Shown: one piece after another, positions 1 through 64,000 of the stretch
Position numbering within the stretch: the first letter of the stretch is position 1
Layout of the letters: each line of letters begins with the position of its first letter
Virus record (IMG/VR): IMGVR_UViG_2061766007_000327
Length of the DNA: 64,000 nt
Reading direction: 5' to 3' (one strand)
From: an uncultured virus (IMG/VR IMGVR_UViG_2061766007_000327)
Taxonomy: Duplodnaviria > Heunggongvirae > Uroviricota > Caudoviricetes
The notes under the pieces: generated by a model
What the model saw: only the letters and a program-made list of their open reading frames with translations
What the model was told of the DNA's origin: nothing
The model's database searches: none
Position numbers and translations under genes: made by a program

Positions 1-1080
1 GACCCCGTTTCATCCCTTACCTTTGACTACGAGCAGCTGATCGTCAGCAATCGCCTCAAGGTAATGGCAACCTACACTGACAAGGATTCCGAGGCCATTC
101 CTTTCGGAACTGAAGGCTTCGAGGCCGCCCGTGGCGTTGTCCCTCGTCAGAAGGCTCGCTTCATCTGGGATGAGGACGACTATCGCAAGTATCTCGACGC
201 TGTCCGCAAGCTGGACTTCCAGAACACCACTGCAAAGCAGTATGCTCTCGACCTCCTCTTCAACGGCCTCAGCGACATCAAGAACGCTCACGAGTTGTCT
301 ATGACCTATCAGCGCGACCAGATGGTTTCCAACCGTCAGCTCACCCTTACCGCCGACAACAACCCTCGTGGTATCCAGGGCCTTACCTTCTTGGCTCAGG
401 TTCCTGACGCTAACGTTACTACCCTCTCCGGCAATAACCGTTGGTACACCAGCACGACCGATAAGGATTCCGATCACGAAGGCTCCACCGCCGACCCTGT
501 GAAGGATATCCGTACCATCGTCCGCGCAATGCGTCGCAAGGGCTACACCAACATCGTTCTCGAGGTTGATGAGCAGTCTTGGTATGACGATATGGATCAC
601 AGTGCATGGCGTACCGCCATCGGCTATCAGCTTCGTCCAGACCTTGTGCTTGCCGCCAGCAATGACGCCAATGCACTCGCCGTCGGTAGGGCTGCAGGCG
701 ACGACGCCGTCCGCCAGGCTTTCGCACGGATCATCGGCATTCCTCTCGCAAACATCAAGTTCCGCGAAGGTCTCGCTGCCGTCGAGAAGCTCCAGGGTAA
801 GGGCCCGGATGCGAAGTTGGTTCGCACCTCTATGCGTACCTTCAACGCCAACACCTACGTGTTCTATCCAGCCGGTCCTCTGGGAACCATTAAGTCCGTC
901 CTTCCTCTCGTTCCGGACAGCAAGGCTATGTATGCTACCTTCTTCGGCGGCAAGGGCCTCATCCAGTACGAGTACGACGCGAAGTCAAAGACCCAGGATT
1001 GGTGGTCTGAGCTGACCGCTCTCTGCGTTCCTAACCGTCCGCAGGAGATGTTCTACCTTATCACCTATTCCGCTAACTAG
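1..1080 (+). CDS. Major capsid protein (5' end probably outside the window)
   Basis: The frame is open from base 1 through the track ATG at 64. It has strong C-ending codon bias typical of a highly expressed gene and lies directly before the neck and tail genes. The C-terminus (SELTALCVPNRP..MFYL) resembles lambda gpE-type capsids. Confidence 0.75.
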   Translation, partial: DPVSSLTFDYEQLIVSNRLKVMATYTDKDSEAIPFGTEGFEAARGVVPRQKARFIWDEDDYRKYLDAVRKLDFQNTTAKQYALDLLFNGLSDIKNAHELSMTYQRDQMVSNRQLTLTADNNPRGIQGLTFLAQVPDANVTTLSGNNRWYTSTTDKDSDHEGSTADPVKDIRTIVRAMRRKGYTNIVLEVDEQSWYDDMDHSAWRTAIGYQLRPDLVLAASNDANALAVGRAAGDDAVRQAFARIIGIPLANIKFREGLAAVEKLQGKGPDAKLVRTSMRTFNANTYVFYPAGPLGTIKSVLPLVPDSKAMYATFFGGKGLIQYEYDAKSKTQDWWSELTALCVPNRPQEMFYLITYSAN

Positions 1081-1093
1081 AATCTGAAGTAAT

Positions 1094-1492
1094 ATGACAG
1101 TCGAAGAATATCTGCGTAGTTTAGTCCCGGGGTTGGATCTGCAGGACAATGTTGTTGAACGATGTGCAATCAGTCCCATCGAAGTCGACCTTGACCCTTT
1201 GGAACTGGATGATGATGTCGACGGTGACACTTTAGCGGACGAAGAATTCCGGATGCGTCTGGACTATGCTTCTTCGACGGTCTATTATTCGGTGTTGGGG
1301 GTTTTTGCTGGTGGCGGTTATTCGGAGCAAGTCGGAGATGTCCGAGCCTCAAGAGGCGGGTACACCATCACTATGGCTGACCGTGCAAGGTTTAAGTCTA
1401 TGGGCGATGCGTTGCGTGCCAAGTGGGGCTGGGAGATCGAAGACGACGAGTCATCGAGCGAAATGTATGACGCAACTTATTTGAGACGATAG
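1094..1492 (+). CDS. Putative head-tail connector/adaptor
   Basis: 132 aa, immediately after the capsid gene, with an 'SEQVGDVRAS' strand typical of adaptor proteins. Called from synteny. Confidence 0.55.
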   Translation: MTVEEYLRSLVPGLDLQDNVVERCAISPIEVDLDPLELDDDVDGDTLADEEFRMRLDYASSTVYYSVLGVFAGGGYSEQVGDVRASRGGYTITMADRARFKSMGDALRAKWGWEIEDDESSSEMYDATYLRR

Positions 1493-1495
1493 TTT

Positions 1496-1831
1496 ATGCA
1501 GTTCATCGGATTTCGTGACACATGCACTATCAGCCGGGAAACGGGTGCGAAAGATGAGTGGGATAACCCTATAAGGACCACTATCTACAGCGGGCCTTGC
1601 CTCTATGAGGAAGGCGGCACTGGATACTCGAGGTCAATTATTACAAGAGCCCCTACTGTCTTTCTCCCTGAAAACGATGTCCTGGTTTATATCAACGATG
1701 CCGTGACCGTAACCACAGAAATGGGGCGCGAAATAAAGGCAATCGCCAGAATAGTCCGGGATGTCAATATGCCTTGGAGGGTAAATGTACGAGTTACGAG
1801 GATCGAACTGAAACAGGCACAAGGAGAATAG
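1496..1831 (+). CDS. Putative head-closure (stopper) protein
   Basis: 111 aa, beta-rich, with the pattern 'TCTISR...DEWDNP....IYSGPC'. Called from synteny. Confidence 0.55.
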   Translation: MQFIGFRDTCTISRETGAKDEWDNPIRTTIYSGPCLYEEGGTGYSRSIITRAPTVFLPENDVLVYINDAVTVTTEMGREIKAIARIVRDVNMPWRVNVRVTRIELKQAQGE

Positions 1832-1834
1832 GAG

Positions 1835-2488
1835 ATGCCAAAATACGGATCACATCCACGGAATCAGAGATATCAGAACTGGGGTAAGACCTATAAGGCT
1901 TGCTCCATGGCGATCCTTGGTGCAGGGAAGGCCCTAAACCAGATCGCCACTGAAGAGCTAAACGATGTGGCACGTCGTTTTCTCCGCGAGCAAGATGCCC
2001 AATGGCCTCATAGCACCCAGGCGAAAAGCAAGAAGTCTGGAAAGACTATGCTATTCGGTGGAGACGCCGAACATCCTTGGTATTCGGGACAGTTGCACGA
2101 CAGTGTCGCTGTTAGGATAATGCAGAAGAACAGGATCACAGGTGTCCATTATATGCCGCCGTCCCCGGCCACGGGCGAACCTCAGCATACTGCGACAATA
2201 CAACATATCGTAGGTGCGGAGTGGGCTCACGATATAGCAGAGAGACACGGGGCAAGATATTTTCTCCCGGGCGTGCAAGTCCAACTTATCGTCGCCGTTC
2301 CGTATGCGGAAAAGGTGAATGAAAGCACTCGCCACGCTGGCTTTGTCGACGATCTTGCAGATGAACTCTTTTCCTCTGTGAATCAATGGGTGTTCGACGG
2401 GGGGCTTGTCCGTCCTACCATTGTCGCAGATGGTAAAACCGTGAAAGTTGTCAATAAGTCTAACGTTTCAAACAGAAAGATTCAATAA
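1835..2488 (+). CDS. Putative neck protein (HK97 gp10-like)
   Basis: Motifs 'PWYSGQLHDS' and 'VPYAEKVN' resemble the P..TG.L..S and YA.YVE motifs of gp10-like proteins. Synteny agrees. Confidence 0.55.
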   Translation: MPKYGSHPRNQRYQNWGKTYKACSMAILGAGKALNQIATEELNDVARRFLREQDAQWPHSTQAKSKKSGKTMLFGGDAEHPWYSGQLHDSVAVRIMQKNRITGVHYMPPSPATGEPQHTATIQHIVGAEWAHDIAERHGARYFLPGVQVQLIVAVPYAEKVNESTRHAGFVDDLADELFSSVNQWVFDGGLVRPTIVADGKTVKVVNKSNVSNRKIQ

Positions 2489-2928
2489 TGAAACCATCCA
2501 CTATAGAACCCGATGTCGAGTTGAAGAACTACCTTGCCGGACAGATCCGTGTAGGGAGCGGGAATACCGCCCCTATCGTCACGGTCTATTCGGACTGGGA
2601 GCGTCCGACCAATCAACTGCCCGATGACTTTATCGTGATCTACATTAACGGTGATATCGAGGGTGTTGCGATGGATATGCCATTTGCGAAGGGTTACTTG
2701 ATGGTGAACTTATACTGCAAACTGAACGACGATGGCTCCGTAAAGAAGAATAGAGTAAAGAAACTGCTCACACAGTTTGACGAACTCATAGAGAAAGCCA
2801 TAACGGCTCATTATCACTTTGAATACGACGCCAGTAGATTTATAACTCCCACTACACCGAATCAAACTTCAGGTTACTCAGTTACAAGCCTCAATTTGAG
2901 GTGGACAACAACAAGCAATTTTAACTAA
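2488..2928 (+). CDS. Putative tail terminator/completion protein
   Basis: 146 aa between the neck and tail tube genes, coupled by a TAATG overlap. Confidence 0.5.
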   Translation: MKPSTIEPDVELKNYLAGQIRVGSGNTAPIVTVYSDWERPTNQLPDDFIVIYINGDIEGVAMDMPFAKGYLMVNLYCKLNDDGSVKKNRVKKLLTQFDELIEKAITAHYHFEYDASRFITPTTPNQTSGYSVTSLNLRWTTTSNFN

Positions 2929-2944
2929 AAACTCTTTTTGAAAT

Positions 2945-3523
2945 ATGGCTGATATCATTGGCAAAATCGATGCCGCAACCGTCCCGTTTGTAGGACAGGG
3001 CGACCTCATTATCTTTGACGCAATAGATAACTACTCTAGCGCCACTCTCGCGACTCTTGCAAATCCTAAGTCCCTTGGACAGATCGTCCAGGACTCTACT
3101 TCCTGGGAGGGCGAAGACGTCTCCACTGACCAGATCCTCGACGAGCAGGGTAACATCATCACCGCGAAGGTAACTGCCGGTACCCTTTCCTTCTCCTTCG
3201 ATATCGCATCCACCAGTGCAGATATGATGAAGAAGTTCATGGCTGCCGCCGACATTACTGTCGGATCTCCGACTTGGCTCGCTGCCAACTCGACCGCTGT
3301 TGGCTTCGGTGTTGAACTCCCTGTCTTCACCGTTCCTATCCTTGTCGCCGACCAGGAGAAGAAGCGTGCATGGGTTTATCCTAAGGCCAAGATCACCTCG
3401 AACCTTTCCCTTTCTGATGGTCTGTATCGTATCCACGCTGTGGTTCTCGCAGAGCAGGTCGACACCGCCAACCTTAAGACCGGTATCCTCCTCGAGGGTG
3501 CTCTTACCTATACCTCCGCTTAA
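2945..3523 (+). CDS. Major tail (tube) protein
   Basis: 192 aa with high-expression codon bias like the capsid gene. It is followed by a terminator, then the chaperone and tape measure genes. Confidence 0.7.
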   Translation: MADIIGKIDAATVPFVGQGDLIIFDAIDNYSSATLATLANPKSLGQIVQDSTSWEGEDVSTDQILDEQGNIITAKVTAGTLSFSFDIASTSADMMKKFMAAADITVGSPTWLAANSTAVGFGVELPVFTVPILVADQEKKRAWVYPKAKITSNLSLSDGLYRIHAVVLAEQVDTANLKTGILLEGALTYTSA

Positions 3524-3547
3524 TTAAAGTAATCTCTCTATATGAAG

Positions 3548-3572
3548 GGGCGGGCCGTGCGCCCGCCCTTTT
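3548..3572 (+). terminator. Intrinsic terminator after the tail tube gene
   Basis: GGGCGGGC-CGTGC-GCCCGCCC-TTTT. Confidence 0.8.
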
Positions 3573-3586
3573 AAAATTAAATCTAT

Positions 3587-4114
3587 ATGGAAAAAACCGA
3601 TCAGTTTTTTAAAGGGGCATACGACACGATTGTCGGCGCGCCTTGTACCGTCCGGGTTGGACGTAGACGCTATAAAGTAAGGCAGGTCGCACAGGCAGTC
3701 AAATTAAGGATCGCCCTGCTCGAGCAGGAAGCACAGGTCTTGGAAGCAAAGGGCAAAGAGGGAGTATCACAGAAAGAGGCCGAGAAGCTGACAAAGAAGT
3801 TATACTCCCTTCACGCGAAGAAAGCCGCATATTACCTTCTCGGTAACTGGGCGATCTTCTTCCCGTGGATATGGGCAATAAGATGGCGCATCCTCCAACT
3901 TCGCGGTAATGAGACGACCTTCAGGATCAACGAAGCAGGAGTCGTGAGTGCTGATCTGGGTTTTTTCAAGGCCAACTGGGATATCTCAAGGCAGGAACGC
4001 GAGCTTTATATGAGACCGGTTGGCGAAGTCGCCAAGCAGGCGCAAGAGCGGCTGGAAACAGTAATGAATATGTTGGAGACGGACGCTTTGGGGATAAAGG
4101 AGGAAAACAAGTAG
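3587..4114 (+). CDS. Tail assembly chaperone (gpG-like)
   Basis: Lies between the tail tube and tape measure genes and contains the slippery heptamer G GGT TTT at 3958-3964. Confidence 0.75.
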   Translation: MEKTDQFFKGAYDTIVGAPCTVRVGRRRYKVRQVAQAVKLRIALLEQEAQVLEAKGKEGVSQKEAEKLTKKLYSLHAKKAAYYLLGNWAIFFPWIWAIRWRILQLRGNETTFRINEAGVVSADLGFFKANWDISRQERELYMRPVGEVAKQAQERLETVMNMLETDALGIKEENK

Positions 4115-4437
4115 GCTCGGCCTTCGAGTTCTCCGGGCACAACGAGAAGATCAAATACGTATATGGTAACTACAACTTCTGGTCTTGGTTCCGTTACTGG
4201 TATTTGGACTCGTGCAATGTCGTCAATATGATTCTTGTCGATAAGAGTTATTTTGACTACGACCACGAGAAGACTGAAAGACCCGCCCCCGTCATTGACT
4301 GGGAGAGTACTATCAAGACGGACGAGGAAGTACATAACATCCTCTCTATGTTTGGTTTAGGCGGCGCGATGAAAGCGCCTGAAACGTTGGACGAAATTCA
4401 AGAACACATCATAAAGCAAGAAAGTTATGGCAGTTGA
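3587..4437 (+). CDS. Frameshifted tail assembly chaperone (gpGT-like, -1 shift at 3958-3964)
   Basis: The -1 frame was read by hand and is stop-free from 3961 to 4437. It includes track ORF 4204..4437. Confidence 0.7.
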
Positions 4438-7400
4438 AATACCGGTAGTAATAAATATAGATCAGGCGTTCCAGGATGCGGCGAATAGAGTGAGTACGGC
4501 AATAAAACCGTTAAAGGCTCAAATCGAGGCAGAAACGGCGAGTTTGCAATTAAGAATCGGATTTGATAGTTATGGTCTCCCTATAAAGAAAACGTTGGAA
4601 GACCTCTTAACTGGAATCAAGAAAGGGCGCAATGGATTCATTGGTATGAAATATTCCGTAGATGAACTGGGGGCTGCTTTATCCAATGCCACAGAGCGCC
4701 TGAATAATATGCTTGACCTAGAGCGAAATGGCCAAACGATAAACCTTACCAATAAACGTGTATTAGAGGAGGCAATTGCGCTTCTTACTCAAGAAATCGA
4801 GCAACGCACTCACGCGGCAAACTTAGTCCGCCGGCAAACGGAGGAGTTAATTGCAGCCAAAAGGGCTGAGGAAGAACGAAGATACGTTATTGAGCAAGAG
4901 GCTAGAACTATCTCGGAATTATCTAATCGCCTTTCGGCACTACGGGGGCAACTACAAAATACCCTCCCCGGCTCAAAGGAATGGCGGCAGACTGCGGCGG
5001 AGATTGTCAAAGCGACAGATGCAATCGCCCAATATGAATATAAGTTAGGCCGGGTCACGACGAAGGCTGGCAGTATTAATCGTATGAGCGTAGAGATGCG
5101 AGAGCTCGAGAGGAGATGGGATGCAATGAGTCGTGCTGCCAAATTCGACAAGAACGGAGAATTGTCGAAATCTGCTCAAAAGATTGTAGATAAATATAAG
5201 CAACTGTCGCAAGAGGCTGAAAGATTCGGACAGACATTATCGCAAGTCGCTAATGCAGGTAAGGCTAAGATGAATAGTCTTAATGGGACTTTGGCGACGC
5301 AAAGCGGTTTGTGGCGATCGCTCACGTCATATGCTTCAATGTATGTATCTGTATTTGGAGCACTCAGGTTTGTTAAGCAAATTAAAGATGTTACTGCCGA
5401 ACTCGAATACCAGCGTGTTGCTCTCGGACATCTTATTCAGGACGAGGAATACGGCGCACAGTTATTCGAGAGGATCAAGAAGGCGGCCCTCGAATCCCCA
5501 TTTAGGATTACGCAGTTGGTTACATATACAAAACAACTTGCAGCATATAGGATAGAGCAAGAGAATTTGTTCGATGTTACGAAAAGATTAGCGGACATAT
5601 CTGCTGGTTTGGGCGTAGACATGAATCGCTTGATCCTGGCATACGGCCAGGTGCGTGCGGCCTCCGTCCTTCGTGGTCAGGAATTGAGGCAATTTACTGA
5701 GGCTGGAATACCATTGGTCGAGCTCCTCGCCGAGAAGTTTACGGAATTGAGAGGATATATGGTCTCGACCGCCGATGTCTTTAAGTTAATTTCTGAGCGG
5801 GCTGTCCCTTTCTCTATGATCGCTGAGATTTTTGAAGATCTCACGGATAAGGGAGGAATGTTCTATGAAATGCAGAAAATCCAGGCGGACACTCTTAAAG
5901 GAAAATGGGAAAAACTCAAGGATGCTTTTGATCTCGGACTGCAAAGTATAGGAGACTCAAAGGGTCTTGTAAATTTTAGGAATGAAGTAGATGCTTTATT
6001 GAAGGCGCTCAACCTGTTGGCTAAAAATTTGAGATTAGTCCCTAAGATTCTAGCAGGTGGAACTACGGCATGGCTTGCTTATAAAGTTGCAATGTTAGTA
6101 ACGGGGAATGCCACCCAGAAGGTAGTCACAAGCCAGGTTAGGCTTGCCGCCATGCAGAGGGCGTCTGCCACGGGGGCTAAGGTGGGCTCTCTTGCTCATA
6201 GGCGACTTACTGCGGCTTATCTTGCGCAAGATGCAGCCGCAAATAAACTCACTCTTACTTTAGCAAGACTGAGAGTGGCTCTGTGGACAAATCCGTGGAT
6301 AGCTGCTGCTACCGCTGTCGCGGGGCTGGCGGTTTCATTCCTTTCTTTCCGTAAGAATGCGGACGATGCAGTTTCGAGCGCTCAAGATATGGAGGCTGCG
6401 ATTGAAGGGATGAATAAGGCTAATTCCCGTGCGGTTAAAGAAAAGAAACTTATCGAAAGTTATGAGAAGTTATCAAAAAACACCAACCGCACGGCTGAAG
6501 AGAATACAAGACTCGCGGATACTATATTTAAGTTAAAGGAGGCATATCCTGAACTGATAGAACAAATCGGGAACGAAAACGTCGCTTTAAAAGATCAAGT
6601 GAAGGCGCTAGATGATGCGAGAAAGGCAAAACTAGACGCAACAAGAGAAGAGGCGGAACAATTGCTGGCGATAGAGGAGTCAAAAAATGTAGACTTACGA
6701 AAAAAACAGGAGGAAGCTCGAGAGGAATATTTGACGGCATTCTCTAAATTCGTAAATGACGCGAAGAACGTGGCTGCAGACACCGCCGAAGGAGAAGAAT
6801 TGACGAAACAGTTACTAGGAGAAGATTATGCCGATCTTATATCTTCCGATAGATTAGAAAAATTTGAGACAAAGAGCAGAGAAGCGGCGGAAGAGGCCTG
6901 GGGAAAACTTGATGAAGTTAATCAAGAACTGGAGAAATCCGACAGGCTCATATCTAGACTTAAAGCTCAACTAAATCCGGAGGAGGCAAATAAAGACCTA
7001 GAGGAATGGCAAAACCAAATCCTCAAGATTCAAGCAGCAAAGATAGCCCAGGGAGAAGTCCCATTATTTACCGAAGACGATGTTAAAGGCTTCTCTTCCG
7101 TCTACGATATGTCTCAGAAGCTAGAAAAGAAGATGAAAGACCTAACGGTGTCTATCGCCGGAATGAAGGCTATGCTTGCCAGCTTGCCCGAGGGTTCTCC
7201 CGCATGGCTTTCCACCGACTCGGATATAAAGAGAGAAGAAAAGCAATTAGAAGTAGGTCAGGATATTAAAGATCTTTTCCACCTTATATTCAAGTCAAGT
7301 TCGGGTAAGAAAGGCTCTGGCACCGACCCATTCATCACTCTTATGCAGAACCGCATCAAGTTTATGCAGGACTTCAAGAAGGGATATGACGACTTAAGCA

Positions 7401-10105
7401 AGTATATGTCATCTGCACAGGCTGAAATGGAGGAGTCAACCATTATGCTCGGGCGCGGGCAGTCACTTGGGCTCAGCGCAGACCAGCAGTTACGGGCTGT
7501 CAAGGGCTTATCCCAGTGGTACGAGGATATGATTGAGGACGTAAAAAAGAAGTTGAGGGAGAAGGGTGTCAGTGGCATATCTGCAACTGATTTTCTGAGC
7601 ATCGATACTACGAAAAAGAGCAAGGCGGTACAGGATCTGCAGAAACTCCTTCAGCAACTCTGGGATGCGAAGACAGATTACGACACGAGCGAAAGGAAGA
7701 AGCAAATCGAGGATGCGCTAAAGAAATTGTCCGAAGAGATAAAGCGTAGCGAAACCGCGAAGAACTTCTTTGAGAACGTTTTGGGTCTAACCGGGGACAA
7801 GGAGCTTGCCGGGAATCTTGCCGTAAGTGTGTATGGCGACCCGGGCGAGGAGATCGGCACGCGCATAAAGGACAGTATAGAGGGTGCGTTAGACGGGATG
7901 AAGCTCGACAAGACTTCAGGCATTGGTAAAACGCTTCTTGATGCGGCTGGAAATATGGATTTCCGAGAAGTGATGAAAAACTTCGACCAAATCCCTCATG
8001 ATTTGCAGGAAACCGTCAAGAATGCCGCTGCCGTCGTTGAAAAGTACAATACGGACACGGCAAATAGTTACGTAAAGCTGTTGATGCAATTCGACGAGAT
8101 CGGGCAGAAGCGCCGGACTATCGAGGATAAGGCAGATAAGGATATTGCTACGCTACGAGAAGGTTTAGCACTCGAACTCAAGGCGATCAACGAAAAGATG
8201 GAGGGAGAGGAAAAGGAAGCCGCAGAGAAAGCAGCGAGAGCAAGAGAGGAGGCGGCAGAAGAGGGCGTTAATCGCCAGCGAGAACTTGATTTGCTTCGTA
8301 CTAGTCGCGATTATCGCCTTTTCTTTGAGACTATTGGCACTATTTCCTTGGCGTCTGCCAGGAAGATTGCTAAGGCGGAAAGAGATATTGTTTCGAAACA
8401 ATTCGAAGCGCGCGAGATATCCTTGAATCAGTATCTCCGTGCTCTTGCTAGGATAGACGAGCAACTCAAGAAATACGAAGACGAGAGGAATCCAATCGTA
8501 ACGTATTTAACCAAGGGTCTTGACGGCTTGTTCGAAAAATTAAAGCAGACCGACATTAATCTCCGCGCTTTTGCTGGTAATCTCAAGGATGATGAAGGTA
8601 ATTTCAGTCTCCCGGAAGGTCTTAAAGAGGCCGTTAATACCATAGGAAAAATATTCGGTGGTAGTATTTTCGGAGAGAATATAAAGGGGCGCAAGAATGT
8701 ATTTGAGCAACTGAAGGAGCAAAACAAGGAGAATGCTGACGCCTGGGAGGAGACTCTCGATCGGGTTGCAGAGAAACTCGGAGAGATGGGTTCTGATATG
8801 TCCCGCGGCTTCGGCTGGGCAGGATTCTGGGTCAGTTTTGCTGGCGGAGCCGTCAAATCTTTCGACCAGATAGCCCAGAAGTCAAAGAATACGGAGGGCG
8901 AAGTTAAGGAAGGATGGAATGCCGTCGGTAAATTTATTATGACATCCGCCGCAGGTATGCTTGTCGGGAACCCTCTTGGAGCGGGGGTTTTAGGTCAATT
9001 ATGGGATGTCGATGACGCATGGGAACGCTTTACCTCGCTTAACGAGAAGGCGATGTCGGGCTTCGAGAAATTCAAGTCCGGCGATATTATCGGTGCTATT
9101 GCCGACAACATAGAGGGCTGGTCTGAAGTGTTTGGGAAAAACACGAAGGCTATCGACCGCCAAATAAAGGAGCAGTCCGACAATATCGAAGAGCTTAAAT
9201 ATCAATACGACCGTCTCGGAGTGGCGATTGAGGACGCTTTTGGTTCTGATTATATTTATAATTTCCAAAAGCAGGTGGAGGTCTTGCAGGCTCAGGCAGA
9301 GGCTTACCGTAAGCAGGCTGAACTGGAGCAGCAGAAGGGTGATAAGAAGAGGGATGATGAGAAGATCAAGGGCTACAAGAACTCGGCTCGGGAGATTGAA
9401 GACCAGATAAAGGATATGCAAGGTCAACTTGCGGAGTTTTTCACTGGCACAGACCTTACGAGTGCGGCTCGGGATTTTGCCCAGGCGTGGATTGAAGCAT
9501 ACAAGGAGTTCGGTAGTACCACGGATGCTATGAGGGAGAAATTCGACGAGATGATAGAGAATATGGTCGTTAATTCTCTCGCGGCAAGACTTGTACAAGG
9601 CATTCTGAAGCCTATCTTCGACGAGATAGATAAGGCAGCGGGAGAGGGTGATCTCTCGGCTCAGAAGATCGGGGAGATTTCGGCACTTGTTCCAACAGCA
9701 ATCGAGAAAATCGACAATAGTTTGGGCACAATGGTGAGCCAACTCTCTACGGCCGGCATCAACCTTCGCCAGCAGGCTGGGCAGTTCACTGGCATTTCGC
9801 GCGACATCGCCGGGGCATCCGAGGAGTCGATTCTCGGGCTTGCAGCGGGCGTGAACACTGCGAACTTCTATATGTCTCACCTGCCTGCGATTGCGGAAAA
9901 CGTTGCCGCCTTGCGTGCTTACATCGTCGGAGATGCTGCAGCAACGGTCAGAACAACCGCTAGTGAGGGGCCTACGTATGAAGACCAGATGCTTGGCTAT
10001 GCGGCTAACTTGCCGATGATGAGGGACGATATGTATGCGGTAAGGTCGCTCCTGGAGAAGGTAATCAAGCCGGTAGGATCTGCCTACTATGTTTTTGTTA
10101 GGTAG
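4427..10105 (+). CDS. Tape measure protein
   Basis: 1892 aa, helical/coiled-coil, with a tape-measure core ('ESPF...LADISAG...LILAYGQV....LRGQELRQFTEAGIP') and hydrophobic segments. Confidence 0.93.
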   Translation: MAVEIPVVINIDQAFQDAANRVSTAIKPLKAQIEAETASLQLRIGFDSYGLPIKKTLEDLLTGIKKGRNGFIGMKYSVDELGAALSNATERLNNMLDLERNGQTINLTNKRVLEEAIALLTQEIEQRTHAANLVRRQTEELIAAKRAEEERRYVIEQEARTISELSNRLSALRGQLQNTLPGSKEWRQTAAEIVKATDAIAQYEYKLGRVTTKAGSINRMSVEMRELERRWDAMSRAAKFDKNGELSKSAQKIVDKYKQLSQEAERFGQTLSQVANAGKAKMNSLNGTLATQSGLWRSLTSYASMYVSVFGALRFVKQIKDVTAELEYQRVALGHLIQDEEYGAQLFERIKKAALESPFRITQLVTYTKQLAAYRIEQENLFDVTKRLADISAGLGVDMNRLILAYGQVRAASVLRGQELRQFTEAGIPLVELLAEKFTELRGYMVSTADVFKLISERAVPFSMIAEIFEDLTDKGGMFYEMQKIQADTLKGKWEKLKDAFDLGLQSIGDSKGLVNFRNEVDALLKALNLLAKNLRLVPKILAGGTTAWLAYKVAMLVTGNATQKVVTSQVRLAAMQRASATGAKVGSLAHRRLTAAYLAQDAAANKLTLTLARLRVALWTNPWIAAATAVAGLAVSFLSFRKNADDAVSSAQDMEAAIEGMNKANSRAVKEKKLIESYEKLSKNTNRTAEENTRLADTIFKLKEAYPELIEQIGNENVALKDQVKALDDARKAKLDATREEAEQLLAIEESKNVDLRKKQEEAREEYLTAFSKFVNDAKNVAADTAEGEELTKQLLGEDYADLISSDRLEKFETKSREAAEEAWGKLDEVNQELEKSDRLISRLKAQLNPEEANKDLEEWQNQILKIQAAKIAQGEVPLFTEDDVKGFSSVYDMSQKLEKKMKDLTVSIAGMKAMLASLPEGSPAWLSTDSDIKREEKQLEVGQDIKDLFHLIFKSSSGKKGSGTDPFITLMQNRIKFMQDFKKGYDDLSKYMSSAQAEMEESTIMLGRGQSLGLSADQQLRAVKGLSQWYEDMIEDVKKKLREKGVSGISATDFLSIDTTKKSKAVQDLQKLLQQLWDAKTDYDTSERKKQIEDALKKLSEEIKRSETAKNFFENVLGLTGDKELAGNLAVSVYGDPGEEIGTRIKDSIEGALDGMKLDKTSGIGKTLLDAAGNMDFREVMKNFDQIPHDLQETVKNAAAVVEKYNTDTANSYVKLLMQFDEIGQKRRTIEDKADKDIATLREGLALELKAINEKMEGEEKEAAEKAARAREEAAEEGVNRQRELDLLRTSRDYRLFFETIGTISLASARKIAKAERDIVSKQFEAREISLNQYLRALARIDEQLKKYEDERNPIVTYLTKGLDGLFEKLKQTDINLRAFAGNLKDDEGNFSLPEGLKEAVNTIGKIFGGSIFGENIKGRKNVFEQLKEQNKENADAWEETLDRVAEKLGEMGSDMSRGFGWAGFWVSFAGGAVKSFDQIAQKSKNTEGEVKEGWNAVGKFIMTSAAGMLVGNPLGAGVLGQLWDVDDAWERFTSLNEKAMSGFEKFKSGDIIGAIADNIEGWSEVFGKNTKAIDRQIKEQSDNIEELKYQYDRLGVAIEDAFGSDYIYNFQKQVEVLQAQAEAYRKQAELEQQKGDKKRDDEKIKGYKNSAREIEDQIKDMQGQLAEFFTGTDLTSAARDFAQAWIEAYKEFGSTTDAMREKFDEMIENMVVNSLAARLVQGILKPIFDEIDKAAGEGDLSAQKIGEISALVPTAIEKIDNSLGTMVSQLSTAGINLRQQAGQFTGISRDIAGASEESILGLAAGVNTANFYMSHLPAIAENVAALRAYIVGDAAATVRTTASEGPTYEDQMLGYAANLPMMRDDMYAVRSLLEKVIKPVGSAYYVFVR

Positions 10106-10172
10106 ATGTTGCGCGATTGTTTAATCTTTAGTATTTTTACAACGTTACGCTAAACATCGAGACCAATTTTTG

Positions 10173-10215
10173 AGGGCGCCGTGGGTTGTGAAATTCGCGG
10201 CGTCCTGTTGTTTTT
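10173..10215 (+). terminator. Intrinsic terminator-like hairpin with GTGA loop
   Basis: AGGGCGCCGTGGGTT-GTGA-AATTCGCGGCGTCCT followed by GTTGTTTTT. Confidence 0.7.
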
Positions 10216-10238
10216 ATAGCTCCAACTCTTTATCTTTG
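10208..10238 (+). promoter_or_regulatory. Bacteroidota-type promoter (-33 TTG / -7 TATCTTTG)
   Basis: TTG at 10208-10210, a 20-nt spacer, then TATCTTTG at 10231-10238, just upstream of ATG 10246. Confidence 0.7.
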
Positions 10239-10245
10239 TGGTGCT

Positions 10246-10725
10246 ATGTTAACAGATTGGAAAAGACCGCTACGGCGTGAAGCCTCGCTACATGGTATGT
10301 GCGAGGAGAACCGTCATCTTCTCGAATCCGCAGAGACGAAGGATGATGTTATAGCACTATATACCAAGACGATAGACTGGGCACTGGAAGAGGGTTATCC
10401 TTCTATGACTGTTTTGCGCCAATACTTTTCGGACTGCGAGTATAAGGGGATCTTCATAGACAAGCATTTCAATGGTGAGACGCTCATAGACCTTCCGGTA
10501 TATGTATTCCATAACTGCACTGGCACGATCAAGACCGGGCTGAACATAGAGAAGAAGATTATCCCGATGCTTTACTTTGCAAACGGTTGCGATATGGATA
10601 TAAGGGGCATCTCCGGAACCTATACTAGTCCGAGAGTTCCCCTGTATGTCTTCGGTCTCAATCGGATAAGCGGTGAGCACTCCGATGCTATCGATTGTAT
10701 TACTTTCAAATTTGACACGAAATGA
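10246..10725 (+). CDS. Hypothetical tail-region protein
   Basis: 159 aa ORF with its own promoter, overlapping the next gene by ATGA. Confidence 0.6.
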   Translation: MLTDWKRPLRREASLHGMCEENRHLLESAETKDDVIALYTKTIDWALEEGYPSMTVLRQYFSDCEYKGIFIDKHFNGETLIDLPVYVFHNCTGTIKTGLNIEKKIIPMLYFANGCDMDIRGISGTYTSPRVPLYVFGLNRISGEHSDAIDCITFKFDTK

Positions 10726-11207
10726 TAAGGGTAAGGCTTAAAATAGGAGAAGACGGGGCGATCGTAGATACCGAGACCGCATACGGATTCATCTACCTTG
10801 ATTCCGACAAGATTGTGGGTGCTCCGTCCAAGGGCTACGAGAGTACGTCCTATCCGGAGGAGGAGGGGGAACATATCATTCCCAAGACCGTCGACGCTCC
10901 ATTTGACTACAAGGTAAAATTCTTTATCCAGGCATCCAGCCTTAAGAACGCCAACGACAGGATTGCCGACTTCAATGCTCTCCTTTTCACGCCGGTTACT
11001 GGCAAAGATACGAAGATGGCGAATAAGGTAGAATTTTACAACGACTACAAGCGGCATAAGATTGTGGGGTATCCGCAGCCTATATCCGAAGCGACCGACT
11101 TTTGGAGAGACCGCAAGAACCAGCTCCAGGATATCGTTATCGTCGAGTTCCAAATAAGGGTGACAAAGCCTAGCCTGTGTGATTTTAATCTTCCTGCCGC
11201 ATCATGA
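10722..11207 (+). CDS. Putative distal tail (Dit-like) protein
   Basis: 161 aa, beta-rich, between the tape measure and the large tail-tip gene. Called from synteny. Confidence 0.55.
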   Translation: MIRVRLKIGEDGAIVDTETAYGFIYLDSDKIVGAPSKGYESTSYPEEEGEHIIPKTVDAPFDYKVKFFIQASSLKNANDRIADFNALLFTPVTGKDTKMANKVEFYNDYKRHKIVGYPQPISEATDFWRDRKNQLQDIVIVEFQIRVTKPSLCDFNLPAAS

Positions 11208-14200
11208 TCCCACAGATACAAGAGATAAATTTTCCGGATTATGTGACCCTGCATCAGGCGACGGTGAACTTTGCGACGATGGGCGACCGTTCCATCAGCA
11301 CGCAAGTACGCATTGACGGAGATAGAGTCCCAGAGTTCGGTGTGACCGAGAACGGCGTATTCAAGCCGATGGAGTTGGTATTCCGCGGGGAGAGGTTTAT
11401 CCTGCCGGTGAGAGAACCACAGGCGAGGAAGGACAACTCGACAAGGAATTCCCTCATTGACCTTAACTTCCAATCCTGGGTGGTATACCAGTTGAAGCGC
11501 TACTACTTTGTGGAGATGGCGTCGACAACGTCCGGGACGGCCATAGCTGACAAGTACGAGGCTTCGCTTGTTCTTAATCTGGAGAATTTTGTCGATGCCT
11601 TCAACCTCGTGCTGGATCATTATTTCAATGGAGAGATACAAATCTCCCTGTTCCAGCAAGGGCAGAATATATATCCGACGGATACGGTCGCCATTGAGAT
11701 CAACTATTCGAAGATCTGGGATGTCCTCCAGAAAGTATACGAACTGTATAATGTCCGTTGGTGGATCGAATACAACTCTACGACCCATACCTATTACATA
11801 ATGATGGGTTATGAGTCGCCAGCCATTGACGATCACGATTTCTCATACGGCTACCAGGGCGGTCTTATCAGCTTCGAACGCCAGGTGCAGGAAGAGGTGA
11901 CCAACATCCTTCTTGGAAGGGGCGGCGAGAAGAATCTCCCGTACCGATATTTCAAGCGGGTAGATGAGCAGAACCCCGGCTGGACGGCAGATCCGGATGC
12001 TATTCCTGAGTTAGCGAACATTTACTTCGACAGGCTTAGGGACGCAACCTTCCGCTGGTATGTGAGAGGTTGGATGAAGAACTCCCACAGGGATACGAGT
12101 TGGGATTCTACGCACACATTCCCGTCATATACCGAGACGGATATACCCGGTACGTCTGGCGATCCGCTCCACGATAACTATCTATTCGCCTTCCGCAAAG
12201 GCAAGACGGACACGAAGTTCGATCCGGTAGAGTACGTGCAGGATACGGACTCCATTGACATCTACGGCGAGATGTGGGGAGCCTTGGATAACAACGACGA
12301 CATCTATCCTACTATACAGGGAGTGAATCCGCCGAATGACAGCCCTGACGTGGGATTCGTCGATGTGGCTGTCGGTATCTCGCAGATAGTAACTGACGAC
12401 ATCCAGGCATATACACAGAACGCTGCGGTCGAGACGACCATTAAGGATATCCATCATAGTGAAACCGGGAGTATCGTTACACACTATGTGCTATTCTCGG
12501 ATACATTTACGATTGCCGAGGGAGATACGGGTAACATTACCTACCACCCATTGGCGAAGGATTCCGTCTGGCCCGCATATGTTTCGTACAACACGTCGGA
12601 GTCAAGTGTCGAGGTTATCCGAGAGTCTGACTTCCAGGTAATAAGTACAACGAACTCTTTTGACACGGCGGTTAACACTGGCGCAATCGCCGGTATTCCA
12701 GCAGGCACGTACAGACTGCGGCTGAACCTTGTGCTTAATTGCACCGGTCCCGCTACGAGGGTGACCGGAACTTTTGGTCTTGAGAATATCGTCCTTACCA
12801 CGTCGGCAATCAACACGAACGCTTGGAAGCCGACCTTCGACATCTGGGTAAAGAATATCTGGCAGACCACACAGGGGGCGAATGAGTCTGATACGGCATA
12901 CTCAGAGAGGGTCTGGGGGCCGATCCTCGGAGACCGGGTAGGTAACCAGGCAAAGATAGTATTCTCGACCGGGCCGATGTCGATTTCGCAGGATTACGAA
13001 TTTACGATAGCCAGTTATCCGGTTCCGGACAGGACAAGGACATATAACGGAGTCACTTCCGAATGGAGGATAACGGTCTACAAATGCGACGCGGAGTATC
13101 AAACGACCGGGCTGTACATTCCTAATGCTTCCTCGGCTCAACCGACCGCTGGTAACAAGTTCTTCTTCACTGGCATTGATATGCCGTTCCAGTACGTCCA
13201 GTGGGCGGAAGAGAGATTGAGCGCATACAAGGCGACGCAGCTCGAGGATATGTCGGACGTAACTACGACCTGGGCTCTCAAGTTGGATAAAGTCCGCGTG
13301 CATACGCTCGAAGATGCAGATCTTGGACAGTTGCTGGCAGACAGGCTGGATTCCGGCGTACTCATCAACACGACCGATCCGAGATTTACCCACGGCGACG
13401 TCTTGTCTCTTTACATCCAGTCCATAACCTGGACTTGGAACGAGCCTACCAACGACAACCCTTACCTTGTGCCGGATATAGAGGTTGTGCTCGCAGACAA
13501 GGTCGTCGCAGTCAAGAGCCCGATAGCGGAACTGTCGGAAGAGGTTAACGTGATATCTGCGACCTATGTACAGACCCCGGATGTAGAGTCCGTGGTAAGG
13601 CGTGTCGCGGGGGCACTTTACCTGAAGAAGACTGGCGAGAGTGATACGTCTTCCTCTCCTACGAGTTTCTCAAGCAAGGTAACGAGCAGTAAGTTCAAGA
13701 AGGGAAGCATCGGCGGGCAAGGCTGGGGCTTCTATGAAGATAATTCACCTGCCTTCGATGTGCCGACCCAGTCCGGGCTGGTCGACGACGGCAGCACTGA
13801 TTCCAAGGCTGTCCTCGAAGTGGATAAACTCGTGGTGCGCGATGAACTGCACGTTAACGAATTGGTTGTGAACCAGGTCTCATATCAAGGCGGCAAGGAG
13901 ATTATCTCCGCTGCGGCGATGGAGGTTTCTATGGTTCGGGAAACCAATAATTCCTACATCTGCTATTTCGACCAAAAGCAGAACACTGTTGTCAACCTGT
14001 TCCAGGTAAATGACATCGCCTACGGGCAGGTGTGGAATGCCGATAATTCCGAACTGCGCTCATATAGAATGGTCGTGACGGCTGTCGACTCAAACAGCAT
14101 CACGCTTTCGAAGGGCACGCGTTACGGCTCGGGTGCGCCGACGGTTGGCGACAAGATCGTCCAGTACGGCAACACGACGAATACGTCCCGGCAGTATGTG

Positions 14201-16222
14201 ATATTCCGCGATGTCATCGGTGGCGGCTATGAGCGGATGATCTCCGGTCTTAACTCCCCGTCGGCTTCCGGAACAGAGTATTACTTCGCCGGAAGGGAAG
14301 GTAACAGTTCCCCGCGCTGGTTTGTCGGGCAGAAGACTAACGGCGAGTACGCGGAATGGGTTAACGGACACCTGAATATCAAGGGAGGCATTACGGTTAC
14401 TTCCGGCTCTTCGGGTATGTCTAACTTCAGTGAGTATTCGGATCTCACAAGCAGTATAACATCGGTATCGAACAGTCTGACCACATTCCTCCAGACGACT
14501 TACCCATCAGACAAGCAAGGGCTCCAGGACGGGATGATCCAGACCTATTCCGGCACGAGTGCTCCCACGTGGACCGATGATAATTCCAAGCACGTCGGGG
14601 ATATCTGGTACGACCAAACCAACCAGATAACCAAGCGCTTTAGCGAGCAGTATACCTGGGAGCCTCTGACAGACGGCACGGCGGTAACTGCAGAAGCTCT
14701 GGCGCGGACTAAGTGTCGTGTGTTCTACGGACAGCCGACGGTACCTTACTCCCAGAACGACCTTTGGTTTAATAACGGCAAGGTATATCGAGCCACGACG
14801 GGCAGAACTACGGGCTCATTTAATTCCGAAGAATGGGAGGAGGCTATCCTGCTCAATGCCAATGACAAGGCGGAGGTGAAGAGGGAGTGGCAGAAGATCC
14901 ACGGCGAGGCGAATGTCACGGGGAATCCGTCGAACAAGGGGTCATATATCACGACTAAGAACATCGTAGAAAGCGCGGGGTACGGCGCTGAGGAGAACGT
15001 AGTTCTGACGTATGACGGCTATGTTCTGACATATGGCTCTAGCAATACCGACATCCTTCGCTATAAGGCGTCCGGTACTGCCGCATTTGACGCTGCGTAT
15101 AATGCACTCAAGACATATCTTACCACTTATACTCTGTATGACGGGAATGAGGAATGGCGGAGCGGCTATGATCCGGACGAACTGACAAGATTGCTTACGG
15201 CATATTACACGGCGCAGACCGAGTTCCTCGCTAACGCACAGTTCTCCGTCGTCAGCGACCTCGAGTATCTGAAAGCGGCACTGCCGCAGGGGGCTTCTAC
15301 CGACATAGAAGGGGGTGTCGTCCTCTCGACGATACTTGGTGTAAGGGACGAGAGTAACCACGTGACCGCCGGAATGAACGGGAACGTCGGCGACCTCAAC
15401 CCTATGCTCTGGGCTGGGTCCACGAACGCATCAACGATAAATAATGCCAAATGGCGCGTCTATAAGGATGGCCGGATGGTTCTCTGTGACAGCAGCGGAG
15501 GGAACTTCACTGTCATAGATGGTAACACCTACACCTTATCCGATGTTTTTGGCGCAGACGCGAGCAAGACCCTTACGGGCGGAAGCGCCACTGGTTCTGA
15601 GCCCCTTGTAGATGGCGGCGGACCTTTTGTCGTGACCATTAGCAATAATGTCCAGACTAACCTCGTTACCGACAAGGATGGCACTTTTGCTTTCCCGAGC
15701 ATAACTCTGTCCGGGAGGGTTGAGCGTTCAGACCCGGGCCAGAGGGTTACTGTCAATTCGGCACAGATAATGCTTAAGGTGGACGGGCAAGAGGTCTCAA
15801 GTCTAAGCAATTCTTCCGTACAAGTCGGGTCTAACTTCTCGGATACGATTACCGGTGTGCAGATGTATCTTCCTGCCGGGACGCATACGATTTCCGTGGA
15901 GGGTGTTTTCTATGGCGAGCACTATGGCGATGACCCTACCTTCACGACAAACTTTACCGCAGGCGTGACGTACGGAGGCAGCGGTACGCTGATTGTAAAC
16001 CAGAAAAAAGCCCACCTGTGCTCCAACGGCTTCATCCTCGGGAAGTCGAACGTCGACTATATGCAGGCGACAGTCGACAGCAACGGGATGAACTTCGTAG
16101 CCCGGAGCGGTAACGCAGGGGTAAAGGTCTATAATGGGGCATTAAAGCTCCTTCTTAACGGTTCGTGGTACACGGCATCGGAAGACGGTGGATATTTGAA
16201 ATTAACATCAACAACAGAATAA
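11204..16222 (+). CDS. Large tail tip / baseplate hub protein
   Basis: 1672 aa. The N-terminal 'LLGRGGEKNLPYRY' and 'DDIYPTI' segments are of tail-hub type and are followed by beta-rich fibre domains. Confidence 0.75.
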   Translation: MIPQIQEINFPDYVTLHQATVNFATMGDRSISTQVRIDGDRVPEFGVTENGVFKPMELVFRGERFILPVREPQARKDNSTRNSLIDLNFQSWVVYQLKRYYFVEMASTTSGTAIADKYEASLVLNLENFVDAFNLVLDHYFNGEIQISLFQQGQNIYPTDTVAIEINYSKIWDVLQKVYELYNVRWWIEYNSTTHTYYIMMGYESPAIDDHDFSYGYQGGLISFERQVQEEVTNILLGRGGEKNLPYRYFKRVDEQNPGWTADPDAIPELANIYFDRLRDATFRWYVRGWMKNSHRDTSWDSTHTFPSYTETDIPGTSGDPLHDNYLFAFRKGKTDTKFDPVEYVQDTDSIDIYGEMWGALDNNDDIYPTIQGVNPPNDSPDVGFVDVAVGISQIVTDDIQAYTQNAAVETTIKDIHHSETGSIVTHYVLFSDTFTIAEGDTGNITYHPLAKDSVWPAYVSYNTSESSVEVIRESDFQVISTTNSFDTAVNTGAIAGIPAGTYRLRLNLVLNCTGPATRVTGTFGLENIVLTTSAINTNAWKPTFDIWVKNIWQTTQGANESDTAYSERVWGPILGDRVGNQAKIVFSTGPMSISQDYEFTIASYPVPDRTRTYNGVTSEWRITVYKCDAEYQTTGLYIPNASSAQPTAGNKFFFTGIDMPFQYVQWAEERLSAYKATQLEDMSDVTTTWALKLDKVRVHTLEDADLGQLLADRLDSGVLINTTDPRFTHGDVLSLYIQSITWTWNEPTNDNPYLVPDIEVVLADKVVAVKSPIAELSEEVNVISATYVQTPDVESVVRRVAGALYLKKTGESDTSSSPTSFSSKVTSSKFKKGSIGGQGWGFYEDNSPAFDVPTQSGLVDDGSTDSKAVLEVDKLVVRDELHVNELVVNQVSYQGGKEIISAAAMEVSMVRETNNSYICYFDQKQNTVVNLFQVNDIAYGQVWNADNSELRSYRMVVTAVDSNSITLSKGTRYGSGAPTVGDKIVQYGNTTNTSRQYVIFRDVIGGGYERMISGLNSPSASGTEYYFAGREGNSSPRWFVGQKTNGEYAEWVNGHLNIKGGITVTSGSSGMSNFSEYSDLTSSITSVSNSLTTFLQTTYPSDKQGLQDGMIQTYSGTSAPTWTDDNSKHVGDIWYDQTNQITKRFSEQYTWEPLTDGTAVTAEALARTKCRVFYGQPTVPYSQNDLWFNNGKVYRATTGRTTGSFNSEEWEEAILLNANDKAEVKREWQKIHGEANVTGNPSNKGSYITTKNIVESAGYGAEENVVLTYDGYVLTYGSSNTDILRYKASGTAAFDAAYNALKTYLTTYTLYDGNEEWRSGYDPDELTRLLTAYYTAQTEFLANAQFSVVSDLEYLKAALPQGASTDIEGGVVLSTILGVRDESNHVTAGMNGNVGDLNPMLWAGSTNASTINNAKWRVYKDGRMVLCDSSGGNFTVIDGNTYTLSDVFGADASKTLTGGSATGSEPLVDGGGPFVVTISNNVQTNLVTDKDGTFAFPSITLSGRVERSDPGQRVTVNSAQIMLKVDGQEVSSLSNSSVQVGSNFSDTITGVQMYLPAGTHTISVEGVFYGEHYGDDPTFTTNFTAGVTYGGSGTLIVNQKKAHLCSNGFILGKSNVDYMQATVDSNGMNFVARSGNAGVKVYNGALKLLLNGSWYTASEDGGYLKLTSTTE

Positions 16223-16223
16223 T

Positions 16224-16469
16224 ATGGCAACAGAGAAATCAATCACTTCGGTGAGCGCTCTCAGTAATGAGGCAAACAACCTGTCCCAGTATTACTTTAC
16301 AATGAGTAACTCTTCCGGAACGGCGGCAAGGCTTCCGGGCGGTAAGTTCGCCAATATCGTTATGGGTTCCGGCAGCCAGACCGGCATCAAGATCTGGGTT
16401 GGCACAAGCTCGAACCTTCCGTCAAGTTCCAACAGGGACTCGAATACGCTCTACTTCGTAACTGATTAG
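16224..16469 (+). CDS. Small tail-fibre-associated protein
   Basis: The C-terminal 'IWVGT...LP....DSNTLYFV' is a recurrent phage fibre motif. Confidence 0.5.
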   Translation: MATEKSITSVSALSNEANNLSQYYFTMSNSSGTAARLPGGKFANIVMGSGSQTGIKIWVGTSSNLPSSSNRDSNTLYFVTD

Positions 16470-16472
16470 GCT

Positions 16473-19226
16473 ATGTCGGTACTGTCAGGAAATAGTAATA
16501 CGAATTTATCGACCATCCTCTACGGGGCTAACAAGACGGTCCAGGAGGTGTATTTGGGCAACGCCCTTGTCTGGTCTGCCCAGAGCACTTCCTTCTCTTT
16601 TAGCCCGACGACGTTATATAATCTGTCTAACGGCGGAGGATCTGTCGATATTACCTTCACCCCAGGTATAAGCGATTATGTTGCGGGTACTTGGCCGGCG
16701 TGGGTGTCTAGCGTAACGCCGACGGTCGTATCCGGTGTTACTACGAAGATTACGGTAACGTATGGGGAAAATGCGAGCACGAGCACGCGAGACGGTAATC
16801 TAACTTTCTTCGCCGGTGGAGAAAACCGGACTGTTCCAATGAGCCAGCAGGCTGCAGATGTCACGGTCACGAGTGAATTGAACTTCGTGGGCGTAGGCGG
16901 GACGCAGAAGATCTATATTACAGGCTCATTCTCAAGTTGGCGGATTAATTCAGCACCTCTATGGGTGGATTATGCATCATCGACAGGAACCACCTCTCCG
17001 ATCGATATAACGGCAGACAGTAACGATACGGGTTCGTCAAGAGGTGGCACAATAAGTCTGACCGTTGATGGACACCTCTATTCTGTGGGTGTCATCCAAG
17101 CGGCGATAGAAGTCCATAAATTTAAGATCAATCCTACGCCTTCCAATGCGACGGTTCTTATTGATGGTCAGCAGAGGACTAATAACGAGGCATACTTTGC
17201 CCCTACTACGGTAATCCCTTGGAGTGTTTCCGCGACCGGCTACGAAACGAAGACCGGGCAACTCCCGATGGGTTACACCGACTACACGATGGACGTGACG
17301 CTGGTAGCGGCAACTTATACCTTATCCGTCAGTCCGACAAGCCGCGAGTTCGATTATGATGAGTACAGTTCTTCGGACGGGAAGTCTATCTCCATCACAT
17401 CTAATCAAAGTTGGACTATTTCTGTCCCGACGGGATTCGCCATTTCCAGAAGCACGAGCGGCTCTGGTAACGCCACATTCAATGTATATCCGACATCGTA
17501 TAACTCGGGCACGACAAACAAGACGGGCACGCTTACCATCACAGGGAACGATTCACAATTTGTGAATGTACAACTCACGCAGAAAGCCCTAATATTGACG
17601 ATCGATCCTACCGAACTCAATGTATCTGCTTCCGGCGGATCGTACTCCGTATCTGTCGGTGATCCAAATAATTACGGATGGACGATTTCGTCTAATCAGA
17701 GCTGGTGCTCTGTCGAGCCTTCGTCCGGGACTGGCAACGCGACTGTTGCGGTCGGCATAGGCACGAATACGTCATCTAGTAGGTCTGCTACAATAACCTT
17801 GGCCTCCAGCACAGGCGATGGGACTAATCTGACTTGTTCCGTAGCCCAGTCGGCTGCACAGGCTATTACTTTCAGCCCGTCATCTGTCTCGTTTGCTGGC
17901 ACGGGTTCCGAGGAAGTTATAGGCATCAATGGAACATTCTATGGGTGGGAGGTAACGTCTTGGCCTAATTGGTGTACCTGCGAAATGACTACGGGCGAGT
18001 CAAACAATCCGATACTGATAGAGGCGGGCGCAAATACGGGCAGTACAACAAGGACTGGCACTCTCGTGGTCGAAGTTGACGGCGTTGAGTATCAGATCCC
18101 TCTGTCACAGATAGCGGCATCGGCAGTAACCTACAACTTCATCGTCAGTGCTTCGCCGAGTGGTTGTACCGTATTGATTAACGACAGTGTGAGAACTAAT
18201 AATACGTTTGCTTGCCCTGCCGGAACAGAAGTACGTTGGAGTGTTTCCAAGAGCGGCTATGTCACGCAGTCGGGAACATACACAATGACGGCCGAGAACC
18301 ATACGGAGTCTGTTACCCTCGTGGCTGCCACTCTGTCTGTCACTACGCTTAACGGCACAAATAGTCTTACCTTTGACTACGATAAATATGGTTGGGCTAG
18401 CGGCTCGCAGTACGTTATAGTCAATTCCAATCAGAGTTGGACTATGACAACTACAGGTGTCTTTAGGATAGGCTCGTCTGGGGCTACTACTATAAATAGG
18501 ACTGCAGGCAATAATTCATACGACATCTTCCCAGCCTCAGCCAATACGGGCAGTTCGGCAAGGACCGGGACGCTCACCGTCACTGGTACTTATGGCGGCT
18601 CGGCTACAATTAACTTGACGCAGAACTACGATACAACTGCACTCCAGAGTCTGTCGATTAGCGGCCCAGACACTCTTGATATTAATGATGCAAGTGCATA
18701 CATGGAGGTCTATACGCCTTCCAATACGACACAGACAGGAGTCACTTGGTCTATCACAAGCGGTTCAAGTTATTGTACTGGTTCGGTCGAAGATGTCGGA
18801 GGCGGTGGAGATCCCTTTGTCCTCTATCCTACCAGCAGTGCCTATGTCGGTGCGACAATCACTATTAGGTGTCAGTCCACAGTCAATTCAAGCATCTATG
18901 CGACCAAGACAATAGCCGTAGTGGATGAGCTTGGGCCAGCCGTGGAACCGATTGATAGTGTCACAGTAAGTGGTTCCGACACAATCTATACTACAACTAA
19001 TCAAGCCACCTATACGGCAACAGTTCTGCCTGCTACGGCAGAAGACAAATCAGTAACTTGGAGCGTGACAGGCCCGGATGCCAGTAAACTCAGCATCAAT
19101 CAGAACGGAGTCGTGACGGTCAAGTCAACGGCAACCTATCTGGGACAGGCGAATGTTGTTGCAACGAGTAATGCCGACCCGACTGTTTCGGGAAGCCTGA
19201 CAATCATGTTCAGATACAAGACATGA
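16473..19226 (+). CDS. Virion adhesin with tandem BACON-like and Ig-like (Big_2) domains
   Basis: Repeated 'W.I.S...W......SG.G...V....N.....R.G.L' units, two 'PS.ATV.I.G....W.VS..GY.T..G' units, and C-terminal 'V.P..A....VTWS' Ig-like domains. Confidence 0.8.
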   Translation: MSVLSGNSNTNLSTILYGANKTVQEVYLGNALVWSAQSTSFSFSPTTLYNLSNGGGSVDITFTPGISDYVAGTWPAWVSSVTPTVVSGVTTKITVTYGENASTSTRDGNLTFFAGGENRTVPMSQQAADVTVTSELNFVGVGGTQKIYITGSFSSWRINSAPLWVDYASSTGTTSPIDITADSNDTGSSRGGTISLTVDGHLYSVGVIQAAIEVHKFKINPTPSNATVLIDGQQRTNNEAYFAPTTVIPWSVSATGYETKTGQLPMGYTDYTMDVTLVAATYTLSVSPTSREFDYDEYSSSDGKSISITSNQSWTISVPTGFAISRSTSGSGNATFNVYPTSYNSGTTNKTGTLTITGNDSQFVNVQLTQKALILTIDPTELNVSASGGSYSVSVGDPNNYGWTISSNQSWCSVEPSSGTGNATVAVGIGTNTSSSRSATITLASSTGDGTNLTCSVAQSAAQAITFSPSSVSFAGTGSEEVIGINGTFYGWEVTSWPNWCTCEMTTGESNNPILIEAGANTGSTTRTGTLVVEVDGVEYQIPLSQIAASAVTYNFIVSASPSGCTVLINDSVRTNNTFACPAGTEVRWSVSKSGYVTQSGTYTMTAENHTESVTLVAATLSVTTLNGTNSLTFDYDKYGWASGSQYVIVNSNQSWTMTTTGVFRIGSSGATTINRTAGNNSYDIFPASANTGSSARTGTLTVTGTYGGSATINLTQNYDTTALQSLSISGPDTLDINDASAYMEVYTPSNTTQTGVTWSITSGSSYCTGSVEDVGGGGDPFVLYPTSSAYVGATITIRCQSTVNSSIYATKTIAVVDELGPAVEPIDSVTVSGSDTIYTTTNQATYTATVLPATAEDKSVTWSVTGPDASKLSINQNGVVTVKSTATYLGQANVVATSNADPTVSGSLTIMFRYKT

Positions 19227-19600
19227 TAAAAGTCCTCTCATACCTTTGGCAGTTGCCCCAGAACCTCTTGGCTTTGGGGCTGCTGCTTCGCGGTTACGAT
19301 GACGTGTTCCCGTACAAGGGTGCGATGGTCTATACCTGCACTTGGCTTAACGGAGGTGTGAGTCTCGGAAAGTACATCTTGCTCAACACTCCCACAACCG
19401 TTGACATATGCCACGAATACGGGCATTGTAGACAAAGCAAGATGCTCGGCCCTCTCTACCTCCTTGTTGTCGGATTGTGGTCTGCTATAAGGGCACAATT
19501 CCGACTATACAAGACCGGGAAATACTACAAGGGCTATCCGGAGGCTTGGGCGGATCGGCTCGGAGGAGTCGATCCTAGTCTGCGAGAAAATTGCATATAG
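19223..19600 (+). CDS. Small HExxH (HEYGH) protein, putative Zn metallopeptidase-like
   Basis: 'HEYGHCRQS' with a downstream E ('PEAWAD') and hydrophobic stretches. Confidence 0.5.
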   Translation: MIKVLSYLWQLPQNLLALGLLLRGYDDVFPYKGAMVYTCTWLNGGVSLGKYILLNTPTTVDICHEYGHCRQSKMLGPLYLLVVGLWSAIRAQFRLYKTGKYYKGYPEAWADRLGGVDPSLRENCI

Positions 19601-19627
19601 CGCAGGTCGGCGTATTGACATTTTACT

Positions 19628-19635
19628 TATCTTTG
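19628..19635 (+). promoter_or_regulatory. Bacteroidota -7 box
   Basis: Intergenic TATCTTTG about 27 nt before ATG 19663. Confidence 0.55.
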
Positions 19636-19662
19636 CTACTGGAATAAAACAGCAGAAAAAAA

Positions 19663-20019
19663 ATGGTTATGGATTGGGCAAACGGCATAGTGAATGAATC
19701 GGGCTGGAACGGCACCGGTTACAAATACGCTGTTGAGATAAACTGCAAGGACTTCAGTATGGATACTGACGACTGGACTATTACCGTAAAGAAAGGTAAT
19801 AAGACGTTAGTATTCACCCCAGAGAATGCAGTGCATCATGTAGAAAACGAAGGACAGGAGAACGAGGTGTCGGAGTGGTATATCTGCGTCGAGTCCTCCT
19901 TACTGGGGCCGGGCACGTTAGAGGTGATATACGATGCTTGTGTTCCCGACGCTGACTTCCCTGACGGGATTCGCCACGAAATTATTAAACAGAATTTGAT
20001 TATTAACCAAAAGCTTTAG
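19663..20019 (+). CDS. Hypothetical protein (beta-sandwich, tail/baseplate region)
   Basis: 118 aa ORF downstream of a promoter box. Confidence 0.55.
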   Translation: MVMDWANGIVNESGWNGTGYKYAVEINCKDFSMDTDDWTITVKKGNKTLVFTPENAVHHVENEGQENEVSEWYICVESSLLGPGTLEVIYDACVPDADFPDGIRHEIIKQNLIINQKL

Positions 20020-20024
20020 TCTAA

Positions 20025-20243
20025 ATGGGATGCCTGAGCGTATCGCTACGGAGGATCGGCGGGATAACCGCGGAGGCCAGCAGGATCGGAGGAATGACAG
20101 CTTCCGCCAGGCGGGTCGGCGGGATGACTGCGCGCCTCGGACTGGTCTGCTCGACGGATCTTGGCGAATATATCCTTTGGGGACGTGACGGAATAATCTT
20201 CAACGTGTACGGTGATAAGATTTATTTAACTAAGAAACCATAA
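20025..20243 (+). CDS. Small protein with three R(I/V)GG(I/M)TA repeats
   Basis: RIGGITA / RIGGMTA / RVGGMTA, coupled to the next gene by TAATG. Confidence 0.55.
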   Translation: MGCLSVSLRRIGGITAEASRIGGMTASARRVGGMTARLGLVCSTDLGEYILWGRDGIIFNVYGDKIYLTKKP

Positions 20244-20641
20244 TGGCGAAGGAGAGACTGACATACAACACCCCGGAGGTGCAGGCGATACTTGACTCGG
20301 TTGATGGGAAGGCATCCATCGAGCAGGGTACGACCGAATACTGGAACAATCGGACGGGGTACGTTCCGCCAGCAGGGACGATAATTGTCTATAATGACTA
20401 TAAGAGCAAGGAAGTTGATGGCGAGACGATATATACTCCGGGCATCAAAATCGGCTCTGGTAACGGCTACGTCCAAGACTTAGCTTTCGTGGACGGCGAC
20501 GTGTCAGATGCCTTGGTCAGCCACATCAACGACACTCTGGTTCATATCCAGTCCGGGGAACGGGAGTTTTGGAACAGGAAATTGAACGTAGATGACAACA
20601 TGGAAGTTGTAGATGAAACGTTGATATTTAACAGATTATAG
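20243..20641 (+). CDS. Tail fibre protein with an Mtd_N/hyaluronidase-N-like segment
   Basis: 'GTTEYWN....VP..G.I....D.......IKIGSG......L.F' resembles the Mtd N-terminal motif. Confidence 0.55.
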   Translation: MAKERLTYNTPEVQAILDSVDGKASIEQGTTEYWNNRTGYVPPAGTIIVYNDYKSKEVDGETIYTPGIKIGSGNGYVQDLAFVDGDVSDALVSHINDTLVHIQSGEREFWNRKLNVDDNMEVVDETLIFNRL

Positions 20642-20643
20642 AT

Positions 20644-21549
20644 ATGCCAAACATTAAGAAAGTAACGTTACCTTCGGGTAATACCTATGACCTCGTAGAT
20701 GCGGGGGCGAGGGAGTTGATTTCAGCACTGAGCGGAAGCACGGCGTTCCTCGGCCTCACCACCACTGCCCTGACTGACGGGGCTACCACCAACCCGATTA
20801 CGGTCAACGGGAGCAGCGTGACCGCCACCACCGGAAACATCGTGATCTATGAAAGTGCGGAGTTCATCTGGGACGGGGCGAAGTGGGTCGAGTTCGGAGA
20901 CCTGTCTTCCCTCGGAGACCTTGCCTATAAGGACACGGCAAGCGTCTCCTTCTCCGGCGGGACAACGGACAAGTGCTTGGGTTCTGATGCGACCTTCACG
21001 ACTTCCGTAACTCCGACCACGACCAACATCAAGGCTACCGCATCAGGTACTGTGGTAGGAGCATCAAGTACGGACAAATGCCTCGGCAGCGATGCTACGT
21101 TCACTACTTCCGTAACTCCAACAACGAGCAAGTTGGTTACGACCTCTGTACCGAATGTAACTGCGGCAGGGTCGGCCTCCACTTGGAGTTTCACGATGGG
21201 TACGGGGACTGATTCAGAGACCCTTATCATTTCGGGTGCGAACTCCACCGCCCCGACCCTCGGAACGGCTATCACGGCTGCGACTGGTTCGCTTGCCGCC
21301 AACGGTGGCGGAGCATCCGTGGCAACGGGAATAACCTCGGCAACGACCACGACTAACAGTAAGGATGAAGTAACGGCTATCACGGGAGTATCTGTCACGA
21401 CCCAGCCTACCATAGCCCTTGCGACTGGTGCAACCGCAGGGACTGGCGTTATCTCTGTCGCAACTGGGATTACCTCGGCTACGACTACTGCAAATAACAA
21501 GGATGAAGTAACAGCCGTGACCTCAATCGGAACGGGAACGGCATCATAG
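20644..21549 (+). CDS. Thr/Ser/Gly-rich tail fibre protein with internal repeats
   Basis: 'EFIWDGAKWVEFGD' motif, plus duplicated TDKCLGSDATFTTSVTPTT and SVATGITSATTT...KDEVTA units. Confidence 0.65.
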   Translation: MPNIKKVTLPSGNTYDLVDAGARELISALSGSTAFLGLTTTALTDGATTNPITVNGSSVTATTGNIVIYESAEFIWDGAKWVEFGDLSSLGDLAYKDTASVSFSGGTTDKCLGSDATFTTSVTPTTTNIKATASGTVVGASSTDKCLGSDATFTTSVTPTTSKLVTTSVPNVTAAGSASTWSFTMGTGTDSETLIISGANSTAPTLGTAITAATGSLAANGGGASVATGITSATTTTNSKDEVTAITGVSVTTQPTIALATGATAGTGVISVATGITSATTTANNKDEVTAVTSIGTGTAS

Positions 21550-21560
21550 GAGGATAGACT

Positions 21561-23576
21561 ATGGCTATCAGCAAGGTTAAACTGCCGGACAATTCCTCGC
21601 AGGACATCAACGATGCAAGAATAGCGTCCACGGATATAACCCAGTGGAACGGCAAGCAGGCCGCGCTCGTTTCGGGCACGAACATCAAGACGGTCAATAA
21701 CGAGAGCCTTCTTGGTAGCGGGAACCTCACTATTACTGGGGAGCCAGGCGATGATGGTGTAGGAATTGCCTCGGTTGTGCAGACCGTCGAATCCACCACG
21801 CCGGGCGGAACGAACGTCATCACCATAACCAAGACTGACGGAACAAGCAGCACGGTAAATGTGAGGAACGGAGATGGGGTCGGGACAGTGGCAATAGTGC
21901 AGACCACAGGAACGTCAACCACCTCTGCTATGAGTCAGGACGGAACGACAAAGGCTCTGACGGCCATTACCGATGAACTTGGCTATGCCGCATACGAAAA
22001 GACTCTTACTCCGAGCGACTACGCCAACGTGATATGGGGAGGTGACAAATGGTATGCCTCCAATGCGAATTTCAACGGTTACGTTGCCAAGGTACACGCA
22101 GGTGCGACGGTTACGGTCAGCACAGTGCCTTCCACCAAGGGGCGAATCCTGCTATTCGCAGACAAGCCGGAGGTCGGGGTATCTACCCCTTCCGGCTCCT
22201 ACATAGATCCTGGCAACGGAGCGTCTTACACTGTACCATTCTCATTTACGGTTCCAGAAGGCAAGGAATGGCTGTTCTTCGGCGTGACGTTATCCTCTAC
22301 GACAAAGGATGTATCCTTCTCCGAAACTGGGGGCGGCTTATTGCAAATGTATAAGGAGTTTACCGATTCAGGGGTCTCACCACAGACGATTGAGGAAAAC
22401 TCCGAAAGGATAGATGACCTATACACCAAGACTGGATGGACGGATGTAGAAGAATGGTCTGTCGCCGCTTGGGGTGCAACTAACTATTACATTACAACAG
22501 ATTTCAGTCTTCCGATAAGATTTACTTATTGGACGGACAACCCCGCTTCGGATATGAGCGGCTCCTCTCACAAGCAAATGTCCATTTCTGAGTATAACGG
22601 AGACACGTTCATCGCAAATCATTACTTCTACCTTGACGAGACCCACACCATAACTATCGCATCATTCAACAGTGCGACAACCCGTGTCTTGGTGTACGGA
22701 GCGACAGCCGTTGGCTCGGTTGTGAACTGCAAGATGACGATGGAACATATCGGGACACTCAACGCTGAGTTGGAGACAAGGATAGAATCAGTCGGCTTGC
22801 GTGATTATAGCACCTTGAAATGCGTATGTCTCGGAGATAGTATCACCGAGAGTCTTGGCTCGGCAACGACATATCCCGACTACCTCCACAACATATCCAG
22901 GATGAGCGTCTATGGTTGCGGCTTCGGGGGTTCGGACTGGGCGCAAAGGGCGGAGCAGTCGGCGACACCGACATTGGCCAACGCTTACGCCGCCTATGAC
23001 CTTGTAAACCTTGTAAAGAGCTGGTGCGACAACGACTTCACCTATATAGATGCAGCCCAAGCGTTCCTTAGCAGCAACCAAGGTGATGATAATTCGGCAC
23101 AGATTGCAAGGCTGAAAGCACAGACAGTTGCAAATACGGATATGGTTATCATTATGTCCGGCGTGAATGATTTTACCAGGAACAAGGTTCTCGGAGATGC
23201 TGACAGCACCAACAAGGGAGAGGTGTCCGGGGCTATCAATCTGGTAATCCAATACCTCTTGACTGCGAACCCGAACCTTACCATCTATCTGGTGAACAAC
23301 AAGCGGTACTATGCCAACGGCAACTTCACCGATGCCGGACTTTCGGATAACATCACTAACGGCCAGGGACTACATTTGAGCGACTACAACGAATGTATCG
23401 CAAGGCAGGCGGCGAAGTGGAATATCCCGATATGCGACGTTCACGATTCGCTCGGTTGGAATAAGTATAACCATAGTGTTTACTTCGCCAGCGACGGGGC
23501 GCACTGTACGAGCAAGGGATATGAGATTATTGCCCGAAAGATATGGTCATTTATCAAGGCAAACGAAATATTCTGA
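21561..23576 (+). CDS. Tail fibre/spike with a C-terminal SGNH/GDSL hydrolase
   Basis: N-terminal fibre motif 'LVSGTNIKTVNNESLLGSGNL'. SGNH blocks: GDSIT (I), G.GG (II), GVND (III), DGAH (V). Confidence 0.8.
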   Translation: MAISKVKLPDNSSQDINDARIASTDITQWNGKQAALVSGTNIKTVNNESLLGSGNLTITGEPGDDGVGIASVVQTVESTTPGGTNVITITKTDGTSSTVNVRNGDGVGTVAIVQTTGTSTTSAMSQDGTTKALTAITDELGYAAYEKTLTPSDYANVIWGGDKWYASNANFNGYVAKVHAGATVTVSTVPSTKGRILLFADKPEVGVSTPSGSYIDPGNGASYTVPFSFTVPEGKEWLFFGVTLSSTTKDVSFSETGGGLLQMYKEFTDSGVSPQTIEENSERIDDLYTKTGWTDVEEWSVAAWGATNYYITTDFSLPIRFTYWTDNPASDMSGSSHKQMSISEYNGDTFIANHYFYLDETHTITIASFNSATTRVLVYGATAVGSVVNCKMTMEHIGTLNAELETRIESVGLRDYSTLKCVCLGDSITESLGSATTYPDYLHNISRMSVYGCGFGGSDWAQRAEQSATPTLANAYAAYDLVNLVKSWCDNDFTYIDAAQAFLSSNQGDDNSAQIARLKAQTVANTDMVIIMSGVNDFTRNKVLGDADSTNKGEVSGAINLVIQYLLTANPNLTIYLVNNKRYYANGNFTDAGLSDNITNGQGLHLSDYNECIARQAAKWNIPICDVHDSLGWNKYNHSVYFASDGAHCTSKGYEIIARKIWSFIKANEIF

Positions 23577-23580
23577 TAGT

Positions 23581-23944
23581 ATGAAAGACGTACTCAAAAT
23601 AGTAATCTTCGCCCTCGCATTGGTCGGATTCGTGACACTCGTCATNNNNNNNNNNACTCATCAACGATAAGGATGCCCGTATCGAGTCTGTCCTCCAGGA
23701 CAATATCGCACTCAAGAGTGAGGCTACCAGCGCGGAGCTGCTGATGTGTGTCAACCTCGGATGCCCACTCCGCAAGCCTGTCCAGGGGCAGGGCAAGAAG
23801 TGGTACGAGGCCCATTCTGACTCGCCTGACATCGGAGCGAACTACACTCCTATCAACGTGCTGCTTAAGATGTACGGAGACCGCAAGAAACGGATGATCC
23901 AAGAAGCCGGAGAAGACAATGGGCAAGATGAAAATACTGATTGA
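23581..23944 (+). CDS. Membrane-anchored / holin-like gene(s) spanning an assembly gap
   Basis: Hydrophobic N-terminus MKDVLKIVIFALALVGFVTLV, an N-gap at 23646-23655, then a coiled-coil frame ending at 23944, directly before the endolysin. This may be two genes. Confidence 0.4.
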
Positions 23945-24533
23945 CAACGGGCACGGATATAACTGTAAGGGTAAGGGTTCTCCTTGGAGTCTTTCAAAGA
24001 CCCCTCCAGAACTTCCTTTCCGTGAGTGGGAATGGACACGTAAGTGTGCTTCTGCTATTGTAACTGCCCTTCGGAAGAAAGGCTATGATGCTGAATTGCT
24101 CGTACCGGAAACGGTAGACGTTTCTCTGTCCACCAGGGTCAAGAGGGTAAATACGATCTGTGATAAACTTGGCGCGTCCAATGTCTGTCTTGTCTCCATC
24201 CATAACAATGCTGCCGGTAACGGCAAGAAATGGATGACGGCACGAGGCTGGGCTGGGTATGTCTACACGGTTGCATCTGCCAATTCCAAGATACTGGCGA
24301 CAAAGATATTCGAAGCCGTTGAACGCAAGGGGGTAAAAGTCAGAAAGCCTTCGGTATACCAGAAGTTCTGGACGGAAAACTTCTACATCCTTCGATACAC
24401 TAAGTGCCCTGCCGTTCTTACAGAGAATCTGTTCCAGGACAACATCAGTGATGTGACCTATCTGAACTCTTCCGTAGGTTTGAACGAACTTGTGGATGCC
24501 CACGTTGAGGGAATAATCAATTATGTAAAATGA
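23928..24533 (+). CDS. Endolysin, N-acetylmuramoyl-L-alanine amidase (Amidase_3)
   Basis: Zn-amidase motifs 'ILIDNGHG', 'E', 'SIHNNA' and 'PAVLTENLF'. Confidence 0.92.
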   Translation: MKILIDNGHGYNCKGKGSPWSLSKTPPELPFREWEWTRKCASAIVTALRKKGYDAELLVPETVDVSLSTRVKRVNTICDKLGASNVCLVSIHNNAAGNGKKWMTARGWAGYVYTVASANSKILATKIFEAVERKGVKVRKPSVYQKFWTENFYILRYTKCPAVLTENLFQDNISDVTYLNSSVGLNELVDAHVEGIINYVK

Positions 24534-24991
24534 GAGCGAAGTTACTCATAATGCCGATCCTCTTCTCCGTGCTGGCAGGATGCTGTCCGAAGGTCTTCAC
24601 GCCGACGACGATAAAGGATTCAGTGCGTGTGGAGATCCGGGATCGTATCATACACGATACCACTACCGTGACCATCCCGGTCGAAGTCGAGAAGATAGTG
24701 ACCCGGGATACCGTCTCTCATTTACAGAACACCTACGCCAAGAGCGATGCGGTTGTTTCCGGGGGATTTCTCTTCCATTCGCTCGAGTCTATTCCCCAGA
24801 TCATACGTGTCCCATTCGACCGGGTTGTAACGGATACGCTATGGCGCGAATCTGTGACCGTAGAGAGCGAAAAAATAGTAGAGATAGAGAAACCCTTATC
24901 TTGGTGGCAAAAGTTCCGTATGGGGGCATTTTGGTGGCTTTCCGGGGCGGTATTGCTTTTGCTCGCCTGGACGTTTCGTAAATTCCTGTAA
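24530..24991 (+). CDS. Lipoprotein with a C-terminal TM helix, candidate unimolecular spanin
   Basis: Lipobox LAG-C, a beta-rich middle, and C-terminal 'AFWWLSGAVLLLLAW' followed by RK. Directly after the endolysin. Confidence 0.6.
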   Translation: MRAKLLIMPILFSVLAGCCPKVFTPTTIKDSVRVEIRDRIIHDTTTVTIPVEVEKIVTRDTVSHLQNTYAKSDAVVSGGFLFHSLESIPQIIRVPFDRVVTDTLWRESVTVESEKIVEIEKPLSWWQKFRMGAFWWLSGAVLLLLAWTFRKFL

Positions 24992-25155
24992 TATTTAACG
25001 GATGTCTAAGGCTCGCATAAAGGTTACCGTCAAAAAGACGACGGCTCGCGGAGGGAACCTGATAGCCAGGGTCCCGATAGCCATCACGAAGAACGCAACC
25101 CCAAGCGGGCAGAAACTTTATCAAACAAAAGCTCAAATCGCAACACATCTATACC

Positions 25156-25554
25156 GTGGACAACGCCCCCAGACCTCTCGACTTAGAAGGGCTAATTAAG
25201 AAGTTAAGATCGGTTACACTTGCCGTACAATTAATTCCCTTCGTCTACAATGTCCTTTACATTTTGGCATTGATCATTTATTATGAGGGTTCTGAAACCG
25301 CAGCTCAAGTCGCAGACTCCTTTATGTACGTATCCCCTGTTACCATTGTCAGCTTTCTCGTATTGTCGAAAATGCTAAAGCTGTGTAAGTGGCACAAAAC
25401 CGCCTGCTGTATCCCCCTTGTCCCGAGCCTTGTTTCCTTTATCGATTACTATATCATTGAACTATCCGAAATAGCCGTGCTCGTGGAATTTTGTATGATC
25501 GCGGGCATGATAATCGTACTCTTAATATCCGCTTATAAAGTATTCCTATGCTAA
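25156..25554 (+). CDS. Multi-pass membrane protein
   Basis: About four hydrophobic segments in 132 aa. Confidence 0.6.
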   Translation: MDNAPRPLDLEGLIKKLRSVTLAVQLIPFVYNVLYILALIIYYEGSETAAQVADSFMYVSPVTIVSFLVLSKMLKLCKWHKTACCIPLVPSLVSFIDYYIIELSEIAVLVEFCMIAGMIIVLLISAYKVFLC

Positions 25555-25835
25555 ATCCTAAGACTTATCTTGCCGAGATCCTCGATTATTACAAGTACAA
25601 GTTAGACAACAACCTCTGTACGATGGAAGAGATGAATTCCTTAGCGAAGACAATCCAAGAAAATATGGAGATACAGGGGACGATATCCGACTTCGCCAAG
25701 TTCTATGACCAGCCGGAATCCTCGGTTAGAGCGACTATCTCCCGTAAACTTTTAGACAAGCCCAAACGAAAAGTATTCTATCCTTTCAATTCCTTTTCTA
25801 GAATCGTTCCAAATAAGTGGCATAAGAATAAGTAG
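25548..25835 (+). CDS. Small putative DNA-binding protein
   Basis: 'TISDFAKFYDQPESSVRATISR' is HTH-like. Confidence 0.45.
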   Translation: MLNPKTYLAEILDYYKYKLDNNLCTMEEMNSLAKTIQENMEIQGTISDFAKFYDQPESSVRATISRKLLDKPKRKVFYPFNSFSRIVPNKWHKNK

Positions 25836-25944
25836 TTAGCATTAATATGTAGCGAATTACCCTCCGCTATTTCTTCTTCCGAACTTTGCATTGACGATAC
25901 GGCCTATCGCGATGCAAAGTTTAATTTTTAATGCTAACTAACTT

Positions 25945-26886
25945 ATGGCTGAAGACAAGACAATCATAATGCCCGACAACCAGAGCGGTTGGGGCAGTGT
26001 GCCTGCAGTGTGGGCGCTTAATAACGGCTATGGCTTTGGTAATGGCTATGGCTTTGGTAACGGACTCTTCGGAGGAAGCGGCTTCGGTGCCGGCATCCTC
26101 GGAGGTATTCTTGGCGGACTCATCCCGGGTTTCTTCGGCGGCTGGGGCAACGGCTTCGGCTGGGGAGGAAACGGCAATGGTGGAGCGGCTGCTGCTTCTC
26201 TCGGGGCACAGGCTACCGCCAACGCGAACTCTGAGATGATTATGAACGCGATCAACGGGACGGATGCAGACGTTCGTCTCCTTGCTACAACCCTCAACAG
26301 CGACATCGACAGCGTAAGGCTTGCGATCAATACTGTCCAGGGTGCCGTCCAGCAGGTTGGCTCTACCGTAGGTCTTACCGGCCAGCAGGTCATCAACGCT
26401 ATCCAGCAGGGCGATGCGGCTCTCGCTTCCCAGTTGTGCCAGTGCTGCTGCCAGACACAGCAGCAGATCGCGGCGCAGGGCTACGAGAATCAGCTCCGCA
26501 CTGTCGAACAGACCAACACGCTCGGAAACGCCATCACCTTCAGCGGACAGCGTAACGTAGATGCCATCGCCGACCTTAAGACCACTATGGTCAAGGAATT
26601 CTGCGACCTTAAGGAGCGTGACATGCAGGAGAAGATCAATAGCCTCACTGCTAGCAACTCTCTCCTCCGCAGCCAGATCGATAACGCTGCTCAGACAGCC
26701 ACTATTGCCGGTCTCATCGCTCCTGTAGCCAAGGAGGTGGACGACATCAAGTGCAGGATGCCTCAGACGGTTCCGGTGCAGTGGCCTCAGTTGACCGCAG
26801 TTAACACCACTCCTTATGTGAGCGGTGGATTCTACGGTAACGGATGGAACAACTTCGGATTCGGAAACAACGGTCTCTATTTCTAA
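25945..26886 (+). CDS. Gly/aromatic-rich N-terminus plus coiled-coil protein with a CQCCC motif, function unknown
   Basis: 313 aa with high-expression codon bias. First gene of a co-oriented six-gene operon. Confidence 0.8.
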   Translation: MAEDKTIIMPDNQSGWGSVPAVWALNNGYGFGNGYGFGNGLFGGSGFGAGILGGILGGLIPGFFGGWGNGFGWGGNGNGGAAAASLGAQATANANSEMIMNAINGTDADVRLLATTLNSDIDSVRLAINTVQGAVQQVGSTVGLTGQQVINAIQQGDAALASQLCQCCCQTQQQIAAQGYENQLRTVEQTNTLGNAITFSGQRNVDAIADLKTTMVKEFCDLKERDMQEKINSLTASNSLLRSQIDNAAQTATIAGLIAPVAKEVDDIKCRMPQTVPVQWPQLTAVNTTPYVSGGFYGNGWNNFGFGNNGLYF

Positions 26887-26899
26887 AAGAAGGTAGGCT

Positions 26900-27232
26900 A
26901 TGTTCGGATGCGTTAATGTAACAACCAACGTGAATGGCATCCCGTACCTTCGCACCACTGGCGTAACGGTCGGTAGCGATTCGGTGGATTTCTCTCTGGG
27001 CTTCCGGAGGATTCCGCCGGTCGGCTACCTGACCATCAACATCGCAGATGCGATTCCCGATGGTACAACAGGCACATTGCCGGTGCGATTCACTCTGAAC
27101 GGGCAGACCCGTGCCCTTACTTCCTTCGGCGGGGTAACAGTAACTGCCGCTGATCTCTCAGAAACCGGCATAATCCAGGTCTTCTACGACTGGTACAATG
27201 GTTTCCTTCAAGTAACATCACCAATCATTTAA
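26900..27232 (+). CDS. Hypothetical beta-rich protein
   Basis: 110 aa, operon member. Confidence 0.7.
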   Translation: MFGCVNVTTNVNGIPYLRTTGVTVGSDSVDFSLGFRRIPPVGYLTINIADAIPDGTTGTLPVRFTLNGQTRALTSFGGVTVTAADLSETGIIQVFYDWYNGFLQVTSPII

Positions 27233-27244
27233 TCAACAATAACA

Positions 27245-27760
27245 ATGCTCAGCAATTTACGTCCTGGTACGCCGGTTTACATCCTTTATAAGAATGGACC
27301 ACGCGTCGCAACCGCAAAGGTCGCGCAACTTAGCAGTCAGTATCCACCACAGTTTAACTTCCAGATGCCGCCTAACGGGGTCAACCCCGGGCCGATGTTC
27401 GACCTGACGATCGAAGTCGACGGGAAGACGGAACTCTATCCGAAGATCCCGACATCTTCTTCTATAGCCGAATTTCCGGACAAGGGTGTCATCATCAGTG
27501 AGACGAGGGATGGAATAATCAACGAAGTCAATGCCATCAGAAGCGCCAGCGTTACCGCGCTTGAACAGGTAGATGCTCACAAAGGGGTTATCGCATCTTG
27601 CGACCAGCTCTTGCTGGAACTGAACCCGCAACTAAAGAGGGAGCAAGAACAGGCGAATGAGATCGCGACTTTAAAGCAACAACTGGCCGGAATGAGCGAC
27701 CAGATAGCGGCTCTGACCGGGATGCTATCTAAGTCGCTGGGTAAGAAAAAGGAGGAATAA
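27245..27760 (+). CDS. Hypothetical protein with a C-terminal coiled coil
   Basis: 171 aa, operon member. Confidence 0.7.
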   Translation: MLSNLRPGTPVYILYKNGPRVATAKVAQLSSQYPPQFNFQMPPNGVNPGPMFDLTIEVDGKTELYPKIPTSSSIAEFPDKGVIISETRDGIINEVNAIRSASVTALEQVDAHKGVIASCDQLLLELNPQLKREQEQANEIATLKQQLAGMSDQIAALTGMLSKSLGKKKEE

Positions 27761-27763
27761 ATA

Positions 27764-28024
27764 ATGGGATATTCTATCTATAATCTAAGGAGCGGATACC
27801 GCCACGAAGAGGACGAGTCTGAAGAGTTCTTCGAAGCCGCCGAGAAGGCACGCAGAGCTGTCGAGAAGATGCACGATCTCGCCTGTGAGATGGAAGACCG
27901 CTATTCCGAGCGCTATTATGGCGGAAGGGGTGGCTACGGTCGCCGCGATCGTGAAGGCTGGGACGAGATGGACGGGATGTATGGAATGCGCCGTCGTCGC
28001 GACAGTCGTGGAAGATATATGTAA
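27764..28024 (+). CDS. Small protein with an Arg/Gly/Tyr-rich tail (RRRRDSRGRYM)
   Basis: 86 aa, operon member. Confidence 0.7.
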   Translation: MGYSIYNLRSGYRHEEDESEEFFEAAEKARRAVEKMHDLACEMEDRYSERYYGGRGGYGRRDREGWDEMDGMYGMRRRRDSRGRYM

Positions 28025-28069
28025 TACCAAGGGGCGGGTCTTGCTCGCCCCATAAACCGTTAAAGGAAT

Positions 28070-28471
28070 ATGACGAGGCTTGATTATTACGATATACTGC
28101 CTGCAGGAATGGATGCCTATCTCTCCAACTATGGGTGGCACTTTTCCAAGCCCTTGTGCGAATGGGCAGTAGACAAGATGCGGGATAGGAACGGAGAACG
28201 TGTGAAGATGAAGCCGAAAGAAGAGGTCGATGCCATTCTCAAAAGGAATAACATCGAACTTGTAAACGACTACGCATATGATGCGACGTACGTAATGCAT
28301 ATGGGTCTGGCGGATTACTTCGGCAGTTCTGTCGTAGACGAAGCACACTTGGCAAAATATGTCAAGGACGTACTGGACGACGAGGACGGTTATGACGGGG
28401 TCGCCCTTACCCGATTCCTCGCGGACTGTAACGCCAAGGGGATACCTATTGTTTGGCAAGACGTGATTTAG
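28070..28471 (+). CDS. Hypothetical protein
   Basis: 133 aa with 'YLSNYGWHFSK'. Operon member. Confidence 0.7.
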   Translation: MTRLDYYDILPAGMDAYLSNYGWHFSKPLCEWAVDKMRDRNGERVKMKPKEEVDAILKRNNIELVNDYAYDATYVMHMGLADYFGSSVVDEAHLAKYVKDVLDDEDGYDGVALTRFLADCNAKGIPIVWQDVI

Positions 28472-28473
28472 TT

Positions 28474-28878
28474 ATGACTATTCGTAGGACGAGGATCCGG
28501 CGCTGGAATATCGTGTTCTATTTCTCCTTCGACATATACGACAAGGAGCGTATCTACGACGCCCTGGTCTGGGCGAAGGCGCCCAATTCTGTCATTTCCC
28601 AAGTGTTAGAGAATATCAGCGCCGGACGTCTTAACGAGGGCTTTTGCTATAGCAACGCTAAACTGAGGAGAACGGTTCTGGGAACCGGCATAGCAAGTTC
28701 CGGCCCGGAAGTGATGAACTCTATGGTCCACGAAATTATACACATATGCCAGCATATAGCGGAGGAAGACGGGCTGGATCCCTACGGAGAGGAATTCGCC
28801 TATCTGGGTGGAGATATAGCACGGGAGGTGTCAGATATTGTCTGCGTGCTCTCGTGCCCTCATTGCAGGGGTAAGTAG
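28474..28878 (+). CDS. HExxH (HEIIH) putative zinc metallopeptidase
   Basis: 'VHEIIHI' with a downstream 'EEFAY' third-ligand-like motif. Confidence 0.55.
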   Translation: MTIRRTRIRRWNIVFYFSFDIYDKERIYDALVWAKAPNSVISQVLENISAGRLNEGFCYSNAKLRRTVLGTGIASSGPEVMNSMVHEIIHICQHIAEEDGLDPYGEEFAYLGGDIAREVSDIVCVLSCPHCRGK

Positions 28879-28887
28879 CCCTTGCAT

Positions 28888-28927
28888 AATAGCCCGTCAG
28901 TTTTGCGGTTCTGGCGGGCTATTCTTT
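28888..28927. terminator. Terminator hairpin between convergent operons
   Basis: AATAGCCCGTCAG-10 nt-CTGGCGGGCTATT followed by CTTTT. Confidence 0.75.
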
Positions 28928-29142
28928 TAGTAGTCGGAAGGTTCGAGGGATTCAATGTAGATCCTGGCGATAGGGATGCCGGTCTCTCGGCTGAAGGCGT
29001 CGATTGTTTTTGGCTTCGGCCAACTCTGCCCTACCTCGATCTTCCATAACGCAGATGGAGTCAGTCCTAATTTGGATGACATAGCCTTAAGGGTGACTTT
29101 GTCCTTTTGGCGTGCTTTTAGAAATACTTGTCCTATATTCAT
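28927..29142 (-). CDS. XRE/Cro-C1-type HTH regulator
   Basis: 'LKARQ....TLKAMSSKLGLTPSALWKIEVGQSWP'. Confidence 0.85.
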   Translation of the reverse strand: MNIGQVFLKARQKDKVTLKAMSSKLGLTPSALWKIEVGQSWPKPKTIDAFSRETGIPIARIYIESLEPSDY

Positions 29143-29188
29143 ATCTTGGTCTTATGAAAGTAACTTTCCTTTGCGATAATGGACGCAA

Positions 29189-32100
29189 TCAGCGCATTCG
29201 AAGTCTGTCGATTTCTTCTTTTGTGACATGCCGCTCTGGCATTGAATTCAGCAGGTCGAACAGTTGCTGCTCCTGCTCCGGGGTGTGACACCGATCCATA
29301 ATAAGCAGAAAGATGATCGCCATTTCACTAGCCGTTGCTAGGAAGCTGTCGTATTTCTTACCGTTCCCGAACAGGCCAGACTCGATAGGGTAGTCTCCGT
29401 AAAGGAAGGCGTCCTCAAAGAGCCGGCGGATCTCCTCTGCGTTTTGGTGAATCCTGTTCAACTTGTGCTTCTTATCGTGGACAAAGCCGAATCCGATTTT
29501 CTTCATTCGGATCTCTGACTCCTTCCGCATCCGATCCATCACCTCCGCCGCCTGGACGAAGGAGTTTACGAAGACGGCACAATTCAGGGTCTCTTCGTCG
29601 TATTGCGCCGTAGTATTCTCTTCCTTTGTCATTTTGCCTGTTTTAAGAAATCGAACAATCCCTTCATGCTTGATTCTATAATGTCCTCAAAATCCTTTGG
29701 GGCAACCTCAAAACTCATAGAGACTACACATGTATAGTCAGGAACCCTAATAGGAGCGGATATTTCAAAATTATTTATCTGCACACCTTTGTCAATAGCT
29801 TCAATCAAGGCGCAAAGCAGATTTTTTTCATCAAGTGTCATTTCGTCAGTTTTAAGCAATCGAATATACCCCTCACGACGCTGTCCTTGGTAACGCTGTA
29901 CCCTTCCGTGATTTGAAGGTTAACAGTCCATCCTCCATTGATGCTATCGGTCTCACACTTGATGCCCATGATGTCCGCGCCTGGGTTTCCGTCAAGCATC
30001 ACAACGGCATCGTCTGGTATCATCGTCATATACCATTTCAGTTCTTTTCCTGTAATCATATCCAATCTCCGTTAATAGTTCTAATTGGTCGTGTAATGTT
30101 CCGCTCACCTTGCGCAATAAACATCCAGTCATCGTCAAAGTGGGACTTGTCAACCTCCATCTTCTTCGGTATTTCCTTGCGTCTCTCGTATGGTATTCTT
30201 CCCGACAGGCATCCGCAAGACCTAACCGATCCGTATTTGAGGTTGTTGCCGAGGACTGTTTTCTCGGCTCCGCAGTCGCACTTGCATCGCCAATAGACTC
30301 TGTTGTGTGTGTCCCATTCGGGCGTTTCCGCGAGTCCGATTACTGTGAGCCTTCCGAACCGTTGTCCCGTGAGGTCGTTAATCGGCCTCTTGCTGCCGGG
30401 TCTATAAACTTTCTTTGTTGCTTCCATCCTGTAATCCTAATTTGTAGAAATACATCGCTATTCCTCTGATTTCTTCTGCGTTCATCGAATCAAGAGTCGA
30501 AACCCACACTTTGTCAAGTTCTTTATCCACCCATTCATATTCTTCATCCGTGAGTGAATCCATAAAGGTCTCGAACCATTCATCAATCTCTTGTTGGCGT
30601 TTGTAGAAAGCCTCCAGTTCTTCTTTATCTGTTACCATAGTACACTCGTTATTTAATTCTCATCCTTACCTAATTTGTAGAACTTCTTGGCTACGAGCTT
30701 GCCCCACCGAAGTAACACGTCTGAAAGTTGATTGTAATCTATGCGCGCGACACCCTCACGAGGGCATATCAGGTGTTCTTCCACCCATTTGTCAATCTCT
30801 TGGTCGGTCATCGTCAGTCCTCCTTTACGATGATGATGCGAACCTTGTCACCTAATTTGAATTTATCTTCGTTAATAACACGGATTGTCTTGGCGCATAG
30901 GCTTCCACTATACCGCATTTGTATTTCTCCTTCCACCGCATCCTTCATCATCTGCTCCTTCTGCCATTCTGCAAAGTGGCGGGCGACTATTGCTATCAAG
31001 AGTTTATCCTCACCCCTCTTATATCCATACTCCTCAATGAACTTTTTGATTTCATCATTCAAGTCCTCTGACGGCTTTTCTTCTGGCAGGGTGTCGATGA
31101 AGTTTGATATGGTTGCCAGACCAGTGAAGTAACCATCGTCAAAGCCACATTGCTGGTCGTGCTTTGGCGCTTCGCTATCATATAGCCTTTCAATCTCTTG
31201 GCGTATCTTTTCAATGTTGCTCATTTCTTTTCCTCCTTGAATAGTTTACATTGGCCATCGTAGCCTTTCGTGGTATCTGCATCTTCGTCGCAAATGAACA
31301 TATATGGGCCATTGGTATAATCAAAGAAGATGTCCGTACAATGCTGGCAGAAAAAACAACTATTCTCTGCTGCCTGCACGGAATAATACTCGCATTTATA
31401 TTCTTTCATTTCTTTTCCTCCTTTGCTTTTTTGAATCTCCGTAGGACTTCCTCAAAAAACTCTTGACTTGAATTGAATTTTCTTCCCTTTGACTCTTCAA
31501 CTTGACACTCCATAGCATAGAAATCAAGTAATTGAACATCCTCCCAAGTCAGTGCAAGGTCTTTCTCGGCTTGTTCGTAGCCAGCCACGAAGTCATAGTT
31601 GATATTCCAGAACTTGAAATCATCATCGGATAATACCGCATCTCCTCCCATTACTCTTGGACCATGTGCTACTAACTGATAGGCTATTGATGCTTTTTCT
31701 GCTCTTGTCATTTCTGTTCCTCCTTAATCGTTATCTTGGGTATATCAACTCCTTCGCATCGCAATGTTGGGCTTCGATAAACATTATCTATTTTCTCATT
31801 GACAGTACGGACGTGTATCATTTCACGATAAATGGCATAGGTCGCTGCCTGAAAGTGTGAATAGGCTTTATTCTGATGTCCTCCACACCAGCTGTAACTT
31901 TGGTTGAACGATAGCTCAGGGAAAGATTGCTCTTTGAGTTTGACAAACAAGTCGCGGTCTATCTTATGCGGCACAATCTGGTCAAGTTCTTCAACTTGCC
32001 CTACGGAGATCCGATGCGCTACCTCTGTGCAAAGAGCGATGAGATCATACTGTTCTTCCGTCAGTTCAAGTGTGTACTTTTTCATTTGTCAATTACTTTA

Positions 32101-35022
32101 ATTCTCATTTCAACTTCGATTGCCTTACCCTCTGGGAGTTCAAGCAGCCCTTCGTAGTCAGATGCTTCCCTTGGCATAATTCCAGCAACTCGGTAACTAT
32201 AATTGTTGTAGTCTTGCCAGAACACACGACCACACGTCTTCGGTTTCGATGTGAAGAACAGAATCCTGTTCCCTTGCCTAACTACATATCTCTTAAAGGT
32301 TGGCATTATCCCTCCGCTTTTAATGTTGATGTGCCAGAGTTGGTGTTAGGAGTTATAATGACATCAGTATAGCATTGGGGAGACTTGTATGCAACTCCAG
32401 GTGGAATAGGATCTGGATAGTGATAAGCTACTGACTCATTATACCTTTTCTCGGCGTCCTTGTAGCCATTGGTATATCCTCGGATATAGTCTTCATGGCT
32501 TGCTTCTTGGCCCCTTTTGAATGCCTTGTTCAACTCATCTTTCAGCCAAATGGGTAACTTATCAGGATTACACTCAAAAGTCCTTTCAAGGTCAGCCATC
32601 GCTTCTATTGCCGGATTGCTTTCGTCAGCATAGGAGAGTAGTTCCTTCTTGGCAACGATAAGTAGGGATTTGGCCAACTTCCTTGCTTCTTCATTACTCA
32701 CGCTCACAGCAAAAGTCATTGAACCATCAGACGCAGTATGTGTAAGAATATCTTGAATTATATCCTTGACAGATTGCTCAAACTCCGTCAGCCTTGAGAG
32801 TTTTTTCTGGACGAAGGCTTCTACATCATCAAGATTATCTGATTTGAAAGCTTCTTCCAATGCACCACACTCTATATTTGAGCAGCACATTGTTCCTTCT
32901 GGTCTTTCCCTGTCAATCAACTGCACAAGGGCAGTTGTAAGTGTCTTTGCTAATTCGTGGTTCATAGTGAATTTATTTTATCTATAATTTCTTGCATTAC
33001 AAGTTTGGTCAATGGATGGCTGTAACCTTGTAGTATCTCTATCAGAGCATCCCTGCGGATGTATTCCTCGCTCGGAACGCACCTCGCTCTTTGTTCAAAC
33101 CACATTTTGTGAAATCCGCTACTTTCCTCGTCACGGATTTTGTGTAAATAAATCTTATCTGGTGCTTTCATACCCTATAACTTTTTGAGTTGTACGTAGA
33201 GGTCACGGAGTTTATCTTTGAGTCCACCGTAGAACTGCATTTCTTCAAGATACATGGCAGTATGCAATGCCTCCATCTGTTCCTCGCTGGGTTTCCAAGA
33301 AGGACGGAGGAGTTTGATGAAGTCTTGGAGTTCAACCGCCTCCTTATCACCAATTATCCGCTTTGATGAACCAAATGGCTTTTCATCTGCTGCCTGACCA
33401 AGAATCTCATAAATGCGATTAAGTTTTCGTTTGTCCTCCTCGCTCCACTCTGCATCATTTTCGTGACCGCACGAAATTGATACGGGCTTCTGCTCTTTCT
33501 GCTTTTCCTTTTCGGCACGAATCCTATGCAATTCTTCAAGATTTGCTTGCAGACGCTCTTCGGCGTGAGCAAGTTCCTCTTTTGCGGTAACTATCCAAGG
33601 AGTCTTGTCACGAAGTCTTTTGTGAGACTCTTTCTGCTTTTCAAGCCAAGCAAGACATCTCTTCCAATCCTCAATAGATTCTTCAAGGTCTGGGTCGTGT
33701 CCTTTTATGCCATCATAGACAGATTGTGCGAGGTCGTTAGTTTCATCCTCTATATTTCTATGCACTTGCCATACAAGCAATTTTCTTATCTTCTCGTCCT
33801 CGCTCTCGAATCTTTCTAATTCCTTGTCTATTGAGTCAAGGGCTTCACGCACCTTGCCTTTAGAGTATTTTAGACAGGGTTCCAGTACCGCCCTCGCCTC
33901 TAATAATGCTTCCTTGTATTTTTCTTCCTGTGTCATAATATCAGTCCTTTACTTCTTTGGCTTTGAAAGGCTTTTCACGACCTTCCACAAGGTGGATTAT
34001 CTCTGTATTCTCGTCGCCGACAGGGAAGAACACGACATCGCCTTTGCTTGCTACGATGTCCACTTCGCACTCGGCATATTTCTCAAATCGCTTGATTAGT
34101 GTCTTGTATTTCATAATCTTTCCTATCAAAACGGGAGGCTATATCTCCCGTAATTGCACGATAAAGTTGACATAAATACTATCCCCATATAGCGAGGTCA
34201 CTTGTTATTCTGACGGTTGTAATATCCCTGTAACGCAAGCGCGATGTCCTTGTTAAATCTGTCATCAGCAAACGCCGTGGCTATATTCGTCCTTTCCTCA
34301 TTGTCAAGCACGATGCTCACACGGCCTCTGTGGTTGCGCACGGTCTCGACCGTTATCCTCTGAAAGTTGTCAAGCATATCAAATAAGTTCTTTATACAAC
34401 AGCTCCGCGAGCACGTCGATATTCATCATAATCTGCTCGTGGACATCTATCTTATAATCATTCTCCCGTGCAGGCCAGCCGTGAATAATCATCTCCCATT
34501 CACTTCGCGACCAAAACATATAGAGGGACTCCTTCTCTATGAATACCTTCATCTCCTCTAATGTCGCCGGCACTCCGAAATGTTTCTTCAGCTCCGGATC
34601 CGCGGCTAAAAGCCTTTGCCTCCGCTTGCTTTTACTTTTTGCCTTTCTCTCGGCAAAACAATCCCGGAAGTAAGGGAGAACGTCATAGTGCTTTAGACTA
34701 TCACTATTGAAGTCCCAGATCAAAACATAATAAAACTTCTTGGCCATTATTCCACCCTTTTTGTCAGTTCATAAACATATCCGTCTTTAACGATCACACA
34801 GTCGTCTAACTCCGAGAGCCGGACGTTACTGGGTCTGTCTATCTGTTCCAGCCTTGGATATCCAAACACGGACCGGTGGATAACAAAGGCGATACTATGA
34901 TTATTGTGGGATACCTTACAGCAGTTATGTACGATACCCGCGAATGCATCGGCAGACTCTCTCTTCAGAAATTTCGTCTTGCCGCTTCCTAAGATTGTTC
35001 TAAAAAATTCTTTTGTACCCAT
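29189..35022 (-). other. Array of about 20 small, tightly coupled hypothetical genes (e.g. 29189-29632, 29629-29859, 29838-30065, 30402-30638, 30814-31224, 31406-31711, 31708-32085, 32306-32965, 33175-33936, 34379-34747)
   Basis: Contiguous minus-strand ORFs with ATGA/TAATG overlaps and no recognisable catalytic motifs. The stretch around 30.4-34.2 kb appears lower in GC. Confidence 0.7.
30056..30427 (-). CDS. Cys-rich DNA-binding domain of the type found N-terminal in AP2/HNH endonucleases; no nuclease domain seen
   Basis: 'DLTGQRFGRLTV...WRCKCDCG......GNNL..G...SCGC'. Confidence 0.7.
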   Translation of the reverse strand: MEATKKVYRPGSKRPINDLTGQRFGRLTVIGLAETPEWDTHNRVYWRCKCDCGAEKTVLGNNLKYGSVRSCGCLSGRIPYERRKEIPKKMEVDKSHFDDDWMFIAQGERNITRPIRTINGDWI

Positions 35023-35040
35023 ATTGTGATTTGTATGTTA

Positions 35041-35130
35041 GTTCCCTCCCCGGGAGTCGAACCCGTATAGAGCATTGGCAATTTCAGCGAAAAAGACTTG
35101 ATGACGCTGCCCGTGCAGCACAGGAGGGAA
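35041..35130 (-). ncRNA. tRNA-like element (acceptor stem plus canonical T-arm, atypical middle)
   Basis: Minus strand: TTCCCTCC...GCTGC-ACGG-GCAGC...CGGG-TTCGACT-CCCG-G-GGAGGGAA-CTAA. Intergenic. Confidence 0.6.
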
Positions 35131-35406
35131 TAGGCGCATCACTGCGGCTAGATTTCTATTTTCCAAGGATCGAAGTCAGTTTCCTCGCCATCTTCGTGCG
35201 AAAATCCATCGACCACCCAGTCAGTGACTACTGGCTGCAGATAAGATTCCCTCGCACCGAGATGCTCGACCCCAGTGTAAACCTTCTCGTACTCGACCGT
35301 GGACTTCACGTCTGCCCAGAACGGCCCGTACTCCCAAACTCCATTATGACCTTCCTTAATGTATTCCCCAAGGTTTCTGTAAACCTCATCTGTAACATGT
35401 ACCATA

Positions 35407-36177
35407 TTAATTTTGCCTCCTTATTTCCTGAATCCATTTCGATAGGGTGCAAGCATTCATCTTGCATCCTTCCCTTGTCGAGAATCCCGCGAGTCCCATC
35501 TCGTGGAACTCATTGAACTCCCGTAAAATATCTTTCTGTAGCCTTCCCTTTTGGACTTGCTTCTTTATCCAGCGATATCCGTCACTGGATTCCCGCCAAG
35601 CCCTCGCCTCGTCGGCTTTGTTCCGGGCTTGCACGGCTGCGGCCGCGGATACGTCGACACCCTTTTCGTTGCCGAGATGCTTACGCCAATGACCGGACTT
35701 AGAGAAGAACCCTCCATTCTTTTCGATCTGCTTCTTACGCTCGGCAAGGGCAAGCTGAGTCTTAACCCTAATCATAATTGCCTGGCGTTCTGCAACCGCG
35801 AAGAGAACAGTAAGAACGAACCTATCCGCCGTAGGCACATCGCATATTACAACATTGCTTTCCCCTACGGCGTCAAGAATCTCGAGAGCTTCCTGTACAT
35901 TTCTCAGACGGTCAAAGGCTGGGATGCAGAGCAAAAGATTATTCTGCTTACACATCTCTATGGCTTCCCAGAGTCCCTTGCATTGCCTCAGTTTTGTGCC
36001 CGAGAAGACGTCGGTGAAGATTGCTACTGGATCCTTGCCCATAAACATCTTCGCGATAGCCTCTTGAGCTTCCAATCCCAATCCGCTTTTCCCTTGCTTC
36101 CCGGTAGATACCCTTTTCCATAGGACATATTCTCGCCCTTTGTGGAGAGGTGCTATATCAATTTTCTTCTTCGACAT
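35407..36177 (-). CDS. Small serine recombinase (resolvase/invertase family)
   Basis: 'RVSTGKQ...GLEAQ', 'D.FSG', 'DRL', 'AERQAI..KT..AL'. Confidence 0.85.
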   Translation of the reverse strand: MSKKKIDIAPLHKGREYVLWKRVSTGKQGKSGLGLEAQEAIAKMFMGKDPVAIFTDVFSGTKLRQCKGLWEAIEMCKQNNLLLCIPAFDRLRNVQEALEILDAVGESNVVICDVPTADRFVLTVLFAVAERQAIMIRVKTQLALAERKKQIEKNGGFFSKSGHWRKHLGNEKGVDVSAAAAVQARNKADEARAWRESSDGYRWIKKQVQKGRLQKDILREFNEFHEMGLAGFSTREGCKMNACTLSKWIQEIRRQN

Positions 36178-38383
36178 AATCTGATAAGCCAGATACTATC
36201 TATCGCCTTGCGAGCATATCATCCAGATATGCTATGCACATAATAATAAAGAACATAAATTTATCGTTTTTCGTTAAACGCCTCGGGGATGAACGCCAAG
36301 GCGCAGATGATGTAAATTAACAGAAACATGATATGAATGCTTTAATGTTGTTGTAAGTGCGTACCCAGTCCGCCTGGGACTGGCTCTCATAGAATCCGAA
36401 GGGCAGATAGTCTCCATCCGTATCATCTCCGCGCAGGAAGATGTGTCCAGTAATCCCCAGTTCATCCGGCTCATCGCCCGCGTCCGGATCGGCTTTCCAG
36501 TAGCGCGCATTGATTTCAAAAGCATGTACGCCATTGACCATTGCCTCCGCCTGAAGTGCGGTGAGATTGCTAAGCATCTCCAAAGTTCTTTCCTTTTCCA
36601 TAACGATTAATTTACTTGCAAGAAATATGCCACTACTTAAGGCGAGTGACGGAGCCTACCGAAGTTCGGTCATCCCGAATCTTAAACGGAATGGTCTCGC
36701 CGATCTTCAGCTTCATTATACTGTCGGTGATTTCCCGTAGCGAGTAGTACCACTCATACTCAGTACCGTGGTCCATATCCTCATGGCGTTTCGGAAACTC
36801 CAGGACTCCCGAGATAGGCACCCCCGCTTCCGTGACGCAGAAGCCGAGGGTAATGCGAGGAATGCGGCCATCAAGCCACTCCTCGAAGTCTGTATCGAGG
36901 TTCTGCTCATAGCGTTTCTTGCACCAGTCGATGTATTCGATGATATCCTTCGAGGTGTAGCCCTCATCGTAAAGCATGTAGTACACGGCATCGGCCTCGT
37001 GGATAGAGAAGAGGTGTTTGAGCGTCATGTTAAGTTTGTAGTCGTCGAGTTGCATGTTAGTTAAAAGATATAGTTATACGTTAAAGTGATTTACTTATAC
37101 GGGAGAGCCGTTTCTTTGCGTTCGCCAAATTGAGTGCTTGAATGTACACGCAATCCGGCTCTTTTGTCACGGTGGTCTTGAAGACGGGTTTCCCGTCAAT
37201 TCCGATCTGTACCTCTCTGCGAAGTGGTGCTTGTTTCCATTCTCCCGTTTTAGTGTTATAGGAGAAAAGGATGTGTCCACGCGTCTTCTTCTCGCTTCCT
37301 ACGAAATGGTATTCCGTAGGTGCTTGCCGTTCCTCTTGTTGCTTGTTCGGCTTAACAGGCGAAGGTATGTCAGGGACTATCTTCATAAGTCAGCGAATTA
37401 TGGCTATTTCTTCTGTGATTTAACTATCGTTACTTTCTTGCCTGCCTCAGCAAGGATCTTGACCGCCTTCCATATGTCTGCATCCATCTGGTCTGCGAAG
37501 AAGTGGAAGTCATCGGCGCCGTGATAGCAGTCATCCTTCATCGCACGCTTGAGATGACCAGTGTCACACCAGAACCCGATGAGCTGCACCCTCTTGTCGC
37601 CTTTCTTTACTTTCGTGCCGAAATCATCGTAGTCTTCCTTAGCCTTGTAGAAGTACATGTCCGCCCACAGGTCAACGTTGGCGTGACACATCCAGTTCTT
37701 AAATTTCCTTTCCGGCTCATCCGGCCATTTCTCGGTCTTCGTGTAGTAACCGATGCGATTTTTGTAACTTACTCTGAGTGCCATAATTAATCCTCCGTAA
37801 GATTATCCATAATGTCATCCGGTCCGTAAGCACCACCTCTGAACGCCCCGGCTTCGTCCAGATCGAGTAAGAATTCATAGAGCCGATCCTTGAATATTTC
37901 ATATGGGAGATCTGGCTCTGCATAGTCTTCGTAGATGTCTCTAAAGGTCTTCATTAGTAGTCCCACGCCTCCTTTGCGCCACTTGTGAGTTGAAAATAGA
38001 TGTTAACATAACGGTCGCGTTCCGCACCTTCCGAATGCATAATGCAATCAAGGTATTTTTGAATTGCAAGACCGCGCTCCATTACTTCCTGCTGATTGTA
38101 ACAGGTCACGACCACGAGGTCAACCTTTCTTCTTCGTGCCATATCAGTATCCTAGATTAAGAAATTTAAATGTCAGTTCGTCAATGAGCGGTGCGGCCTC
38201 GTGCATCAACGCTATGCACTTCTCGCGAGAATCCTCATCAAAGACGTCGCCATCCTCGCACCAACCCTCAAAACATTCCACGCCATTGTCTTCAATGACG
38301 TTGTTGTATAGCATATTAATGTAATGCTGAGTGACTGCGATCACGACAGCCTTCTCCTCTTCGGGCAGTTCTCTGAACATATC

Positions 38384-38689
38384 CTATCCCTCCACAAGTC
38401 CGATGAACGATGTCAGAGTGAACGACCTCCAAGCCTTCTTCTCGAGATCCCAGTAGCCAAGCGTGGTCGGGCACTCCGGCTTTCCGCTAGTCTTGAACTC
38501 ATACTGCTGCCCATCCTCCTGGACCATCATCTCAAGGTTGCGAGTTCCGACCGCATCCCTAATCGTGCCGTCCTTCTTCTTGAACTGGAACTTAACTGCC
38601 TGCTCAACCATCTTCTCCTGAAGGAGCATAATCTCATCGGCCTTGAATCCCTCAATGCCAAGGTTAATCAAATCTTCTCTTGTCTTCAT
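38384..38689 (-). CDS. SH3 beta-barrel (WYL_2/DUF2693-like) protein
   Basis: 'VKFQFKKKDGTIRDAVGT...YWDLEKKAWRSF'. Confidence 0.75.
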   Translation of the reverse strand: MKTREDLINLGIEGFKADEIMLLQEKMVEQAVKFQFKKKDGTIRDAVGTRNLEMMVQEDGQQYEFKTSGKPECPTTLGYWDLEKKAWRSFTLTSFIGLVEG

Positions 38690-40316
38690 AACTCAATTAC
38701 TTTTAGTGTTGTTTTGTATGTACTGAATGTTCTTAAATCTTTGTTAAATACGAGGATAGTACCATCCTCATTAATCCTGCTGACTCGGTATAAGTAACGC
38801 GTGCCAGCATCGTCGTGCTGCCAAGGAATCAAGAAGGAAGAACCCTTCTTGAGCGAGCCGAGAGTTTTCATTTCTTATACTTATTGATGAACTCCTCAAT
38901 AGTGTTATACTCCTTTTCTAACCTCTCGCGGTTCGCGTCCGGAGTCTGGAAGTCATAGTAGCTGAATGTGCATGAGCAATATCCCACGAACTCATTATCC
39001 TCGGTCATCTCCTCGGTCGAAACGAACACGGACAACCACGGTCTATTCTTCACGTCGGAATACCTTGAATGGATATTCATATTGACATTAGTCTCCAGTG
39101 TAGCGAGCTGCAACGCTTGCAGCCTAATCAAATACTCTTTAATCATTTTTTAGCCCTCCAAAAATTTAATTTGTTCCTCAAGTTCTGCTATTCTCTCCAA
39201 GAGTTTCTCCGGAGTATCAAAAGCCCGCCATCCTTTCACTTCCGTTCCCCACCGTTTTGCCTGCTGGACTGCGGTAACAGATACTCCCAGTAACTTCGCT
39301 GCCGCATACTCCGATGCAACAGTCTTTTTTACCTTGCCCTTAACAAGGATCGTCTCTCTTTGTGCTCTTGCCATTTTTGATTCTGTCTATATATTTTTTC
39401 CACTGGGCGGCCGTATCGAAGGTCAGCACTTCTTTGCCGATGACGGAGCGGTAGCCGCCTGCTGCCCGCTCCATCAACTGATAACCCTCATAACTTAGAA
39501 GATAACCCATCATGACTCGTACACCTCCGTGATATTGTCATTGGCATCCTCGATACTGGAGTGAGCATCCTCCATCGTAGAGATAAACTCTTCCATCTGC
39601 TCTCCCCTCTCTCCGTACTGGATGCTCTCGGGGAGATTGTCATACGCATCCTGCTCTTCGTCAATCACCTCCTGGAGGCGATCCATCAAGGCGACCAACT
39701 CATCGCTGATCGCTTCAAGCTCTTTCCTTCTTGCTTTGTTCATTGCTAAATGTATTTAAGATTAAACCACTGGCGAGGCAGAACATAAGAAAGTTCGTAG
39801 GCTCGCCCCAATAGATTCCCAGCGCCACAAACGAGGCTGCTAGGATAAGTTTCAATGTCTTCATCGCCAAACTTCCTTTTCGACCATAACATTCCACTTG
39901 AACTCCACCTCCGCAATCTGCTCGCGGATGCATCGCTTGGCAAACTCTATCGCAGAATCCTTGTTGGTTCTCCTGCCGACCTCCGAGAACCACTCGCCCG
40001 AGTAAATCTTGTAACCTCCTTTGAAGCGGTCAACCTCGGCGTACTTCCTACCGCTCTGCTTGTCCTTGAAGAGCCAGTACTTCCCGTACGGGTTCTTGCA
40101 TTCAGTGATTGTGATTGTTGTCATATCAATCAGTGTGCTTTTATAACTTGTCCACGAGTTCAATATTCGCCGAACCATGCTCGGCCTCATAGAATCCTTG
40201 CTCAGCGTATTCTCCGAGATCTTCTACAGCATTCTCATACCGTGTTGCAATCTCTCTCAGCGTGTCCGCAACGAATCCCTCGTCGCAGTTGATAACGACC
40301 CTAACTTCTTTCATAA

Positions 40317-41033
40317 TCAGTGTGCTTCAAATAAGATTGTTTCACCATTCTTTGCGCCCCAACAACCAGTCCACGCTTCGGCGCACTCTTCGCATGAACC
40401 AGGACACATAAACTGCTTGTCCGTGCAGTGCGGGCCCTTCGTCCCGTCCGGCCACAAAGGACTACTCACCGGCAGGTTGTACGGATTCTCGAACTCCGCA
40501 CCACGCCAGTCCGAGAAGATGATGTGCAGATTCTTAGGCAGAGGACCGTGCTCAGCAATCCACTTATTGAAAAGACCATACCTTTTCGTAAAAGCGAGTG
40601 ATTCACACTGCGGGTTTTCTTCAGCCGCCTCGACCATACCTCGAAGATAGTTCTCGTCCTTCACATCACCGCCCACGTGCCACCTGAAGAAGCGTAGGTA
40701 TCGCATCGCTTTCTTAATCTCGGACATATACCGCTCTGGGTCCATCTGCCAGATCGCGCTATTGTTTGCCCTGCTCTTCTGCACCGTCTTCTGGAAGCAG
40801 ACGTTCCGAATATCGTAGCATCCCTTCGCGCATACCTTGCAGTTTCCGCAGTCGGCCACTGGGATTAGCGATACGCTCGGGACAAGTGCCCCGGTCTTGC
40901 GATTGCCGTAACTCAGCTTTACGTGAGACTCCTCCACGTTTACCTCGTCCCTAAAAGCCAGCATCTGCTGGACTCTGTGCTTGATTGCTCCGAGCGAAAA
41001 CTCGTTGTATTTGTGCTTAAATTGTGTTGCCAT
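40317..41033 (-). CDS. GP88-like Cys-rich phage protein
   Basis: 'LSYGNRKTG....SVSL....C..C..C...CY', 'FRWHVGGD', 'FTK', and a C-terminal CPG.C..C....CW. Confidence 0.65.
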   Translation of the reverse strand: MATQFKHKYNEFSLGAIKHRVQQMLAFRDEVNVEESHVKLSYGNRKTGALVPSVSLIPVADCGNCKVCAKGCYDIRNVCFQKTVQKSRANNSAIWQMDPERYMSEIKKAMRYLRFFRWHVGGDVKDENYLRGMVEAAEENPQCESLAFTKRYGLFNKWIAEHGPLPKNLHIIFSDWRGAEFENPYNLPVSSPLWPDGTKGPHCTDKQFMCPGSCEECAEAWTGCWGAKNGETILFEAH

Positions 41034-44000
41034 ATGCGTTTACTTTTCAATTTCTTCTATAAATCCTACGCCGTGCTCGACTTCAATCCAGTCGGCCACG
41101 CCCATTTCGTGTTCATACTCCGAGGCGATTCGCATCAGAGTTTCTGCGATATACTCTCGCTCGCAGTTGACGACTATCCTAATGTCCTTCATCGTACAAA
41201 ATTTATTATCGTTTCTAAATCGCCATCGTCTGCAATGTGCATCAGATAGTTGTATGCATAGTCGTCCCAATTGCTAGATAACTCGGCATATACACAATCC
41301 GTATCCGTTCCCTCGGACCATCCAAAGGCATCCGAATTGATTATTTCAAGCAAATCTCTATCATATAGAGCACACAGAATCGCTCGGAACTTGTACGATG
41401 CCCTTGACCAAGCTGTGTTTATCTTTTCTACTAAATTCTTGTCGTGACTGTTGGATGTGTCCATAATGCCATAGTAGCGTACCACTTTCTTCACTATTTC
41501 TTCCGGAATGTGTAACGTCTTGACCCAAAAGCCTCCGTCTAGTTCCTCATCGTTGTAGTCCTCTTCGAAGTCATCCGCATTTCTGATGTATTGGTCGAGG
41601 TCGCCCCTATCCCCATAGTGAGCATCCATGTTGTAGAAACGCGTATACATAACATTCTGTTTTTCCCACAATCGTTTAAAAGCGAATTCGTCGATGTCTG
41701 AATCAAACTCGTGCCTGTCCCAGTTCAACTCATTGTCTACTGGGTAAAATGCCATGATTGTCATAATTATTCCTCCTATATACACAAGATGTTCATCAAA
41801 TAGTCCGGCTCGATGCCGAGATAATCTACTATCGCGTCAAACGGATCGCTGATACTGCCGTCCAACACTGACTCGCGGAAGCTTTCAATCTCTCTGCGCG
41901 CTTCCTTCTCGCTGAGGTCGCAATTCCGAGCGACCAAGTCTACTACGTTACTCATACCCATTCAACTATTATTGGTTCATACCCAGGCGTGCAGATTAAC
42001 CGCTTGCCAAAATAACATTTGTCGTAATACGGCCTGTCCTTCCAGAACACGCCCCACAAGTACTTGCACTTATGGTCCACATATAACCCGATATATGGAC
42101 CCGTGTCGTGCGCATAAAACTTACACTTCATTATTCATACGTTATATATTGCACATCCGTCATGTAATAGATATCGTCCAGCCTGAGGTCTTTTTCATCC
42201 TCAAGCCAACGCTCAACCTCTTCCGTAGTGTCCATCTCGGGTGCCTCATATATTGCAGCCTCCGAGATAGCATAATTCAATACTGCTATTTTCATATTAA
42301 AAGTCCTCCTCGACAAATTCAACTCCGTTATACGCTTCAAAAATCACATCATCCGGGACGATTGCATCCGCGTTCTCAAGGTCCCCATAAGAAGGGGCGT
42401 TATATTCCGCGCCTGTCACTTCGGCATACTTCCCCTCGTCGGCAAGTGCGCATAGATATGCCTGCTTGAGCTCCAACAACTGGTCGCTCCTCAAGTCTGT
42501 TACTGTCATACTCTGTTACTTTTATTTCCTGTAGGGTTCTTTCAATTCCCCATCTTGTTAGCATTCCCATATTATTCCTTCGTCTCCTTCGATAATATCC
42601 TCGTAGTCCCAGTCCTCATTGTTGACCTCATTGTCGTCACACCACTCGTCGATGGCATCCGAAATCGCATCAAACAACTCCGAATCCGCGAACCTCAAGG
42701 AGCAGCGCATCCGCTCCATCTTGTTCAATGCCAGCTGGAGCCTCTCCTCGAAAAACTCCACGTTGTTCCGCACATAGGCGGCAAGTTCTTTCGTTTTCAT
42801 TACGCAACCCTTATTACAATTACTCCAAAAAAGTCAAAGTCATCCAACATCCCGCCAACATTCATCCCATCAATCCGCTCAATAGCCTCCACATCAAATC
42901 CCAAATCAGAAAGGTCATCAATGCCGACAGTTACAACGCTCCAGCGATTGTCGTTGTTATAATCCGTAGTGTTAATCACTGCGAATACTCTTGTATCTCC
43001 TTTCATAAACTCTTAATGATTAAATCGTGAATTTTCTCGCCATACACTGGCTGTAAGAATTCAATGTTCAGCAGAAAACTCTTCTGCAGTTCCCCCTTCA
43101 TTCGGTTGAACAACTCAATTACTTGGTCGTGATGCCCGTTCTCGTACGACTGAACTATATATCCGTAGTACTCCCTCGGGCAGTCAAAGTCGTACTCCTT
43201 TACCAAGCGGTCGATGTCCGTTCCTCGCTGGCCGTGATTAATCCTCGCTCTCATATTCTTCCTCTTCAATGATTTCACGATAGTCGCGCAACGCATCTCG
43301 CAGGCCGGACGGGAAAATGATTGTACCGGCGAAACCAACGACCTTCATACCTGTAGCAAGCCATTTAGGATAATCGCCCACATAAGCCTCATTGAACCCC
43401 GTGCAAACGAAACCGATGCTCACGACAGTGAGTCCGACAAAAAGGATGACGCCTATGATGACGTCGATTTTAAAATACTTTTTCATAATGCTTGTTTTAA
43501 TAGACATAGTAGTGAGTTACATAATATGGATATTTATCCAACTCCTTTTGAGGAATTGTCTTTCCGAATAAAGTCCGATTGCGGAGTCTCCAAATATGCT
43601 CGTAAACTCCACAATCGATCCTTCTTGGCTCTTCAATAACATCTAGGTGCCCCTCGTTGATTAACCGGAAGAACTCCTCTTTACTGACCTCTGTCATCGT
43701 CTTCGTCCTCCTCCTCTTCGTATAAGTCAATCTCGAACTCGTTGGCCAATTCAATGACCGAGTATTCATAAAACATCTCTTCTACCTCGTCCAAATCGTC
43801 AGAGTAGTCCTCAATCTTGTTCAGAGCCTCCTCCCAATCGAGGGCACGGCTAGCCAACTCCTGCAGAGTATTCTCGCTCTGCTCTCTGAAGAAAAAACGT
43901 CGTACGGACGGATTCGCCCATACCTGACTAAATGTGATTTCTGCTTTCATATTTCCTCTTCCGTTAGTTCATACCATTCAACATCCGGCTGGTCAAGACC

Positions 44001-45884
44001 AAACCACCGGATGACATAATCCCTGTCGAAATCCCCATAAAGGGACGGCTCAAGGATCGAGTCACTACCCACTTCCTTGAGCCTCACCCTCCAGACTTTC
44101 ATTCTACTTGACCTTTACCTCTGCCTTCCCGTCAGTCGCCTTGTCGACGAGGTCGCCCAGGTCGGTTACCCACAGGCATTCATCTTCGTACCCTAGAGTC
44201 ACGACCAACACCTTGCCGACCGCGACCTTCTTCGCCTGCTCTTCCTTGCTGTACGCCTTGAGGAAGACCAACTGCTGAATCACTCCGACTTCTTCCTCAT
44301 TCTTCGGGATGACCACATACGAGGTGTTATCGTCGCAACCGCTGCCGTAGAACAACTCGCACTCGCTCTTCTGAACAAGTGACATTTTTGACAGCCTAAT
44401 CTTCAGCACGCCCAGCGCACTCTTCTCGTACGCCTCGCACTCGCCCTGGATGTCGAACTCCGTTCCGTCCGCTGCGACATAGACATTCTTGTAATCCTTG
44501 ATTTCAATCTTCTTTGTTTCCATAATGCTTTTGTTTTAATTGTTAATATTATCTCATTTTGGTCGGCTCATACTCGCCCAACTTCTTCAGCAATTTAACT
44601 TCCTCCTCGATCAGCGTGTCACCGACCGTCCACCAATAGTCTCCTGCCCTCTCTGCATTCGCATAAAGTGAGCGGGCCATCTTTCTTAAGATAGCCCACT
44701 CGCGGTCACTCAACTTCATCGCCTCGCCCTCCTAGTCCATATAATCCGCCCATATCTTCCGGCCATCCCACTTGCTGAGATACCGATGGTTGTATCGTCC
44801 ACCGGTCTGCCAATGGCCTTCCCAGTCCAGGCAAGGCTTCGCATAGACCTCCTTGAATTCACCAAACCTCGGTCTGTGAGGAAACAGTGGTTCCTCGTAA
44901 CCCTGCTGACCTGTACAAGTCTTCTCAACCTCGTACATCTTGATGCCCTTCGCGGTCACCTTAGTGACTTTGTAAAAACAAGGGATTACCATCGAGTAAC
45001 CCCACGTTCCGGCGAGAATGTCGCCCACTTTGATTGTTGTTTCCATAACCTTATATTCTTTCAATAAAACAATACTTCCCATAACGAGCCTTCAAGGCTA
45101 TCATTTTCCTTGCTCGCTTCTCGCTCTCGAACGTGCCCACCTCGATCCGGCAGCCGTTCAACATCCTGTAAACTCTAAACATGACTATTCACTCTTTTCT
45201 GGTCTGCTCCCAGCAATCAGAAGCATCCCGATTAAACATACAATCTGTAACATAGCTATTTCTCGTAAAATTTACCGCCCTCAATCCCCCAATGGTTGTT
45301 CAAGAGCTGTTCGACCTGCCACTGCTTGCTGCACAATGCAATCGCCTCGCAAAAGTTGCTAATCATCATCTCTTTCTGCCAATCCAATTCGGGCATCTCT
45401 ACGTTCTCCGGCAATTCGAACACAAACGTCCGACCGCCCATTGTTCCGGCTATCTTATGGCCGTGAATGCTGCAAAACTCCTTGTACGGAGCAATCTGAA
45501 TACTACGCATAATTCCTATCCTATTTACCAAAGAATCCAACGACCAGGGCTGCAACCATCGCTACCCCGAAAACTGCTATTAACACAATCGCTGCAATCG
45601 TTGCCCCAAAATGACCGCAAACGATAGCACCAAAGAAGCTGAGTAACCCTACAATCATCAGGGCTACCTCAATGTAATCTCGCTTTTCCATATTATTCGC
45701 TTTTCAACTGCCTATCGAAAATGTACTGCCTTATCCTAAACGCTCGGGAATAATTCTCCCACTCGTTTAGGGAAAAACCCTCAGCATTCGCCCATATGGC
45801 AAACAACTGCTTGCATCTGGCATTTGCCTTATCCCAAAGCATCTGCCACTTGTCTCTATTCCTCATAACTCATCGTTATTGATT

Positions 45885-46290
45885 CGTGGGCGCATCGGGT
45901 ATCGCTCAACCGACTCGCCCAGCCGTTCGCCGTTCAGCTGTCTTAACTACTTTGCCCACTTTGGGCATCCCTTCCTCTGAACCGCCATAGCCATACAGTC
46001 GCTCGGGATCTTCGGCTCCCTTGCAACTCATCAGTTCGTTTAAGGCTGTGTTTCGGTCACCCTACTCCACTTATATGCACCCCACACCGGCCTCACCTCG
46101 ACTTACTCATTATTCAGGCTACCTTCAGCACTCTCACTCCTCATCCTCTCGCTCGGCAGTCCTATCCGCTCTTTCTCGTCGTTCTATCGTGCATATCGTC
46201 CAGCTTCCTTATCATCGGGTCGGGTCGCATCATCGTCCCATCAGATGCAACGCCCTACAAGGCTTTAGCAGTGGCTGGCCACTCTCTCGT
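45885..46290 (-). ncRNA. Candidate large structured non-coding RNA
   Basis: About 400 nt with no credible ORF, many nested helices on the minus strand (see findings) and purine-rich linkers. Confidence 0.5.
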
Positions 46291-46660
46291 TTAAAGTCCC
46301 TTATTAACTGACCTAATTATTCTTTTTCCGCGGTTCCAACGCCCAGGACCCACCCCTGGCACGAAGATCTGCGACGCCACCCCTGTGGCTGGCGCTGGTC
46401 GGCTGCTCTTACTCGGTCGGGTCGTTCGGATACAATCCGCCCTTTCAAACATACCGTTCCAGTCATTCGCCGTCGCGTTACTCCACTGTTCGGGCAGTCT
46501 TTTCAGGACTTGTTCAGACGGCAATACATACGCCCGCCAGCCGTTCGGCCGTCGTTCGTCGTTTGCCTATGTCGTTCAATGTCTGCCTATTCGACAGACG
46601 GAATGCATACAATGCATCCCGTAGGCTACAAACCTATAAAAATACCTACAAAATATTTAG

Positions 46661-46735
46661 ATGGTATCGACTGAATCGAACAGCCCAAAAGTAGGGACTA
46701 CCTAAATAGTCCCCACCTTTGCTCCAAGATACCAT
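46661..46735 (-). ncRNA. tRNA-like element (acceptor plus T-arm; D and anticodon arms replaced by one 14-bp hairpin)
   Basis: Minus strand: ATGGTATC-TTGGAGC-AAAGGTGGGGACTA-TTTAGG-TAGTCCCTACTTTT-G-GGCTG-TTCGATT-CAGTC-GATACCAT-CTAA. Confidence 0.65.
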
Positions 46736-46749
46736 TTGTAACAAATTTG

Positions 46750-47325
46750 TTACTTTTCCGGAAGCGTCACTGCATCCACTGCAATAAACTTGCTGACTTC
46801 AGAAAGACTTGCACCCAAAGCGCAACGTTTCGCGCCCTTTGTAGCGTTTTTCAGTGCTGACAAATAACCGATTGCAGTATCAACGTTCTTGACTTTGTAG
46901 TCGAATTCGCCGGATATCCGGTCTCCGTCTGCATCGTACTTTGCGACTTTGTTAAGGATAACGACCATTCCGTCAATTTCGGTGTAATATGGTGCGTATT
47001 TTCGGACAAACTCATCAACGTCATTGTTGCACTTCATTGATACTACTAACTTAGCGAATTCGCCGTTTGGGTCGGTTTCGCAAAATTCGCGAAATGCTAC
47101 CTTTGCAACGTTGTTGCTACCTAAATAGGCTATTGTTGCATCGGATTGCACTTTGATAGAAAGTTTACTTTCTTTGACAAGTGCTTTCGCTTGAGCTTGA
47201 ATTGCTTTCGCATCATCTTTGCCATAGTCGGCAACAAGTTTGTTGAATCTTTCAGCGACTTGACTGCAAGTGTTGCAATTTGCAGCAATTTGGCTAGCAA
47301 TTGCGTAAATTTCGCTTTTTTCCAT
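46750..47325 (-). CDS. First gene of the leftward early operon, hypothetical
   Basis: 191 aa, directly downstream of the TAACTTTG promoter box, with more AT-rich codon usage than its neighbours. Confidence 0.7.
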   Translation of the reverse strand: MEKSEIYAIASQIAANCNTCSQVAERFNKLVADYGKDDAKAIQAQAKALVKESKLSIKVQSDATIAYLGSNNVAKVAFREFCETDPNGEFAKLVVSMKCNNDVDEFVRKYAPYYTEIDGMVVILNKVAKYDADGDRISGEFDYKVKNVDTAIGYLSALKNATKGAKRCALGASLSEVSKFIAVDAVTLPEK

Positions 47326-47384
47326 TTCTCAATGTGTTTTTGTGTTAAACTTCAATATTGTGTCGTGGCACTTCAACCACATTG

Positions 47385-47392
47385 CAAAGTTA
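47385..47392 (-). promoter_or_regulatory. Bacteroidota -7 box for the leftward early operon
   Basis: CAAAGTTA on + reads TAACTTTG on -, with a very AT-rich upstream region. Confidence 0.7.
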
Positions 47393-47419
47393 AATATAAA
47401 ATTTAATATGATTTTATAA

Positions 47420-47484
47420 AATTACATTAAGAAATTAACGAATTTCATTAACTTTTTATCGAATTACATTTAAAAATTAACGAA
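47420..47484. repeat. 23-bp AT-rich direct repeat, two copies
   Basis: AATTACATT-AAG-AAATTAACGAA (47420-47442) and AATTACATT-TAA-AAATTAACGAA (47462-47484). Confidence 0.8.
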
Positions 47485-47944
47485 ATACAATAAAAATAAA
47501 AAATCGACTATAAATTTTGATAAAACGTTAATTATCTGATTTTCAATAACTTACAAACAAAAACTTTAAAAAATGACACATATACGCGCGTATTCCTCTA
47601 TATGACTCTAAAATTGTATCAGTGTATTAATGTACTAATACACCAAACGACAACCAGCGATCAGGACGTGTACTACCTTACTAATACACCCACACTGACG
47701 GCAGATCCGGATCGGCTGCCCGCTGCCTTAGTGCACTATCTTGCTAGTACACCTCCTGGGCGGTCTAAGATATGCTATTTTTATATGGTTTGTAACGTTC
47801 GTAACGTACTACGTAAGTATAGGGAAGGGAGGCACTTAAAACGTTTTATTTTTGAAGGCAATTCCAAAGGGTAGCGAGGCTTCGCCGGAAGCGAAAGGCC
47901 AGACGCGGGGGTGCGACTCTGAAATTTTTTTTTCGTTTTTGTCG

Positions 47945-48222
47945 GTGTAGCCTGGTGTAGCCCGAAGTGCGTAAAAGTTACCAACCCTCATCCGAACTAC
48001 ATCCTTCATTATATTAAATATTAATAACTTATGATTTTTAGTGTAGGAATGTAGTTAGGTATTAATAAATAAAACACAAGTTGTTGCTCTTATACGTGTA
48101 TAAAAAGAATGGCATTTCAGACTACACTCCTACACTGGATCTCTGTAACTGCCGTGAGTATCAGTGCGTTAAGCCGGTGTAGTCTAAAATGTAGGGTATA
48201 CACTGCCCTACACTGACTACAC
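47945..48222. repeat. Cluster of (G/A)TGTAG / CTACAC iteron-like repeats, putative replication origin
   Basis: About 11 copies in both orientations around an AT-rich core, at the strand switch upstream of the primase/helicase operon. Confidence 0.6.
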
Positions 48223-48271
48223 CTGGCACGGGAATTGCAGCGCTCGGCGGATTAAAAAAAACGAATGGTCT

Positions 48272-48427
48272 ATGGACAAGAGAGAATTAAGGTTAGGTGA
48301 CGAGGTGCTCTGGAACGGGCGCGTTGCGGTTGTTGACACATTGACGCAGACGTGTGTCGCGTTGGTGTGCATGGATAATGACGACTACGTGATCGTGAGT
48401 TATGCCGACGTTCAGCGGAAGAATTAG
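48272..48427 (+). CDS. Small hypothetical protein (MDKRELRLGDEVLWNGR...)
   Basis: 51 aa ORF read by hand, below the track cutoff, overlapping the next gene. Confidence 0.55.
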   Translation: MDKRELRLGDEVLWNGRVAVVDTLTQTCVALVCMDNDDYVIVSYADVQRKN

Positions 48428-48860
48428 GGATCGCCGGGTGAGCATCGGCGGGAGGTATGAGGTCAGTGACCTGGGGGTCGTCTACAGTGACGGGATGCCC
48501 CTGGCTGCGATCGGCGGAGTCGGTGTGAACCTCGGCGGGAAGCGGGTGAAGATCGCGGAGCTGGTTGCCGGGGCTTTCCTAGAGAAGGAGGAGGGGAAGT
48601 GCTGGGTGCGGCACCGGAACGGGGATGTGCGGGACAACCGGGTCTGCAATCTGGAGTGGAGTGACGAGCGTGAGGAGCCGAGGGGGCGTAGGAGCACGGA
48701 GCGGGTTGTGCGTGCGTTGCGTTTCGACGGCGAGGTGGTCGGTCAGTGGCGGAGCGTCCGGGAGGCGAGTGATGCGAGTGGTGTGAAGGCTGAGGGGATC
48801 AGGGCTTGCCTGCGAGGTGCGAGGAGGAGCAGCGGCGGGTTGCTCTGGATGGAGTTGTGA
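48402..48860 (+). CDS. HNH endonuclease-like protein with NUMOD4-like and NUMOD1-like segments
   Basis: 'YEVSDLG.V', 'VRHRNGDVRDNRVCNLEW', and a C-terminal 'WRSVREAS...G.....I..CL.G....GG..W'. Confidence 0.8.
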   Translation: MPTFSGRIRDRRVSIGGRYEVSDLGVVYSDGMPLAAIGGVGVNLGGKRVKIAELVAGAFLEKEEGKCWVRHRNGDVRDNRVCNLEWSDEREEPRGRRSTERVVRALRFDGEVVGQWRSVREASDASGVKAEGIRACLRGARRSSGGLLWMEL

Positions 48861-48885
48861 ATTTGTGAGGAATGTGTTATCTTTG
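48855..48885 (+). promoter_or_regulatory. Bacteroidota-type promoter
   Basis: TTG at 48855-48857 and TATCTTTG at 48878-48885, before ATG 48904. Confidence 0.65.
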
Positions 48886-48903
48886 CCGAAAAGGATTTTC
48901 ATT

Positions 48904-49149
48904 ATGTATAGCATTTGCGACAAGGTATGGTATCTGAACACCGCGACGGGGAGGTACGACTCGGCGGAGGTGAAGCGTGTGCAGGTGGTAGCCACCGGCA
49001 TCAGCAAGGACGAGCAGGGCAACAATGTCCTGGACGGTTCGATAGTGTTGTATGAGACCCTCGAGGGTCCGACGCTTGCGGAGTGTGAGGTTTTCGCGAG
49101 CGAGGATGACGCGAGGGCATACTGGAAGAATAAGATCTCTGAGATCTAG
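48904..49149 (+). CDS. Hypothetical protein
   Basis: 81 aa following the promoter. Confidence 0.6.
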   Translation: MYSICDKVWYLNTATGRYDSAEVKRVQVVATGISKDEQGNNVLDGSIVLYETLEGPTLAECEVFASEDDARAYWKNKISEI

Positions 49150-49225
49150 TCCGCCGTGAGGCGCGCTGCTCTTTTGTTTTTGTGTTTTAGTGTTGTTTTT
49201 ACTGGCAGTCGGGAAAGACCGGCGA

Positions 49226-49291
49226 GGGTGAGGTAGCTCAGTTGGTTAGAGCGCGGTAAGAGGTCGGAGGTTCGAGTCCTCCCCTTGCTCC
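49226..49291 (+). ncRNA. tRNA-like RNA lacking the anticodon arm
   Basis: GGGTGAGG-TA-GCTC-AGTTGGTTA-GAGC-GCGGTAA-GAGGTC-GGAGG-TTCGAGT-CCTCC-CCTTGCTC. D and T arms are canonical, but only 7 nt sit where the anticodon arm should be. Confidence 0.75.
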
Positions 49292-49770
49292 GAAGGTAAT
49301 GTAGTATAAGTGGTATGATCGCCCCGGGCGGTATCCGTTGCAAGCGGCCGTCGTGGAGAGATNNNNNNNNNNNNNNNNNNNNNNNNNNNNNNNNNNNNNN
49401 NNNNNNNNNNNNNNNNNNNNNNNNNNNNNNNNNNNNNNNNNNNNNNNNNNNNNNNNNNNNNNNNNNNNNNNNNNNNNNNNNNNNNNNNNNNNNNNNNNNN
49501 NNNNNNNNNNNNNNNNNNNNNNNNNNNNNNNNNNNNNNNNNNNNNNNNNNNNNNNNNNNNNNNNNNNNNNNNNNNNNNNNNNNNNNNNNNNNNNNNNNNN
49601 NNNNNNNNNNNNNNNNNNNNNNNNNNNNNNNNNNNNNNNNNNNNNNNNNNNNNNNNNNNNNNNNNNNNNNNNNNNNNNNNNNNNNNNNNNNNNNNNNNNN
49701 NNNNNNNNNNNNNNNNNNNNNNNNNNNNNNNNNNNNNNNNNNNNNNNNNNNNNNNNNNNNNNNNNNNNNC

Positions 49771-50949
49771 AGTGCCAAGGGGATCAAGGACTTGTGCATG
49801 AACAAGCTGAAGACGGACGAGAGGTGTCGCTTTGTGGCGGACCGGAGGTATGTCTGTTTCCGCAATGGGGTGTTCGATTGTGTGACCGGCAAGTTGCTGG
49901 GTTTCGACGTGCGTTACAAGACGGACATCATCTTGGATTTCGACTATAAGGATGGTGCGGTGAGTGCGTTGTGGGACAAGGTCTTGGCTCAGACTGTGCC
50001 GGATGTTAATATGCGTGAGACGTTCCATCAGTTCTGCGGTTGTTTTTTAGCGAAGAGGGAAGAATACAAGATCGAGTATATCTGTTTTGTCGTGGGCGAG
50101 GGGCAGAATGGCAAGAGTATCATCTGCAAGGCGGTTATCAACACTCTCGGGAGGGGTGTCGCGAGTGCGTACAGCCCCGAGCAGCTGTTCAAGAGCAGCC
50201 AGGCGGAGTACCATCTGGCCGATGTGAACGGGAAGATAGTGAATTACTGTGACGATGTGAGCAAGAAGGACTTCTCCGGAGGCGATTTCAAGCAGTTCGT
50301 GAGTGGCGGGGAGTTTACTGGCAGGCATCCTTACAGCAAGAGACCGACGAAGGTGAACAAGATCCCGCTTATGTTGTGTTGCGCCAATAATATTCCTCCG
50401 ACGACGGATGACACGGAGGGGTATTTCCGGCGTTTTTTGATTATACTGGCTCCGAATCACATTGACGAGCGGGACAAGGATGTCACTTTGGAGGCGAAGT
50501 TGCAGGCGGATGATGTGAAGGCGGCTATTTTCAACTGGATTTACGAGGGGTATAAGGCTTTTGTGGCGAACGGGGGCAAGATCGATGTGGCGTCGACCGT
50601 CAAGGACGTGATAGAGGAGATGCGCGCGACGAGCAACTCGCTGCGGAGGTGGTTGAGTGAGTACAATTACGGGAAGGTAGAGCCGGACGGGTCTGGCGAT
50701 CCTAGATGGAAGCCTCTGAAGGCTTGGTGCAAGGAGTACATAGAGTACTGCCAGGACTTCGGGGAGCAGCCGAAGAACAAGAATGCCGTCACGGAGATGT
50801 TCAAGAAGATGGGCTTGGCGAAGACGAGGAGGAGCGACGGTATGTGGTATTGCATGGGCGTTGTCGAGGAGCCGAAGCCTCGCAGGAAGGAGGAAAAGGA
50901 GGATGATATGCCGAATTTTGCTGAACCTTTGAATTATTTGCCGTTCTGA
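49771..50949 (+). CDS. D5/P4-family primase-helicase, SF3 helicase part (5' part lost in the assembly gap)
   Basis: 'FRNGV.D..TG', Walker A 'GEGQNGKS', 'CCANNIP..DD.T.G..RR'. Confidence 0.9.
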   Translation, partial: SAKGIKDLCMNKLKTDERCRFVADRRYVCFRNGVFDCVTGKLLGFDVRYKTDIILDFDYKDGAVSALWDKVLAQTVPDVNMRETFHQFCGCFLAKREEYKIEYICFVVGEGQNGKSIICKAVINTLGRGVASAYSPEQLFKSSQAEYHLADVNGKIVNYCDDVSKKDFSGGDFKQFVSGGEFTGRHPYSKRPTKVNKIPLMLCCANNIPPTTDDTEGYFRRFLIILAPNHIDERDKDVTLEAKLQADDVKAAIFNWIYEGYKAFVANGGKIDVASTVKDVIEEMRATSNSLRRWLSEYNYGKVEPDGSGDPRWKPLKAWCKEYIEYCQDFGEQPKNKNAVTEMFKKMGLAKTRRSDGMWYCMGVVEEPKPRRKEEKEDDMPNFAEPLNYLPF

Positions 50950-51881
50950 TGGGGAAGGAAGATAAATATAGGGCGATGTACGATCCTGTGGCTGCGCTAC
51001 GGAACGCTCCCCGTCTGTTGGGGATGGAGTTGACGGAGCATGGGGGCGGTCTTCAGGGAGGATATTACCTCAACGGGGATCGGCACGCATACAGGAGGGA
51101 TAAGTTGAAGGTCTTCATAAGCCGTGGCGGTGTCTGGGTCAGTGAGGAAGGCGGGAGATGTGTCTCGTTGGTGCAGTGGCTGATTGAGTTCGGTGGTGCT
51201 TCGGACTGGAAGGATGCCTTGAGGATGATAAAGGGCGAGAAGCAGGCGATCGACTGGAATCGGGAGGTGCGTGAGAGGTCGAAGAGGGAGCTGCGGTATG
51301 TGAGCCCGGATGTGCTGATCGGGGCGAAGGGATATGACTTGAAGAGATGTGCTTTGTTTAGGTGGATGTGCGGTTTGTTCCCGGAGGAGAAAGTAAGGGA
51401 GGCGTGGAATCTGTATAATGTGACGACTGACGCGAACGGGAATGCAGTATTTTGGTATGTAGATCAGAATGGGAAGATATTATATGACAAGAGGATATAT
51501 TATGGAGAAGATGGTCATAGGGACAAGCGGTTCTTCCCGGGAAGGAAGTTCAGAGTTGGTGACGGATATGCAGGAAAGGCTTATTTCGGAGCGTGTATTG
51601 CGAGTGACGGGCGAAAAACCTTTATTGTTGAGTCCGAAAAATCAGCGCTGCTCGGCTTCTTATATTATGGACGACGTTTTTTGGCTACCGGCGGGAAGGG
51701 CAATCTCCGTGAGGTGGAGGAAGGTATGATGCTGGTGCCGGATATGGACGCCCGGATGGAGTGGGAGGAGAAGGGAGAGGTCTGGCCTTGGTGGCGTAAG
51801 TGGGGCTTGCCGGAGTCTGAGATCGGAGATCACGCGGATATTGGCGATATGATTGTAGACAAAATACAGAAAGAGAGATGA
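50949..51881 (+). CDS. Primase-like TOPRIM protein
   Basis: 'FIVESEKSAL', 'FLATGG', 'VPDMD', and a terminal 'DIGD'. Confidence 0.7.
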   Translation: MGKEDKYRAMYDPVAALRNAPRLLGMELTEHGGGLQGGYYLNGDRHAYRRDKLKVFISRGGVWVSEEGGRCVSLVQWLIEFGGASDWKDALRMIKGEKQAIDWNREVRERSKRELRYVSPDVLIGAKGYDLKRCALFRWMCGLFPEEKVREAWNLYNVTTDANGNAVFWYVDQNGKILYDKRIYYGEDGHRDKRFFPGRKFRVGDGYAGKAYFGACIASDGRKTFIVESEKSALLGFLYYGRRFLATGGKGNLREVEEGMMLVPDMDARMEWEEKGEVWPWWRKWGLPESEIGDHADIGDMIVDKIQKER

Positions 51882-52540
51882 AGAACGCTTGGGACGGGAT
51901 ATGCAACGCTTATTTGAGGGCGTTTTGTAAGAAGCACCTGCTGGATATGAGCGAGGCTTACTGGGGGCACGATGATCCGGGCACGATTGCGTGCATCGAG
52001 GGTTTTTTCGTTGAGATGGATGTGATCCGTTATGATATTGACAACGATGTTGCTCCGGAGGTGTTCTGGCGATGGTACAATTACGACCTGGATATTTGCG
52101 AGCTGGAGGAGGATTTCCGTTATTATAAGGACGAGAAGGTTTTTATCCATATAAGTTACGCCAGTTTCTGTAAAGGTGCTCCGCTCCCTTATTCCTTGCA
52201 GGAAATTTCGGATATGAGGCGCGAAATTGCGGCTATGAAGGGTCCGGTAGACCACGGGAAGGAATATATAAAGATAATGTCGGGTATAGTCGGGACTGAC
52301 ATAACGGTGAGGAGTCGGAAAGCCCAGGTAACTTGGCCGAGATACCTTGTTATGTACCAGTTGAGGAAGGACGGGCTGTCGTTTCCGAAAATCGCACGCG
52401 TCTTCGGGGTGAATCATGCGACGGTGGTGCATGGGGTGAAGGGAGTGCAGGCTATGCTGGATATGCCGAGGATGTATCCCGATGAGATCAGGTTGTGGCA
52501 ACGTTTTCAAAAAATAATTAAAGATGAGCAAGTTTTCTGA
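51878..52540 (+). CDS. Protein with a C-terminal DnaA domain IV-like HTH
   Basis: 'SRK..V..PR...MY........SFP.IAR.FG.NHATVVHG.K'. Confidence 0.75.
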   Translation: MKNAWDGICNAYLRAFCKKHLLDMSEAYWGHDDPGTIACIEGFFVEMDVIRYDIDNDVAPEVFWRWYNYDLDICELEEDFRYYKDEKVFIHISYASFCKGAPLPYSLQEISDMRREIAAMKGPVDHGKEYIKIMSGIVGTDITVRSRKAQVTWPRYLVMYQLRKDGLSFPKIARVFGVNHATVVHGVKGVQAMLDMPRMYPDEIRLWQRFQKIIKDEQVF

Positions 52541-53009
52541 CAAAATCAAGACATTCTGGTTGTTCAATCTCCAGAATCCGGTAGTCCGTAAGGGGGAGGC
52601 CGGCGGTTTCAAATGGACATTCAGGCGTTACTGGCTGACGATAGAGACGGTCAGCGGCAATTTTAAGGCGCGGTTCACGGCGGCGGAGCATCCTTTCGGG
52701 TATCTGTTGACCGGTAAGGATAACTCGAACATTGAGGGTTACTGCCAGATGCTGTATGCGGTCGGGATGCTGCTGACCACGGACCAGGGGCTGGTGAACG
52801 ACATTACCAAGGCGTTCCAGAAGTACGACAAGAGAAGTACTCCGAAGACTGTCGAGGAAGACGAGGGCGAGGAGATCGCTGCAATCAAGGAAGTACAGGC
52901 TGTGCAGGAGCATATCGAGTTACCTAAGGCCGAGAGGAAGAAGAGGGAGAGGGATATCAACGGGCGTTTTGTTTCGGCTGTAAAAAAAGCAGAGAAACTT
53001 GCAGAATAG
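52524..53009 (+). CDS. Hypothetical protein
   Basis: 161 aa, overlapping the previous gene. Confidence 0.6.
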   Translation: MSKFSDKIKTFWLFNLQNPVVRKGEAGGFKWTFRRYWLTIETVSGNFKARFTAAEHPFGYLLTGKDNSNIEGYCQMLYAVGMLLTTDQGLVNDITKAFQKYDKRSTPKTVEEDEGEEIAAIKEVQAVQEHIELPKAERKKRERDINGRFVSAVKKAEKLAE

Positions 53010-53021
53010 CAAGATATTCTC

Positions 53022-53125
53022 TATTTTTGCACAGTAAGGTATGTGAGAGATACCGAGTGAAATTTTACAGCCCCTGTTAGTAGACGGTTGCTCTCACCTG
53101 CCGTTGAACGCGGGGGATTGTTTAT
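53022..53125 (+). promoter_or_regulatory. Promoter plus structured leader (kissing-loop hairpins) of an HNH gene
   Basis: TATTTTTG at 53022-53029. Loops GTGAGAG (53043-53049) and CTCTCAC (53091-53097) are complementary. Confidence 0.7.
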
Positions 53126-53130
53126 TATCC

Positions 53131-53703
53131 ATGGGGAAAGAAATTTGGAAACCGGTGGTCGGTTATGAGGGGCTATATGATGTAAGCAGCCTTGGACGAG
53201 TAAGAAGTTTAGGGAGAGTGATCGTGCAAAAAAACGGGAAAAGAATTAAGATTAGAGAGCGAATTCTTAAGCCGGCTATTCAGAATAGGGGTTATGAGTT
53301 CGTGTCTTTATCAAATTCTTTAGGGCAAAAATTAAAGCTTGTCCACCAGCTTGTAGGCAAGGCATTTATACCAAACCCGGATAATAAACCGTTTATAGAT
53401 CATATCAATGGCAACAGGAGGGACAACCGAGTTGAGAATTTGAGGTGGTGCACGCCTAAAGAGAACAATAACTTTGAGCTCGCGAGAAAGCACGCTTCGG
53501 ATGGTCTCCTAGGGAAAACCGGTTGGTTGTGCCCTAATTCTAAAAAGGTCAATCAATATACATTGGACGGTACTTTTATTAGAAGTTACTATGGCACTCG
53601 TGAGGCAAGTAGGGAAACTGGTATAAGAAATATATCACGAGCGTGCCTAAGCCCAACTAGGACAGCTGGCGGCTATATATGGAAATATGATAATATTAAG
53701 TAA
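53131..53703 (+). CDS. NUMOD4-HNH-NUMOD1 homing endonuclease
   Basis: 'EIWKPVVGYEGLYDVSSLGRVRS', 'IDHINGNRRDNRVENLRW', 'VNQYTLDG...AGGYIW'. Confidence 0.92.
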   Translation: MGKEIWKPVVGYEGLYDVSSLGRVRSLGRVIVQKNGKRIKIRERILKPAIQNRGYEFVSLSNSLGQKLKLVHQLVGKAFIPNPDNKPFIDHINGNRRDNRVENLRWCTPKENNNFELARKHASDGLLGKTGWLCPNSKKVNQYTLDGTFIRSYYGTREASRETGIRNISRACLSPTRTAGGYIWKYDNIK

Positions 53704-54107
53704 TATGAACCTCGAAATTATTCTAGATCGCATATTTGATGCGGAATGTGCAAGAAGGGCGGGTATGAATGACATGTATAACCAGATTCTTGCAAGATTA
53801 AACGGGCTATATCCGGATCTTAAAGATTATATCAGAAAGGCCATAGAGGTCTACGGGGAGGTAGGTGATTCGCTCACCGAGGCCAGAAGTCAGTATCTGA
53901 AGGAACATAGAAGTTCTTTAAAATTAAGGTATCGATGAATAAAAGAAAAAACCAAGGAGGTTATGAAGGATGTGCAGAAGGGGTCAGACAGTGATGTATA
54001 ACGGTGTCGAGTACAGGCTGACGTGGAAGGGAAGGCTATATGCGGCTTGGCTTTGCTTTTTGGAACGCATCAGAAAATAGTTATATCGATAACATTTTGT
54101 TAATTTT

Positions 54108-54656
54108 ATGGAAGATCAAAGGAACATTCATTACCGCGTGGGTGGGAAGCTCACTCACTGTGGTGTCGAGGTTCTTCCTGGCGGGAAGGACATCGAGAGA
54201 ATTATCATTGCTCGTATTGAATACAAGGAGAGCGAAATGATCAATGGTAGGACGGAGAACGGCGTATGGGTTGCACATTTTGCGCAGAACCCCTACACGT
54301 CGCTTCCGTTGATTCTTAATGCGACCAACCGGAAGAGGCTGGTTAAGTTATTCCCGGACTGTGACGGTTACATTGCAAGGCTAGAGAACGTGCCGGTAAG
54401 GCTGACCAAGGAGAAGACCCGTGACGTGCAGGACGGTGGGGAGACCTGGGGACTCAGAATCAGTAAAATTCCGGCTTCGCCGGAGGCTGCTGCGCCTCAG
54501 AAGAAGGTTATTACAGCCGATAAGGTCGATGTTATTATCGAATGGGCGAAAAATCAGGGCTTCGGTATTGATAATGTCGCAAAAATGTACGATTTTGCGG
54601 ACGATACCATCAAGAAGAAGATTAATGACGCCTTAATTGACGACTTGCCAGAATAG
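54108..54656 (+). CDS. Putative ssDNA-binding/annealing protein
   Basis: 'LPLILNATN...L......W/GLRI', directly upstream of a YqaJ exonuclease. Function inferred from synteny. Confidence 0.45.
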   Translation: MEDQRNIHYRVGGKLTHCGVEVLPGGKDIERIIIARIEYKESEMINGRTENGVWVAHFAQNPYTSLPLILNATNRKRLVKLFPDCDGYIARLENVPVRLTKEKTRDVQDGGETWGLRISKIPASPEAAAPQKKVITADKVDVIIEWAKNQGFGIDNVAKMYDFADDTIKKKINDALIDDLPE

Positions 54657-54658
54657 CT

Positions 54659-55387
54659 ATGGATAAGGAAACAAGGTGGTTAAAGAAAAGGCTGGGAATG
54701 ATTACTGCCAGCGAGCTGGGGAATATTACTTCTGCCAGCGGAAAGATTATTGACGGTAACTTAAGTTACATTAGGGCGAAGCGTTGGGAGCGGAAGCACG
54801 GCTTCTCGCATCCCGTAAGCGCAAGGGCTATGGAGATCGGCAACGAGCAGGAGCCGATGATTTTCGAGTGGTCGAAGGCTAATCTCGGGTTTAGTGAAAT
54901 CATTTATTCGAAGGATCTCGAGGAGATTCCGTTCTGGATTGCGACAGACTGCCCAGTAGGGGCCAGCCCTGATGCTTTCACTCCCGACAAGAGTATTGTC
55001 TTCGAGTTTAAGACTCTTGTGGGTGCGACGTCGATCGAATACTTCGCCGACGAGTACACCCCTTACGAGGAAAAGAAACTCGCAGTATGGAAAGACCACG
55101 GCGACCAACTACTTGGGCAGTTTATTTCCAACTCCGCCATCGAGGAGATCTGGCTGATTAAGTATATCTATCAGGACGATGATATCCTGCAGGATACGGA
55201 CAGCCCTTTGGCACCTTGGCGCGGTCTCGTCTTTAAGTTTGCCCGGAAGGATTTTGAAGCATCTATCGATGAGATGAAACAGAGGATTCTTCTTTTTGAC
55301 AAGATGATCGACGCGCCTCTCAGCCCGTCGGAGTTCAAGAAGGGCGAGTGGTATGTCGATGCGGGCGGTTTGTTAGTTAAAAAGTGA
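54659..55387 (+). CDS. YqaJ / lambda-exonuclease-family nuclease
   Basis: 'WL..R...ITAS', 'G.E.EP', 'GASPD', 'EFK', 'Q...Q'. Confidence 0.85.
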   Translation: MDKETRWLKKRLGMITASELGNITSASGKIIDGNLSYIRAKRWERKHGFSHPVSARAMEIGNEQEPMIFEWSKANLGFSEIIYSKDLEEIPFWIATDCPVGASPDAFTPDKSIVFEFKTLVGATSIEYFADEYTPYEEKKLAVWKDHGDQLLGQFISNSAIEEIWLIKYIYQDDDILQDTDSPLAPWRGLVFKFARKDFEASIDEMKQRILLFDKMIDAPLSPSEFKKGEWYVDAGGLLVKK

Positions 55388-55558
55388 TGCTATGGAAGAG
55401 CCCGGGAGTTACGTGATTAAGGACGATAATGGTAATGTACTAGCGAGAGTATATTATAATGGTCGGAAATTCCAAGTTTTTCGTCATCCTGCATGTTCTC
55501 TCGGGACGTTCTTCCATATCATACTGTTTCTAGAGGAGCAAGGATACGATTTACAGTT

Positions 55559-57167
55559 ATGAGTTCATCTCCGCTTAACCGGAAGACAGCGCCGCAGATC
55601 CTGCGGCTCTGTGCGTTATGCCTTAAAAATGGGGTGCTGGACGCCTATGAGATGGGCGATGATTATGCCGTTGAGGAATTCCTCCGTAAACATAAAGAGG
55701 GCTGGACATACGGTGTTCTAGGCGAGCCGGACGACTACGACTGGAAAATGTGGAGATTTTCTCTTTATAAATGGTGTAGAAGGAATGCTCTTTCTCAGTT
55801 TGCGGACAATTATCTGTACGAGGTAAAACGATATAACTATCTCTATTGCCCGATTCTGCTAAGCATGAGGTTCTATTTGATGGGGATTGAGGAATGGCTA
55901 TCTTATCCCAATCCCAGCGGAATAGAAATCTATCGGCAGAACACTAACCTGCACTGGTGGAAAAACGGGTCGGGGAGCAGAAAGATCACGAAGCGAGAGC
56001 TCATCATAGAAGCGCAGGGGATGGCTTATGAATACCGCAGGGTCCCCGAGGGGAAACGGGTCATCTCGTATTCCGTGCTGGATGAGTTCTGCTCGGCAAT
56101 ACACGATCTAACAAGCAAATATATCTATAAAAAAAGAATAATCATTGATGGAAAAGCAGTCCAAAACCTATAAAGTTCAACACTTGGAGCCTTCTACTCC
56201 TTGGTTGGGTTTTATCTTACTTCCATATGGGGAGTTTTACAGACCGACTAAGGATTTATTGAAGGCGAAGCCTGGCGATATCCTACGTTTTTTTCAGGGC
56301 TCGGATTATACCATAGAACGGGTAATGAAAATCCCGCAGGATAGCGTCTGCGATATGCTCTGCCGTATCGCATATGGTATACCGTGGGCGGTAGCACTTA
56401 AGAAATGGCAGTCGTACGCCATGCTCGAGGGGAATGACAGAAACGTTATTAGTTCAGATTATTGTTTGTGGGTAATATATGACACCAATCAACATTGACG
56501 CAAAATTCTCCGACAGAATTCTTATTCCCGGAGAGGCTATCCCGCCGGGTTGCCTTAGTGGAGTCTGTTTGAAAACGTCTGACGATGTAATTTGTCTGGC
56601 ATATTTTTTGTCCACTTGGGACAACGGCCAGCGTCGCTATTATGACGAGCTTGACCGCCTCTGCCATCGTCAATGGAACTGCAGTTTTGATCTGATAGAG
56701 ACGATGTGGCAGGGTAGGTTGGGACAAGTAGGCGACATCTGGCATTATATGGAACTTAAAAGGGTATAAAGATGAAGACAGAAGATTTGTTCAAGTATGG
56801 CGTGACCCCGAAGGAGGGCAAACGCAAGGGGGAACGGTTTAGGGTTCTCCAGATTTATCCCGACAGGCTGATTGTGACTGACTGGGAAACGGAGGAAAAG
56901 AATGAGATATTCTATCCCGGGACTTATGATTTGTGGCGCCCGGCGAAGACTCTTTTCGAGGATGACTCCATCAAGCCGACCTGGGGAAATCTCAAAAAGG
57001 CTGTCGAGGCTAATGGTTTGTCGGACGACACTTTGATTGTGACCGATCCTACGACATACGACATCTTCAGCCTCCTATCTCCGCGCTATAGGCTCGGGGC
57101 TAGAGCTCGCGTCGTGAAGCACACGAAGGACAACGGCGAGGAAGAGCCTGCTATAATGATTTATTGA
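55559..57167 (+). other. Four hypothetical genes (about 55559-56173, 56145-56498, 56479-56769, 56772-57167)
   Basis: Overlapping plus-strand ORFs with no recognisable motifs. Confidence 0.6.
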
Positions 57168-57321
57168 TGAACACTGCTATTGCTTTCCATTTGCTTGAAA
57201 AGGGAGAGGCGTGCTGCTTGTACGCCTCTATCCTTATTATGCGTGTAGGGGATCGGTGTTATATTTCTTTTGACGGGGAGAACTGGGAGGAGACCGACAG
57301 TGAGCTGATTAAGGAACAGAT

Positions 57322-57387
57322 ATGATTAAGCTCCGAGGATATCAGGAGGCTCTTATTGCAGAGGCTCGCCAAGCACTGGCAAATTAG
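57322..57387 (+). pseudogene. Stranded 5' remnant of the helicase gene (MIKLRGYQEALIAEARQALAN*)
   Basis: Similar to the helicase start at 58119 (MELRKYQQSLIEEARLAL) and includes the Q-motif LR.YQ. Confidence 0.8.
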
Positions 57388-57390
57388 ATA

Positions 57391-57520
57391 TTTGGTTTTT
57401 GAAAAATTCTTCTTATCTTTGCATAAACATTGTGTCGCAGACAATGAGTAGAAATATAACACCCAGAATGAGTAGTGCAGAGCTGCGACCTCTGTATGAA
57501 AGTTCTGGGATTGTTTTTTA
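57391..57520 (+). promoter_or_regulatory. Promoter plus structured kissing-loop leader of an HNH gene
   Basis: TTTG at 57391-57394 and TATCTTTG at 57414-57421. Loops GTCGCAG (57434-57440) and CTGCGAC (57483-57489) are complementary. Confidence 0.75.
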
Positions 57521-57525
57521 TAGAG

Positions 57526-58116
57526 ATGGAAGAAATTTGGAAGCCGATTGAAGGGTATGAAGGGAAGTATGAGATTAGTAATCTCGGCAGAGTAAACAGC
57601 CTAAATTACCTTGGGACTGGAAAGCCAAGAATAATGAAGCCATATAAGAACATTAGCAAGCATGGGAATGTTCCTTATCTTCAAGTAGACTTGTATAAGG
57701 ACGGTGTTGCGAGGTCTTTAAAAGTTCACTTTCTCGTTTGCCGGGCGTTTCATGGCTCGCGCCCTGCATCTATTAACGGCGACACTAATGTAGAGGCGAT
57801 GCACTTGAACGGTAATTCTCTCGATAATCGTGCCGAAAACCTTTCTTGGGGTAGGCACAGCGATAATGTCCGCGAGAAGACTTTTGTTGAAAAACAAGCC
57901 GCAGCACAAAGACGGAGGTGGGCTTCTGGAGAATATGAATATCAAAAGAAGGCCGTGGTTCAAATGTTGCCGAGTGGCGAGTTTGTTGCAAGGTATGCTT
58001 CTGCGTGGGATGCTCAACGAGTTACTGGTTGTAATCAAAGCGACATTTCTAAGCACTGTAGAGGAAAGAGGAAATGGCTAGTCGGTGGATTTCGATGGAA
58101 ATTCGAGAAGGAATAG
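57526..58116 (+). CDS. NUMOD4-HNH-NUMOD1 homing endonuclease
   Basis: 'EEIWKPIEGYEGKYEISNLGRV.S', 'MHLNGNSLDNRAENLSW', 'VGGFRWKF'. Confidence 0.9.
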   Translation: MEEIWKPIEGYEGKYEISNLGRVNSLNYLGTGKPRIMKPYKNISKHGNVPYLQVDLYKDGVARSLKVHFLVCRAFHGSRPASINGDTNVEAMHLNGNSLDNRAENLSWGRHSDNVREKTFVEKQAAAQRRRWASGEYEYQKKAVVQMLPSGEFVARYASAWDAQRVTGCNQSDISKHCRGKRKWLVGGFRWKFEKE

Positions 58117-58118
58117 TT

Positions 58119-59620
58119 ATGGAATTACGAAAATATCAGCAATCTTTAATTGAAGAAGCAAGGCTGGCCCTGTCGAGGCACAAGCACATCATAGTGCAGT
58201 CCCCGACAGGGTCAGGCTAACCGGCAAGGGCGTCCTTATCGGCTCGATGGCATCGATGAGCAAGTATCGTGTATTAATTCTGGCGCATAGCGAGGAAATC
58301 CTGGAGCAAGATGCAGGCCACGCTCGCAAATGGGGTATAGAAGTCGCAGAGGTCTTTGCGAAGACGCGCAAGATGCCAGAGACACGATGTGTAACAATGA
58401 TGGCGCAAACGCTTCGTCAAAGGCTGAAGAAGGTGGACTGGGCAGACTGGTTCTCTTCATTCGGGCTGATAATCTTAGACGAATGCCACAGGGCGGAATT
58501 CGACTTTGTCTTTGACAGCATCGACGACAAGGTCTTTGTTGTGGGGTTGTCTGCTTCCCCGGCGAGATATGGTCAGATGCGCCAATTAGGGCTGGATTAC
58601 GGGGCTGTTGTTATCGGTCCCCAGGTACAGGAGTTGATTGACGGCGGTTATCTCTGCCGCTGTAGGCTTTTCTCATTGGATGCACCCTCGCTGGAGGATG
58701 TGGAGTGGTCTTATGGCCGTGGTGACTACAATCTCAGCCAGATGGCCAGTAAATTCAAATCACGGGCTAGATATGTCGGAGCGGTCGAAAACTACCAACG
58801 AATCTGCCCGGGAGAGAAGACTCTGGTATTCTGTTGTTCCTCGGAGCAGACTATCGAACTGACAAAGGCTTTCTGCGACGCCGGTATTGACGCAAGATAC
58901 TGTCTGTCCGGCGATTTCGACGAAGATGAGGAGTACAGTGGCGATCGGAAAGGTGTCGTAGATGCCTTCGCGAGAGGAGATTTCCCCGTCCTCGTAAATT
59001 TCGGCTTATTTACGACGGGCATAGATATTCCGGACATCAAGGTCGTAATGCTTATGTTCTCCACGACATCGCTGGTGAAATACCTTCAGTGTCTCGGTAG
59101 AGCCTCGAGGATTGCGGACGGTAAGAATAATGAGTTCATCTGCCTCGATTTCGGGCGTAACTATGAGAGGTTGGGCAGATATGAGGATCGCCGGGAGTGG
59201 AGTGTCTGGCATAACACTTCTGCGGGTGGTGGCGTACCACCTACGAAGGAGTGCCCGCAGTGTGGGAGGCTTGTGCCAGTGTCGTGGACGGATTGTAAGT
59301 TTTGTGGATACCATTGGCCGACACAGCAGGAAACATACGTTGCGGAATTGCAGGAGGTGGTTGCCAGAGAGGATGACGAGACGATCGAGGGGTATGTCGC
59401 GAGGAAAAAACTGGAAGGGAAGAATAATAACTGGATCCTGGTTCAAGTCTGTATCAAGAATCCAGATAATCAGAAGGATGCTTTTATGCGGGCTATAGAA
59501 GTACTGAGAACAAAGCACGGGGCGAATATCAGCCCGAAATACTGGTATTTTTTTAAGAAGGAGATATTGAGCAAGGTTAAGGTTAAGAAAGAAGATAGCG
59601 ATTCTGTATTATGGAAATAG
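58119..59620 (+). CDS. SF2 DExH helicase with an 8-nt interruption in Walker A
   Basis: 58119-58217 encodes MELRKYQ...QSPTGSG followed by TAA. A different frame resumes with GGC AAG GGC at 58223. Downstream motifs: DECH, SASP, TGIDIP, QCLGRASR, and a CPQC/CKFC zinc finger. Confidence 0.85.
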
Positions 59621-59832
59621 GCGATAGGGTCAAAGTCGCCAGGCTTGACCAATACACACTTGATGTTATTATGGCGACTAACGCCAAGTCTCCGATAGGG
59701 ATGACTGGAACTATTATAGAGAAGTATTATAATCATAATATGAGAAGGGATGAGGTGGTCGTAGAGGCGGATGGCACTTGGGATAAGTGGCTTTGGACAC
59801 CTTGGAATTTAGATATCATATGCGGACATTGA
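59611..59832 (+). CDS. Small SH3/KOW-like hypothetical protein
   Basis: 'IGDRVKV......GMTGTII......V.V'. Confidence 0.55.
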   Translation: MEIGDRVKVARLDQYTLDVIMATNAKSPIGMTGTIIEKYYNHNMRRDEVVVEADGTWDKWLWTPWNLDIICGH

Positions 59833-59841
59833 TAGAGGCAT

Positions 59842-60015
59842 ATGGGGTTAGCAGGACTCGCGACAAAAAAAGGCGTGATTGTTAAGCAGACGACTCTCCC
59901 GTGGGTAAACTGCATCCATACCAATGTTGGCGGAGGGTGGAAGACGATGGAGGTATTAATATTGGAGGTATATGCAGATAGGGAACTTACTCCCGCCGAG
60001 ACAGATCGGATTTAA
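59842..60015 (+). CDS. Stand-alone C5-MTase TRD-like module 1
   Basis: Hand translation: MGLAGLATKKGVIVKQTTLPWVNCIHTNVGGGWKTMEVLILEVYADRELTPAETDRI*. An alternative start at 59820 would be in frame if the A7 tract were A6. Confidence 0.55.
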   Translation: MGLAGLATKKGVIVKQTTLPWVNCIHTNVGGGWKTMEVLILEVYADRELTPAETDRI

Positions 60016-60145
60016 TAATCCTCAAGAAGGTAGGATTTATTCCTTGGACGATGTGGGACCGACAATTCGGAACGATAGCAGATATTGGATATTAGAGGTA
60101 TATGATGAAGATAGCGGCGTACAACATAAAGAAACAGCGGAATGA
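59972..60145 (+). CDS. Stand-alone C5-MTase TRD-like module 2
   Basis: MQIGNLLPPRQIGFNNPQEGRIYSLDDVGPTIRNDSRYWILEVYDEDSGVQHKETAE*. Confidence 0.7.
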   Translation: MQIGNLLPPRQIGFNNPQEGRIYSLDDVGPTIRNDSRYWILEVYDEDSGVQHKETAE

Positions 60146-60305
60146 ATACGGCCGCCAGATCCGCAAGGATTACGAGGCTCATAGGCTTCCTGGGGTTCGC
60201 CGTAAGGATATAAAGGAACTAGTGCCGATGTTTGATGGTGTTTGTCGGACGATAACGACGATAGTCGAGGATAATTTATTGTTAGAGGTGTATGAAGGTG
60301 ATTAG
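60102..60305 (+). CDS. Stand-alone C5-MTase TRD-like module 3
   Basis: '...FDGVCRTITTIVEDNLLLEVYEGD*'. Confidence 0.7.
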   Translation: MMKIAAYNIKKQRNEYGRQIRKDYEAHRLPGVRRKDIKELVPMFDGVCRTITTIVEDNLLLEVYEGD

Positions 60306-61440
60306 TTGTGCTCTTCGCGGTAGAGGGGGCGTGTCTGGGCGAAAGGACTCTTGGCATCTCCGGCTCGAATTAGGGGACGAGGATGTAAGCAATACGATAG
60401 ACACTGTTCAAAAAGACTATTTGATAATGGAGATTATAGCGATAAAGAACCCGCTGAAAGGCAAGACGGGGTATGGCTGGCATTTTGAGCAGAATGTGTA
60501 CGAAATTGACTCGCTGGTACGGTCTTTGAAGGCTGGGGAGGGTTCAGGGAATATACCGAAAATTATTGATATGGCAAAACATTACAGAATTAGGAAGCTC
60601 ACTCCGACGGAGTGCCTGCGATTGATGGGTGTGAGCGACGAAGACATCCAGAAGATGAAGGATGCAGGCATTAGTGACAGTCAGTTGTATAAGATGGCGG
60701 ACAACAGCATAGTTGTGCCCGTGCTTGAGGGCATCTTCCGCAATATGGGATTCACAGAGAAACCGCTACGCGTGTTCGAGGCGTTTGCGGGCTACGGCTC
60801 GCAGAGTATGGCTCTTCGGAACATCGGCGTCGATCACGAGGTGGTCGGTATCAGCGAGATCGACAAGTATGCGATTATGGGCTATAACGCCACGCACCCG
60901 GAAACGAAGAATTTCGGAGACATCAGCGAGATAGACTGGCAGGAAGTGCCGGATTTCAACCTGTTTACCTACAGCTTCCCTTGTACGGACATCTCGAATG
61001 CGGGCGCACAGGCTGGATTTGAAGAAGGGAGCGGCACTAGGAGCAGTCTTTTGTGGGAGTGCAAGAAGGCTATCGAGGAGAAGCATCCGAAATATCTGCT
61101 GATGGAGAACGTGAAGGCAATCACGAGCAAGAAGTTCCTACCCGGTATTTTAAGATGGCAGGAGTTCCTGTCGAAGCAGGGATATGTCAACTTCATCGAT
61201 GTGCTGAATGCGAAGGACTACGGGATTCCGCAGAATCGGGAGCGGTGTTTCTTGGTTTCTATCCTGGATGCTGCGTGGTATCAATTCCCCGAGCCAGTGG
61301 AACTGACGCTGAAATTGAAAGATATCCTAGAACCCACTGTCAGTGAGAAATATTATCTTGACCAAGCGAGGGTTGACAAATTTATAGCGGGACTGAGTGA
61401 TGAAAAACGAGCTGCACTTGAAGAAGGTCGTACCGATTAA
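60292..61440 (+). CDS. Circularly permuted DNA (cytosine-5) methyltransferase
   Basis: Domain order: two TRD-like segments, motif IX (RKLTPTECLRLMG), X (QLYKMADNSIVV), I (FEAFAGYG), IV (FPC), VI (MENV), VIII (PQNRER). Confidence 0.92.
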   Translation: MKVISCALRGRGGVSGRKDSWHLRLELGDEDVSNTIDTVQKDYLIMEIIAIKNPLKGKTGYGWHFEQNVYEIDSLVRSLKAGEGSGNIPKIIDMAKHYRIRKLTPTECLRLMGVSDEDIQKMKDAGISDSQLYKMADNSIVVPVLEGIFRNMGFTEKPLRVFEAFAGYGSQSMALRNIGVDHEVVGISEIDKYAIMGYNATHPETKNFGDISEIDWQEVPDFNLFTYSFPCTDISNAGAQAGFEEGSGTRSSLLWECKKAIEEKHPKYLLMENVKAITSKKFLPGILRWQEFLSKQGYVNFIDVLNAKDYGIPQNRERCFLVSILDAAWYQFPEPVELTLKLKDILEPTVSEKYYLDQARVDKFIAGLSDEKRAALEEGRTD

Positions 61441-61576
61441 CGCAACGCCAGACGGCTTTTGCCGGACTATAAAAGCACAGTATTACAAAAATGGATTCCG
61501 CAATTTCACATTTTTCGAAGACGGCGGTTTTGGCGCGACGGGAGTGCTTGAAATGTATGAAGAGGACGATAAATAA
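61400..61576 (+). CDS. Stand-alone TRD-like module 6
   Basis: MKNELHLKKVVPINATPDGFCRTIKAQYYKNGFRNFTFFEDGGFGATGVLEMYEEDDK*. Confidence 0.7.
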   Translation: MKNELHLKKVVPINATPDGFCRTIKAQYYKNGFRNFTFFEDGGFGATGVLEMYEEDDK

Positions 61577-61760
61577 TGAGACCCCGGTTGCGAAGATTTT
61601 TAATCTGGGTGATGGAAGGTTTGCGATGAATGCTCCGGACGGCGTTGCGTGTACACTAACTGGTGCCCATCACTTTGCTGGAAATATAACTCATCCTCGA
61701 CAGGGGTTTAGACAGATGGGAGTATTGGAGATTGAGGATACGCCGGAGGATTCCGAATAA
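61557..61760 (+). CDS. Stand-alone TRD-like module 7
   Basis: MKRTINNE...NAPDGVACTLTGAHHFAGNITHPRQGFRQMGVLEIEDTPEDSE*. Confidence 0.65.
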   Translation: MKRTINNETPVAKIFNLGDGRFAMNAPDGVACTLTGAHHFAGNITHPRQGFRQMGVLEIEDTPEDSE

Positions 61761-61766
61761 TTTTCT

Positions 61767-61774
61767 TATCTTTG
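61767..61774 (+). promoter_or_regulatory. Bacteroidota -7 box
   Basis: TATCTTTG before ATG 61791. Confidence 0.6.
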
Positions 61775-61790
61775 CAAAAACCGTAAAGAT

Positions 61791-62009
61791 ATGATAATTA
61801 ATTTTACAGGCTCTCCTTACGACTACGCAAAGAGCCTTCCCAAAAAGGAACTGCGAGCTTTGATCCGCGAGTGTAAGAAGGCGCGAGAGCAGGATTACAA
61901 CGAGTGGACTGACCGTTGTAGAGTATGCTTTGAAAGGGTCGCATCGGGGGACGACGAGCAGGCTCGTTGGTGGAGTAACCACGCAGAATTTGTAAGACCC
62001 GGCGAATGA
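61791..62009 (+). CDS. Hypothetical protein
   Basis: 72 aa after a promoter box, overlapping the next gene by ATGA. Confidence 0.55.
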   Translation: MIINFTGSPYDYAKSLPKKELRALIRECKKAREQDYNEWTDRCRVCFERVASGDDEQARWWSNHAEFVRPGE

Positions 62010-62407
62010 TCATAGAGACCCCCGAGCCGCAGAGGAGGAGAACGCACCATTCAAACGAGGGTAGGATCCAGGCAGAGTGTTTTGCTTGGTTTTGGAATGA
62101 ATTTCCCCAATACAGGAAGCTATTGTTCCACGTTCCAAATGAAAACGACAGAGCCGACAGTAATCCCATCCAGGGTGCAATCAGAAAGAGTCTTGGGGTC
62201 GTCCCGGGTGTTTCCGACCTTATTTTGCTTGTTCCTCGCGGTTCCCACGGCGCGCTTCTTATCGAAATGAAGGACGAAAAGGGGACTCAGAAGCCTGCGC
62301 AAAAGGAATGGCAAACCATAGTGGAGGCCCAGGGATACAAGTACTGCTTGTGCCGTAGTTTGGCACAATTTAAAAATGTGATCTCTGACTATTTGAATCT
62401 CAAATAA
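62006..62407 (+). CDS. VRR-NUC domain nuclease (putative Holliday junction resolvase)
   Basis: 'E..IQ', 'FHVPNE', 'GV..GVSDL', 'IEMK...G.Q...QK.W'. Confidence 0.88.
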   Translation: MIIETPEPQRRRTHHSNEGRIQAECFAWFWNEFPQYRKLLFHVPNENDRADSNPIQGAIRKSLGVVPGVSDLILLVPRGSHGALLIEMKDEKGTQKPAQKEWQTIVEAQGYKYCLCRSLAQFKNVISDYLNLK

Positions 62408-62447
62408 TTATCGCCATCTTTGCCTCATAAATTAGAATGACCGCATT

Positions 62448-63458
62448 ATGAGATATGTTCTTGATGAGCAAGGGCGTCGTTTCCCGAGCCTTTGGAAAGC
62501 CACGAAAGCCAATGGCGCAACATGTGGCGGAGCGTTACTAAAGAGGTTGAACAAAAAGGGTATTGTCAGGTCTGGAGGGCACACCTTCTATCTATATGAA
62601 GATGACCAGCCCATAACTCCTACGACGACAAATGTGGTCGTGCAGAAGGACCCTACCATGGAGCGTTTGAGAAAACGTTATTCCGATTCTGAGATAGAGG
62701 CCATCGCTAGGGGAGAGGGGATCGAACGTAGGATTATCGTTTTTCCGGAAATTCGGCTTACTGGTAAGCACCATAAGTTTGTAGTGATAAGCGACACCCA
62801 CGTCGGCAGCGTCTATTCCCCGTATGAGTGGCATAATGTCGTTTCTGATTATGTTAATAATAATGGTATCGAAGCCGTCCTGCATTGCGGAGACCTTGTG
62901 GAGGGGATGAAAATCCAGAGGATAGGCACACAGATATACGAATTGTCGGATATAGGATACGAGGCACAGAAAGCGAGAGCTGCGGAATTGTTATCAAAAT
63001 ACAAAGTTCCTATATATATGATCAGCGGAAACCACGATTTTTACTATCAAGAATATGCCGGGGCTAATATAATAAAGGCGCTATCCGACAGTTTGGATAA
63101 TCTGACATATATCGGGCACGATTCCGCAGATATAGATGTTGATGGTGCCACAATACGCCTTTTCCACGGAGGAGATGGCTCGAATTCCTACGCGGTTTCG
63201 TACCGGCTCCAGAAGTTATGCGAGGCGATTACTGGCGGAGAAAAACCGAATATCCTTATTGCCGGGCACGTCCATAAGTTCTGCTATATATTCGAACGCA
63301 ACATTCACGCGATCTCGGCTCCTTGTATGCAGATGCAGACCAACTTTATGAGAGGGAAGAAGTTGGCAGCGCATACGGGCTTCCTTGAATTAGAGTTCGA
63401 TGTGAACGACAAGAATATCTGTAACCTCGGTGTTAAATTCTTCCCTTTTTACGCTTAG
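62448..63458 (+). CDS. Calcineurin-like metallophosphoesterase
   Basis: Motifs SDTH, GDLVEG, GNHD, FHG and GHVH. Confidence 0.88.
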   Translation: MRYVLDEQGRRFPSLWKATKANGATCGGALLKRLNKKGIVRSGGHTFYLYEDDQPITPTTTNVVVQKDPTMERLRKRYSDSEIEAIARGEGIERRIIVFPEIRLTGKHHKFVVISDTHVGSVYSPYEWHNVVSDYVNNNGIEAVLHCGDLVEGMKIQRIGTQIYELSDIGYEAQKARAAELLSKYKVPIYMISGNHDFYYQEYAGANIIKALSDSLDNLTYIGHDSADIDVDGATIRLFHGGDGSNSYAVSYRLQKLCEAITGGEKPNILIAGHVHKFCYIFERNIHAISAPCMQMQTNFMRGKKLAAHTGFLELEFDVNDKNICNLGVKFFPFYA

Positions 63459-63461
63459 AAA

Positions 63462-64000
63462 ATGGCAACACCACTGATTCCATTACGACCACAGGGCTAT
63501 GTGTCTGACCTTAAGCCCGAGCAGCAGCTCGCGCTATCTTGGTTCGTATTGTCGAAATGCACGAGGAAGGAGGCTTTTATCCGCTTTGCCAGACCAGACC
63601 TAGCACTATCTAGCTCTGCACCTGCATTAGATAACCACGTCAAGGAGTTTTTTGCGTCCAAAAGTGCGAAGGAGTATATTGAAGCGTACACGAAAACAAT
63701 AGAAAATTTTCTACACCCCGCTCCTGCCGCGGAGTCAAAGGCGAAGGGCAGTATGGAAGAGCGGAAGGCGAGGGCAAAGACAAAACTGGTAGAGTTCGCT
63801 ATGAGCCTTGCCGATAATATCGAAAACGCTGGCGATCCCGAATTCGTCCTCAAAATAGCCGACAAGGCAGGGCTTCTCGATATGGAGGATAAGGTCGAGG
63901 AGCAGCCGAGGCGATATCTCCCCGAGACATGCGATGGCTGTGCATATCGAAAATTTGTCGAGGAGAACTGCGAAATAGTTGAGGACGGCACAGAAATTGA
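63462..64000 (+). CDS. Probable terminase small subunit-like protein (runs off the window)
   Basis: The frame MATPLIPLRP...YLPETCDGCAY... is open to the window end and is absent from the ORF track because it has no stop. It is helical and sits at the end of the replication module. Confidence 0.45.
   Translation, partial: MATPLIPLRPQGYVSDLKPEQQLALSWFVLSKCTRKEAFIRFARPDLALSSSAPALDNHVKEFFASKSAKEYIEAYTKTIENFLHPAPAAESKAKGSMEERKARAKTKLVEFAMSLADNIENAGDPEFVLKIADKAGLLDMEDKVEEQPRRYLPETCDGCAYRKFVEENCEIVEDGTEI

Follow-up and report, generated by a model that had tools for sequence, protein, structure and literature searches.

A candidate programmed 8-nt translational hop within a probably mobile HNH endonuclease cassette that re-heads a phage helicase gene

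The gene for an SF2 helicase of an uncultured phage is broken, inside the codons for its Walker A motif, by an 8-nt gap that opens with a stop codon. The best explanation, probable but well short of certain and drawn from sequence comparison, is a programmed 8-nt translational hop within a mobile HNH cassette. The cassette (~840 bp, about 57388-58225) would have been inserted at codon 21 of the helicase gene, bringing with it a promoter, a structured leader, an I-HmuI-like HNH gene, a replacement 33-codon helicase 5' end and the 8-nt gap, and leaving the native helicase 5' end stranded upstream. The features are listed below with their positions in the window, that is, the whole 64,000-nt stretch of DNA that was analysed (L and X numbers in the text designate other loci and other sequencing runs, respectively):

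57164..57325, + strand: upstream gene of 53 aa, with homologs 5' of the helicase genes in L014, L017 and L140
57322..57387, + strand: native helicase start, now stranded (20 codons of helicase, one junction codon, a stop)
57391..57421, + strand: promoter-like motif TTTG-N19-TAnnTTTG, at the left end of the cassette
57428..57446, + strand: leader hairpin 1 (6 pairs, 1 compensatory)
57462..57509, + strand: leader hairpin 2, with a two-part stem (16 pairs, 5 with compensatory changes; 5 loci)
57526..58116, + strand: HNH homing-endonuclease gene (NUMOD4 + HNH_3, I-HmuI-like)
58119..58217, + strand: replacement helicase 5' end (33 codons, the last being the take-off codon)
58161..58218, + strand: 58-nt stem-loop, its 3' arm ending at the take-off codon
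58215..58217, + strand: take-off codon GGC
58218..58225, + strand: 8-nt coding gap (stop TAA, spacer CC, landing codon GGC)
58226..59620, + strand: remainder of the SF2 helicase, from the Walker A Lys onward (ResIII, Helicase_C, zinc-ribbon)

Every element that the first-pass annotation had listed here was found in its place when sequence and ORFs were checked. Its contention that an HNH unit replaced the helicase 5' end, and brought its own promoter and N-terminus along, is also borne out: the stranded start sits at the native start position. This start is a 21-codon ORF (MIKLRGYQEALIAEARQALAN*) whose ATG overlaps the stop of the 53-aa gene (ATGA), the usual arrangement at a native gene start. 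It is 63-74% identical in amino acid sequence to the starts of L005, L001, L002 and L016, and its homology to the helicase stops at codon 20/21. The second helicase start, past the HNH gene, reads MELRKYQQSLIEEARLALSRHKHIIVQSPTGSG and then runs into TAA. HNH-free relatives with MI.LR.YQ starts joined directly to an intact Walker A motif had been predicted, and they exist (L001, L002, L005, L014 and L016).

The two pieces are parts of one protein by several measures. ResIII is split across them in a Pfam search, the 33-aa piece matching model positions 2-35 and the 457-aa piece 53-164; the latter also carries Helicase_C (E 1.2e-10), and the helicase matches the PHROG 16 DNA helicase with E 1.4e-55. 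The reading frame restarts 8 nt after 58217, at 58226, and is open to 59620. Skipping 58218-58225 gives ...IIVQSPTGSG-KGVLIGSMASM, which restores the Walker A PTGSGKG of the relatives, and the joined reading is colinear with PTGSGKGVLIGS of 15 uninterrupted relatives (15 of the 16 first-round relatives are uninterrupted). The window yielded no second copy of the helicase, and no helicase relative was found among 122 pattern matches in bacterial and archaeal genomes.

The gap recurs: it is present in 8 distinct helicase alleles (the window and 7 others) from independent assemblies. The take-off codon is GGC in all eight; gap-free alleles have GGC, GGA or GGG at that position. The codon that follows take-off is TAA in five and TGA in three of the eight, never TGG (which the search pattern allowed), and the landing codon is GGC in seven and GGA in L064. 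The spacers are CC, CC, CC, AC, AC, AC, AA and TT; the spacer sequence is free to vary. (A technical note: the search pattern fixed GGN, T-R-R (TAA, TAG, TGA or TGG) and a 2-nt spacer, so that part of this gap "signature" is there by construction and other forms of gap are missed. With the gap length left variable, a pattern search of viral contigs yielded none beyond the three found before.)

The stem-loop that ends at the take-off codon goes with the gap. In the window it has an MFE of -35.2 kcal/mol (z -6.2); it is found in 8/8 gap alleles, where 11-12 of the 13 arm pairs form, the MFE lies between -26.7 and -35.4 and z between -4.0 and -6.2, and in 0/16 gap-free alleles, in which the same region forms 2-9 pairs (MFE -8.5 to -23.7, z +1.1 to -3.1). 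The L073 stem has a compensatory U-A to A-U swap and the L064 stem one extra mismatch; the codons of the stem arms are frozen at synonymous sites, and neighbouring codons are variable. Covariation in the stem is thin (in the main helix, 8 of the 15 pairs never vary, double changes occur in 2 pairs only, and 17/500 shuffles equal this), and the conservation of the stem-loop could come in part from shared descent of one haplotype. Scanning the window for other sites at which a codon is followed by a stop, a short gap and the same codon gave 34 rows. Two of them belong to the stop in the helicase gene (58218, with landing at +8 or +14) and share an upstream fold of -35.2 kcal/mol; the folds of the remaining 32 range from -2.0 to -22.3, and no second micro-gap was found in the window when the candidate rows were judged by this upstream fold.

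Purifying selection acts on the gap-bearing helicases. The five complete gap alleles have 463-474 open codons and the three partial ones are open to the contig end; KGVLIGS is invariant in 8/8, with 2-3 synonymous codon variants at each position. L013 and L021, both gap-bearing and sisters with 100/100 support, differ in the helicase body with dN/dS 0.057 (dS 0.66), and over codons 38-61, which include the 7 codons from the landing site to the first ATG, with dN 0 and dS 0.59. Recombination with gap-free alleles could be a source of selected codons 3' of the gap.

The proposed hop would run as follows: peptidyl-tRNA-Gly is held on GGC in the ribosome when the stop codon enters the A site; the 58-nt stem-loop, then behind the ribosome, can re-form as the mRNA exits; the tRNA would un-pair, the mRNA would slide by 8 nt, and the tRNA would re-pair on the second GGC. 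Decoding would restart at the Walker A lysine codon, giving a full-length helicase with a motif identical to that of its uninterrupted relatives. From what is described of pairing at the exit side of the ribosome (10.1101/2024.12.09.627546), we infer that the stem-loop may promote take-off or forward movement. ARAGORN called no tRNA gene in the window or in 7 loci, so there is no phage tRNA-Gly to invoke for the hop; tRNA-like pieces lie 5' of the helicase in L004 and L080 and were not called as tRNA genes.

If ribosomes did not hop, what would the gap be? It might be a genuine frameshift by which the helicase is truncated or loses its activity, in an allele spread by endonuclease-driven conversion or by hitch-hiking; the products would then be a peptide of 33 aa and, from the ATG at 58247, a protein lacking the N-terminus. 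Homing can spread mildly harmful DNA, and the gap haplotype is younger than the bodies that carry it (dS 0.12-0.64 in the first 37 codons, mostly saturated in body comparisons). What makes this reading improbable is the upkeep of the gene: open codons are retained in every gap allele, the body evolves between gap-bearing sisters under the constraint just given, the seven codons from the landing site to the first ATG are invariant in amino acid sequence, the stop is kept across TAA and TGA, and the stem-loop is conserved; moreover, the protein starting at 58247 would be without the Walker A lysine, and the window holds no other helicase copy that was found. Joining the frames by -1 (equivalently +2) ribosomal frameshifting, with three extra residues in the P-loop, would suit the downstream frame, which is -1 relative to the upstream one and is open for 24 codons 5' of the resume point. 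Yet no slippery heptamer of the form X XXY YYZ lies at or before the stop, the would-be inserted residues vary among alleles (L-T-G, L-N-G, L-K-G, L-I-G), the insertion would break a motif of invariant length in the 16 gap-free alleles, and the matched GGC...GGC pair and conserved stop would be left without a role; frameshifting is accordingly rated very improbable. Recoding of TAG or TGA through a change of genetic code was rejected, as it fits neither the difference in frame nor the 5 alleles whose stop is TAA. That the gap is a sequencing or assembly artefact is vanishingly improbable: the sources are metagenome assemblies, and nothing else speaks for it, whereas eight distinct alleles, with differing spacers and stops, come from different assemblies, and contigs of three further sequencing studies (runs X4, X5 and X6) span 58218-58225 without an indel. 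(Contigs of the RNA run X20 cover only parts of 56647-57717, none of them extending to the gap, and DNA carry-over into that run is possible.)

The endonuclease that accompanies the putative hop site in the window is the product of a free-standing gene (57526-58116) with NUMOD4 (E 6.7e-12) and HNH_3 (E 5.2e-6) domains in Pfam. It matches, over nearly its full length, I-HmuI of Bacillus phage SPO1 (PDB 1u3e, an intron-encoded HNH nicking endonuclease) with E 6.9e-7, residues 5-176 aligning with 3-154; an H...N...N motif is present (mHlnGNslDNraeNL in the 1u3e alignment). Relatives in the same position have 77% (L029) and 72% (L080) identity. A search of cultured-phage DNA gave 16 records with only 63-83-nt matches inside HNH genes, none covering 80% of the query. 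The promoter-like match upstream reads TTTG-N19-TAtcTTTG, in agreement with the consensus TTTG-N19-TAnnTTTG, and looks Bacteroidota-type. The motif matches twice in 64 kb against 0.61 expected (14/100 shuffles reach 2), and it is kept in L029, L080, L139 and L140; a sigma-70 promoter scan gave no + strand match near the cassette. The leader's two hairpins have 22 pairs in total, 6 with compensatory changes across 5 related loci, and a T-run stands 3' of hairpin 2, immediately before the HNH ATG. Rfam, run on 57200-58400 with the leader included, gave no credible family (best E-values 1.9 and 2).

An HNH gene lies directly 5' of the gapped ORF in the window, in L029 and in runs X4-X6, and from comparison of these and other loci the cassette is judged to be mobile or recombinogenic on three counts: 1) L029 has the same build as the window and a stranded start too, in which the break comes 1-2 codons later; 2) in run X5 the cassette, with 2 differences in 846 nt, is joined to a different helicase body, the contig diverging about 25-35 nt past the landing codon (X5 also has a gap-free allele, with a loose end at 58221); 3) similarity switches at the gap: before it, the window agrees with the gap allele L017 at 92/99 nt and with L080 at 53/99 nt, and after it, with L080 at 61/63 and then 79/84 nt, the window/L080 switch falling at the landing codon. 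Alignment of the alleles shows recombination breakpoints at the gap. L062 (gap) and L004 (no gap) are 96-100% identical save for one tract, which begins at the stop of the upstream gene and extends to about +230; this pair supplies a counterpart with and without the element for the gap tract only. No near-identical "empty-site" relative of the window was found in the searches, which included cultured phages and bacterial and archaeal genomes. Conversion-tract ends cluster 0-130 nt past the gap. Placing the gap label takes 6 changes on the 3' tree, where shuffled labels average 6.2, and 4 on the 5' tree, where the shuffled figure is 6.9 and 5/500 shuffles come out as low. As these comparisons have it, the gap haplotype is one that has moved onto many helicase bodies.

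The tie between gap and endonuclease is looser. For the first-pass annotation, a lack of correlation between gap and HNH gene among relatives would count as refutation, and judged in this way the correlation is weak (Fisher test, 2/1/6/12, p = 0.53, on a biased sample): 6/8 distinct gap alleles are without an adjacent upstream HNH gene, and one gap-bearing contig, 82%-complete, has no HNH homolog anywhere on it. Conversely, L080 has an HNH gene of the same lineage directly 5' of a gap-free helicase, so that one of the three loci of the lineage is without the gap. All three, however, have an altered Walker A site, two being gapped and one having a unique GPTGMGKG. Might the hop, then, be real and serve to limit or regulate how much helicase is made, with most ribosomes stopping after 33 codons and the HNH neighbourhood being incidental to a recombination-prone region? 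The missing HNH genes are what one would then expect; gene content between the upstream genes and the helicase does vary among loci; the same promoter/leader module stands 5' of unrelated HNH genes at other loci; and Manning & Atkins doubt that immunity is the sole function of the T4 bypass (10.1101/2022.08.31.505936). That all three loci of the HNH lineage are altered at just this site, that tract ends cluster just past the gap and that the haplotype sits on many bodies weigh on the other side, and regulation as the main role is a serious contender that we consider rather unlikely. In the first-pass annotation the enzyme would cut the Walker A coding DNA of alleles without the cassette. More tentatively than the hop itself and the role of the stem-loop are proposed, the gap may protect this site from the HNH enzyme; a protective gap cassette would be able to outlive the enzyme or to travel without it, as is reported for MobA elements.

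Few natural cases of programmed bypassing are known: T4 gene 60 with its relatives, yeast mitochondria and, as a proposal, phage Hau3. The phage T4 MobA element, with the 50-nt translational bypass of gene 60, was reportedly described by Bonocora et al. in 2011. The likeness to this mobA/bypass unit that the first-pass annotation had noticed is borne out in build: the window's cassette parallels the MobA element as Manning & Atkins present it, in which the insert ends at or just past the landing codon and carries a replacement homologous region, and bypass sometimes occurs without the endonuclease (10.1101/2022.08.31.505936). Common to the two are an HNH homing-endonuclease gene directly 5' of the gapped ORF, a newly supplied N-terminal coding segment with a substitute for the target region within it, an element end at the landing codon, bypass cassettes that also occur endonuclease-free, and a gap laid out as Gly take-off codon, stop and matched Gly landing codon (GGA TAG ... 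GGA in T4, GGC TAA CC GGC in the window). The differences are as evident. The window's gap is 8 nt long rather than 50, and too short for an internal Shine-Dalgarno element; its RNA structure is 5' of the take-off codon and ends there, while the T4 take-off hairpin is inside the gap. The target is the Walker A region of an SF2 helicase instead of topoisomerase II, and the helicase is re-headed, with a 21-codon remnant left over, where the T4 gene is split into two working subunits. The window's promoter, unlike that of the T4 element, looks Bacteroidota-type, and its HNH protein gave no BLASTP alignment with the T4 60.1/mobA pseudogene products, a weak test given that the T4 copy is fragmentary.

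Other precedents share parts of the proposed mechanism. For the terminase of Streptomyces phage Hau3, a UUA-triggered bypass of 10-nt inserts has been proposed (PMC10732093). There, too, a short frame-breaking insert (10 as against 8 nt) lies in an essential phage gene, the A site holds a stop codon or one that is decoded slowly, a landing codon is close by, and RNA structure flanks the site. The proposed trigger in Hau3 is a sense codon that is rare and linked to the tRNA supply of the host, in the window a stop codon; and the Hau3 account, as far as it is drawn on here, describes no endonuclease link (PMC10732093), whereas in the window the insert is carried along with an HNH cassette. Between matched codons on either side of a stop, "stop-hops" occur in E. 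coli constructs, synthetic or at low level, and a 29-nt hop in Prevotella loescheii plaA was reported and, by the same account, never followed up (PMC5009743); the latter suggests that Bacteroidota ribosomes can hop. In both, as proposed for the window, the peptidyl-tRNA passes over a stop and pairs again with a matched codon that does not overlap the first; what sets the window's site apart from what is related of them is its conservation in 8 natural alleles and its dedicated stem-loop.

Taken furthest, the comparisons suggest, tentatively and with somewhat less than even weight, an independent and minimal counterpart of T4 MobA/gene 60: an HNH cassette that re-heads a helicase and whose own target would be protected by an 8-nt gap, with a hop needing only a stop, a matched GGC pair and an exit-side stem-loop, and a module that would spread by short conversion tracts and outlive its endonuclease. 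If this is true, the partnership of homing endonuclease and bypass arose more than once, and support grows for the view that coding gaps change a highly conserved target site while leaving the protein as it is. With its 8 nt and one conserved stem-loop, the hop would then be the simplest natural model for ribosome release and re-landing, and a test case for mRNA refolding at the ribosome exit as the driver of forward movement. Gene callers split gapped genes and label them truncated, and the phenomenon is therefore probably under-counted in viromes; "micro coding gaps" would then be a general and overlooked footprint of homing endonucleases in phage genes annotated as truncated.

The helicase gene of the window starts twice. 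Reading 56800-60500 together with the ORF listing recovers every feature that the first-pass annotation had listed:

57322-57387, + strand: stranded helicase start, a 21-codon ORF, MIKLRGYQEALIAEARQALAN* (sequence reading and ORF listing over 56800-60500)
57391-57421, + strand: motif TTTG-N19-TAtcTTTG, one of two such matches in the window
57526-58116, + strand: HNH ORF (NUMOD4, E 6.7e-12; HNH_3, E 5.2e-6)
58119-58217, + strand: second helicase start, 33 codons ending ...SPTGSG and then TAA, beginning two bases past the HNH stop
58226-59620, + strand: continuing helicase frame, KGVLIGSMASM... (ORF listing)

The last two are separated by an 8-nt gap (58218-58225) in Walker A coding DNA: the 33-aa piece aligns with ResIII model positions 2-35 (21.5 bits, slightly below the Pfam cut-off of 22.5), the 457-aa piece with ResIII positions 53-164 and with Helicase_C. 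The ATG of the stranded start overlaps the stop of an upstream 53-aa gene (ATGA), as expected of a native, translationally coupled helicase start. The TTTG motif, which we take to be the Bacteroidota promoter consensus, occurs twice against 0.61 expected (at least two in 14 of 100 shuffles). The HNH protein matches PHROG 59 (E 1e-31) and, over residues 5-176, I-HmuI chain 1u3e (E 6.9e-7).

Contigs from sequencing runs of three other studies (X4, X5 and X6) cross 58218-58225 without an indel, X4 coverage of the gap being one 1803-nt contig over 56559-58341. Among 16 helicase-body relatives from viral contigs, Walker A is intact in 15 and interrupted by 8 nt at the same place in one (L013). A degenerate pattern (P-T-G-x-G, T-R-R, NN, G-K-G, which fixes GGN, T-R-R and the spacing) found seven matches in viral stretches, three of them this helicase, and 56 in metagenome stretches, eight of them this helicase; merging duplicates leaves eight distinct gap alleles, the window included.

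Gap alleles: take-off codon, stop codon, spacer, landing codon
Window: GGC, TAA, CC, GGC
L029: GGC, TAA, CC, GGC
L021: GGC, TAA, CC, GGC
L013: GGC, TAA, AC, GGC
L017: GGC, TGA, AC, GGC
L062: GGC, TGA, AA, GGC
L064: GGC, TGA, AC, GGA
L073: GGC, TAA, TT, GGC

The upstream ORF has 33 codons in 8/8. At the take-off codon the third base, free in the pattern, is C in all eight (gap-free alleles have GGC, GGA or GGG); the landing codon, its third base equally free, is GGC in seven; the codon following take-off is TAA or TGA in every allele, and in none the TGG that the pattern permits; the two spacer bases differ freely. A conserved recoding element is well supported by this comparison.

We read the gap as a short programmed hop, since the sole cognate re-pairing site for a tRNA leaving GGC is the GGC 8 nt downstream, and since the -1 frameshift that was also considered finds no slippery heptamer at the site and would add three residues, differing by allele (LTG, LNG, LKG or LIG), to a motif of fixed length. 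In the proposed hop the stop codon in the A site would slow decoding; peptidyl-tRNA-Gly would un-pair from the take-off GGC, the mRNA would advance 8 nt, the tRNA would re-pair at the landing GGC, and decoding would restart at AAG or AAA (Lys). A second in-frame GGC, 6 nt past the landing codon (58229-58231), is found in the window and L029 only; landing there would lose the Walker A lysine, and in the remaining gap alleles this codon is GGG or GGT.

What might favor forward movement? RNAalifold, applied to the eight gap alleles, predicts a helix in which the (R)LALS codons pair with the TGSG codons and whose 3' arm terminates at the take-off codon. The gap alleles form 11-12 of 13 arm pairs (MFE -26.7 to -35.4 kcal/mol, z -4.0 to -6.2), the 16 gap-free alleles 2-9 (MFE -8.5 to -23.7, z +1.1 to -3.1). 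Arm codons are nearly frozen in gap alleles (GCC, GGG and GGC in 8/8, CTG and TCA in 7/8), and nearly every degenerate codon beside the arms has 2-4 synonymous variants. L073 has a compensatory U-A to A-U change that, in the 5' arm, alters the encoded amino acid. Formal support from covariation is thin (95.4% of cells paired, two double-change pairs, a score reached by 17/500 shuffles), so that the main evidence for the stem-loop is how gap alleles differ from gap-free ones, together with the frozen synonymous positions. At take-off the entire 3' arm would lie within the ribosome, the 5' arm having already exited; forward sliding would present the one to the other, and their refolding could thus favor forward movement. 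A driver of the refolding type is proposed for gene 60 by Wills, Parsawar & Atkins (10.1101/2024.12.09.627546).

Full-text search turned up no natural 8-nt hop and no helicase bypass among the literature matches listed. Closest to it come the MobA/gene 60 family, the phage Hau3 terminase, for which an excerpt of PMC10732093 proposes bypass of 10-nt inserts, and, from excerpts of PMC5009743, synthetic "stop-hops" and the 29-nt hop of plaA of Prevotella loescheii. Scanning the window yielded no convincing further gap sites.

The HNH lineage stands directly upstream of this helicase three times, in the window, L029 (77% identity) and L080 (72%); promoter, leader, HNH gene and HNH stop, 1-2 nt ahead of the helicase ATG, align in all three. 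L029 has its own stranded start (MELRPYQRTLIDEARLALSRH, then three foreign codons), which sits behind another upstream gene than the window's and in which helicase homology stops 1-2 codons later. L080 has neither stranded start nor gap, and no other of the 16 gap-free alleles shares its Walker A sequence, QGPTGMGKG. The window and L080 are identical at 53/99 nt before the gap, and at 61/63 and then 79/84 nt after it (further on, down to 67-74%); for the window and gap allele L017 the figures are 92/99 before and 49/63 after: similarity switches at the landing codon. One X5 contig has 2 differences in 846 nt over 57405-58250, then runs into a different helicase body; a further X5 contig is a gap-free allele joining window sequence at 58221; the X4 contig departs after 58341. 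Gap allele L062 and gap-free L004 share 96-100% identity over 3 kb of upstream sequence and again from about +230 in the helicase onward, but are unlike between the upstream gene's stop and about +230. Tract ends lie 0-130 nt past the gap. On the gene-body tree (L073 omitted because it is short) the gap label requires 6 changes (shuffled mean 6.2; as low in 295/500 shuffles); on the first-50-codon tree, 4 (shuffled 6.9; as low in 5/500). Together, these label changes, switch points and paired comparisons indicate that the gap-bearing 5' segment was transferred onto many helicase bodies. Insertion of a cassette with a replaced helicase 5' end, as the first-pass annotation had it, is well supported by comparison; its coupling of gap to HNH gene fares worse.

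Does the gap make the donor immune to its own HNH enzyme, as was also proposed? The build of the window locus mirrors that of the MobA element as described by Manning & Atkins (10.1101/2022.08.31.505936). That element combines an HNH gene and a bypass cassette with an N-terminal piece that it encodes itself; the replacement homologous region in this piece contains the nick site, and the insert stops at or just past the landing codon. Some genomes kept the bypass and lost the endonuclease. The T4 record reads GGA TAG ... GGA. The window's HNH protein, however, has no BLASTP similarity to T4 mobA fragments. Recipient helicase codons ~22-37 are the portion replaced, and by analogy with MobA the HNH cut would fall there. 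In favor of immunity, the site is altered in 3/3 loci with this HNH lineage (gap in two, unique substitutions in one), but one of these, L080, has the lineage without the gap, which counts against immunity. Six of the eight gap alleles have no HNH gene in the sequenced upstream region (at least 823 nt), and the L021 contig (57.6 kb, 82%-complete) has no HNH homolog at E <= 0.001. A correlation of gap with HNH gene across relatives did not emerge (Fisher p = 0.53 on counts of 2, 1, 6 and 12, a table biased by the far larger collection in which gap alleles, compared with gap-free ones, were sought; L008 and L009 were excluded because upstream sequence is missing); scoring "altered site" (3, 0, 6, 12) gives p = 0.063. 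That the gap protects the site from the HNH enzyme seems to us possible but doubtful.

Promoter and leader are common to two more HNH genes that are just 34-36% identical, one downstream of a gap-free helicase in L139 (=L138), the other upstream of one in L140. Across five loci the leader has 22 predicted pairs, 6 with compensatory changes, and matched no Rfam family; its second hairpin, followed by a T-run immediately ahead of the HNH ATG, may attenuate expression. The L140 HNH gene (34% identity; reverse strand, oriented locus about 2440-2600) lies between a 53-aa-gene homolog and the helicase. Ahead of it an ATGA overlap and two initial codons of a helicase-type start, ATG ATT, seem to survive, and the gene may represent a further insertion, made elsewhere in the helicase start. 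Several unrelated X4 and X6 contigs match the promoter segment only (57388-57424; depths summing to as much as 333 at 57401 in X6), so that the promoter box seems to recur in many other contexts in these samples. A second free-standing HNH homing-endonuclease gene (53137-53694, +; NUMOD4, HNH_3, NUMOD1) is 34% identical to the gene at 57526. In L013 a similar gene is represented by its C-terminal end, which occupies the corresponding place ahead of the same neighboring gene.

Further features came to light. In L004 (about 3720-3880) and L080 (about 2740-2880), tRNA-like pieces consisting of a D-arm-like 5' part and a T-arm, GGTTCGAGTCC, immediately precede the helicase or the HNH cassette. ARAGORN called no tRNA genes there, and the pieces could be tRNA genes that were interrupted or have decayed. 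Within 59842-61760 (+) of the window a C-5 cytosine methyltransferase ORF (60292-61440) fits its Pfam model in two stretches, and C-terminal-type motifs precede motif I, an order suggestive of gene permutation or fusion; five short ORFs ending in a repeated ...LEVY/LEMY/LEIE-like motif flank it on both sides, and a VRR-NUC domain nuclease gene (62006-62407, +; E 7.9e-7) lies downstream. At least one N is present near 49760, seen in the context of a minus-strand site at 49786.

Is the interrupted helicase still of use? After the landing site, 463-474 codons are open in the five complete gap alleles, and the three partial alleles are open to the contig end. L013 and L021, both gap-bearing and paired as sisters on either tree (support 100/100 and 96/92), differ in the gene body with dN 0.038 and dS 0.66 (ratio 0.057), and over codons 38-61, which take in the seven codons from the landing site to the first in-frame ATG, with dN 0 and dS 0.59. 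Those seven codons read KGVLIGS in 8/8 gap alleles, with synonymous variation only. The ORF listing has no ATG, GTG or TTG ahead of 58247 in the continuing helicase frame; a protein initiated at ATG 58247 would be without the Walker A lysine, and no second helicase copy was found in the window. By these sequence comparisons, the helicase gene is under selection in the gap-bearing phages.

What the first reader, a model, noticed from the sequence alone, without database searches (positions are those of the whole stretch)
57428..57520. Co-varying kissing-loop / loop-E RNA leader upstream of an HNH gene (copy 2)
Seen: immediately after TATCTTTG comes hairpin CATTGT-[GTCGCAG]-ACAATG. It is followed by CCCAGAA..AGTA-GTGCAGAG-[CTGCGAC]-CTCTGTAT-GAA..TTCTGGG and then ATTGTTTTTT. 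The two 7-nt loops are exact complements, and AGTA/GAA is a loop-E (sarcin-ricin-like) internal loop. The same architecture with different sequence precedes the HNH gene at 53131. Inference: this is a conserved attenuator or small RNA that limits expression of a toxic nuclease, loosely reminiscent of the P1 c4 and P4 CI leader RNAs.
Basis: partly seen in the sequence, partly recalled or inferred. Interest (0 to 1): 0.7.

Follow-up and report, generated by a model that had tools for sequence, protein, structure and literature searches.

The report
Kissing-loop leader RNA of homing-endonuclease cassettes
A previously undescribed, about 100-base folded RNA leader, locked by two loops that pair with each other, sits between a promoter and homing-endonuclease genes in a group of ruminant-gut phages and probably holds down expression of the nuclease.

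Summary
Both window copies (53030-53121 and 57428-57519) belong to a real RNA family. A covariance model built without copy 2 finds it at 62 bits.

I collected 37 distinct members from phage and metagenome contigs. All five helices covary. The 7-bp loop-loop pairing is Watson-Crick in all 252 cells, across ten different loop sequences. AGUA/GAA is invariant.

Rfam has no match, and my literature searches found no description.

The leader always follows a Bacteroidota-type promoter. It directly precedes an HNH endonuclease ORF of three different architectures in 35 of 37 cases. Its long hairpin is followed by a U-rich run and ends 8-12 nt before the AUG.

A contig from another sample lacks the whole promoter-leader-HNH block, so the leader is part of a mobile cassette.

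Function is inferred, not shown. Most likely it is a cis-acting, terminator-like, expression-limiting leader, with the kissing contact locking the fold. A stand-alone or self-assembling small RNA is not excluded.

Verdict: a new RNA family, and a new variant of a known kind (homing-endonuclease regulatory leaders and promoter-stem-loop cassettes).

The parts
57384..58225 (+). Cassette 2: promoter, leader, HNH gene and a second copy of the helicase 5' end. This is the block missing in a relative.
   Evidence: a 3321-nt contig of run X15 joins 57383 to 58226 with only 40 other letters between. A loose end of run X7 at 57383 shows the same.
57391..57421 (+). Promoter of copy 2: TTTG (57391-57394), 19 nt, TATCTTTG (57414-57421)
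   Evidence: The consensus TTTG/TAnnTTTG for Bacteroides sigma-ABfr is taken from passages of PMC7366714. The promoter is conserved in the family alignment.
57428..57446 (+). Hairpin 1 (P1) of copy 2, with 7-nt loop L1 GUCGCAG at 57434-57440
   Evidence: P1 is 93.1% paired, and 6 of 6 pairs show changes on both sides.
57447..57458 (+). A-rich single-stranded linker (AGUAGAAAUAUA)
   Evidence: GAAA is nearly invariant in the alignment.
57459..57514 (+). Hairpin 2 of copy 2. P2a is ACA/UGU (57459-61 with 57512-14). P2 is 57462-69 with 57502-09. The internal loop is AGUA (57471-74) / GAA (57498-500). P3 is 57475-82 with 57490-97. Loop L2 CUGCGAC is 57483-89, the exact complement of L1.
   Evidence: Alone, hairpin 2 folds at -22.5 kcal/mol.
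57515..57525 (+). U-rich run and spacer up to the start codon
57526..58116 (+). HNH homing-endonuclease gene 2 (NUMOD4 + HNH_3)
53022..53029 (+). -7 box TATTTTTG of copy 1
53038..53054 (+). Hairpin 1 of copy 1, with loop L1 GUGAGAG at 53043-53049
53066..53121 (+). Hairpin 2 of copy 1. P2a is ACA/UGU. P2 is CCCCUGU/GCGGGGG. The internal loop is AGUAG (53079-83) / UGAA (53105-08). P3 is 53084-90 with 53098-104. Loop L2 CUCUCAC is 53091-97.
   Evidence: -21.6 kcal/mol.
53131..53703 (+). HNH homing-endonuclease gene 1 (NUMOD4 + HNH_3 + NUMOD1)
52961..54085 (+). Replaceable block around copy 1
   Evidence: X5 replaces 52961-54085 by 1097 other letters. X15 joins 52963 to 54101.

Best explanation
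The element is the 5' leader of the mRNA of free-standing HNH homing-endonuclease genes. It travels with them as a promoter-leader-gene cassette among related Bacteroidota phages of the ruminant gut.

How the RNA is built:
- Transcription starts a few bases after a TTTG/TAnnTTTG promoter.
- The RNA first makes a short hairpin (P1, loop L1).
- After an A-rich linker it makes a long hairpin (P2a-P2, AGUA/GAA internal loop, P3, loop L2).
- L1 and L2 then form seven Watson-Crick pairs that lock the two hairpins together.

How I think it works (inferred):
- The long hairpin is strong and runs straight into a U-rich stretch that ends 8-12 nt before the AUG. I read it as a leaky intrinsic terminator (attenuator).
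- It also leaves the endonuclease with a poor, U-rich, A-poor initiation region.
- Only a fraction of transcripts, poorly translated, would then give nuclease, whatever lies upstream of the insertion site.

Shown here: the fold, its covariation, the promoter motif, the link to HNH genes, and cassette mobility.
Inferred: termination, low translation, and what the kissing contact does. My guess is that it speeds and stabilises the terminator fold and protects the 5' end.
For: Fold and covariation:
- On 37 distinct members, P1 is 93% paired, P2 93%, P3 91% and P2a 84%.
- 26 of 31 pairs change on both sides.
- The covariation score is 0.655 against 0.198 in shuffles, with 0 of 500 reaching it.
- RNAalifold independently predicts P1, P2 and P3.
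- The loop-loop helix is not part of the covariance model. It is paired in 252 of 252 cells, with 5 of 7 positions changing on both sides and no G-U. There are ten loop versions.
- L108 and L065 differ at three positions from TTTG to the end of P2a. Two of the three are the compensatory pair in L1 and L2.
- Many G-U pairs mean that only the + strand folds.

Terminator-like anatomy:
- Hairpin 2 has a mean of -21.3 kcal/mol (range -15.3 to -26.5).
- There are 5-8 U in the 10 nt after P2 in 37 of 37 members.
- All 28 members examined have at least 3 U in the first 4 nt after P2a. The AUG lies 8-12 nt further in 27 of 28.

Atypical initiation region:
- U frequency is 0.70-0.89 at each of positions -12 to -5, and A is at most 0.33 at -14 to -4.
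- In 49 other genes of the window, A is 0.47-0.63 at -14 to -12.
- Passages of PMC7366714 say that A at -3, -6 and -11 to -15 goes with efficient translation in Bacteroidetes.
- The same promoter at 61763 serves a resident gene through a short A-rich leader of about 15 nt, with no structure.

Link to homing endonucleases:
- 35 of 37 distinct leaders directly precede an HNH ORF: 29 NUMOD4-type, 4 phrog_374-type and 2 DUF723/phrog_953-type.
- The NUMOD4 call rests on Pfam for 5 of the 29, and on the alignment or the N-terminal motif for the rest.
- The proteins are 30-39% identical to one another, whereas the leaders are far more alike.

Mobility:
- A relative lacks 57384-58225.
- Cassettes occupy four sites of the replication module.

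Precedent: the T-even review PMC2988022 (passages read) describes a weak terminator in mobE that stops about 30% of transcripts, RNA hairpins that limit endonuclease translation, and a stable hairpin just upstream of the seg43(25) ribosome binding site.
Against: - There are no expression data. The one RNA run found is kept as contigs, which cannot show ends or levels. One of its contigs (57490-57717) crosses the U-run, as expected of read-through if it is RNA at all.
- The simple terminator scan did not call hairpin 2 of copy 2. In copy 1 it called only a different small pairing.
- The U-run is weak in some members (L117 UCUUACAG, W1 UUAUUAU).
- A strong terminator would starve the helicase gene that follows HNH 2 and is coupled to it. 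Termination would therefore have to be leaky.
- No conserved alternative (antiterminator) fold was found. The extended pairing seen in copy 1 is absent in copy 2.
- One member (L111) has lost hairpin 1 yet keeps an intact HNH gene.
- Two members carry the leader without an HNH gene (L059, L281).
- The constant spacing to the AUG could be inherited rather than selected.
Confidence: 0.45

Rival explanations
1. It is a stand-alone small RNA of about 95-100 nt, running from the promoter to the U-run. It acts in trans, or assembles with copies of itself 'hand in hand' (L1 of one molecule on L2 of the next). The HNH gene would be expressed only by read-through.
For: - The layout matches typical small-RNA genes: promoter, 5' hairpin, A-rich single-stranded linker, terminator-like hairpin and U-run.
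- Two mutually complementary, covarying loops in one RNA are also what phi29 pRNA uses for ring formation (recalled).
- The 11-13-nt linker is short for a coaxial intramolecular contact. This rests on my own rough geometry, not on a tool.
- In 7 records with two or more copies (18 copies), no record repeats a loop type.
Against: - The absence of repeated types is not significant (permutation p = 0.21). It is also confounded by the link between loop type and insertion site.
- No third site complementary to the loops stands out in the window. The heptamers occur 3-8 times on the + strand, with no extended match around any of them.
- The AUG follows within 8-12 nt, so the RNA is at least also an mRNA leader.
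- There is no evidence for a discrete small RNA.
Confidence: 0.2
2. It is a positive element: a 5' stabiliser and insulator. It protects the mRNA end and keeps the U/A-rich ribosome landing site free of pairing with whatever lies upstream, so that the endonuclease is expressed reliably at any insertion site.
For: - Hairpin 1 lies 3-15 nt after TTTG, so at or near the predicted 5' end.
- All G+C-rich parts are locked in helices, and the spacer and the first codons are unstructured.
- The cassette works at four different sites.
Against: - The initiation region lacks the A pattern of the phage's other genes.
- A resident gene uses the same promoter without any such leader.
- This reading does not explain the U-run right after a hairpin of about -21 kcal/mol.
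Confidence: 0.15
3. The conservation is mainly at the DNA level. The promoter-leader block would be a recombination module (like the PeSL cassettes of T4-type phages) or the landing pad into which HNH genes home. The RNA fold would be secondary.
For: - Nearly the same HNH gene stands behind different leader types (L053 type C against L046 type E; L047 against L067).
- One leader type stands before different HNH genes.
- A leader-only allele exists, fused exactly to the resident gene's initiation region.
- Site-3 cassettes also share a conserved 3' end: 7 of 9 complete cassettes, plus L058 for the coding part only.
- PeSLs are promoter plus stem-loop cassettes of about 100 bp that mediate such shuffling (PMC2839356, passages).
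Against: - DNA-level conservation does not predict compensatory changes in five helices, G-U pairs on one strand only, or ten exactly complementary loop pairs.
- At site 4 the allele without the HNH gene has no leader either.
- This rival can hold in addition to an RNA function, not instead of one.
Confidence: 0.1
4. Hairpin 2 is a processing site for a double-strand-specific or other RNase (compare the T7 early RNase III sites, recalled). Processing would cut the HNH mRNA out of read-through transcripts.
For: It has a lower stem of about 10 bp, an internal loop, an upper stem of 7-8 bp and an intergenic position in an operon.
Against: - The cassette has its own promoter directly upstream.
- The internal loop is a specific invariant motif rather than a generic loop.
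- The kissing contact is left unexplained.
- There are no data on RNA ends.
Confidence: 0.05

Closest known systems
Regulatory RNA structures of T-even homing-endonuclease genes (I-TevI, mobE, segB hairpins; the mobE internal terminator; the seg43(25) hairpin). Source: review PMC2988022, passages read.
   Same: - RNA structure just upstream of, or inside, a phage homing-endonuclease gene, thought to hold expression down.
- mobE has a weak terminator that stops about 30% of transcripts.
- seg43(25) has a very stable hairpin just upstream of the ribosome binding site without covering it, as here.
   Different: - Those are simple hairpins, most of which sequester the ribosome binding site and are bypassed by an internal late promoter.
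- Here the AUG is free, the promoter lies upstream of the whole fold, the fold has five helices with a loop-loop contact, and it forms a sequence family shared by three HNH architectures.
PeSL (promoter-early stem-loop) mobile regulatory cassettes of T4-type phages. Sources: PMC2839356, passages; PMC4122927, abstract.
   Same: - A block of about 100 bp with a host-type promoter plus a terminator-like stem-loop, placed before variable accessory genes.
- Several copies per genome.
- Modular exchange of the genes behind it.
   Different: - PeSL stem-loops lie in various positions relative to the promoter and are simple G/C hairpins.
- No covarying multi-helix RNA fold or loop-loop pairing is described for them.
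- They precede ORFans in general, not homing endonucleases in particular.
P1/P7 c4 antisense RNA and P4 CI RNA (recalled; Rfam families searched)
   Same: - Phage leader-derived RNAs whose hairpin loops pair with complementary sites in the same transcript.
- Loop and target change together between related phages.
   Different: - Rfam gives no match.
- The partners of c4 and CI lie at the target gene's ribosome binding site or cause termination at a distance.
- Here the two complementary loops are the two hairpins of one compact leader.
- Those hosts are Proteobacteria.
   Same: - Seven-nucleotide loops that pair over all seven bases (ColE1).
- Two loops of one RNA that are complementary to each other and covary among relatives (pRNA).
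   Different: - ColE1 loops lie on two RNAs made from opposite strands, so their complementarity is automatic.
- pRNA serves a packaging motor and pairs between molecules.
- Whether pairing here is within or between molecules is unknown.
HEARO / omega-RNA of IscB (an HNH-associated RNA in Rfam)
   Same: A structured RNA found next to an HNH-domain gene.
   Different: - Rfam gives no match.
- IscB is a large RuvC-HNH, RNA-guided nuclease.
- The genes here are small protein-guided homing endonucleases of the I-HmuI kind.
- The variable loops pair with each other, not with a target.

Membership tests
Any Rfam 15 family | Match to a covariance model | tested here: not met
   At gathering thresholds over the whole window, only a tRNA hit at 49227-49290. 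At E <= 10 on 52900-57700, three weak matches, none on either leader.
C4 antisense RNA (P1/P7) | Loops complementary to sites at the ribosome binding site of the regulated gene | tested here: not met
   The partner of L1 is L2, inside the leader, with its 3' end 36 nt before the AUG. No further extended match to either loop in the window.
C4 antisense RNA (P1/P7) | Excised from the leader as a small RNA | not testable with these tools
   Only contigs of one RNA run were available.
T-even type RBS-sequestering hairpin of homing-endonuclease genes | Start codon or ribosome binding site lies inside the helix | tested here: not met
   The helix ends 8-12 nt upstream of the AUG in 27 of 28 members. 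The AUG is unpaired in the copy 2 fold.
Intrinsic terminator / attenuator | Stable G+C-closed hairpin directly followed by a U-rich run | tested here: met
   Hairpin 2 has a mean of -21.3 kcal/mol. There are 5-8 U in the next 10 nt in 37 of 37 members. All 28 examined have at least 3 U in the first 4 nt after P2a. The simple scan tool did not call it.
Intrinsic terminator / attenuator | Transcripts end in the U-run | not testable with these tools
   No raw RNA reads were available.
Intrinsic terminator / attenuator | Conserved alternative (antiterminator) fold | tested here: inconclusive
   An extended hairpin 1 - hairpin 2 duplex is possible in copy 1 but not in copy 2. It was not examined systematically.
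PeSL-like mobile regulatory cassette | Conserved promoter plus stem-loop block before variable genes, several per genome | tested here: met
   2 copies in the window. 1-4 copies in 12 other records, with 4 and 3 in the two richest. The HNH proteins are 30-39% identical behind near-identical leaders.
PeSL-like mobile regulatory cassette | Exchange of the gene behind the block by recombination | tested here: inconclusive
   Mosaic combinations and a leader-only allele fit this. No recombination product was observed directly.
Sarcin-ricin / loop E (bulged-G) motif | 5'-AGUA-3' opposite 5'-GAA-3' between two helices | tested here: met
   AGUA and GAA are present in 37 of 37 members. The flanking pair G79-U101 is G-U in 33, G-C in 3 and A-U in 1.
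Sarcin-ricin / loop E (bulged-G) motif | S-turn geometry | not testable with these tools
   No RNA 3D tool or probing data were available.
   252 of 252 cells are paired, across ten versions.
   Covariation cannot tell pairing within a molecule from pairing between molecules.
I-HmuI-like HNH homing endonuclease (the genes behind the leader) | NUMOD4 + HNH_3 (+ NUMOD1/3) domains | tested here: met
   Pfam: 53131-53703 has NUMOD4 2e-15, HNH_3 4.8e-12 and NUMOD1. 57526-58116 has NUMOD4 6.7e-12 and HNH_3 5.2e-06. L273, L280 and L072 also match.

The most novel reading that the evidence does not exclude
The two complementary loops do not close the RNA on itself. They join leader RNAs to each other hand in hand (L1 of one on L2 of the next), as in phi29 pRNA. 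The ten loop versions would then be orthogonal 'codes' that keep the RNAs of different cassettes in one phage, or of competing phages in one cell, from mixing. The result would be a self-assembling, or incompatibility-type, RNA carried by selfish endonuclease cassettes.
Probability: 0.12. Interest if true: 0.85.

Novelty: new variant of a known kind. Interest (0 to 1): 0.6.

Why it matters
Homing endonucleases spread in phage populations and reshape genes. How they are kept at tolerable levels is known mainly from T4-type phages of Proteobacteria.

Here a distinct RNA solution appears in phages of Bacteroidota, a phylum without Shine-Dalgarno-led initiation and with few known cis-regulatory RNAs. 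It is a compact leader locked by a seven-base-pair loop-loop contact. Three different HNH endonuclease architectures share it, and it moves with them.

The family gives an unusually clean natural series of ten compensatory kissing-loop variants on a nearly constant scaffold. That makes it ready material for testing how such contacts affect termination, translation or assembly.

If it works as a portable dampener and insulator of expression, it could also serve as a genetic part for Bacteroides engineering.

Tried and rejected
- **Known Rfam family:** rejected.
- **Cultured phages:** no match by megablast over 52000-59000 or by blastn with the leader.
- **Bacterial genomes:** the family pattern gave 15 loci among species-representative genomes. 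None is a member by the model.
- **Leader as a general feature of NUMOD4-HNH genes:** rejected. 0 of 80 loci of relatives in other viral contigs match model R2 (default filters, so weak matches could be lost).
- **More copies in the window:** none beyond the two (filters off). The third HNH gene (48402-48860) has no leader.
- **A third target site for the loops in the window:** only 3-8 scattered occurrences of each heptamer on the + strand, with no extended match around any of them.
- **Selection for different loop types within a genome:** no repeats in 7 records, but permutation p = 0.21 and the test is confounded by site.
- **Coding leader peptide:** an ORF across copy 2 (57399-57551) is not kept in copy 1, where AUG is followed at once by UGA (read by eye).
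- **K-turn reading of the internal loop:** rejected by eye. There are no tandem G-A/A-G steps.
- **RNA evidence:** run X20 (contigs) covers 57159-57385 and 57490-57717 but not 57386-57489. Contigs show neither ends nor levels, so I draw nothing from it.
- **Earlier findings of this scan:** none for this sequence or genome.
- **Whole genome:** none is held for the window.
- **First pattern scan:** 39 of 45 loci were chance matches, judged by eye.
- **Literature:** searches with 'homing endonuclease / kissing loop / phage / leader' and 'HNH endonuclease / RNA motif / covariation / bacteriophage / Bacteroid', plus term look-ups in two motif-discovery papers, found no description. Supplementary motif tables of those papers were not read and could hold it.

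Full report
**1. The observation**

- TATCTTTG at 57414-57421.
- Hairpin 1 at 57428-57446, with loop GUCGCAG.
- Outer stem CCCAGAAU/GUUCUGGG.
- AGUA (57471-57474) opposite GAA (57498-57500).
- Inner stem 57475-57482 with 57490-57497, and loop CUGCGAC.
- AUUGUUUUUU at 57510-57519.

The HNH gene starts at 57526. The copy before the HNH gene at 53131 has the same plan with other letters, and its loops are GUGAGAG/CUCUCAC.

RNAfold returns the described fold for copy 2: -30.7 kcal/mol, z -3.62, 0 of 200 shuffles as good. For copy 1 the single-sequence optimum is instead a nested fold that pairs the same two loops, and it is not significant alone (z -1.41).

**2. It is a family**

I built a model (R1) from copy 1 and three foreign sequences. 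It finds copy 2 at 62.4 bits (E 7e-15) and nothing else in the window above 11 bits.

Members found, as judged by the models:

| Search | Loci returned | Members |
|---|---|---|
| Viral contigs, pattern 1 | 45 | 6 (by eye) |
| Viral contigs, pattern 2 | 25 | 19 |
| Viral contigs, pattern 3 | 33 (14 new ones searched) | 1 |
| Viral contigs, pattern 4 | 20 (10 new ones searched) | 2 |
| Metagenome contigs | 46 | 26 |
| Bacterial genomes | 15 | 0 |
| Whole-record searches, 12 viral records | - | 7 further copies |

The final alignment A6 holds 38 matches, of which 37 are distinct.

**3. The structure**

| Helix | Cells paired | Pairs changed on both sides |
|---|---|---|
| P1 | 93.1% | 6 of 6 |
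| Loop-loop helix | 100% (252 of 252) | 5 of 7 |
| P2a (ACA/UGU next to the U-run) | 83.8% | 3 of 3 |
| P2 | 93.4% | 6 of 7 |
| P3 | 90.7% | 6 of 7 |

- Overall, 93.5% of 1132 cells are paired, against 69.5% in shuffles (0 of 500 reach it) and 39-52% when partners are slid.
- The alignment was fitted to the nested helices, which favours them. RNAalifold on the earlier alignment predicts the same P1, P2 and P3.
- The loop-loop helix is not part of the model, so it is an independent test. Taken alone on the earlier set, it is 100% paired against 77.9% in shuffles and 25-59% slid.
- It contains no G-U pair and no mismatch. The nested helices hold many G-U pairs, so the folding strand is the + strand, as RNA.

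Ten loop versions occur, each with its exact complement in L2:

GUCGCAG, GUGAGAG, GUGGAAG, GUGUGAG, GUUGCAG, GGUCGAG, AUGCGAG, GUACGAG, GGUCCAG, GGACCAG.

Many rows are close relatives, so cells are not independent events. Still, ten types need at least nine switches. L108 and L065 differ at three positions from TTTG to the end of P2a, and two of those three are the compensatory pair.

AGUA and GAA are invariant in 37 of 37. The adjoining G-U pair changes to G-C in three members and to A-U in one. This fits the sequence signature of a sarcin-ricin / loop E motif. Its geometry cannot be tested here.

**4. Context**

- The window is a phage. The stretch annotated (48-64 kb) is a replication module with primase, helicase, C5 methylase and VRR-NUC nuclease; the upstream 48 kb was not annotated.
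- The nearest cultured relatives of the helicase are Parabacteroides, Nonlabens and Flavobacterium phages, at 44.6% identity or below.
- Each leader follows TTTG-N19/20-TAnnTTTG. This is the Bacteroides sigma-ABfr promoter according to passages of PMC7366714.
- Contigs of three laid DNA runs, from bovine, goat and unspecified animal gut, carry long pieces of the region.
- Of the 37 distinct leaders, 29 precede NUMOD4-type HNH genes. Pfam supports five of these. The rest rest on the 14-sequence alignment A5 or on the N-terminal EIWK..GYEG motif.
- Four precede phrog_374-type HNH genes and two precede DUF723/phrog_953-type HNH genes.
- Two have no HNH gene: L059 has a 69-aa resident gene, and L281 has no ORF.
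- The HNH proteins are only 30-39% identical to that of copy 2 (71% for its near-twin L061).
- Conversely, 0 of 80 other viral loci that encode relatives of these HNH proteins carry the leader.

The leader is therefore a property of this phage group's endonuclease cassettes, not of the protein family.

**5. Mobility**

- A contig of run X15 joins window 57383 to 58226 with 40 other letters. Run X7 shows the same break.
- By my hand translation, the 40 letters encode KHRHIIVQSPTGSG in frame with the flanks. This is the uninterrupted helicase.
- Cassette 2 (57384-58225) therefore brought the promoter, the leader, the HNH gene and a second, recoded copy of the first 33 helicase codons. The recipient's own first 20 codons remain, followed by a 21st codon and a stop, at 57322-57387.
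- Around copy 1, runs X5 and X15 carry other sequence between about 52960 and 54100.
- By tblastn of window proteins on the member loci, the cassettes occupy four sites: after the DUF6371 gene, after gene 52524-53009, before the helicase, and after the helicase.
- Records hold 1-4 copies. G001 has four and G002 has three.
- Near-identical HNH genes stand behind different leader types, and one leader type stands before different HNH genes.
- L059 has the leader fused exactly to the initiation region of the resident gene that follows the HNH gene in L053 and L058.

**6. Mechanism**

Shown: a strong hairpin 2 (mean -21.3 kcal/mol) is followed in every member by a U-rich run, with 5-8 U in 10 nt. 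The AUG lies 8-12 nt after the helix in 27 of 28 members.

The initiation region is U-rich (0.70-0.89 at -12 to -5) and A-poor. The other genes of the phage show the A-rich pattern that is linked to efficient translation in this phylum. A resident gene uses the same promoter with a short A-rich leader.

Inferred: the leader is a leaky terminator and weak initiation region that limits and standardises endonuclease output. The kissing contact stabilises the fold.

This matches what is known for T-even endonuclease genes in kind, though not in form (PMC2988022, passages).

Against it:
- There are no expression data.
- Strong termination would be polar on the coupled helicase.
- One member lacks hairpin 1.
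- No conserved alternative fold was found.

Whether the loops pair within one RNA or between RNAs cannot be told from covariation. My rough geometry makes the 11-13-nt linker tight for a coaxial intramolecular complex. This is not a tool result.

**7. Comparison and novelty**

There is no Rfam match. Two literature searches and two paper look-ups found no description, but supplementary motif lists were not read.

The closest known things are:
- the T-even endonuclease hairpins and terminators;
- the PeSL promoter-stem-loop cassettes (PMC2839356, passages; PMC4122927, abstract);
- more loosely, P1 c4, ColE1 kissing loops and phi29 pRNA (all three recalled).

It fails the defining tests for c4 and for RBS-sequestering hairpins. 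It meets the anatomical tests for an intrinsic terminator and for a PeSL-like cassette.

I file it as a new RNA family that is a new variant of a known kind. Interest is 0.6: the structure is well supported, the natural series of kissing-loop variants is unusual and the link to selfish endonucleases is clear, but the spread is narrow and the function untested.

Noticed in passing
window 58119-58260: The helicase gene behind HNH 2 is interrupted inside its Walker A motif. The reading MELRKYQQ...SPTGSG stops at TAA (58218-58220), and the frame of the 457-aa ORF resumes with KGVLIGS at 58226. Relatives read ...PTGSGKGVLIGS without a break, so the window has 8 extra bases. The local text is GGC TAA CC GGC AAG: a Gly codon followed by a stop, then the same Gly codon 8 nt on. 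This is the pattern of a translational hop, as in T4 gene 60 (recalled). A contig of another study (X5, 57405-58250, 2 differences, no gaps) has the same text, so it is not a one-off assembly error.
   Followed up: partly
window 57322-57387: A remnant of the recipient's helicase 5' end (MIKLRGYQEALIAEARQALAN, then a stop) lies just upstream of cassette 2. It overlaps the stop of the preceding ORF (ATGA). The cassette carries a second copy of the same codons, divergent at the DNA level, after the HNH stop (TAG TT ATG).
   Followed up: partly
L059:1446-1779 (also L125, L134): A leader-only allele: a promoter and complete leader (loop type GUUGCAG), followed after a U8 run by a resident 69-aa gene instead of an HNH gene. 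The junction lies exactly where HNH-bearing relatives resume.
   Followed up: partly
L111:859-956: A member with the promoter, hairpin 2 (loop CUCGACC) and an intact NUMOD4-type HNH gene, but no hairpin 1. No complementary heptamer occurs in the 1.8-kb locus.
   Followed up: partly
L053, L068, L064, L047, L046, L067, L062 (the 30 nt before and about 25 nt after the HNH stop): Cassettes inserted after the helicase share a conserved 3' end: the last codons ...SSPKLF, TAG, then GCA(C/T)GG..TTTGAAGG. They share it although their HNH cores differ. This holds for 7 of 9 complete cassettes. L058 keeps only the coding part, and L070 lacks it.
   Followed up: partly
window 61763-61793: The same promoter text as copy 2 (TTCTTATCTTTGCA) drives a resident 72-aa ORF through a short A-rich leader of about 15 nt, without any structure.
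   Followed up: yes
window 48402-48860 and 49227-49290: A third HNH gene without NUMOD4 has no such leader. Rfam's tRNA model matches 49227-49290 (43.6 bits, 64 nt), but ARAGORN finds no tRNA in the window.
   Followed up: no
L246:5-90, L254:678-748, L257:662-747: Weak model matches (13-17 bits) at the ends of three contigs of one sample. In the one alignment printed (L257) it is a short hairpin CCCCCA..AGUAG..UGAAA..UGGGGG with the same internal-loop letters but no hairpin 1 and a tiny upper stem. The other two were not inspected. Possibly unrelated.
   Followed up: no
window 53038-53104: In copy 1, and in relatives with its loop type, the stems of hairpins 1 and 2 are also partly complementary. 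RNAfold therefore prefers one long duplex between them. Copy 2 lacks this.
   Followed up: partly
run X15 contigs at window 53038-53123: Loose ends show contigs in which only the leader core matches copy 1. Upstream is another promoter text, and downstream is an A-rich sequence without an early ATG. This may be another leader without an HNH gene.
   Followed up: no

Follow-up and report, generated by a model that had tools for sequence, protein, structure and literature searches.

We describe a helicase gene of a gut phage whose ATP-binding motif (P-loop) is interrupted by a coding gap of 8 nt, in the window, i.e. the whole stretch of 64,000 nucleotides of an uncultured virus that was analysed. 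With a probability that we put at about 60%, the full-length helicase would be made by a programmed +8 stop-hop from one GGC codon to another, driven by a hairpin that refolds behind the ribosome. A programmed stop-hop had been proposed in the original prediction, and it is now supported by the conservation of the site in eight alleles, by a stop codon in all eight and a landing GGC in seven, by the pattern of synonymous changes and by an upstream hairpin.

All the features concerned lie on the plus strand. The ATG at 58119 opens 33 codons (helicase segment 1, 58119..58217), the last of which read ACA GGG TCA GGC. The final GGC, the take-off glycine codon (58215..58217), is followed by the stop codon TAA (58218..58220), which would occupy the A site at take-off, by two free bases, CC in the window (58221..58222), and by a second GGC, the landing codon (58223..58225); the five intervening bases (58218-58222) and the landing codon together form the gap of 8 nt. 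The landing codon opens another frame, which runs for 465 codons to a stop at 59618-59620, and helicase segment 2 (58226..59620) extends from AAG, the codon of the P-loop lysine, to this stop. The original prediction had read the site as GGC, TAA, CC and GGC joining two frames, and the letters match exactly. The bare codon-stop-codon pattern is within reach of chance: a scan of the whole window for at least 25 open codons, a stop, and the same codon 4-15 nt on, out of frame and opening at least 120 codons, gave 20 matches over both strands, two of them at the helicase site, and no convincing further micro-gap besides that site. The significance of the helicase site thus comes from the sharing of the 8-nt interruption, at the same codon, by eight distinct alleles.

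Domain matches assign the protein to the RadD-like SF2 helicases. The downstream part matches the Pfam families ResIII (5.3e-8), Helicase_C (8.5e-11) and UPF0547 zinc ribbon (1.4e-7), and the best solved relative of segment 2 is RadD (6jde, 1.4e-15), with PHROG_16 DNA helicase as its PHROG match (5e-56). The order is that of this group, i.e. a ResIII/DEAD-type N-terminal core with the P-loop, Helicase_C and a C-terminal zinc ribbon. In this helicase subfamily the P-loop ends in GKG, not GKT/S.

In the mechanism that we favour, the ribosome would read 33 codons from the ATG at 58119, and decoding would stall with peptidyl-tRNA-Gly on the GGC at 58215-58217 and TAA in the A site. The tRNA would unpair, the mRNA would slide by 8 nt, and the same tRNA would re-pair with the GGC at 58223-58225, decoding restarting at AAG 58226. 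The product would carry the P-loop SPTGSGKGVLIG, which is that encoded unbroken by insert-free relatives, with a junction reading GSGK and an expected tryptic peptide HIIVQSPTGSGK. Direction would probably be supplied by the conserved upstream hairpin: at take-off its 5' arm and loop would already be outside the ribosome, its 3' arm (58204-58218) would span the region from the exit side to the P and A sites, and each base slid forward would form one more base pair behind the ribosome. We infer from the sequences the hop, the hairpin as its driver and the efficiency of the hop. As read from the sequence, the GGC at 58223-58225 is the first triplet past take-off able to pair with the same tRNA-Gly, which from the take-off GGC would keep three of three pairs at +8, one of three at -1 (AGG) and none at +2; this favours the hop. 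So does the absence of any downstream-frame start before the P-loop lysine: past the preceding stop, the first ATG, GTG or TTG of that frame is the ATG at 58247, and separate initiation therefore cannot reach the lysine codon at 58226-58228.

A search of the window with ARAGORN gave no phage tRNA-Gly or odd tRNA that might promote the hop, and Rfam gave only a tRNA-like element that lacks an anticodon arm. An internal Shine-Dalgarno of the prfB type (A GGG, 3 nt before take-off) was set aside, as pairing within the hairpin explains the unvarying GGG. A Shine-Dalgarno-like tetramer is found at just 14 of the 61 gene starts in the window, which fits a host of the Bacteroidota type, and the host is probably a member of the Bacteroidota.

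The original prediction had suggested looking for the gap in homologous phage helicases and confirming the 8 nt in raw reads. Alignment of homologues places the 8-nt interruption at the same codon in eight distinct helicase alleles from separate viral and metagenome contigs (window, L017, L018, L019, L023, L040, L041 and L047, four more loci being identical copies); these alleles share kinship, and counts over them are not counts of independent events. As for the reads, Logan contigs (not raw reads, and contigs drop rare variants) of four runs from four other studies (X5-X8) cover 58200-58240 with no gaps and keep the 8 nt. The window being a single metagenome-type contig, a sequencing or assembly artefact was an obvious concern, but the eight alleles from different contigs and the four independent runs keep the gap, so that it is neither an assembly error nor a one-off mutation, and for practical purposes an artefact is already refuted.

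Fourteen insert-free helicase relatives, which formed the comparison set, encode the P-loop unbroken, and skipping the 8 nt yields the identical motif. The gap is thus a non-coding stretch within a reading frame that is unbroken in relatives, and its removal restores the conserved protein exactly. Take-off is an unvarying GGC in all eight insert-bearing alleles, the equivalent codon in the insert-free relatives being GGC, GGA or GGG. The slow A-site codon beside it is TAA in five alleles and TGA in three, never a sense codon, and the same bases make a conserved leucine codon in the other frame; the two free bases are CC, AC, AA or TT. Take-off and landing can be read by the same tRNA, with one reservation: the matched codons of the original prediction hold as GGC/GGC in seven of the eight alleles, but the match is not absolute, as the landing codon of L041 is GGA, which a GCC anticodon would read with a wobble mismatch.

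The length of the gap is 8 nt in every insert-bearing locus. A scan for the pattern with a 7-nt gap gave no locus, a scan with a variable gap of 1-30 nt returned the same three viral contigs alone, all with 8 nt, and a scan of genome contigs gave no match. The sole relative in a genome (L052, from a MAG labelled Alistipes, 64% identity) lacks the insert, and Megablast of 57400-59700 against a phage collection found no match. Among 30 metagenome pattern matches, 22 were dismissed as unrelated chance matches, among them L021, which sits within a continuous primase-like ORF, and L042/43, in what reads from the sequence as a subtilase-like context.

Both parts of the gene are unbroken and subject to purifying selection. 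The upstream 33 codons are intact from the ATG in all eight alleles, five have a complete downstream ORF (464-475 aa) while in three it stays open to the contig end, and neither part has a further frame break or stop in any of the eight. In segment 1, all 28 pairs of insert-bearing alleles have a dN/dS below 1 (0.09-0.60), and the nine codons past landing differ by 1-8 synonymous and 0-1 non-synonymous changes per pair. The sister alleles L018 and L019 reach a dS of 0.65 over the whole of segment 2 at a dN/dS of 0.055. Since the 5' block recombines, recent transfer into healthy genes could account for part of the low dN/dS and of the intactness of the downstream ORFs. In the upstream frame, the changes at the threonine (ACA, ACG or ACC) and serine (TCA or TCT) codons just before take-off are all synonymous; in the other frame two of the three replace the residue, and ACA to ACC leaves its arginine. 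Past landing, codons have synonymous variants in the downstream frame, and both gap bases are free. This synonymous variation shows the upstream frame to be in use as far as Ser-Gly, and the downstream frame from landing onward. Selection thus maps onto upstream frame, gap and downstream frame as a hop predicts.

A frameshift of -1 (or +2) at or just before the stop would also join the two frames; CTA ACC GGC would then be read, adding three residues (SPTGSG-LT-GKG), with a junction GSGLTGK and an expected tryptic peptide HIIVQSPTGSGLTGK. The original prediction had dismissed a -1 shift on the ground that it breaks the spacing of the motif. That argument is unsound: G-S-G-L-T-G-K, as read from the sequence, still fits GxxxxGK, with three extra residues before it. 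Furthermore, a stop codon in the A site stimulates frameshifting, as in prfB, and CTA or CTG (leucine) is kept in the -1 frame in all eight alleles. A change of TAA to TGA in the upstream frame is a synonymous change of CTA to CTG in the other, and conservation of the stop cannot for this reason be told from conservation of the leucine in the alleles. We nevertheless consider such a shift improbable, for want of a slippery site and of good tRNA re-pairing rather than for motif spacing. There is no X XXY YYZ heptamer in 58190-58222 and none is conserved; with the upstream frame used through the serine, the shift must occur on the GGC, where re-pairing would be one of three at -1 and none of three at +2. 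Across alleles the second of the extra residues is T, N, K or I and looks unconstrained, and none of the 14 insert-free relatives has three residues inserted between strand 1 and the P-loop. Finally, the only conserved structure lies 5' of the site, with no conserved 3' stimulatory structure, and its refolding behind the ribosome would presumably pull the mRNA forward, not backward.

This structure is a predicted RNA hairpin of about 15 bp (58161..58218, plus strand), with a 5' arm at 58161-58175, an inner 4-bp stem at 58184-58187/58194-58197 and a 3' arm at 58204-58218 that ends at the take-off codon and the first base of the stop. The z-score of the fold in the window is -3.99. The hairpin is the MFE fold in all eight insert-bearing alleles, with MFE z-scores of -2.8 to -4.9 against synonymous-codon shuffles, and the RNAalifold consensus is the same hairpin. 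Of its 15 stem pairs, 12-15 are kept in insert-bearing alleles and 3-10 in the 14 insert-free relatives; the pair list was drawn from the insert-bearing set and favours it in this count, a bias from which the MFE tests are free. The predicted hairpin is specific to the insert-bearing alleles, the 14 insert-free relatives being without it. Formal covariation support is thin: 95.4% of cells are paired, two of 19 pairs have compensatory changes and the covariation score is attained by 8 of 500 shuffles, while 12 of the 19 pairs never vary and the double changes are confined to two pairs (three cells), a count attained by 47 of 500 shuffles. One such change, in L047, turns a leucine CTG into a glutamine CAG in the 5' arm and a serine TCA into TCT in the 3' arm, with the pair kept. 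When 8 nt leave an assumed ribosome footprint of 12 nt, the mean energy gain is -7.0 kcal/mol in the eight insert-bearing alleles and -2.6 kcal/mol in the 14 insert-free relatives, a contrast that is smaller at a footprint of 13-14 nt and to which the insert-free L003, gaining -9.6, is an exception. An insert-specific hairpin and a larger gain on refolding favour the hop. A small hairpin 3' of landing (columns 118-132), not conserved, and a pairing of the gap CC, specific to the window and not conserved, were rejected.

As its 3' arm ends exactly at the insert, the hairpin might instead serve the removal of the 8 nt before translation, by guiding an RNA excision or editing, or the gene might be read from a DNA subpopulation that lacks the insert; run X7 does also hold insert-free alleles. 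We know of no 8-nt RNA excision of such a kind in bacteria or phages. The insert-free pieces of X7 have an upstream sequence that differs from that of the window, and are therefore other alleles, not deletion variants. No joints or indels occur in the contigs of the four runs, contigs being prone to drop rare variants. Removal of this sort seems to us very unlikely.

The inheritance of the insert is not that of the helicase. On the helicase tree the insert is not monophyletic, requiring six changes, at least four of them forced by well-supported branches; recombination breakpoints are located at the insert, and insert-bearing alleles resemble one another far more in the 5' part of the gene than elsewhere (92/91% between the window and L017, then 57-77%). 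A shared block, comprising the 3' part of an adjacent HNH gene and the 5' part of the helicase with hairpin and gap, spans 57800..58341 on the plus strand, which is a minimum extent, as 57800 is the start of the compared stretch; the X5, X6 and X8 contigs match the window almost without change up to 58341 and then diverge. By these comparisons the insert-bearing 5' block is a mosaic. A secondary and weaker suggestion is that hairpin and gap form a mobile cassette, spreading by recombination among helicase alleles.

The HNH gene, a homing-endonuclease-type ORF (57475..58116, plus strand), lies directly 5' of the helicase start and does not split the helicase. Its listed GTG start is mechanical, the likely start being the internal Met of MEEIWKPIEGY, and it matches Pfam NUMOD4 (8e-12) and HNH_3 (2.5e-6) and the PHROG HNH endonuclease (1.4e-32). 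Homologues of 72-73% identity occupy the same position in L023, which bears the insert, and in L050, which is insert-free and has altered P-loop codons. Hence two of the three loci with a homologous HNH gene directly upstream carry the gap (window and L023) and one does not. By tblastn, an HNH gene lies directly upstream in two of the eight insert-bearing alleles and is absent there in six. We therefore rejected a constant association of HNH gene and gap. Homing by the predicted HNH endonuclease is compatible with the mosaic tracts and with breakpoints located at the insert, and the gap may shield conserved P-loop DNA from a homing endonuclease, as is reported for the T4 gene 60 insert and MobA. 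Hairpin, mosaic block and HNH gene were all absent from the original prediction.

The mosaic block bears on the most serious rival, namely that the helicase is inactivated and the 8 nt are not bypassed. The insert would be either a scar that is tolerated or a block that is selfish and recombines, in a dispensable gene, spread perhaps by gene conversion driven by a homing endonuclease, and its hairpin would act for the element as DNA or as RNA. A block that is mosaic and not monophyletic, with breakpoints at the insert and a 5' part unusually alike among carriers, is what this would leave. Moreover, the phage also encodes a D5-type primase-helicase, so that the SF2 helicase may be dispensable, and low dN/dS could be imported from healthy alleles. 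We regard inactivation as unlikely all the same, although it is the rival to which we give most weight. None of the eight alleles has a further break, and landing codon, stop and length of 8 are kept while nearby synonymous sites and gap bases vary. The divergence of L018 and L019 took place at low dN/dS; the upstream 33 codons, useless alone, are under purifying selection; and the same allele is found in contigs of four other runs.

The programmed hop has its closest counterpart in the 50-nt bypass of T4 gene 60. According to two preprints (Manning & Atkins, 10.1101/2022.08.31.505936; Wills et al., 10.1101/2024.12.09.627546), this bypass lies within the MobA HNH element, is kept after loss of the endonuclease, works with stop or hungry A-site codons and tolerates wobble at landing, and pairing of the mRNA on the exit side is proposed as the forward driver. 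The candidate helicase bypass shares with it the matched glycine codons with a stop in the A site, the position in an invariant motif of an enzyme of DNA metabolism, a stem-loop 5' of take-off thought to push the ribosome forward on refolding at the exit, the apparent behaviour of the cassette as mobile DNA, adjoined by an HNH gene in some carriers only, and a wobble at landing. It differs in several respects. The gap is 8 nt, not 50, with no space inside for a take-off stem-loop or a mini-Shine-Dalgarno, and the take-off codon is here part of the 3' arm of the hairpin. The gap is carried by a RadD-like helicase gene rather than by a topoisomerase gene, and this gene has not been divided into two ORFs that gained tails; there is no insertion in the Toprim domain of a topoisomerase II large subunit with CTE and NTE tails, as in the MobA/gene 60 family. 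The nascent peptide is the native helicase N-terminus, found also in uninterrupted relatives, and most carriers (six of eight) lack the upstream HNH gene that the gapless L050 has.

Shorter hops are also on record. Unprogrammed stop-hops in E. coli constructs decode 9 nt as a single amino acid (Weiss et al. 1987; O'Connor et al. 1989, both as cited in PMC5009743). Known short hops without stimulators are inefficient, and according to that review no natural case of stop hopping in frame is known. There too a P-site peptidyl-tRNA lets go of a codon beside a stop and pairs again at a matched one a few bases on, but those events were low-level, in-frame and without stimulators, in synthetic reporters, whereas the event proposed here would be +8 and frame-changing, in a natural gene, conserved and with a dedicated hairpin. 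The mitochondrial byps of Magnusiomyces capitatus are 27-55 nt long. As is proposed for the helicase gap, the 81 byps (PMC5009743) are short, otherwise inactivating inserts that are skipped with imperfect take-off/landing matches, but they are mitochondrial, decoded in a relaxed manner and independent of context. The same source mentions a reported 29-nt translational hop in the adhesin gene plaA of Prevotella loescheii, never followed up by its account; that organism belongs to the likely host phylum here, although its gap is longer and its gene chromosomal. In a Streptomyces phage terminase, a short coding gap in a phage gene is bypassed with proposed 5' stimulators that include a stem-loop, and MS revealed the junction peptide in E. 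coli when the A site held a stop. That gap differs in lying beside a rare UUA codon, with a proposed regulatory role, an invoked Shine-Dalgarno interaction and an actinobacterial host, and neither mobile DNA nor a conserved catalytic motif is linked with it. Our literature search, which had few subscription journals within its scope, found no bypass in a phage helicase or in a P-loop.

A bolder proposal, which we hold only tentatively, is that hairpin, stop and five nucleotides make up a minimal self-contained mobile bypass cassette. The exit-side hairpin alone would drive an efficient 8-nt slide in a Bacteroidota host, with neither a special nascent peptide nor a Shine-Dalgarno. Spread of the cassette through phage replication genes would follow from a gap that breaks homing-endonuclease targets where the DNA of the gene is most conserved.

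Natural bypassing in bacteria and phages has so far comprised essentially the T4 gene 60 cassette family and the partly tested Streptomyces phage case. If true, the helicase hop would be the smallest natural bypass known, its evident signals being just matched codons, a stop and one upstream hairpin. It would also offer a clean natural test of the proposal that pairing of the exiting mRNA drives the forward slide, as a cassette of 140 nt allows separate mutation of the arm, the landing codon and the length of the gap. The association of mobile block, breakpoints at the gap and nearby HNH genes, seen in T4 and now in a second, unrelated gene family, would suggest that the creation of recoding sites by selfish nucleases is a general process. 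Gene-calling programs place the start of these helicases at an internal ATG or call them pseudogenes, and similar cases are probably hidden in phage metagenomes.

The helicase gene (window 58119-59620, plus strand) is interrupted in its Walker A motif. Positions 58197-58234 read CAG TCC CCG ACA GGG TCA GGC TAA CC GGC AAG GGC GTC, exactly as laid out in the original prediction. The frame of the ATG at 58119 encodes 33 residues ending in QSPTGSG and stops at TAA 58218-58220, and from the GGC at 58223 the second frame runs uninterrupted through 465 codons to 59620. This downstream part contains ResIII, Helicase_C and zinc ribbon domains (Pfam), matches PHROG_16 (DNA helicase) and has the repair helicase RadD as its closest solved structure (1.4e-15). 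Separate initiation cannot reach the P-loop lysine codon (58226-58228), because the earliest possible start in this frame past its previous stop is ATG 58247. The Walker A ends in GKG (58226-58231) rather than GKT/GKS in all the close relatives (L002-L014, L050, L052), with or without the insert, so the usual Mg-binding Ser/Thr is absent in this helicase subfamily; the distant relatives L001, L015 and L016 have GKT/GKS. A window-wide scan for an open frame, a stop, the same codon a few bases on and a long open frame gave 20 matches, 2 of them at the helicase site. The bare pattern is thus common, one sequence alone proves nothing, and the case depends on comparison.

Among 15 viral-contig relatives, two (L004 and L007) are interrupted by an 8-nt insert at this very codon, and the P-loop of the other 13 is unbroken. 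A pattern scan that held only the amino-acid context constant, allowing any Gly wobble base, any TRR as the stop and any two bases after it, identified 3 loci in viral contigs and 30 in metagenome contigs (8 of this helicase and 22 unrelated chance matches). Identical copies aside, the comparison of homologous phage helicases proposed with the original prediction thus yields the same 8-nt gap in eight distinct alleles. It reads GGC TAA CC GGC in the window, L019 and L023, GGC TAA AC GGC in L018, GGC TGA AC GGC in L017, GGC TGA AA GGC in L040, GGC TAA TT GGC in L047 and GGC TGA AC GGA in L041; the claimed identity of take-off and landing codons therefore holds in 7 of the 8, L041 landing on GGA. 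Nothing new came from a 7-nt-gap pattern or from gaps of 1-30 nt after the take-off codon. Assembly error is excluded: across 58200-58240, the Logan contigs of four runs, belonging to four other studies, show no indel, which answers the proposed read check at the level of contigs, not reads.

Both frames bear the mark of selection. All 33 upstream codons from the ATG are kept in the eight alleles, with dN/dS of 0.09-0.60 in 28 of 28 pairs and dS up to about 1.5. The Thr (ACA/ACG/ACC) and Ser (TCA/TCT) codons just 5' of take-off vary only synonymously, and the upstream frame is therefore used through the Ser adjoining the take-off Gly; two of three such changes would alter the other-frame residue (Arg to Gly, Arg to Trp), ACA to ACC leaving Arg. 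Across the nine post-landing codons, the alleles of a pair differ by 1-8 synonymous and 0-1 non-synonymous changes, and the sister insert-bearing alleles L018 and L019 have a dS of 0.65 and a dN/dS of 0.055 over 475 codons. Five alleles have a complete downstream ORF (464-475 aa); in the other three it stays open as far as the contig reaches. The two constrained parts are separated by the stop and a pair of freely varying bases, with the ambiguity that TAA/TGA of the upstream frame reads as CTA/CTG (Leu) in the other. That the intact helicase argues against a decayed gene, as first proposed, is borne out by the lack of further frame damage in all eight alleles. An inactivated gene that harbours a selfish block, its gap not bypassed, would agree with the mosaicism of the locus, but is unlikely given the fixed gap length, stop and landing codon, and the selection persisting on 33 codons otherwise useless.

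We consider it probable (about 0.6), from the sequence comparison, that the helicase is translated by an 8-nt hop, the minimal programmed stop-hop originally put forward, whose gap, stop and hairpin are conserved in all eight alleles. A +8 hop would yield a P-loop identical to that of the relatives without a gap, so that going from GGC to GGC would indeed restore an intact Walker A. At take-off, a peptidyl-tRNA-Gly would sit on GGC 58215-58217 with the stop codon in the A site. As read from the sequence, re-pairing offers 1 of 3 base pairs at -1 (AGG), 0 of 3 at +2 (CTA) and 3 of 3 at +8 (GGC, 58223-58225), with no earlier fitting triplet for tRNA-Gly within the gap. A -1 shift at the stop would not break the motif, contrary to the initial claim, as its product would still fit GxxxxGK with 3 extra residues; it is nevertheless quite improbable, having no slippery site and no re-pairing partner and placing a T/N/K/I-variable residue in the loop. 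Removal of the 8 nt at the RNA or DNA level is more improbable still.

The region 5' of the gap in the window folds far beyond shuffles (z = -3.99), into a hairpin with its 5' arm at 58161-58175 and its 3' arm at 58204-58218 (plus strand), the latter finishing with the take-off codon and the first base (T) of the stop. The same hairpin is the MFE structure in all eight insert-bearing alleles (MFE z of -2.8 to -4.9 against 1000 synonymous-codon shuffles per allele, of which 0-12 fold equally well). Twelve to 15 of the 15 stem pairs form in these alleles versus 3-10 in the 14 insert-free relatives, a count biased towards the former, from which the pair list was derived; the MFE tests are free of such bias. 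In L047, a 5' arm change from Leu CTG to Gln CAG is compensated in the 3' arm (Ser TCA to TCT), and hairpin pairing thus explains why the residues RLALS accompany the insert. Covariation is modest (95.4% of cells paired, double changes in 2 of 19 pairs, 12 pairs invariant), and 8 of 500 shuffles attain its score. If the ribosome's footprint extends roughly 12 nt 5' of the P site, the 5' arm and loop would be outside the ribosome at take-off and the 3' arm inside, and an 8-nt slide would release the bases of an inner 8-bp stem. At 12 nt, the computed gain in folding energy from releasing these 8 nt has a mean of -7.0 kcal/mol among the eight insert-bearing alleles versus -2.6 among the 14 insert-free ones, a contrast that shrinks at assumed footprints of 13-14 nt. 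We infer that the hairpin may drive the forward hop by re-pairing behind the ribosome.

The insert-bearing rows are scattered on the helicase tree (26 rows, 22 distinct, L050 and L052 left out), with a minimum of 6 changes, at least 4 of them forced by well-supported branches; no more changes than this are needed in 16 of 500 label shuffles. Over most of the gene, L040 (insert) and L005 (no insert) share 86-100% identity, against 72-73% in the first ~135 nt, where identity between the window and L017 is 92/91% (57-77% elsewhere). At about 58220, identity to the window falls from 85-88% to 72% in L023 and leaps from 52-58% to 95-98% in L050; contigs of runs X5, X6 and X8 share a block with the window to 58341 and diverge after. 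The 5' block that contains the hairpin and the gap has therefore been exchanged among alleles, with breakpoints clustering at the gap. In L005, a tRNA-3'-end-like sequence lies directly upstream of the helicase start.

Immediately upstream of the window's helicase lies a NUMOD4 and HNH_3 endonuclease ORF (57475-58116, plus strand; Pfam, PHROG). An HNH gene 72-73% identical to it adjoins the helicase in L023 (gap) and L050 (no gap), and is absent there in the other 6 insert-bearing alleles. L050 has altered P-loop codons (QGPTGMGKG; helicase region 3143-3260), which may be an alternative way to change the same DNA site. In L004 and L007 the homologue of window 56479-56769 abuts the helicase, so that, compared with these, the window carries an insertion of ~1.3 kb between the two genes (56772-58116), made up of ORFs 56772-57167 and 57164-57325 followed by the HNH gene. 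With 48402-48860 (weak, under Pfam cut-offs) and 53104-53703 (NUMOD4, HNH_3, NUMOD1), this makes three HNH-type ORFs in some 10 kb around the replication module; free-standing endonuclease genes have colonised the phage heavily.

The window is the genome of a tailed phage and encodes a tape measure protein, a capsid-like protein, BACON-domain fibres, a D5-type primase-helicase, and YqaJ and VRR-NUC nucleases. Its host is likely a member of the Bacteroidota: among named phages, two Parabacteroides phages come nearest (helicase identity 44.5%, uninterrupted in both), one relative sits in a MAG labelled Alistipes, SD-like tetramers precede only 14 of 61 gene starts, and the runs containing the stretch, with no RNA run among those listed, are labelled as ruminant or other animal gut metagenomes. 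Strong GGAGG-type ribosome-binding sites occur at few genes (31224, 31711, 37784, 39146 on the minus strand, 21561), most starts having none. ARAGORN called no tRNA gene in the window; an Rfam tRNA match (43.6 bits, 49227-49290), its anticodon arm replaced by 5 nt, sits shortly before the primase-helicase gene. Downstream of the helicase is a chain of six ORFs (59842-60015, 59972-60145, 60102-60305, 60292-61440, 61397-61576, 61491-61760), each in the +1 frame of the previous one. Five end in LEVY, LEMY or LEIE plus an acidic tail, and in 4 of 5 junctions the next ATG overlaps the LEVY/LEMY codons. The exception, 60292-61440, is a C5 DNA methylase (Pfam, 4e-58), whose motif order we take to be IX-X at the N-end, then I-VIII; the chain resembles a multispecific methylase whose target-recognition modules are dispersed over different frames.

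The literature found, by a search that most subscription journals lay outside, holds no bypassing in a helicase or P-loop. The cases of bypassing it gives are the gene 60 family, a Streptomyces phage candidate, synthetic stop-hops, mitochondrial byps and an unconfirmed Prevotella plaA hop (PMC5009743); unlike all of these, the gap here lies in a helicase P-loop. The proposal for the short bypass of the Streptomyces phage also includes a 5' stem-loop. For gene 60, two reports (10.1101/2022.08.31.505936; 10.1101/2024.12.09.627546) propose pairing of the mRNA leaving the ribosome as the driver of forward bypassing, a role that would fall here to the predicted hairpin, and describe the gene 60/MobA insert as protecting against the endonuclease and outliving it. 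Here too, an HNH gene stands beside the gap in some carriers and is absent in others, which is only suggestive of a similar link between gap and endonuclease protection. By analogy, the helicase gap would work like gene 60 bypassing, outside that homologous family.
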